UHGV virus genome: UHGV-0042525
Strand: one strand, 5' to 3'
DNA: 22,747 nucleotides
Source: a virus
A program made the position numbers and the translations under genes. Under the pieces are notes generated by a model. It was not told the origin of the DNA. It saw only the letters and a list, made by a program, of their open reading frames with translations, and searched no databases. Positions 1 to 22,747 of the stretch are shown one piece after another (position 1 is the first letter of the stretch; each line of letters begins with the position of its first letter).

Positions 1-64
1 AATCATGCCATTATTATATTTTAACACCAAAGCGTGTCGTTGGTATTTAATGGGGGAAGGTAAG

Positions 65-382
65 ATGAAAAAGATAGCTGCTATATCATTAATTAGTGTT
101 TTTCTTATGTCTGGGTGTGCTGTGCATAATGATGAGACAAGTATCGGTAAATTTGGTCTTGCATATAAAAGTAATATTCAGCGTAAACTCGATAACCAAT
201 ACTACACCGAAGCCGAAGCTTCTTTAGCCAGGGGCAGAATTTCTGGTGCAGAAAATATAGTAAAAAATGATGCAGCTCATTTCTGTGTTACTCAGGGCAA
301 AAAAATGCAGATAGTTGACCTGAAGACAGAAGGTGCAGGATTACATGGCGTCGCTCGTCTGACATTCAAATGTGGAGAGTGA
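65..382 (+). CDS. small lipoprotein, function unknown (host flank)
   Basis: ORF-track frame 5..382; preferred start ATG 65 with GGGGAAGG upstream. N-terminus MKKIAAISLISVFLMSGC looks like a signal peptide ending in a lipobox-like Cys. Lies outside the att core, so host-encoded. Host gene not recognised with certainty. Confidence 0.55.
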   Translation: MKKIAAISLISVFLMSGCAVHNDETSIGKFGLAYKSNIQRKLDNQYYTEAEASLARGRISGAENIVKNDAAHFCVTQGKKMQIVDLKTEGAGLHGVARLTFKCGE

Positions 383-540
383 GAATATTTTTTGGTAAGC
401 GTCAAACATGCGCGTTCTGGTTGTGCTTAGCCGGAACCTGTGCGAGCACGATGCCGTTACGTGAAAGGCATCGTGCTATGAAGGGAGATTCTATCGATGT
501 GGTCAATGGAAGACGGTGACCAGGGATAGGGCTTACGCGT

Positions 541-567
541 AAAAAATAAGCCCGTGTAAGGGAGATT
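541..567. other. attL: attL core of a P2-type integration site
   Basis: AAAAAATAAGCCCGTGTAAGGGAGATT read directly; matches my recollection of the 27-bp phage P2 att core. Sits ~80 bp beyond the 3' end of int, as in P2. Not verified by search. Confidence 0.7.
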
Positions 568-646
568 TAGGGTGTCACCAGTAGGGGCTTTCAACGGTAC
601 AATGCGGGTTTGAGCGGCATAAATTACCACTGAAAGCCCTTAAACG

Positions 647-1660
647 TTACTCTACTGTGGACACTGTGTGGACACTCTCGGCCTCAGTACCACCTCTTAG
701 CGGATTAAGAGAAATGGCGTCCTGAAGGTACTCTGGCGCAAAATGAGCGTAAACCATAGTTTGCTCAATCCGCGTGTGACCTAGTATCCGTTGTAGCGTG
801 ATAATACTTCCTCCATTAATCATGAAATGAGTGGCAAAGCTGTGCCTTAGTGCATGTGTGGCTTGCCCCATTGGCAAATCCGGTTTTATTGCTTTCATTG
901 TTCGTCTGAAGCGAGGGTAATCAGCATCAGGGAATAAAAAACCTCGTTTGTTATCCGCGATCATTTTGGCAACAGCCTCTGAGATCGGGACGGTGCGTGG
1001 TTTGTTTGTTTTCGTTTTAACAAACGTGACGCGGTTATGGATGATATTTTCTGCTTTCAAACGAGCTGCTTCTCCCCAACGTGCTCCAGTACTCAGGCAA
1101 AGAATCGCAATCTTTTTGTTGTCGCCGTCAAGAGCAGCAAGCAGTAAGGCAATTTCTTCCTGCGTGAGATAGCCTGTGTCTGGTTTTTCCTCCTTAAGCC
1201 TTTTTGTCCCTCTGATAGGGTGCTCACCAAAGAATAACTCCGCTTCAATCAGGGCTGTAAACATGCCGCTAATACATGTTAAATCACGATTGATACTCGA
1301 AGGTTTAATACCCTGACTTCTTCGGGTGGCGCAGTACTGGCTGATAAGCGATTTCGTAATTTGAAATGCGCATGGGTCATTAGTTATTTTTGTGAAGATT
1401 TCGATTTTTCCAAGATTAGATTTCCCATGCTCTTCGTGTTTACCCTTTAAATCCCACCAGATCTGTGTCAGCTCCGACAGACGTCGCTTGTCTCTTGGTT
1501 TTGATAGCCATTCTTTATTGTGGTGGTTGTACAACGTGTATTTCTCGAAAGCGACAGCTTCGCTTTTCTTATCAAACTTCCTACGGATGCGTTTTCCATT
1601 ACGTCCAGTAGGGCGGATGTCCACTTCATATCGACCATCATCGAGTTTTTTGATTGCCAT
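647..1660 (-). CDS. int: tyrosine integrase (P2 Int-like)
   Basis: 337-aa ORF starting MAIKKLDDGRYEVDIRPTGRNGKR. C-terminal catalytic region has tyrosine-recombinase residues (GARWGEAARL, HALRHSFATHF, LGH...VYAHF). Placed between att core and C repressor as in P2. Confidence 0.95.
   Translation of the reverse strand: MAIKKLDDGRYEVDIRPTGRNGKRIRRKFDKKSEAVAFEKYTLYNHHNKEWLSKPRDKRRLSELTQIWWDLKGKHEEHGKSNLGKIEIFTKITNDPCAFQITKSLISQYCATRRSQGIKPSSINRDLTCISGMFTALIEAELFFGEHPIRGTKRLKEEKPDTGYLTQEEIALLLAALDGDNKKIAILCLSTGARWGEAARLKAENIIHNRVTFVKTKTNKPRTVPISEAVAKMIADNKRGFLFPDADYPRFRRTMKAIKPDLPMGQATHALRHSFATHFMINGGSIITLQRILGHTRIEQTMVYAHFAPEYLQDAISLNPLRGGTEAESVHTVSTVE
656..675. promoter_or_regulatory. tandem direct repeat TGTGGACAC x2 at 11-bp phasing; candidate Int arm-type binding sites
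   Basis: Identical 9-mers at 656-664 and 667-675 seen directly, overlapping the last codons of int. P2 Int arm-type sites are direct repeats near the int end (recalled, not verified). Confidence 0.4.
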
Positions 1661-1775
1661 CAGAAAACCCTCCGAGTGGTGTGTTTTTTTGCGACTACTA
1701 ATCGCTTTTTTCGTGGTGGCTGAAATTTAGCCACCAATAGTAGGCACTTGTGATGAATATATTCACGATGAATTG

Positions 1776-2075
1776 TTAACCAGTCTTTTGACCGGAGTGG
1801 GGCGACGTTGTTTCGTTTTGCCCAAAGTGTGCGAGAGCGGGCGCAATTTGCCCGGACTCAGGAGCGATCTGATTGGTCATGAACCATAAAGTGTATTTGG
1901 TGAATTGTGGGGTCTGCAGGATGTTCATCATGACATCTGTTGGAGGTGTTGAACGACCACTTTCATAGTAACTCAGCGTGCCATACGGAACCCCTGTTAA
2001 ATCAGCAAGTTGTTGTCTGCTCAAATACTCTGATTTTCGCATTAAGACTATCTTCTCGCTTATCGTGTTTGACAT
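1776..2075 (-). CDS. C: immunity repressor C (P2 C-like)
   Basis: 99-aa ORF MSNTISEKIVLMRKSEYLSRQQLADLTGVPYGTLSYYESG with helix-turn-helix. Divergent from cox across a 114-bp switch region; same length as P2 C. Confidence 0.9.
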   Translation of the reverse strand: MSNTISEKIVLMRKSEYLSRQQLADLTGVPYGTLSYYESGRSTPPTDVMMNILQTPQFTKYTLWFMTNQIAPESGQIAPALAHFGQNETTSPHSGQKTG

Positions 2076-2189
2076 GGTGTTTAGATCTCAATAGTATTTA
2101 GTTTAGATGTAGATTGTTTAGTGCTTGGATGTGGGCACTAAAAGGCATTATAAGACATTAAACGCAATTCATGAGGGCTAGAGGACGAC
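2076..2189. promoter_or_regulatory. C/cox transcriptional switch (divergent Pc and Pe promoters with operator repeats)
   Basis: Intergenic between divergent C and cox. Direct repeats TTTAGAT at 2080-2086 and 2103-2109 (about 22-23 bp apart) with further TTTAG half-repeats. TTAAACGCA at 2158-2166 resembles a Cox-box. Promoter -10/-35 not mapped. Confidence 0.55.
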
Positions 2190-2465
2190 ATGAGCAAGCA
2201 AGTAACACTCATGACTGATGCGATTCCTTATCAGGAGTTCGCAAAACTAATAGGAAAATCGACAGGAGCGGTTCGTCGGATGATCGATAAAGGAAAGCTG
2301 CCTGTAATTGATATGACCGATCCACAATCAGCTTCAGGTCGTGCAGGTGAATATTGGGTATACCTTCCGGCATGGAATAACGGACTAAAACTGGCTTATG
2401 AAAGCCGCCCTAAAGAGATTCGTGACGGCTGGTTGATGTGGTTAGGTCTCGGTGAACCACGTTAA
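2190..2465 (+). CDS. cox: Cox excisionase / early transcription regulator
   Basis: 91-aa ORF MSKQVTLMTDAIPYQEFAKLIGKSTGAVRRMIDKGKLPVID; first gene of the rightward early operon opposite C; length equals P2 Cox. Confidence 0.9.
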   Translation: MSKQVTLMTDAIPYQEFAKLIGKSTGAVRRMIDKGKLPVIDMTDPQSASGRAGEYWVYLPAWNNGLKLAYESRPKEIRDGWLMWLGLGEPR

Positions 2466-2646
2466 GGAGAACCGTATGAATGAGCCTCGTTGTATTGCTC
2501 AGTTACTGCGTAACGAAAGCCCTAGGGCGATTGACTTCACCATCACCCACGGTAAGGGGCGTAAGGGAATCATTATCCGCACCAAAAAACAGAGTCCGTT
2601 AAAAAAGGCTCTGACCTTTCTGAAAAGCCGGAGGGTATGGAAATGA
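2452..2646 (+). CDS. small early protein (P2 orf78 position), function unknown
   Basis: ORF-track 64-aa frame overlapping cox stop and B start; alternative ATG at 2476 (MNEPRC...). Basic, Lys/Arg-rich C-terminus. Confidence 0.5.
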   Translation: MNHVKENRMNEPRCIAQLLRNESPRAIDFTITHGKGRKGIIIRTKKQSPLKKALTFLKSRRVWK

Positions 2647-3143
2647 CAGTGATGACGCTCAATCTCGTTGAAAAACAGCCAGCAGCTATGCGCCGGATAA
2701 TTGGTAAGCATCTTGCCGTTCCTCGCTGGCAGGATACATGTGATTATTATAATCAGATGATGGAGCGCGAACGGTTAACGGTTTGCTTCCATGCTCAGTT
2801 AAAACAGCGTCACGCAACGATGTGTTTTGAAGAAATGAACGACGTCGAACGTGAACGACTGGTATGTGCAATTGATGAATTGCGTGGTGCATTCTCAAAA
2901 CGCCGTCAGGTTGGCGCAAGTGAGTATGCATATATTAGTTTTTTAACAGTCAGTCAGCGTCGTACTTTATTTATGCATGCCGGATTGACTGAAAAAGAAT
3001 TCAACCAGCCATACTGGCGAATTAATGAAGAGTCATGTTACTGGCGTGATGCTTTATTCCGTGCATTACGTGAATTATTCAGTCTGTTTGAGTATGCACC
3101 GACAATTCTGACGTCGGTAAAACCGGAGCAATATCTGCATTAA
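2637..3143 (+). CDS. B: replication protein B (helicase-loader-like, P2 gpB)
   Basis: 168-aa ORF; GGAGGG 5-6 nt upstream of ATG 2637 (alternative ATG 2643 gives 166 aa, the P2 B length). Position between cox/orf78 and the orf80-83 cluster. Confidence 0.85.
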   Translation: MEMTVMTLNLVEKQPAAMRRIIGKHLAVPRWQDTCDYYNQMMERERLTVCFHAQLKQRHATMCFEEMNDVERERLVCAIDELRGAFSKRRQVGASEYAYISFLTVSQRRTLFMHAGLTEKEFNQPYWRINEESCYWRDALFRALRELFSLFEYAPTILTSVKPEQYLH

Positions 3144-3173
3144 GTAATTAACCAGAGTTTTTAACGCACTTAA

Positions 3174-3431
3174 TTGTGCGGGGCTTCTTTTTGCCTGGAG
3201 AAAGTTATGCATACAGTTTCTGAAAATCAGTGCGGTATATACGCATTACTGCTGCAACAGGCCAGAATCGCAGCACAGGCCGACGCTGCGACGCGCTTTT
3301 CTTCTCATCTTGATGCCATGATTCGCCACATCACAAAGGCGGAGTTATCCCGCGTGGAGATAGTCGAGCTGCTCAGTCAGGAGTCGGAAAAATTTCACAA
3401 TATCGGATTGTCTCGCGGGGAGGTGCTTTGA
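3174..3431 (+). CDS. hypothetical early protein (P2 orf80 position)
   Basis: ORF-track 85 aa; alternative start ATG 3207 (MHTVSENQ). Stop overlaps next ORF start (ATGA-type coupling). Confidence 0.55.
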
Positions 3432-3733
3432 TGTTCTGTTCTCGTTCAGTTGTATTACTGAATAACGCCTTAAAAATCGCCGTTATGAAAAATGGCGATT
3501 TGTCTCTTATTCAACTTGGTCTTGATAAAGAAAAACGCGAAATAACTGAATCTGTTATCGCGATTTATCAGAGTGAATTAAACCTCCTGTCTGATGTGGT
3601 CAATTTACTTGTTAAACGCGCTGTATTTCACAAGCAAATTTCCTCCGTGGATGAACTGACGAAATTAACGACAGAAATCGCCAGCTATTGCGCTGATGAA
3701 TTTAAAAAACTGAACGACAAAAGGAACTGGTAA
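3428..3733 (+). CDS. hypothetical early protein (P2 orf81 position)
   Basis: 101-aa ORF, translationally coupled to flanking ORFs. Confidence 0.55.
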
Positions 3734-3957
3734 TGCCGGACAACGTAGATTTTATTCAGGAACAACAGGCTGAATTACTGGAGCGCCAGATTAACGCGGC
3801 AAGGGTAAAACATTGCGGTGCTTCTGCGCTGGTTTGCGAAGAGTGTGACGCGCCAATACCTGCTGCCCGTCGTGCGGCTTACCCGTCAGCCACGCGTTGT
3901 GTTTCCTGTCAGTCAGTCTTTGAAGCAAAAAACAAACATTACCGGAGAACGGCATGA
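3733..3957 (+). CDS. TraR/DksA-type C4 zinc-finger protein (P2 orf82 position)
   Basis: 74-aa ORF with CxxC-(17)-CxxC: CEECDAPIPAARRAAYPSATRCVSCQ. Confidence 0.65.
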   Translation: MPDNVDFIQEQQAELLERQINAARVKHCGASALVCEECDAPIPAARRAAYPSATRCVSCQSVFEAKNKHYRRTA

Positions 3958-4229
3958 GTATTCGTATTGAAATTGGCGAACGTTATGTCGTTACCAGTGA
4001 CAGCTTTCAGTTTATTCTCCACGAGAAAAAGAGAGCGGAAAGCGGTAAAAACGCCGGTCAGGAATGGCTGGCGGTGGTTGGTTATTACCCGAAATTAAGC
4101 CAGCTCGTTTCAGGCCTGATGCATCACGATATTCTGACCGGAAGCGCAAAGTCTTTTGCTGATTTAAACGTGCAGGTTGAGCAACTCAGCAAGCGTTGTT
4201 CAGAGGCTTTTGGCTCATATGGCCGTTAA
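3954..4229 (+). CDS. hypothetical early protein (P2 orf83 position)
   Basis: 91-aa ORF overlapping the A start. Confidence 0.55.
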   Translation: MSIRIEIGERYVVTSDSFQFILHEKKRAESGKNAGQEWLAVVGYYPKLSQLVSGLMHHDILTGSAKSFADLNVQVEQLSKRCSEAFGSYGR

Positions 4230-6504
4230 AGCCTCCGGGCGTTTTGTCCCTCCGTCAGCATTTGCCGCAGGCACCGGTAAGATGTTTACCGGTGCTTATG
4301 CATGGAACGCGCCACGCGAGGCCGTCGGGCGCGAAAGACCCCTTACACGTGACGAGATGCGTCAGATGCAAGGTGTTTTATCCACGATTAACCGCCTGCC
4401 TTACTTTTTGCGCTCGCTGTTTACTTCACGCTATGACTACATCCGGCGCAATAAAAGCCCGGTGCACGGGTTTTATTTCCTCACATCCACTTTTCAGCGT
4501 CGTTTATGGCCGCGCATTGAGCGTGTGAATCAGCGCCATGAAATGAACACCGACGCGTCGTTGCTGTTTCTGGCAGAGCGTGACCACTATGCGCGCCTGC
4601 CGGGAATGAATGACAAGGAGCTGAAAAAGTTTGCCGCCCGTATCTCATCGCAGCTTTTCATGATGTATGAGGAACTCAGCGATGCCTGGGTGGATGCACA
4701 TGGCGAAAAAGAATCGCTGTTTACGGATGAGGCGCAGGCTCACCTCTATGGTCATGTTGCTGGCGCTGCACGTGCTTTCAATATTTCCCCGCTTTACTGG
4801 AAAAAATACCGTAAAGGACAGATGACCACGAGGCAGGCATATTCTGCCATTGCCCGTCTGTTTAACGATGAGTGGTGGACTCATCAGCTCAAAGGCCAGC
4901 GTATGCGCTGGCATGAGGCGTTACTGATTGCTGTCGGGGAGGTGAATAAAGACCGTTCTCCTTATGCCAGTAAACATGCCATTCGTGATGTGCGTGCACG
5001 CCGCCAGGCAAATCTGGAATTTCTTAAATCGTGTGACCTTGAAAACAGGGAAACCGGCGAGCGCATCGACCTTATCAGTAAGGTGATGGGCAGTATTTCT
5101 AATCCTGAAATTCGCCGGATGGAGCTGATGAACACCATTGCCGGTATTGAGCGTTACGCCGCCGCAGAGGGTGATGTGGGGATGTTTATCACGCTTACCG
5201 CGCCGTCAAAGTATCACCCGACACGTCAGGTCGGAAAAGGCGAAAGTAAAACCGTCCAGCTAAATCACGGCTGGAACGATGAGGCATTTAATCCAAAGGA
5301 TGCGCAGCGTTATCTCTGCCATATCTGGAGCCTGATGCGCACGGCATTCAAAGATAATGATTTACAGGTCTACGGTTTGCGTGTCGTCGAGCCACACCAC
5401 GACGGAACGCCGCACTGGCATATGATGCTTTTTTGTAATCCACGCCAGCGTAACCAGATTATCGAAATCATGCGTCGCTATGCGCTCAAAGAGGATGGCG
5501 ACGAAAGAGGAGCCGCGCGAAACCGTTTTCAGGCAAAACACCTTAACCAGGGCGGTGCTGCGGGGTATATCGCGAAATACATCTCAAAAAACATCGATGG
5601 CTATGCACTGGATGGTCAGCTCGATAACGATACCGGCAGACCGCTGAAAGACACTGCTGCGGCTGTTACCGCATGGGCGTCAACGTGGCGCATCCCACAA
5701 TTTAAAACGGTTGGTCTGCCGACAATGGGGGCTTACCGTGAACTACGCAAATTGCCTCGCGGCGTCAGCATTGCTGATGAGTTTGACGAGCGCGTCGAGG
5801 CTGCACGCGCCGCCGCAGACAGTGGTGATTTTGCGTTGTATATCAGCGCGCAGGGTGGGGCAAATGTCCCGCGCGATTGTCAGACTGTCAGGGTCGCCCG
5901 TAGTCCGTCGGATGACGTTAACGAGTACGAGGAAGAAGTCGAGAGAGTGGTCGGCATTTACGCGCCGCATCTCGGCGCGCGTCATATTCATATCACCAGA
6001 ACGACGGACTGGCGCATTGTGCCGAAAGTTCCGGTCGTTGAGCCTCTGACTTTAAAAAGCGGCATCGCCGCGCCTCGGAGTCCTGTCAATAACTGTGGAA
6101 AGCTCACCGGTGGTGATACTTCGTTACCGGCTCCCACACCTTCTGAGCACGCCGCAGCAGTGCTTAATCTGGTTGATGACGGTGTTATTGAATGGAATGA
6201 ACCGGAGGTCGTGAGGGCGCTCAGGGGCGCATTAAAATACGACATGAGAACGCCAAACCGTCAGCAAAGAAACGGAAGCCCGTTAAAACCGCATGAAATT
6301 GCACCATCTGCCAGACTGACCAGGTCTGAGCGATTGCAGATCACCCGTATCCGCGTTGACCTTGCTCAGAACGGTATCAGGCCTCAGCGATGGGAACTTG
6401 AGGCGCTGGCGCGTGGCGCAACCGTAAATTATGACGGGAAAAAATTCACGTATCCGGTCGCTGATGAGTGGCCGGGATTCTCAACAGTAATGGAGTGGAC
6501 ATGA
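4219..6504 (+). CDS. A: rolling-circle replication initiator endonuclease (P2 gpA)
   Basis: Start ATG 4219 gives 761 aa (ORF-track frame opens at 4177). HUH-type motif PHWHMM (His at codons 399/401). Paired tyrosines GYIAKYISKN fall at codons 450 and 454 counted from 4219, the positions I recall for the P2 A active-site tyrosines. Confidence 0.9.
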   Translation: MAVKASGRFVPPSAFAAGTGKMFTGAYAWNAPREAVGRERPLTRDEMRQMQGVLSTINRLPYFLRSLFTSRYDYIRRNKSPVHGFYFLTSTFQRRLWPRIERVNQRHEMNTDASLLFLAERDHYARLPGMNDKELKKFAARISSQLFMMYEELSDAWVDAHGEKESLFTDEAQAHLYGHVAGAARAFNISPLYWKKYRKGQMTTRQAYSAIARLFNDEWWTHQLKGQRMRWHEALLIAVGEVNKDRSPYASKHAIRDVRARRQANLEFLKSCDLENRETGERIDLISKVMGSISNPEIRRMELMNTIAGIERYAAAEGDVGMFITLTAPSKYHPTRQVGKGESKTVQLNHGWNDEAFNPKDAQRYLCHIWSLMRTAFKDNDLQVYGLRVVEPHHDGTPHWHMMLFCNPRQRNQIIEIMRRYALKEDGDERGAARNRFQAKHLNQGGAAGYIAKYISKNIDGYALDGQLDNDTGRPLKDTAAAVTAWASTWRIPQFKTVGLPTMGAYRELRKLPRGVSIADEFDERVEAARAAADSGDFALYISAQGGANVPRDCQTVRVARSPSDDVNEYEEEVERVVGIYAPHLGARHIHITRTTDWRIVPKVPVVEPLTLKSGIAAPRSPVNNCGKLTGGDTSLPAPTPSEHAAAVLNLVDDGVIEWNEPEVVRALRGALKYDMRTPNRQQRNGSPLKPHEIAPSARLTRSERLQITRIRVDLAQNGIRPQRWELEALARGATVNYDGKKFTYPVADEWPGFSTVMEWT

Positions 6505-6830
6505 TGGCAAAAATTCACGAGGTAAAGCTGCACGCAAAATATTTCGACCTTGTACTGGAAGGAAAGAAACGCGCAGAGTTTCGGAAAAAAGATCGTAATT
6601 ATGAGCGCGGGGGCACGTTGATTTTGCATGAATGGGTGCAGGGTGTGTTTACGGGGCGAAAGGTTGAAGCCCGGATAACAGATGTTACTGACCTGTCAGA
6701 CTGGCTGGAAGATTATGTCTTGCTGCACAGAATACTAGGTGAGATACTGCCGCTGACTGTCAAGCTGGCAGTATCCTCCACATTTTTTATAAATCTAAGG
6801 CGAAGAACGGTGGCAATATATTTGCTTTAA
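6504..6830 (+). CDS. DUF3850/ASCH-like small protein (P2 orf91 position)
   Basis: Start ATG 6501 or 6504 overlapping A stop; MAKIHEVKLHAKYFDLVLEGKKRAEFRKKDRNYERGGTLILHEW resembles DUF3850/ASCH-type proteins. 3' end runs into the AT-rich island, so true C-terminus is uncertain. Confidence 0.55.
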   Translation: MAKIHEVKLHAKYFDLVLEGKKRAEFRKKDRNYERGGTLILHEWVQGVFTGRKVEARITDVTDLSDWLEDYVLLHRILGEILPLTVKLAVSSTFFINLRRRTVAIYLL

Positions 6831-6868
6831 ATTGTAAATAAGCAAATTATTCTAAGCCACAAATGATA

Positions 6869-7630
6869 TCAATTGAGTATCGATTTTCGTTCGAATATAA
6901 CCATAACGCCAAGCGTCAAATGTAAGTCATCTATATGTGATTCGTATTCATATTGGTCAGCATCAGGAGATAGTAAATGCTCTGCTGCTGTAAAAACATC
7001 AATTGTAACAGATATATCGTCTGGGATTTCTTCATTTAATTCGGATATGTATTTTTTATATTTGTTTTTTAATTTCCTTATCATGTCTTCCTTATGGTGG
7101 ATTGTAGTGCAGTAATTTTTTTTAGTTGAATCATTGTATGAATGGAATGAACAGTTTAATGCTAGGCCAAGACTTGAATTTCCTGTAGGGCCTGTGTGTT
7201 TAAAGTATTCAAGATTTCTTCTTATGTCAGAAAATAAAAGACTTTTACAGGGGGCATTTCCTTTAACTTCTATTGCACATATTGGAATGTCGAAAAATGG
7301 TCTGCTGTCCAATATGGCAATATCAATTCTGCCTGATCTTGTTGTGTTTGTGTTTTTTCTGACAGTTTTTTTTGAGAATGTTTTTTGGGGGTCAGACCGT
7401 TTCGATAAAGGAACTGTTGCATTAATGAATTTATTTGTATGGTACTCAAATATAACTTTGTAATCACCATGGCGAAAGGATTTTATTTCTAACAACGATA
7501 GACCTATAGATACGGTAGCTACATATTCAGTGTTTATTTTTGCACCAGACCTGAAATCCATTAAATAAGTTGCGTCGGCTGACTTTTTCATTCCATCTTT
7601 TACAGCTTTCACAATATCCATGTTATTCAT
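6869..7630 (-). CDS. tin: Tin-like protein (T-even phage exclusion), 253 aa
   Basis: Leftward ORF in the AT-rich island, downstream of old and convergent with orf91; AAAGGTG RBS about 9 nt before ATG. Size and position match P2 tin as recalled; sequence identity not verified. Confidence 0.65.
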   Translation of the reverse strand: MNNMDIVKAVKDGMKKSADATYLMDFRSGAKINTEYVATVSIGLSLLEIKSFRHGDYKVIFEYHTNKFINATVPLSKRSDPQKTFSKKTVRKNTNTTRSGRIDIAILDSRPFFDIPICAIEVKGNAPCKSLLFSDIRRNLEYFKHTGPTGNSSLGLALNCSFHSYNDSTKKNYCTTIHHKEDMIRKLKNKYKKYISELNEEIPDDISVTIDVFTAAEHLLSPDADQYEYESHIDDLHLTLGVMVIFERKSILN

Positions 7631-7804
7631 ATCAACACCTTTTATATTCCAGAATTATAAATCTTAATGATTGATTTGTTTGTGTGTTTAGGTTACTAGA
7701 TTGACGTACTTATAGCACATTCTGATTTTGAAATCACCATCCTTGGGTAAAGCACAGCCTATCACTATTGGTTTAGTACTGTGCTGTAATAGTATCAGAT
7801 TAAG

Positions 7805-9565
7805 TTAAATCCATTTTATGAAATCTTCCATTTCATCATATTTTTTTATTACTGCTCTAACATCTTTGCTTTCATCACATAAACAATCTAAAAGACTATC
7901 CCATTCAGTTTGTTTTTTACCAAATCCATAAACAGCCTCTATATCACCGGATTTCCATATATAGATTCCGTTATCTTTCAATTTTTGATGTATTTCATGT
8001 ATATGCTTTTGTGTTTTTTCATGGTTACATATTTTGATGAAGTCTTTGCTTGAAATGCTTTTGAATGACTCAAAAGTAGTAACTTTTGTATTTAAACTAA
8101 GCTCTCCTGAGTTGATTGATTCAATCAAAGCAGTCAATAGATTATCACATTCAGTACTAAGTAAGTCTTTATGCTCTGTTAATAGAATATTTGATAAGAA
8201 ATCACAATCAGCTAGAATCCTTGTTTTTATGCCGATGGCATTGATGATTTGTGACATCTTAAATAAACTACCCTTACCGTCAACGGCAACAATGCAGATT
8301 TTACTCGGGTTGAGTTCATGTCCGTTAATTTTTTTATAAAGTGCATATAGAACGTTTGTCTCTGTTTTCCCTTCAACAAGCAAAACTTCTTCAGAAAATA
8401 AAAGGTATGATGAATTAGAAAGCGTGAATGCTGAGTGCAATTGCGGTGATGAAGATTTATATAATTCTTCGATTTTTTCAGATATAGTCTTCCTTGCTAT
8501 GGTTCCATTAGAATCCTTACAAACCTGAATCGCATTTGCTGCATGCTTTGCAGAAAGCATACTGGCTGAGTGAGTTGATATTATAACCTGATACCCTGAT
8601 TCACTTAATGTGACAAGTGATTCTCTGACAGAATTAATGGCTGAAGGGTGTAAATATAACTCAGGTTCATCAATGAAAATCAAAGTGTTTGATTTTTTTG
8701 ATTCGCTGTTTTCTTTTTTTATTTCGGCCAGGTATTGAATTAATGCCATTTGAATGGAACGTTGTGTTCCGTGACCAAATCGGCTGATATCTCTCATTAC
8801 CGGTTCATCTTCCCGAGACTCAAAAACTTTCAGAGTGCCGGATTTAAATATCTCATCTAATGTCGGTGTGGGAAAGTGTAACTTTACACTTACGTCAGGA
8901 AAAAATTGGTTTACTTTTTTATTTACACCTGAGTCTATTTTATTAAGGCTTTCTAATCTGTTCTCACCGTTGTGAGAAAGATATTTACCTATTTCTGATA
9001 TGTTTTTTGAAAATTTTTCTTCGTGTTCTTGTTTTATTTCAGAAACAATTGCGGAAAGTATCTTTCCTATTGTGGTCGTGTTTTTGCATTTTGTTGAGTC
9101 TTCGACAGCGTCAGACATTGCAGGGATATGAATTGGTTCCGGAAATATATTGGAGATTGCACCATCTATGCCGCCAGGGTTTTTCTTCCACGTGGTACCG
9201 TCATATACATCCAGACTTTTTTTGGCTTTTCCTGTTTCCTTATTAAATTCCTGTCTTCTTGCAAAGGTAAGAGTCCCGTCAATTATAAACGGAGCTATTT
9301 TTTGTTGATTCTCTTCTGTTAACAAAGACAGAGTATCATCTGTTATACCTTGAATAACGCCTTCAACGGATACGGGGTGTGTAGGATCGTACACATCTGA
9401 TTCTGAAATCAAAGAGCCATCTAACAGCCACTTAATTGCTAAGATAATATTTGATTTTCCTGCGTTATTATAACCAACTAAAGCAGTGAAGGGGCGCAAA
9501 ATAGCCGATGTTGACTTACAAGAACGAAAGTTGCTAATTGAAACTGAAGCAAGACGTACAGTCAT
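7805..9565 (-). CDS. old: OLD-family ATPase-Toprim nuclease (class 1, P2 Old-like), 586 aa
   Basis: N-terminal ABC ATPase motifs: Walker A GYNNAGKS (about 9452-9475), Walker B LIFIDE, H-loop ISTHS. C-terminal Toprim-like motifs LLVEGKTE, AVDGKGS, LADCDF. 586 aa is the P2 Old length as recalled. First gene leftward from cos. Confidence 0.8.
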   Translation of the reverse strand: MTVRLASVSISNFRSCKSTSAILRPFTALVGYNNAGKSNIILAIKWLLDGSLISESDVYDPTHPVSVEGVIQGITDDTLSLLTEENQQKIAPFIIDGTLTFARRQEFNKETGKAKKSLDVYDGTTWKKNPGGIDGAISNIFPEPIHIPAMSDAVEDSTKCKNTTTIGKILSAIVSEIKQEHEEKFSKNISEIGKYLSHNGENRLESLNKIDSGVNKKVNQFFPDVSVKLHFPTPTLDEIFKSGTLKVFESREDEPVMRDISRFGHGTQRSIQMALIQYLAEIKKENSESKKSNTLIFIDEPELYLHPSAINSVRESLVTLSESGYQVIISTHSASMLSAKHAANAIQVCKDSNGTIARKTISEKIEELYKSSSPQLHSAFTLSNSSYLLFSEEVLLVEGKTETNVLYALYKKINGHELNPSKICIVAVDGKGSLFKMSQIINAIGIKTRILADCDFLSNILLTEHKDLLSTECDNLLTALIESINSGELSLNTKVTTFESFKSISSKDFIKICNHEKTQKHIHEIHQKLKDNGIYIWKSGDIEAVYGFGKKQTEWDSLLDCLCDESKDVRAVIKKYDEMEDFIKWI

Positions 9566-9759
9566 TATTTTTCCTTAAATGTGCTATTTGTATGCAATGA
9601 GTTCATACGAAACGCTTTTTTACATTTTATAGTCGTTGCATTCAAGGGTGCATGAGATTGCATTAAGGGAAACTGTGATATGGCTTGGCTTTTGACTGGA
9701 AATACTGATGGCTCATTAGTTTTATTAAGGTGCATTAAAACCGCCCCGTGAAGCGGGCG

Positions 9760-9778
9760 GGCGAGGCGGGGAAAGCAC
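9760..9778. other. cos: cos cohesive-end site (19-nt overhang sequence)
   Basis: GGCGAGGCGGGGAAAGCAC read directly; matches my recollection of the P2 cohesive end. Lies between old and Q, where linear phage ends join in a prophage. Confidence 0.75.
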
Positions 9779-9920
9779 TGCGCGCTGGCGGTGGTGCTGA
9801 TTTTATTTTTTCAGCGTCTGAGCGCGTCGTGAAGGCGCTTAGTCTGCCCGTTGAGGCGTTGGTGTGTCTGCGGGGTGTTTTGTGCGGTGGTGAGCGTGTG
9901 AGGGCGTGATGACGGGGTGT

Positions 9921-9942
9921 AAAAAAGCCGCCCGCAGGCGGC
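9921..9942 (-). terminator. rho-independent terminator after Q (end of Q-P transcript)
   Basis: On the minus strand GCCGCC-TGCG-GGCGGC followed by TTTTTT, 5 nt downstream of the Q stop (9948-9950). Confidence 0.55.
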
Positions 9943-9947
9943 GATGT

Positions 9948-10982
9948 TCAGCCGTTGTCAGTGTCCAGTGAGTAGTTTTTAAAGCGGATGACCTCCTGAC
10001 CGAGCCAGCCGTTTATCTCGCGGATCCTGTCCTGTAGAGGGATAAGCTCATTGCGGACAAAGACCTTTGCCACTTTCTCAATATCACCCAGCGACCCGAC
10101 GTTCTCCGGCTTGCCGCCCATCAACTGAAAGGGGATGCGGTGCGCGTCCAGCAGGTCAGCGGCGCTGGCTTTTTTGATATTAAAAAAATCGTCCTTCGTT
10201 GCCACTTCACTGAGCGGGATAATTTTAATGCCGTCGGCTTTCCCCTGCGGGGCATAGAGAAACAGATTTTTAAAGTTGTTGCGGCCTTTCGACTTGACCA
10301 TGTTTTCGCGAAGCATTTCGATATCGTTGCGATCCTGCACGGCATCGGTGACGTACATGATATATCCGGCATGAGCGCCGTTTTCGTAATACTTGCGGCG
10401 GAACAGCGTGGCCGACTCATTCAGCCAGGCAGAATTAAGGGCGCTGAGATATTCCGGCAGGCCGTACAGCTCCTGATTAATATCCGGCTCCAGCAGGTGA
10501 AACACGGAGCCGGGCGCGAAGGCTGTCGGCTCGTTGAAGGACGGCACCCACCAGTAAACATCCTCTTCCACACCACGGCGGGTATATTTTGCCGGTGAGG
10601 TTTCCAGCCTGATGACCTTACCGGTGGTGCTGTAACGCTTTTCCAGAAACGCATTACCGAACACCAGAAAATCCAGCACAAAGCGGCTGAAATCCTGCTG
10701 GGAAAGCCACGGATGCGGGATAAATGTCGAGGCCAGAATATTACGTTTGACGTAAATCGGTGAGCTGTGATGCACGGCAGCACGCAGGCTTTTTGCCAGA
10801 CCGGTAAAGCTGACCGGTGGCTCATACCATCTGCCGTTACTGATGCACTCGACGTAATCCAGAATGTCACGGCGGTCGAGTACCGGCACCGGCTCACCAA
10901 AGGTGAATGCCTCCATTTTCGGGGCGCTGGCGGTCATTGTTTTTGCCGCAGGTTGCGGTGTTTTCCCTTTTTTCTTGCTCAT
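9948..10982 (-). CDS. Q: portal protein (P2 gpQ)
   Basis: 344-aa ORF MSKKKGKTPQPAAKTMTASAPKMEAF; first gene past cos, leftward, overlapping P stop by 1 nt. Confidence 0.9.
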   Translation of the reverse strand: MSKKKGKTPQPAAKTMTASAPKMEAFTFGEPVPVLDRRDILDYVECISNGRWYEPPVSFTGLAKSLRAAVHHSSPIYVKRNILASTFIPHPWLSQQDFSRFVLDFLVFGNAFLEKRYSTTGKVIRLETSPAKYTRRGVEEDVYWWVPSFNEPTAFAPGSVFHLLEPDINQELYGLPEYLSALNSAWLNESATLFRRKYYENGAHAGYIMYVTDAVQDRNDIEMLRENMVKSKGRNNFKNLFLYAPQGKADGIKIIPLSEVATKDDFFNIKKASAADLLDAHRIPFQLMGGKPENVGSLGDIEKVAKVFVRNELIPLQDRIREINGWLGQEVIRFKNYSLDTDNG

Positions 10983-12754
10983 CAGTAAAACTCCAGAATG
11001 GTGGATGTCAGCGGGGTGCTGATACCGGCGGTGAGTGGCTCATTTAACAGGGCGTGCATGGTTGCCCAGGCGAGGTCGGCGTGGCTGGCTTCCTCGCTGC
11101 GGCTGGCCTCATAGGTGGCGCTGCGTCCGCTGCTGGTTATGGTCTTGCGGATAGCCATAAACGAGCTGGTGATGTCGGTGGCGCTGACGTCATATTCCAG
11201 ACAGCCACGGCGGATGACGTCTTTTGCCTTGAGCACCATTGCGGTTTTCATTTCCGGCGTGTAGCGGATGTCGCGCGCGGCGGGATAGAACGAGCGCACG
11301 AGCTGGAACACGCCGACACCGAGGCCGGTGGCATCAATACCGATGTATTCGACGTTGTATTTTTCGGTGAGTTTGCGGATGGATTCCGCCTGAGTGGCAA
11401 AGTCCATGCCTTTCCACTGGTGACGCTCAAGTATTCTGAATTTGCCACCGGCCACCACCGGCGGTGCCAGTACCACGCATCCGGCGCTGTCGCCACGGTG
11501 TGACGGGTCGTAACCAATCCATACCGGACGTGAGCCGAACGGATTGGCGGCAAACGGCGCATAGTCTTCCCATTCTTCCAGCGTGTCGACCATGCAGCGT
11601 TGCAGCTCCTCAAACGGGAACACCGATGCCTTGTCGTCAACAAATTCACACATGAACAGGTTTTTAAAATCGTCGGCGCTGTTTTCGCGTTTGAGCTGCT
11701 CAATGTCGAACAATGTGCAGCCGCCTTTCAGGGCGTCCTCAATGGTGACAATCTGCCGCCACTGGCCGTCCGCACAGAGAAGACCACCGGCAAGGGCGTT
11801 ATGACTGACGTCGATTTCCACACGTTCGGCGGCGCTGGCGCGTCCCCGGTTGAACAGTTCACCCGACCAGAACGGGTAGGCGTCGTGCGCCAGCGTGGAC
11901 GGGGTGGAGAAATAGGTCGAGCGCAGGTGACTCTGTGAGGCCATACCTGATGCCACCTTACGCAGTACCTGAAAATTCGGGATCCAGAAAATCTCGTCGA
12001 CGTACAGGTCGCCGTTATGGCTCTGTGCGGTGTTGGAGTTGGTGCCGAGAAAAATCAGTTTTGCGCCGTTATTGCCCAGGACAATCGGGTCACCGGTCAG
12101 GTCAACGTCAACCAGCCGGGCAAAGGCGATGATGTATTCGCGGAACACATACGCCTGCGTTTTACTGGCCGACAGAAAAATCTGGTTATGACCGGTTTTC
12201 AGGGCGCGCAGCAGCGCCTCGCGGGAAAAATAAAACGTCGCGCCAATCTGGCGGGATTTCAGGATATCGCGGATGCGGTGCTCAAGCCCGGCGCGATACC
12301 AGCGCAACTGATATTCGAAAGACTGCTCAAAGAAAATCTGCTCCAGCTTTTCGATGGCCTCGTCACTGAAAAAATTCTTTTTCGGTTTGCGACGCCCGCC
12401 TTTGTTGCGGTTAGCAACGTTCGGATTAAGGTCTGCCTCGTTGCCGGTCTGGCTGTAACGGTTGACCCGCGCCAGTCGTTCAATCTGGCGTCCGAGCAGG
12501 TCAATTTCCTTGAAGTCACCGCCGGTTTTCTGCGGTTTGATGATGAGCTGGGTCAGCCGCGCTTCCAGACTCATTTCGACACGGCTGATGGGAGCAACGC
12601 TGTCCCAGCCGTCGCGCTGTTTCCAGCTCTGCACCGTCGGGCGTTTCATCTGCAACATGGCGGCAATCTGCGGCACGGAAAACCCCTGCCAGTACAGCAG
12701 CGCCGCCTGACGACGCGGGTCGTGTAAAAGAGTGGTGTCTGTGGTGATGGTCAT
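10982..12754 (-). CDS. P: terminase large (ATPase) subunit (P2 gpP)
   Basis: ORF-track frame to 12784; start ATG 12754 (MTITTDTT) gives 590 aa, the P2 P length. Divergent from O across the late promoter region. Confidence 0.9.
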   Translation of the reverse strand: MTITTDTTLLHDPRRQAALLYWQGFSVPQIAAMLQMKRPTVQSWKQRDGWDSVAPISRVEMSLEARLTQLIIKPQKTGGDFKEIDLLGRQIERLARVNRYSQTGNEADLNPNVANRNKGGRRKPKKNFFSDEAIEKLEQIFFEQSFEYQLRWYRAGLEHRIRDILKSRQIGATFYFSREALLRALKTGHNQIFLSASKTQAYVFREYIIAFARLVDVDLTGDPIVLGNNGAKLIFLGTNSNTAQSHNGDLYVDEIFWIPNFQVLRKVASGMASQSHLRSTYFSTPSTLAHDAYPFWSGELFNRGRASAAERVEIDVSHNALAGGLLCADGQWRQIVTIEDALKGGCTLFDIEQLKRENSADDFKNLFMCEFVDDKASVFPFEELQRCMVDTLEEWEDYAPFAANPFGSRPVWIGYDPSHRGDSAGCVVLAPPVVAGGKFRILERHQWKGMDFATQAESIRKLTEKYNVEYIGIDATGLGVGVFQLVRSFYPAARDIRYTPEMKTAMVLKAKDVIRRGCLEYDVSATDITSSFMAIRKTITSSGRSATYEASRSEEASHADLAWATMHALLNEPLTAGISTPLTSTILEFY

Positions 12755-12927
12755 GAATACCTCGCCGTGATGAATACACGGCAAGGCTACTGAGTCGCGC
12801 CCTGCGATTCGCTAAGGTGCTGTTGTGTCAGTGATAAGCCATCCGGGACTGATGGCGGAGGATGCGCATCGTCGGGAAACTGATGCCGACATGTGACTCC
12901 TCTAATCACTATTCAGGACTCCTGACA
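12755..12927. promoter_or_regulatory. divergent late promoter region (P2 PP leftward / PO rightward, Ogr-activated)
   Basis: 173-bp intergenic region between divergent P and O, the position of the P2 late promoters. Individual activator dyads not confidently mapped. Confidence 0.5.
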
Positions 12928-13782
12928 ATGGCAAAAAAAGTCTCAAAATTCTTTCGTATCGGCGTTGAGGGTGACACCTGTGACGGGCGTGTCATCAGTG
13001 CGCAGGATATTCAGGAAATGGCCGAAACCTTTGACCCGCGTGTCTATGGTTGCCGTATTAACCTGGAACATCTGCGCGGCATCCTGCCTGACGGTATTTT
13101 TAAACGTTATGGCGATGTGGCCGAACTGAAGGCCGAAAAGATTGACGATGATTCGGCGCTGAAAGGCAAATGGGCGCTGTTTGCGAAAATCACCCCGACC
13201 GATGACCTTATCGCGATGAACAAGGCCGCGCAGAAGGTCTACACCTCAATGGAAATTCAGCCGAATTTTGCTAACACCGGCAAATGTTATCTGGTGGGTC
13301 TGGCCGTCACCGATGACCCGGCAAGCCTCGGTACGGAATACCTGGAATTCTGCCGTACGGCAAAACACAACCCCCTGAACCGCTTCAAATTAAGCCCTGA
13401 AAACCTGATTTCAGTGGCAACTCCCGTTGAGCTGGAATTTGAAGACCTGCCTGAAACCGTGTTCACCGCCCTGACCGAAAAGGTGAAATCCATTTTTGGC
13501 CGCAAACAGGCCAGCGATGACGCCCGTCTGAATGACGTGCATGAAGCGGTGACCGCTGTTGCTGAACATGTGCAGGAAAAACTGAGCGCCACTGAGCAGC
13601 GCCTCGCTGAGATGGAAACCGCCTTTTCCGCACTTAAGCAGGAGGTGACTGACAGGGCGGATGAAACCAGCCAGGCATTCACCCGCCTGAAAAACAGTCT
13701 CGACCACACCGAAAGTCTGACCCAGCAGCGCCGCAGCAAGGCCACCGGTGGTGGCGGTGACGCCCTGATGACGAACTGCTGA
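12928..13782 (+). CDS. O: capsid scaffolding protein (P2 gpO)
   Basis: Start ATG 12928 (MAKKVSKFFRIGVEGDTCDGR) gives 284 aa; coiled-coil-like Ala/Gln/Glu-rich C-terminus. Confidence 0.9.
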   Translation: MAKKVSKFFRIGVEGDTCDGRVISAQDIQEMAETFDPRVYGCRINLEHLRGILPDGIFKRYGDVAELKAEKIDDDSALKGKWALFAKITPTDDLIAMNKAAQKVYTSMEIQPNFANTGKCYLVGLAVTDDPASLGTEYLEFCRTAKHNPLNRFKLSPENLISVATPVELEFEDLPETVFTALTEKVKSIFGRKQASDDARLNDVHEAVTAVAEHVQEKLSATEQRLAEMETAFSALKQEVTDRADETSQAFTRLKNSLDHTESLTQQRRSKATGGGGDALMTNC

Positions 13783-13840
13783 CCGGCGTCAGTCAGTCCG
13801 GGAAAACCTTCACGATTAACCCTTAATTTCAGGAAAAACT

Positions 13841-14914
13841 ATGCGCCAGGAAACCCGCTTTAAATTTAATGCCTACCTGTCCCGTGTTGCCGAACTGAAC
13901 GGCATCGACGCCGGTGATGTGTCGAAAAAATTCACCGTTGAACCGTCGGTCACCCAGACCCTGATGAACACCATGCAGGAGTCCTCTGACTTTCTGACCC
14001 GCATCAACATTGTGCCGGTCAGCGAAATGAAAGGGGAAAAAATTGGTATCGGTGTCACCGGCTCCATCGCCAGCACCACCGACACCGCCGGTGGCACCGA
14101 GCGTCAGCCGAAGGACTTCTCGAAGCTGGCGTCTAACAAGTACGAATGCGACCAGATCAACTTCGATTTTTATATCCGCTATAAAACGCTTGACCTGTGG
14201 GCGCGTTATCAGGATTTCCAGCTCCGTATCCGTAACGCCATTATCAAACGCCAGTCCCTTGATTTCATCATGGCCGGTTTTAACGGCGTGAAGCGTGCCG
14301 AAACCTCTGACCGCAACAGTAATCCGATGCTGCAGGATGTGGCGGTCGGCTGGCTGCAGAAATACCGCAATGAAGCCCCGGCGCGCGTGATGAGCAAGGT
14401 CACTGACGAGGAAGGTCACACCACCTCTGAGGTCATCCGCGTGGGTAAGGGCGGTGATTATGCCAGCCTTGATGCACTGGTGATGGATGCGACCAACAAC
14501 CTGATTGAACCGTGGTATCAGGAAGACCCTGACCTTGTGGTGATTGTGGGGCGTCAGCTACTGGCGGACAAGTATTTCCCCATCGTCAACAAGGAGCAGG
14601 ACAACAGCGAAATGCTGGCCGCTGACGTCATCATCAGTCAGAAACGCATCGGTAACTTGCCGGCGGTACGCGTCCCGTACTTCCCGGCGGATGCGATGCT
14701 CATCACGAAGCTGGAAAACCTGTCCATCTACTACATGGATGACAGCCATCGCCGCGTGATTGAGGAAAACCCGAAACTCGACCGCGTGGAGAACTACGAG
14801 TCAATGAATATTGATTACGTGGTGGAGGACTACGCCGCCGGTTGTCTGGTGGAAAAAATTAAGGTCGGTGATTTCTCCACACCGGCTAAAGCGACCGCAG
14901 AGCCGGGAGCGTAA
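13841..14914 (+). CDS. N: major capsid protein (P2 gpN)
   Basis: 357-aa ORF following O with AGGAAA RBS; length equals P2 N. Confidence 0.9.
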   Translation: MRQETRFKFNAYLSRVAELNGIDAGDVSKKFTVEPSVTQTLMNTMQESSDFLTRINIVPVSEMKGEKIGIGVTGSIASTTDTAGGTERQPKDFSKLASNKYECDQINFDFYIRYKTLDLWARYQDFQLRIRNAIIKRQSLDFIMAGFNGVKRAETSDRNSNPMLQDVAVGWLQKYRNEAPARVMSKVTDEEGHTTSEVIRVGKGGDYASLDALVMDATNNLIEPWYQEDPDLVVIVGRQLLADKYFPIVNKEQDNSEMLAADVIISQKRIGNLPAVRVPYFPADAMLITKLENLSIYYMDDSHRRVIEENPKLDRVENYESMNIDYVVEDYAAGCLVEKIKVGDFSTPAKATAEPGA

Positions 14915-14917
14915 CCG

Positions 14918-15661
14918 ATGACGAGTCCCGCACAGCGCCACATGATGCGGGTCTCGGCAGCGATGACCGCGCAGCGGGAAGCCGCCCCGCTGCGACATGC
15001 AACTGTCTATGAGCAGATGCTGGTCAAGCTGGCCGCAGACCAGCGCACACTGAAAGCGATTTATTCAAAAGAGCTGAAGGCCGCGAAAAAACGCGAACTG
15101 CTGCCGTTCTGGTTGCCGTGGGTGAACGGCGTGCTGGAGCAGGGCAAAGGTGCACAGGATGACATTCTGATGACGGTCATGCTGTGGCGTCTGGATACCG
15201 GCGATATTGCCGGTGCGCTGGAGATTGCCCGTTATGCCCTGAAGTACGGTCTGACCATGCCGGGTAAACACCGCCGCACCCCGCCGTACATGTTCACCGA
15301 GGAGGTCGCACTCGCGGCCATGCGCGCTCACGCTGCCGGTGAGTCTGTGGATCCCCGCCTGCTGACGGACACCCTTGAACTGACCGCCACGGCTGACATG
15401 CCTGATGAAGTGCGCGCAAAGCTGCACAAAATCACCGGTCTGTTTCTGCGTGACGCTGGTGATGCCGCAGGGGCGCTGGCGCACCTGCAACGTGCGACAC
15501 AGCTCGACTGTCAGGCAGGCGTCAAAAAAGAGATTGAACGACTGGAGCGGGAGCTGAAACCGAAGCCGGAGCCGCAGCCAAAAGCGGTCACCCGCGCCCT
15601 GCGTAAGACCCGGAGCGTGACACCGGCAAAACGTGGACGCCCGAAAAAGAAAGCCAGTTAA
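14918..15661 (+). CDS. M: terminase small (endonuclease) subunit (P2 gpM)
   Basis: 247-aa ORF immediately after N; basic C-terminal tail RALRKTRSVTPAKRGRPKKKAS. Confidence 0.85.
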   Translation: MTSPAQRHMMRVSAAMTAQREAAPLRHATVYEQMLVKLAADQRTLKAIYSKELKAAKKRELLPFWLPWVNGVLEQGKGAQDDILMTVMLWRLDTGDIAGALEIARYALKYGLTMPGKHRRTPPYMFTEEVALAAMRAHAAGESVDPRLLTDTLELTATADMPDEVRAKLHKITGLFLRDAGDAAGALAHLQRATQLDCQAGVKKEIERLERELKPKPEPQPKAVTRALRKTRSVTPAKRGRPKKKAS

Positions 15662-15760
15662 CAACCGAATGCGCCCCGCGCCAGGGCGGCACGCCGGTCA
15701 GTGAGGGTGAATCACCTGACACTGCACCGGCGTCCACCGCCCGACTTTTCAGAGGTAGTC

Positions 15761-16270
15761 ATGATGACGCTGATTATTCCGCGAAAGGAGGCTCCCGTGT
15801 CCGGTGAGGGTACGGTGGTCATCCCGCAACCGGCAGGCGACGAGCCGGTGATTAAAAACACGTTCTTTTTTCCCGATATCGACCCGAAGCGCGTCCGGGA
15901 ACGTATGCGCCTTGAGCAGACCGTCGCCCCCGCCCGTCTGCGTGAGGCCATCAAGTCAGGCATGGCGGAAACAAATGCGGAGCTGTACGAGTACCGCGAA
16001 CAGAAAATTGCCGCCGGTTTTACGCGTCTGGCGGACGTTCCGGCAGACGATATCGACGGTGAAAGCATCAAAGTTTTTTACTACGAGCGCGCCGTGTGTG
16101 CGATGGCGACCGCGTCGCTTTATGAGCGTTATCGCGGCGTGGATGCCAGTGCGAAAGGCGACAAGAAGGCCGACAGCATTGACAGCACCATTGATGAGCT
16201 GTGGCGGGATATGCGCTGGGCAGTGGCGCGCATCCAGGACAAGCCGCGCTGCATCGTGAGTCAAATCTGA
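15761..16270 (+). CDS. L: head completion/stabilisation protein (P2 gpL)
   Basis: ORF-track frame 15701..16270; start ATG 15761 (MMTLIIPRKEA) gives 169 aa as in P2 L. Confidence 0.8.
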   Translation: MMTLIIPRKEAPVSGEGTVVIPQPAGDEPVIKNTFFFPDIDPKRVRERMRLEQTVAPARLREAIKSGMAETNAELYEYREQKIAAGFTRLADVPADDIDGESIKVFYYERAVCAMATASLYERYRGVDASAKGDKKADSIDSTIDELWRDMRWAVARIQDKPRCIVSQI

Positions 16271-16473
16271 TGAAGACCTTTGCGCTACAGGGCGACACGC
16301 TCGACGCCATTTGTGTCCGGTATTACGGGCGCACTGAGGGCGTGGTTGAGACCGTGCTCGCCGCAAATCCGGGACTGGCTGAACTGGGTGCGGTGCTGCC
16401 ACACGGCACCGCCGTCGAACTGCCCGACGTTCAGACCGCGCCCGTGGCTGAAACTGTCAATCTGTGGGAGTAA
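16270..16473 (+). CDS. X: tail protein X (LysM-like)
   Basis: 67-aa ORF MKTFALQGDTLDAICVRYYGRTEGVVETVLAANPGLAELGAVLPHGTAVELP (LysM-like pattern); start overlaps L stop. Confidence 0.75.
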   Translation: MKTFALQGDTLDAICVRYYGRTEGVVETVLAANPGLAELGAVLPHGTAVELPDVQTAPVAETVNLWE

Positions 16474-16476
16474 CGC

Positions 16477-16758
16477 ATGACAGCAGAAGAAAAAAGCGTC
16501 CTGTCGCTTTTCATGATTGGGGTGCTGATTGTTGTCGGCAAGGTGCTTGCCGGTGGTGAACCCATCACCCCGCGTCTGTTTATCGGGCGCATGTTGCTCG
16601 GTGGTTTTGTCTCGATGGTTGCCGGTGTTGTTCTGGTGCAGTTTCCTGACCTGTCACTGCCTGCGGTGTGCGGTATCGGCTCCATGCTGGGTATCGCCGG
16701 TTATCAGGTGATTGAGATTGCCATTCAGCGCCGCTTTAAGGGCAGGGGGAAACCGTAA
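16477..16758 (+). CDS. Y: holin (P2 gpY)
   Basis: 93-aa ORF with hydrophobic transmembrane segments and charged C-terminus RRFKGRGKP; directly upstream of endolysin. Confidence 0.8.
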   Translation: MTAEEKSVLSLFMIGVLIVVGKVLAGGEPITPRLFIGRMLLGGFVSMVAGVVLVQFPDLSLPAVCGIGSMLGIAGYQVIEIAIQRRFKGRGKP

Positions 16759-17255
16759 TGCCGGTTATTAACACGCATCAGAATATCGCCGCCTTTCTCG
16801 ACATGCTGGCCGAGTCCGAAGGGACGGCAAACCATCCGCTGACGAAAAACCGGGGCTATGACGTGATAGTCACCGGACTGGACGGGAAGCCGGAAATTTT
16901 CACCGACTACAGTGACCACCCGTTCGCACATGGCCGACCGGCGAAGGTGTTTAACCGTCGCGGTGAAAAATCCACGGCCTCCGGTCGCTATCAGCAGCTT
17001 TACCTGTTCTGGCCGCATTACCGCAAACAGCTTGCCCTGCCGGATTTCAGTCCGTTGTCACAGGACAGACTTGCCATTCAGTTGATCCGCGAACGCGGTG
17101 CACTGGATGACATCCGGGCGGGGCGCATTGAGCGCGCCATTTCACGCTGTCGCAATATCTGGGCGTCCCTGCCGGGTGCCGGTTACGGTCAGCGTGAGCA
17201 TTCACTGGAAAAACTGGTCACCGTCTGGCGTACCGCTGGCGGCGTACCGGCTTAA
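16758..17255 (+). CDS. K: endolysin / lysozyme (P2 gpK)
   Basis: 165-aa ORF after holin with overlapping stop/start; lysozyme-like MPVINTHQNIAAFLDMLAESEGT. Confidence 0.85.
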   Translation: MPVINTHQNIAAFLDMLAESEGTANHPLTKNRGYDVIVTGLDGKPEIFTDYSDHPFAHGRPAKVFNRRGEKSTASGRYQQLYLFWPHYRKQLALPDFSPLSQDRLAIQLIRERGALDDIRAGRIERAISRCRNIWASLPGAGYGQREHSLEKLVTVWRTAGGVPA

Positions 17256-17269
17256 ACGGAGTAAACACC

Positions 17270-17695
17270 ATGAAGAAATTATCCCTTTCACTGATGCTGA
17301 ACGTGTCGCTGGCGCTGATGCTGGCACTGTCCCTGATTTATCCGCAGAGCGTGGCCGTCAGTTTTGTCGCCACTTGGGCGATTCTGGCGACGGTTATTTG
17401 TGTGGTTGCCGGTGGTGTCGGCGTGTATGCCACGGAGTATGTGCTGGAACGCTACGGGCGGGAGCTGCCACCGGAATCGCTGGCCGTGAAGATTGTCACG
17501 TCGCTGTTTTTGCAGCCGGTGCCGTGGCGCAGGCGGGCAGCGGCTCTGGTGGTGATGGTGGCGACGTTTATCTCGCTGGTCGCTGCCGGGTGGATTTTTA
17601 CCGCGCTGATTTATCTCGTGGCGTCGCTGTTCTTCCGGCTGATATGTACGGCCTGCCGTCAGCGTCTTGAGGAGCGGGAACCATGTCAAAGCTGA
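17270..17695 (+). CDS. lysA: lysis timing membrane protein LysA
   Basis: 141-aa strongly hydrophobic multi-TM ORF downstream of K. Confidence 0.7.
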   Translation: MKKLSLSLMLNVSLALMLALSLIYPQSVAVSFVATWAILATVICVVAGGVGVYATEYVLERYGRELPPESLAVKIVTSLFLQPVPWRRRAAALVVMVATFISLVAAGWIFTALIYLVASLFFRLICTACRQRLEEREPCQS

Positions 17696-18108
17696 TGACT
17701 GTGCTGGTCGTGTTGTTATCGCTGGCGCTGTCCGGTCTGTTTCTGGTGAAACACAAAAACGCCAGCCTGCGCGCCTCGCTGGACAGGGCGAACAACGTCG
17801 CCAGCGGGCAGCAGGCGACCATCACCATGCTGAAAAATCAGCTTCATGTTGCCCTCACCAGAGCAGACAAAAACGAGCTGGCGCAGGTGGTACTGCGTCA
17901 GGAACTGGAGAACGCCGCGAAGCGTGAAGCACAGCGCGAGAAAACCATCACGAGGTTACTTAATGAAAACGAAGATTTTCGCCGCTGGTACGGCGCTGAC
18001 CTGCCTGATGCTGTGCGCCGGTTGCACCAGCGCCCGGCCTGCACCGACGCCAGTGATTGTCCACAACGCCTGCCCGAAAGTGAGCCTTTGCCCGATGCCG
18101 GGCAGTGA
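17683..18108 (+). CDS. lysB: i-spanin (Rz-like) LysB
   Basis: 141-aa ORF with N-terminal TM segment MSKLMTVLVVLLSLALSGLFLV, then charged periplasmic region with coiled-coil character. Confidence 0.7.
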   Translation: MSKLMTVLVVLLSLALSGLFLVKHKNASLRASLDRANNVASGQQATITMLKNQLHVALTRADKNELAQVVLRQELENAAKREAQREKTITRLLNENEDFRRWYGADLPDAVRRLHQRPACTDASDCPQRLPESEPLPDAGQ

Positions 18109-18253
18109 CCCGGAGACGAACGGCGATTTAAGTGCCGATATCCGGCAGCTTGAGAACGCGCTGGCACGCTGTGCCAGCCAGGTAAAAATGATTAAACACT
18201 GTCAGGACGAAAACGATGCTCAAACCCGACAGCCTGCGCAGGGCGCTGACTGA
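17963..18253 (+). CDS. lysC: o-spanin lipoprotein (Rz1-like) LysC, overlapping lysB in another frame
   Basis: ORF-track frame 17846..18253; internal start ATG 17963 gives MKTKIFAAGTALTCLMLCAGC (signal peptide plus lipobox Cys). Pro/Cys-rich mature part, typical of o-spanins. Confidence 0.65.
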   Translation: MKTKIFAAGTALTCLMLCAGCTSARPAPTPVIVHNACPKVSLCPMPGSDPETNGDLSADIRQLENALARCASQVKMIKHCQDENDAQTRQPAQGAD

Positions 18254-18683
18254 TGCCGTCACGGTGCTGAAAACCAGTCCAGAGATGCTGCGGATATTCG
18301 TGGATAACGGGAGTATTGCCTCCACACTGGCGACGTCGCTGTCATTCGAAAAGCGTTACACGCTCAATGTGATTGTGACCGACTTTACCGGTGATTTTGA
18401 CCTGCTCATTGTGCCGGTGCTGGCGTGGCTGCGGGAAAATCAGCCCGACATCATGACCACCGACGAAGGCCAGAAAAAGGGCTTCACGTTTTATGCAGAC
18501 ATCAACAATGACAGCAGCTTTGATATCAGCATCAGCCTGATGCTGACCGAGCGCACGCTGGTCAGTGAGGTGGACGGTGCGCTGCATGTGAAGAATATCC
18601 CGGAACCCACGCCGCCGGAGCCGGTCACCCGCCCGATGGAGCTTTATATCAATGGCGAACTGGTGAGCAAGTGGGATGAATGA
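18216..18683 (+). CDS. R: tail completion protein R
   Basis: 155-aa ORF at the P2 R position; length matches. Confidence 0.8.
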   Translation: MLKPDSLRRALTDAVTVLKTSPEMLRIFVDNGSIASTLATSLSFEKRYTLNVIVTDFTGDFDLLIVPVLAWLRENQPDIMTTDEGQKKGFTFYADINNDSSFDISISLMLTERTLVSEVDGALHVKNIPEPTPPEPVTRPMELYINGELVSKWDE

Positions 18684-19128
18684 GTTTAAGCGTTTTGAAG
18701 ACCGGCTGACCGGACTGATTGAATCGCTGTCACCGTCAGGGCGTCGGCGACTGAGTGCAGAACTGGCGAAACGTCTGCGGCAGAGTCAGCAGCGCCGGGT
18801 GATGGCACAGAAAGCCCCGGACGGCACACCCTATGCGCCACGCCAGCAGCAGAGCGCCAGAAAAAAGACCGGTCGCGTTAAGCGAAAAATGTTTGCGAAA
18901 CTTATCACCAGTCGTTTTTTGCATATCCGCGCCAGCCCGGAACAGGCAGCAATGGAATTTTACGGCGGGAAGTCACCGAAAATCGCCAGTGTGCATCAGT
19001 TTGGTCTGTCGGAAGAAACCCGGAAAGACGGTAAGAAAATTGATTATCCGGCGCGTCCTCTGCTCGGCTTTACCAGTGAGGATGTGCAGATGATTGAAGA
19101 GATTATTCTGGCTCACCTCGACCGTTAG
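18676..19128 (+). CDS. S: tail completion protein S
   Basis: 150-aa ORF overlapping R stop; length matches P2 S. Confidence 0.8.
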   Translation: MNEFKRFEDRLTGLIESLSPSGRRRLSAELAKRLRQSQQRRVMAQKAPDGTPYAPRQQQSARKKTGRVKRKMFAKLITSRFLHIRASPEQAAMEFYGGKSPKIASVHQFGLSEETRKDGKKIDYPARPLLGFTSEDVQMIEEIILAHLDR

Positions 19129-19194
19129 TTGTGCCATTCCTGACACCTCATCGTCACATTGCCGCCGGTATGACCCGGCGGCATCCTTCCCGTT
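19129..19194 (+). promoter_or_regulatory. late promoter region upstream of V (P2 PV position)
   Basis: 66-bp gap between S and V containing dyad TGT-N10-ACA (TGTGCCATTCCTGACA), consistent with an Ogr-type activator site. Assignment by position. Confidence 0.4.
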
Positions 19195-19830
19195 ATGAAC
19201 ACTCTCGCAAATATTCAGGAACTCGCGCGCGCACTGCGCAACATGATTCGCACCGGCCTTGTCGTCGAAACCGACCTTAACGCCGGTCGCTGCCGTGTGC
19301 AGACCGGCGGCATGTGCACCGACTGGCTTCAGTGGCTGACCTGTCGTGCCGGGCGTTCGCGCACATGGTGGGCACCTTCCGTGGGGGAGCAGGTGCTGAT
19401 TCTGGCCGTGGGCGGTGAACTTGACACGGCGTTTGTTCTGCCGGGGATTTATTCCGGCGATAACCCCGCGCCGTCTGCGTCGGCGGATGCCCTGCATATC
19501 CGTTTCCCTGACGGGGCGGTGATTGAGTATGAACCCGAAACCAGTGCACTCACGGTAAGCGGAATTAAAACGGCCAGCGTGACGGCTTCTGATTCTGTTA
19601 CTGCCACGGTACCGGTGGTCACGGTGAAAGCGTCAACCCGTGTCACCCTGGACACACCGGAAGTGGTCTGCACTAACAAACTGACTACCGGCACGCTGGA
19701 AGTGCAGAAGGGTGGGACGATGCGCGGCAACATTGAACACACCGGCGGTGAACTCTCATCAAACGGTAAGGTACTGCATACCCACAAACACCCCGGCGAC
19801 AGCGGCGGAACAACCGGGAGTCCTTTATGA
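19195..19830 (+). CDS. V: baseplate spike / assembly protein V
   Basis: 211-aa ORF; length and position as P2 V. Confidence 0.85.
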   Translation: MNTLANIQELARALRNMIRTGLVVETDLNAGRCRVQTGGMCTDWLQWLTCRAGRSRTWWAPSVGEQVLILAVGGELDTAFVLPGIYSGDNPAPSASADALHIRFPDGAVIEYEPETSALTVSGIKTASVTASDSVTATVPVVTVKASTRVTLDTPEVVCTNKLTTGTLEVQKGGTMRGNIEHTGGELSSNGKVLHTHKHPGDSGGTTGSPL

Positions 19831-20174
19831 CAGCGCGTTATCTCGGAATGAATCGCAGTGATGGCCTGACGGTCACTGACCTTGAGCATATCAGCCAGAG
19901 TATCGGCGATATCCTGCGCACACCGGTCGGCTCACGGGTGATGCGTCGTGATTACGGCTCGTTGCTGGCGTCAATGATTGACCAGCCGCAGACTCCGGCG
20001 CTTGAGTTGCAGATTAAGGTCGCCTGTTACATGGCAGTGCTGAAATGGGAACCCCGCGTCACCCTGTCATCCGTCACCACGGCGCGCAGTTTTGACGGGC
20101 GAATGACGGTCACGTTAACCGGTCAGCACAACGACACCGGCCAGCCACTTTCGTTAACCATCCCTGTGAGTTGA
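19827..20174 (+). CDS. W: baseplate wedge protein W (gp25-like)
   Basis: 115-aa ORF overlapping V stop (ATGA). Confidence 0.85.
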   Translation: MTARYLGMNRSDGLTVTDLEHISQSIGDILRTPVGSRVMRRDYGSLLASMIDQPQTPALELQIKVACYMAVLKWEPRVTLSSVTTARSFDGRMTVTLTGQHNDTGQPLSLTIPVS

Positions 20175-20178
20175 AACC

Positions 20179-21087
20179 ATGCCGATTATCGACCTGAACC
20201 AGCTACCCGCACCGGATGTGGTCGAGGAGCTGGACTTTGAAACCATTCTTGCCGAACGCAAGGCGACACTGATTTCCCTTTACCCGGAAGACCAGCAGGA
20301 GGCGGTCGCCCGTACCCTGACGCTGGAATCCGAACCTCTCGTCAAACTGCTGGAGGAAAATGCTTATCGTGAGCTTATCTGGCGTCAGCGTGTGAATGAG
20401 GCCGCACGGGCGGTGATGCTGGCCTGTGCAGCCGGTAATGACCTTGATGTGATTGGTGCCAATTACAACACCACACGCCTGATTATCACCCCGGCAGATG
20501 ATTCGACCATCCCGCCGACACCGGCAGTGATGGAATCTGACACCGATTATCGTCTGCGTATTCAGCAGGCGTTTGAAGGTTTAAGCGTTGCCGGGTCGGT
20601 GGGAGCCTATCAGTATCATGGTCGCAGTGCCGACGGGCGTGTCGCGGATATCTCTGTCACCAGTCCGTCTCCGGCCTGTGTCACTATCTCCGTGCTGTCC
20701 CGCGAAAATAACGGTGTCGCATCCGAAGACCTGCTGGCTGTGGTGCGTAACGCTCTTAATGGCGAGGACGTCAGGCCGGTGGCTGACCGCGTGACCGTGC
20801 AGTCTGCCGCCATTGTTGAATATCAGATAAACGCCACGCTTTACCTTTACCCTGGTCCCGAAAGCGAACCCATCCGCGCTGCTGCCGTGAAAAAACTGGA
20901 AGCGTATATCACGGCACAGCACCGGCTGGGGCGCGACATCCGTCTGTCTGCCATTTATGCCGCTTTGCATGTGGAGGGCGTGCAGCGTGTCGAGCTGGCC
21001 GCACCACTGGCTGACATCGTGCTCAACAGTACGCAGGCGTCTTTCTGCACCGAATACCGCGTCGTGACCGGAGGCTCGGATGAGTGA
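20179..21087 (+). CDS. J: baseplate protein J
   Basis: 302-aa ORF; length and position as P2 J. Confidence 0.85.
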   Translation: MPIIDLNQLPAPDVVEELDFETILAERKATLISLYPEDQQEAVARTLTLESEPLVKLLEENAYRELIWRQRVNEAARAVMLACAAGNDLDVIGANYNTTRLIITPADDSTIPPTPAVMESDTDYRLRIQQAFEGLSVAGSVGAYQYHGRSADGRVADISVTSPSPACVTISVLSRENNGVASEDLLAVVRNALNGEDVRPVADRVTVQSAAIVEYQINATLYLYPGPESEPIRAAAVKKLEAYITAQHRLGRDIRLSAIYAALHVEGVQRVELAAPLADIVLNSTQASFCTEYRVVTGGSDE

Positions 21088-21610
21088 TTCGCGCCTGCTG
21101 CCGACCGGCTCATCACCGCTTGAAATTGCTGCCGCAAAAGCCTGTGCGGAAATTGAAAAAACGCCGGTCAGTATTCGTGAACTGTGGAACCCGGACACCT
21201 GCCCGGCAAATCTGCTGCCGTGGCTGGCGTGGGCGTTTTCGGTCGACAGGTGGGATGAAAAGTGGCCGGAAGCAACAAAACGCGCCGTTATCCGCGATGC
21301 GTATTTCATTCACTGCCATAAGGGCACTATAGGCGCAATCCGGCGTGTGGTGGAGCCGCTCGGCTATCTCATCAACGTGACGGAGTGGTGGGAAAACAGT
21401 GACCCGCCCGGCACCTTCCGGCTTGATATTGGTGTACTGGAAAGTGGCATCACAGAGGCAATGTATCAGGAAATGGAACGGCTTATTGCTGATGCCAAAC
21501 CTGCAAGCCGTCACCTTATTGGTCTGAACATTACCCGGGACATTCCCGGCTACCTGTTCGCCGGTGGTGTGGCTTATGACGGCGATGTAATTACGGTTTA
21601 CCCCGGATAA
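21080..21610 (+). CDS. I: baseplate protein I
   Basis: 176-aa ORF overlapping J stop. Confidence 0.85.
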   Translation: MSDSRLLPTGSSPLEIAAAKACAEIEKTPVSIRELWNPDTCPANLLPWLAWAFSVDRWDEKWPEATKRAVIRDAYFIHCHKGTIGAIRRVVEPLGYLINVTEWWENSDPPGTFRLDIGVLESGITEAMYQEMERLIADAKPASRHLIGLNITRDIPGYLFAGGVAYDGDVITVYPG

Positions 21611-21620
21611 GTGAGGAATA

Positions 21621-22697
21621 ATGAGCACAAAATTCAAAACCGTTATCACCACTGCCGGTGCAGCAAAGCTGGCAGCGGCAACCGCACCGGGAGGGCGGAA
21701 GGTCAATATTACCACGATGGCCGTCGGGGATGGCGGTGGTAAATTGCCTGTCCCGGATGCCGGACAGACCGGGCTTATCCACGAAGTCTGGCGACATGCG
21801 CTGAACAAAATCAGCCAGGACAAACGAAACAGTAATTATATTATCGCAGAGCTGGTTATTCCGCCGGAGGTGGGCGGCTTCTGGATGCGTGAGCTTGGCC
21901 TGTACGATGATGCGGGAACGTTAATTGCCGTGGCGAACATGGCCGAAAGTTATAAACCTGCCCTTGCCGAAGGCTCAGGGCGTTCGCAGACCTGCCGCAT
22001 GGTCATCATCGTCAGCAGTGTGGCCTCAGTGGAGCTGACCATTGACACCACAACGGTGATGGCGACGCAGGATTACGTTGATGACAAAATTGCAGAGCAT
22101 GAACAGTCACGACGTCACCCGGACGCCTCGCTGACCGCAAAAGGTTTTACTCAGTTAAGCAATGCGACCAACAGCACGTCTGAAACACTGGCCGCAACGC
22201 CGAAAGCGGTTAAGGCCGCATATGACCTTGCTAACGGGAAATATACCGCACAGGACGCTACCACAGCGCGAAAAGGTCTTGTCCAGCTAAGTAGTGCGAC
22301 CAACAGCATGTCTGAAACGCTCGCCGCAACACCAAAAGCCGTTAAGACGGTAATGGATGAAACGAACAAGAAAGCGCCATTAAACAGCCCTGCACTGACC
22401 GGAACGCCAACGACGCCAACTGCGCGACAGGGAACGAATAATACTCAGATCGCAAACACGGCTTTCGTTATGGCCGCGATTGCCGCCCTTGTAGACTCGT
22501 CGCCTGACGCACTGAATACGCTGAACGAGCTGGCGGCGGCGCTGGGCAATGACCCGAATTTTGCTACCACCATGACTAATGCGCTTGCGGGTAAGCAACC
22601 GAAAGATGCCACTTTGACGGCGCTGGCGGGGCTTGCTACTGCGGCAGACAGGTTTCCGTATTTTACGGGTGCGTATTACCGTGAAGGAGATCGGTGA
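21621..22697 (+). CDS. H: tail fibre protein H, N-terminal (virion-proximal) region; ORF stops at 358 aa
   Basis: Starts MSTKFKTVITTAGAAKLAAATAPGG after I; contains tandem phage-fibre repeats (SxATNSxSETLAATPKAVK). The in-frame stop at 22695-22697 is earlier than I expect for a P2 H (about 669 aa as recalled). Confidence 0.75.
   Translation: MSTKFKTVITTAGAAKLAAATAPGGRKVNITTMAVGDGGGKLPVPDAGQTGLIHEVWRHALNKISQDKRNSNYIIAELVIPPEVGGFWMRELGLYDDAGTLIAVANMAESYKPALAEGSGRSQTCRMVIIVSSVASVELTIDTTTVMATQDYVDDKIAEHEQSRRHPDASLTAKGFTQLSNATNSTSETLAATPKAVKAAYDLANGKYTAQDATTARKGLVQLSSATNSMSETLAATPKAVKTVMDETNKKAPLNSPALTGTPTTPTARQGTNNTQIANTAFVMAAIAALVDSSPDALNTLNELAAALGNDPNFATTMTNALAGKQPKDATLTALAGLATAADRFPYFTGAYYREGDR
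22151..22346 (+). repeat. tandem coding repeat (phage tail-fibre repeat) within H
   Basis: Two ~64-nt imperfect copies (about 22151-22214 and 22283-22346, period ~132 nt) encoding QLSxATNSxSETLAATPKAVK. Confidence 0.5.
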
Positions 22698-22747
22698 GTA
22701 ACATCGATGGAGATCGGTTCGTGTCACTTTCACAGAACCGTTTTTAA

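What the first reader, a model, noticed from the sequence alone, without database searches (positions are those of the whole stretch)
6831..9759. AT-rich two-gene exclusion island (OLD-family nuclease + Tin-like protein) at the orf91/cos hotspot
Between orf91 and cos the GC content drops sharply (e.g. 7021-7140 is mostly A/T) against ~55-60% GC in flanking phage genes, marking acquired cargo. Two leftward genes sit there: a 586-aa protein with ABC-ATPase and Toprim-like motifs, and a 253-aa partner. This is the variable anti-phage hotspot of P2-like phages, and size, order and motifs fit canonical P2 old + tin. I therefore judge it a known module, not a novel system, but it is the main accessory cargo here.
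Basis: partly seen in the sequence, partly recalled or inferred. Interest (0 to 1): 0.55.

Follow-up and report, generated by a model that had tools for sequence, protein, structure and literature searches.

The report
Phage P2 old–tin exclusion genes
This AT-rich stretch is the long-known pair of phage P2 genes, old and tin, which let a P2-carrying E. coli block other phages; the call is correct but ordinary, and the only new point is that Tin is predicted to have a nuclease fold.

Summary
Window 6831-9759 has 34.3% GC, against a mean of 53.8% elsewhere, and carries two leftward genes of 586 and 253 aa between orf91 and cosR. The DNA is 99.9% identical to the phage P2 reference; Old is 586/586 identical to P2 Old, and Tin differs by one residue (I84T). 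The window is an integrated, mosaic P2-type prophage next to host yegR.

This is an already-known module. Old is an ABC-ATPase/TOPRIM protein. A 2026 preprint reports that it works alone as an abortive tRNase, triggered by phage-origin ssDNA hairpins or by DNA defects in RecBCD-deficient cells. Tin excludes T-even phages, and the literature links this to T4 gp32.

One correction: Tin is not a functional partner of Old. Six Tin homologs (32-71% identity) sit in unrelated mobile elements with no OLD-type neighbour, and Tin evolves much faster than Old (omega 0.37 against 0.04 in one strain pair).

The parts
6501..6830 (+). orf91 (DUF3850/ASCH-type protein). Left boundary of the island; not part of the cargo.
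   Evidence: P2 annotation; Pfam DUF3850 8e-15 and ASCH 5e-10; one change from P2, D38G.
6810..6860 (-). AT-rich hairpin between the convergent stop codons of orf91 and tin. Candidate bidirectional terminator (inferred).
   Evidence: RNA fold -13.3 kcal/mol, z -2.0; sequence read. The consensus terminator scan did not call it.
6869..7630 (-). tin, 253 aa. T-even phage exclusion protein.
   Evidence: 99.6% identical to P2 Tin AAD03308.1, with I84T plus two silent changes; PADLOC Tin 1.7e-97; phrog_9821 7e-177.
7133..7531 (-). Predicted PD-(D/E)xK (restriction-endonuclease-like) core of Tin, residues 34-166. Candidate catalytic residues are E35, E62, D103, E121 and K123; D135 and R138 are also conserved.
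7751..7785 (-). Hairpin just downstream of the old stop codon, in the 174-bp old-tin spacer (7631-7804). Possible attenuator or RNA-processing site (inferred, weak).
   Evidence: RNA fold of 7700-7810(-), -24.7 kcal/mol, z -1.96; no Rfam match; no credible small ORF.
7805..9565 (-). old, 586 aa. Class-1 (stand-alone) OLD-family ABC-ATPase/TOPRIM nuclease.
   Evidence: 586/586 identical to P2 Old, with zero nucleotide mismatches; PADLOC Old 1.3e-214; Pfam AAA_15, AAA_21 and OLD-like_TOPRIM.
8441..9565 (-). Old ABC-ATPase domain, about residues 1-375. Walker A G31-S38, Walker B L295-E300, H-loop H332.
   Evidence: Pfam AAA_15, AAA_21 and SMC_N; motif positions. The preprint reports that H332A abolishes defence.
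8201..8401 (-). Old TOPRIM nuclease domain, residues 389-455. E398, E402 and D453-x-D455.
   Evidence: Pfam PF20469 1.2e-17; motif positions. The preprint reports that E402A abolishes defence.
9609..9645 (-). old-tin promoter. -35 TTGAAT at 9640-9645, 17-bp spacer, -10 TAAAAA at 9617-9622; annotated transcript starts at 9611 and 9609.
   Evidence: Transcript starts come from the P2 record (33426/33424), mapped with the offset. The hexamers were read from the sequence. The consensus scan did not flag this promoter because the -10 lacks the final T.
9741..9760 (-). GC-rich hairpin plus T-run abutting cosR. Terminator-like on the old strand, upstream of the old promoter.
   Evidence: Terminator scan; the fold is not better than shuffles (z -0.65), so its function is uncertain.
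9760..9778 (+). cos cohesive-end sequence (cosR/cosL junction in the prophage). Right boundary of the island.
   Evidence: P2 annotation; the blastn arms meet and overlap at 9760-9778.

Best explanation
The island is the canonical lysogenic-conversion cargo of phage P2, carried here by an integrated, mosaic P2-type prophage. It holds two independent single-gene anti-phage systems, old and tin. Both are transcribed leftward as one mRNA from a promoter just inside cos, and both are expressed in the lysogen.

Old (from the literature): an ABC-ATPase sensor fused to a TOPRIM nuclease. It sits as an inactive tetramer. It is activated by ssDNA hairpins at an infecting phage's replication origin, or by aberrant DNA that accumulates when RecBCD is absent or inhibited. 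Activation opens the TOPRIM site, and Old then cuts out the anticodon arm of a subset of host tRNAs. This arrests translation and aborts the infection; lambda is the classic victim.

[quoted passage not shown] The published mechanism is poisoning of the T4 ssDNA-binding protein gp32.

Tin (inferred here): it is a PD-(D/E)xK, restriction-endonuclease-fold protein with an intact and strictly conserved E...D...ExK centre. Its exclusion activity therefore probably involves catalysis at gp32-coated replication or recombination intermediates, not only stoichiometric binding.
For: Identity:
- 99.9% DNA identity to P2 over old, tin, orf91 and cosR.
- Old 586/586 and Tin 252/253 identical.
- PADLOC Old 1e-214 and Tin 2e-97.
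- Position between gpA/orf91 and cos/gpQ, which is the published hotspot.
- A single old-tin mRNA is annotated.

Old mechanism:
- Preprint 10.64898/2026.07.10.737580.
- The residues it relies on, H332 and E402, are present, as are Walker A, Walker B and DxD.

Tin phenotype:
- The title of Mosig et al. 1997, as cited in PMC8987985.

Independence of the two genes:
- Six Tin homologs (71, 55, 53, 52, 41 and about 32% identity) lie in AlpA/P4-like islands, a lambdoid prophage, other slots of P2-like prophages and an IS-rich region. None has an OLD-type neighbour.
- Old was tested alone and was active.
- Selective regimes differ: omega 0.043 for old against 0.37 for tin.

Tin fold:
- Confident model.
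- Motif residues are invariant in 137 relatives.
- Sub-threshold Pfam and BFVD hits concentrate in PD-(D/E)xK families.
Against: Nothing argues against the identity call.

The Tin-is-an-enzyme inference has these weaknesses:
- Foldseek against PDB gave no significant hit (best E 0.04).
- A 107-sequence profile found nothing among PDB sequences.
- No Pfam family reaches its threshold.
- I could not inspect the structural superposition to confirm that D103, E121 and K123 overlay the BglII/BamHI active site.
- No biochemical nuclease activity of Tin is reported in the papers I could search.

The effect of the I84T substitution is untested. It lies in the lowest-confidence loop of the model (residues 72-85), at a variable alignment column.
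Confidence: 0.93

Rival explanations
1. Old and Tin form one two-component system. On this view Tin modulates Old or acts as its co-effector, and neither protein is fully functional alone.
For: The genes are adjacent and co-transcribed. They are found together in all 17 E. coli complete genomes that carry the island, and still together at 93-94% nucleotide identity. Rousset et al. cloned them as one 'old-tin' unit, and a review lists 'Old-tin' as a single system.
Against: Tin homologs occur without any OLD-type gene in six different contexts. Old alone on a plasmid gives defence and is described as a 'standalone immunity system'. Old and Tin were tested as separate systems with different phage spectra. 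Their evolutionary rates are decoupled.
Confidence: 0.04
2. Tin acts purely as a non-catalytic poison: it binds T4 gp32 stoichiometrically and blocks replication. On this view the PD-(D/E)xK-like fold is only a scaffold, or serves as a DNA-binding module.
For: This is the published model (Mosig et al. 1997, cited). Inactive PD-(D/E)xK-fold proteins are known (established knowledge). Foldseek and sequence-profile searches do not confirm the fold on their own.
Against: E35, E62, D103, E121, D135 and R138 are invariant, and K123 is kept in 136 of 137 members, in a family with only about 20% mean column identity. That pattern is typical of a catalytic centre, not of a binding surface for one phage's SSB. 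Family members also occur well outside hosts of T-even phages, in metagenomic contigs.
Confidence: 0.35
3. The cargo is a decaying remnant that is no longer functional in this prophage.
For: Prophage cargo often decays. Tin carries a substitution (I84T), and all three nucleotide differences in the island fall in tin.
Against: Both ORFs are full length. Old is identical to the functional reference. The promoter region 9566-9759 has no mismatch. I84T lies in a variable, low-confidence loop. The same Tin variant cluster holds 91 member sequences (P0001).
Confidence: 0.03

Closest known systems
Phage P2 old-tin locus (AF063097 / NC_001895, positions 30684-33426)
   Same: Same genes, order, orientation, promoter and position between orf91 and cos. 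99.9% DNA identity; Old identical, Tin 252/253.
   Different: Three A-to-G differences, all in tin (one gives I84T). The surrounding prophage is a mosaic: its left arm is only 96.5-97.7% identical to P2, the orf30 slot is empty, and the H tail-fibre C-terminus is divergent.
Class 1 OLD-family nucleases (for example Thermus scotoductus OLD, PDB 6p74) and Class 2 GajA of Gabija
   Same: ABC-ATPase plus TOPRIM architecture. PDB sequence hits: 6p74 at 1e-10 and GajA chains at about 2e-9. GajA and AriA models also match in PADLOC.
   Different: There is no UvrD-like helicase partner, which Gabija has. For P2 Old the reported target is tRNA and the reported resting state is a tetramer, whereas GajA nicks DNA.
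BglII/BamHI-type restriction endonucleases and the NucC effector (PD-(D/E)xK fold)
   Different: Only 7-14% sequence identity. Tin has extra N- and C-terminal helices and strands, and no methyltransferase partner. No nuclease activity has been shown for Tin, and Foldseek does not support the match.

Membership tests
Phage P2 Old (OLD-family, Class 1) | N-terminal ABC ATPase with Walker A, Walker B and H-loop | tested here: met
   Pfam AAA_15 98.8 bits (cut-off 32.1) and AAA_21 72.4 bits. GYNNAGKS at 31-38, LIFIDEP at 295-301, H332.
Phage P2 Old (OLD-family, Class 1) | C-terminal TOPRIM domain with a catalytic glutamate and DxD | tested here: met
   PF20469 OLD-like_TOPRIM 64.6 bits (cut-off 23.2), residues 389-455. 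E398, E402 and D453-C-D455.
Phage P2 Old (OLD-family, Class 1) | Stand-alone gene with no adjacent UvrD/PcrA-type helicase (Class 1 as opposed to Class 2/Gabija) | tested here: met
   The neighbours are tin (no Pfam domain and no helicase motifs) and cos/gpQ.
Phage P2 Old (OLD-family, Class 1) | Sequence identity to the prototype | tested here: met
   586/586 aa, with zero nucleotide mismatches.
Phage P2 Old (OLD-family, Class 1) | Excludes lambda, is lethal in recB/recC hosts, and cleaves tRNA | not testable with these tools
   Reported for the identical protein. Not measured for this lysogen.
Phage P2 Tin | Full-length homology to the P2 Tin prototype | tested here: met
   252/253 aa. PADLOC Tin 1.7e-97 over residues 2-249. 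phrog_9821 7e-177.
Phage P2 Tin | Specific exclusion of T-even phages, linked genetically to gp32 | not testable with these tools
   Literature only. The I84T variant is untested.
P2-like cos-proximal defence hotspot (Rousset et al. 2022) | Variable cargo located between replication gene A (plus orf91) and cos/portal gene Q | tested here: met
   A ends at 6504, orf91 is 6501-6830, the cargo is 6831-9759, cos is 9760-9778 and Q is 9948-10982. In the phage collection only the two P2 reference records match the island interior; the other 72 matching records listed or counted match only the cos-side flank.
PD-(D/E)xK nuclease superfamily (for Tin) | alpha-beta-beta-beta-alpha-beta core fold | tested here: inconclusive
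PD-(D/E)xK nuclease superfamily (for Tin) | Conserved D...(D/E)xK catalytic motif on strands beta2 and beta3 | tested here: met
   D103 lies in strand 101-108; E121 and K123 lie in strand 115-125. D103 and E121 are kept in 137/137 members and K123 in 136/137.
PD-(D/E)xK nuclease superfamily (for Tin) | Significant sequence-profile match to a curated family of the clan | tested here: not met
   No Pfam hit for Tin. Family members give only weak hits, E 0.0015-0.05, to HSDR_N, VRR_NUC, PDDEXK_4/9, RE_TdeIII and RE_SacI. The profile search against PDB sequences found nothing.
PD-(D/E)xK nuclease superfamily (for Tin) | Metal-dependent phosphodiesterase activity | not testable with these tools
   No report was found in the searchable library.

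The most novel reading that the evidence does not exclude
Tin is an active PD-(D/E)xK nuclease and the founding member of a family of about 200 clusters (at 50% identity) of stand-alone, moron-borne defence genes. On this reading T4 gp32 is not a poisoned target. It is the trigger or recruiter that licenses Tin to cut replication or recombination intermediates, or host DNA, which would reinterpret the 1997 'poisoning' model along the lines of modern SSB-sensing defence systems. The high nonsynonymous rate of tin compared with old would then reflect an arms race with phage SSBs.
Probability: 0.35. Interest if true: 0.5.

Novelty: already known. Interest (0 to 1): 0.15.

Why it matters
As a finding it matters little. 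It re-identifies the textbook P2 old-tin lysogenic-conversion genes in a P2-type prophage of E. coli, and the Old protein is the very sequence on which the current mechanistic work was done.

It is useful as annotation. RefSeq labels the same Tin sequence 'hypothetical protein' and Old 'ATP-dependent nuclease' or 'ATP-dependent endonuclease'.

The one point of wider interest concerns Tin. Its mechanism has rested on a 1997 genetic model. Here it is predicted to be a restriction-endonuclease-fold protein with a strictly conserved catalytic-type motif, and it travels as an independent single-gene module among hotspots of P2-like, lambdoid and P4-like elements. That gives a cheap, direct experiment (active-site mutants) to revisit how T-even phages are excluded.

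Tried and rejected
- Foldseek of the Tin model against PDB: no hit at E <= 0.001. The top hits were methyltransferases and RNase P proteins with TM about 0.2, so they were not used.
- Foldseek against afdb50: the library was not available.
- Foldseek against BFVD: sub-threshold only.
- phmmer and a 107-sequence profile of Tin against PDB sequences: nothing meaningful. Dps, Hsp16 and LytE appeared at E >= 1 and were rejected as chance. The NCBIfam Dps hit (E 0.007, 16.5 bits against a cut-off of 114) was rejected for the same reason.
- Rfam scan of 6400-10000 at E <= 1: no RNA family.
- Consensus promoter scan: it did not recover the annotated old-tin promoter, and it found fewer promoter-like sites than shuffles did (4 against 11.9). 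It was therefore not used as evidence either way.
- Small ORFs in the two intergenic regions: a 56-aa ORF at 9565-9735(-) starts upstream of the mapped transcript start and was rejected. The others are 34 aa or shorter.
- Antisense ORFs of 64-109 aa inside old and tin were treated as chance ORFs that overlap the two annotated P2 genes.
- Literature searches for any description of Tin as a nuclease or of a Tin structure: none found in the held library. This is absence from that library only.
- The idea that the window is the P2 virion genome itself was rejected. It has a host flank (1-537) and a mosaic left arm.
Full report
**Observation**

A sliding GC profile shows a sharp trough. Values are 0.28-0.39 from about 6800 to 9600, against 0.51-0.60 on either side.
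- All 26 400-bp windows inside the island are at or below 0.398. The 188 windows elsewhere average 0.538 (sd 0.054).
- Third-codon GC is 0.28 for both island genes, against 0.55-0.71 for the neighbouring genes A, Q and P. The composition difference is therefore a property of the genes themselves, as expected for horizontally acquired cargo.
- The two leftward ORFs are exactly as described: 7805-9565(-) of 586 aa and 6869-7630(-) of 253 aa.

**Identity**

- Megablast of 6700-9900 against 50,697 phage records gives 99.9% identity to phage P2 (AF063097 / NC_001895). The match covers features annotated old, tin, orf91, cosR and the two start sites of the 'old-tin mRNA'.
- A base-by-base comparison finds Old 586/586 identical, with no nucleotide mismatch.
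- Tin differs at three nucleotides, all A-to-G on the + strand. One of them changes I84 to T.
- orf91 has one change, D38G.
- Profile libraries agree: PADLOC Old 1.3e-214 and Tin 1.7e-97, both end to end; Pfam AAA_15, AAA_21 and OLD-like_TOPRIM above the curated cut-offs for Old, and nothing for Tin; phrog_4747 and phrog_9821.
- The Old motifs are all present: Walker A at 31-38, Walker B at 295-300, H332, E398/E402 and D453-x-D455.

**Context**

- Aligning the whole window to the full P2 record shows an integrated prophage, not a virion genome. Positions 1-537 are non-P2, and the best-matching E. coli chromosome annotates yegR there.
- 538-9778 matches the P2 right arm, from attP to cosR, at 99.74%.
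- 9760-19130 matches the P2 left arm at 97.7%.
- A 64-bp stretch (19131-19194) replaces the 940 bp that hold orf30 in P2.
- 19195-22669 matches at 96.5%. The last 78 bases, in the C-terminal part of tail-fibre gene H, diverge.
- The cargo is rare. Only P2 itself carries either protein among the phage records, and only 17 of 5,426 complete E. coli genomes carry the island.

**Anatomy of the operon**

- The transcript starts annotated in P2 map to window 9611 and 9609. Just upstream I read a -35 TTGAAT (9640-9645), a 17-bp spacer and a -10 TAAAAA (9617-9622). The consensus scanner does not report this promoter because the -10 lacks the final T.
- A 174-bp spacer separates old from tin. It holds a hairpin directly after the old stop codon (7751-7785, z -1.96).
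- A second AT-rich hairpin (6810-6860, z -2.0) lies between the convergent ends of tin and orf91. Both are modest, and any role in termination is inferred.
- No Rfam family and no credible small ORF lie in the non-coding parts.

**How Old works (literature)**

The protein is identical to the prototype, so the published mechanism applies directly. The July 2026 preprint 10.64898/2026.07.10.737580 reports the following:
- activation when the tetramer is destabilised to dimers, which opens the TOPRIM site;
- two cuts that remove the anticodon arm of a subset of host tRNAs, which arrests translation;
- rescue by phage-encoded tRNAs;
- triggering by aberrant DNA in RecBCD-deficient cells, or by ssDNA hairpins at the lambda replication origin;
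- loss of defence with H332A or E402A.

The preprint calls Old a 'standalone immunity system' and refers to 'the OLD and Tin systems' of the P2 defence locus.

**How Tin works (literature)**

In the BASEL study, all Tevenvirinae and no other tested phages were sensitive to Tin. That paper states the mechanism as poisoning of the replicative ssDNA-binding protein (PMC8594841). This follows Mosig et al. 1997, whose title I could cite only through PMC8987985.

**Is Tin a partner of Old?**

No, except for sharing a transcript.
- I looked up the genomic neighbourhoods of six Tin homologs.
  - P0004 (71% identity): beside AlpA and DUF927 genes.
  - P0012 (53%): in an AlpA island of Pectobacterium.
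  - P0013 (52%): between an integrase and lambda-type tail-fibre genes in Morganella.
  - P0015 (55%): in the S/V slot of another P2-like prophage, the position that orf30 occupies in P2.
  - P0023 (41%): beside a tail-fibre-assembly gene of a P2-like element.
  - P0028 (about 32%): among IS elements.
- None of the six has an ABC/TOPRIM neighbour.
- Within E. coli the pair does travel together. But in strain NCTC11476 Old is 98% identical while Tin is 83% identical. For old, dN/dS is 0.043 (dS 0.15); for tin it is 0.37 (dS 0.25). This is a single pairwise comparison, so it can only suggest that the two genes are under different selection.

**What Tin is (new inference)**

- Close relatives of Tin are few: 23 clusters at 90% identity among 5.8 billion proteins.
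- A profile search of 1.84 billion representatives finds 199 proteins at E <= 0.001 and 103 at E <= 1e-10. Those I looked up are mostly unnamed metagenomic proteins.
- Across 137 full-length members, E35, E62, D103, E121, D135 and R138 are invariant, and K123 is present in 136. A 107-sequence alignment gives the same result with only 20% mean column identity.
- An AlphaFold2 model built from 20 homologs is confident (pLDDT 83.9, pTM 0.84). It places D103 on one strand, E121-x-K123 on the next and E35 at the start of the preceding helix. That is the layout of a PD-(D/E)xK nuclease core.
- Supporting but sub-threshold evidence: weak Pfam hits of family members fall on HSDR_N, VRR_NUC, PDDEXK_4/9, RE_TdeIII and RE_SacI, and most named BFVD Foldseek hits are PD-(D/E)XK proteins.
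- Evidence against: Foldseek versus PDB is not significant, and sequence profiles find no solved relative.
- My conclusion is that Tin very probably has this fold and probably is an enzyme. Whether catalysis underlies T-even exclusion is untested. No paper in the searchable library describes Tin as a nuclease.

**Verdict**

This is the known P2 old-tin module, essentially the reference sequence, so both novelty and interest are low.
1. Old and Tin are independent systems, not partners.
2. Tin is predicted to be a PD-(D/E)xK-fold protein with a conserved active-site motif, which makes the old 'gp32 poisoning' model directly testable with point mutants.

Noticed in passing
window 1-568: Positions 1-537 are not P2. 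They carry a small lipoprotein-like ORF, read from the sequence at about 65-382, which the best-matching E. coli chromosome annotates as yegR with yegS beyond it. The P2 match begins at 538, at the position of the P2 attP core. The window therefore starts at the attL junction of an integrated prophage. From my own knowledge, E. coli K-12 has a cryptic P2 remnant at this locus.
   Followed up: partly
window 19131-19194: The P2 orf30 'moron' slot between tail genes S and V is empty here: 64 bp replace 940 bp of P2. In another P2-like prophage (L012 6001-6804) this same slot holds a Tin homolog of 55% identity. Tin-family genes therefore move between different hotspots of P2-like phages.
   Followed up: partly
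window 538-22747: The prophage is a mosaic relative to P2. The right arm (int through old) is 99.74% identical, but the left arm is 97.7% (Q through S) and 96.5% (V through H). The last 78 bases (22670-22747, the C-terminal part of tail-fibre gene H) no longer align, which suggests a different receptor-binding tip.
   Followed up: no
window 6869-7630 compared with L016 3039-3800: Within otherwise co-linear islands, tin diverges far faster than old: 83% against 98% protein identity, and dN/dS 0.37 against 0.043. Mismatches per 150 bp jump from 2-10 in old to 12-24 across tin and the old-tin spacer. This could reflect an arms race or a separate recombination history for tin.
   Followed up: partly
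window 7025, 7380, 7478: All three differences from P2 inside the island fall in tin, and all are A-to-G on the + strand. old and the promoter region have none.
   Followed up: no
window 6501-6830: orf91, which has no assigned function in the P2 record, is a DUF3850/ASCH-domain protein (Pfam 8e-15 and 5e-10) and matches a PHROG annotated 'RNA-binding protein' (3e-41). It carries D38G relative to P2. It overlaps the end of gene A by 4 bases.
   Followed up: no
window 9741-9760 and 9927-9942, minus strand: Two terminator-like GC hairpins with T-runs lie on the old strand, upstream of the old promoter. One is the annotated tQ terminator. The other abuts the cos cohesive end. In a prophage or circular genome they would insulate old-tin from read-through of the late P-Q operon. 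The cos-adjacent one does not fold better than shuffled sequence.
   Followed up: partly
window 1000-3600: The early and immunity region (int, C, cox, B, orf80-81) is also lower in GC (0.41-0.45) than the late genes. It is not as low as the old-tin island.
   Followed up: no
L015 (NZ_CP148746.1), compared with window 647-1660: In the E. coli genome whose island is 100% identical, RefSeq marks the integrase as frameshifted and marks orf91 and the portal gene as partial. In the window the integrase ORF is intact (337 aa).
   Followed up: no
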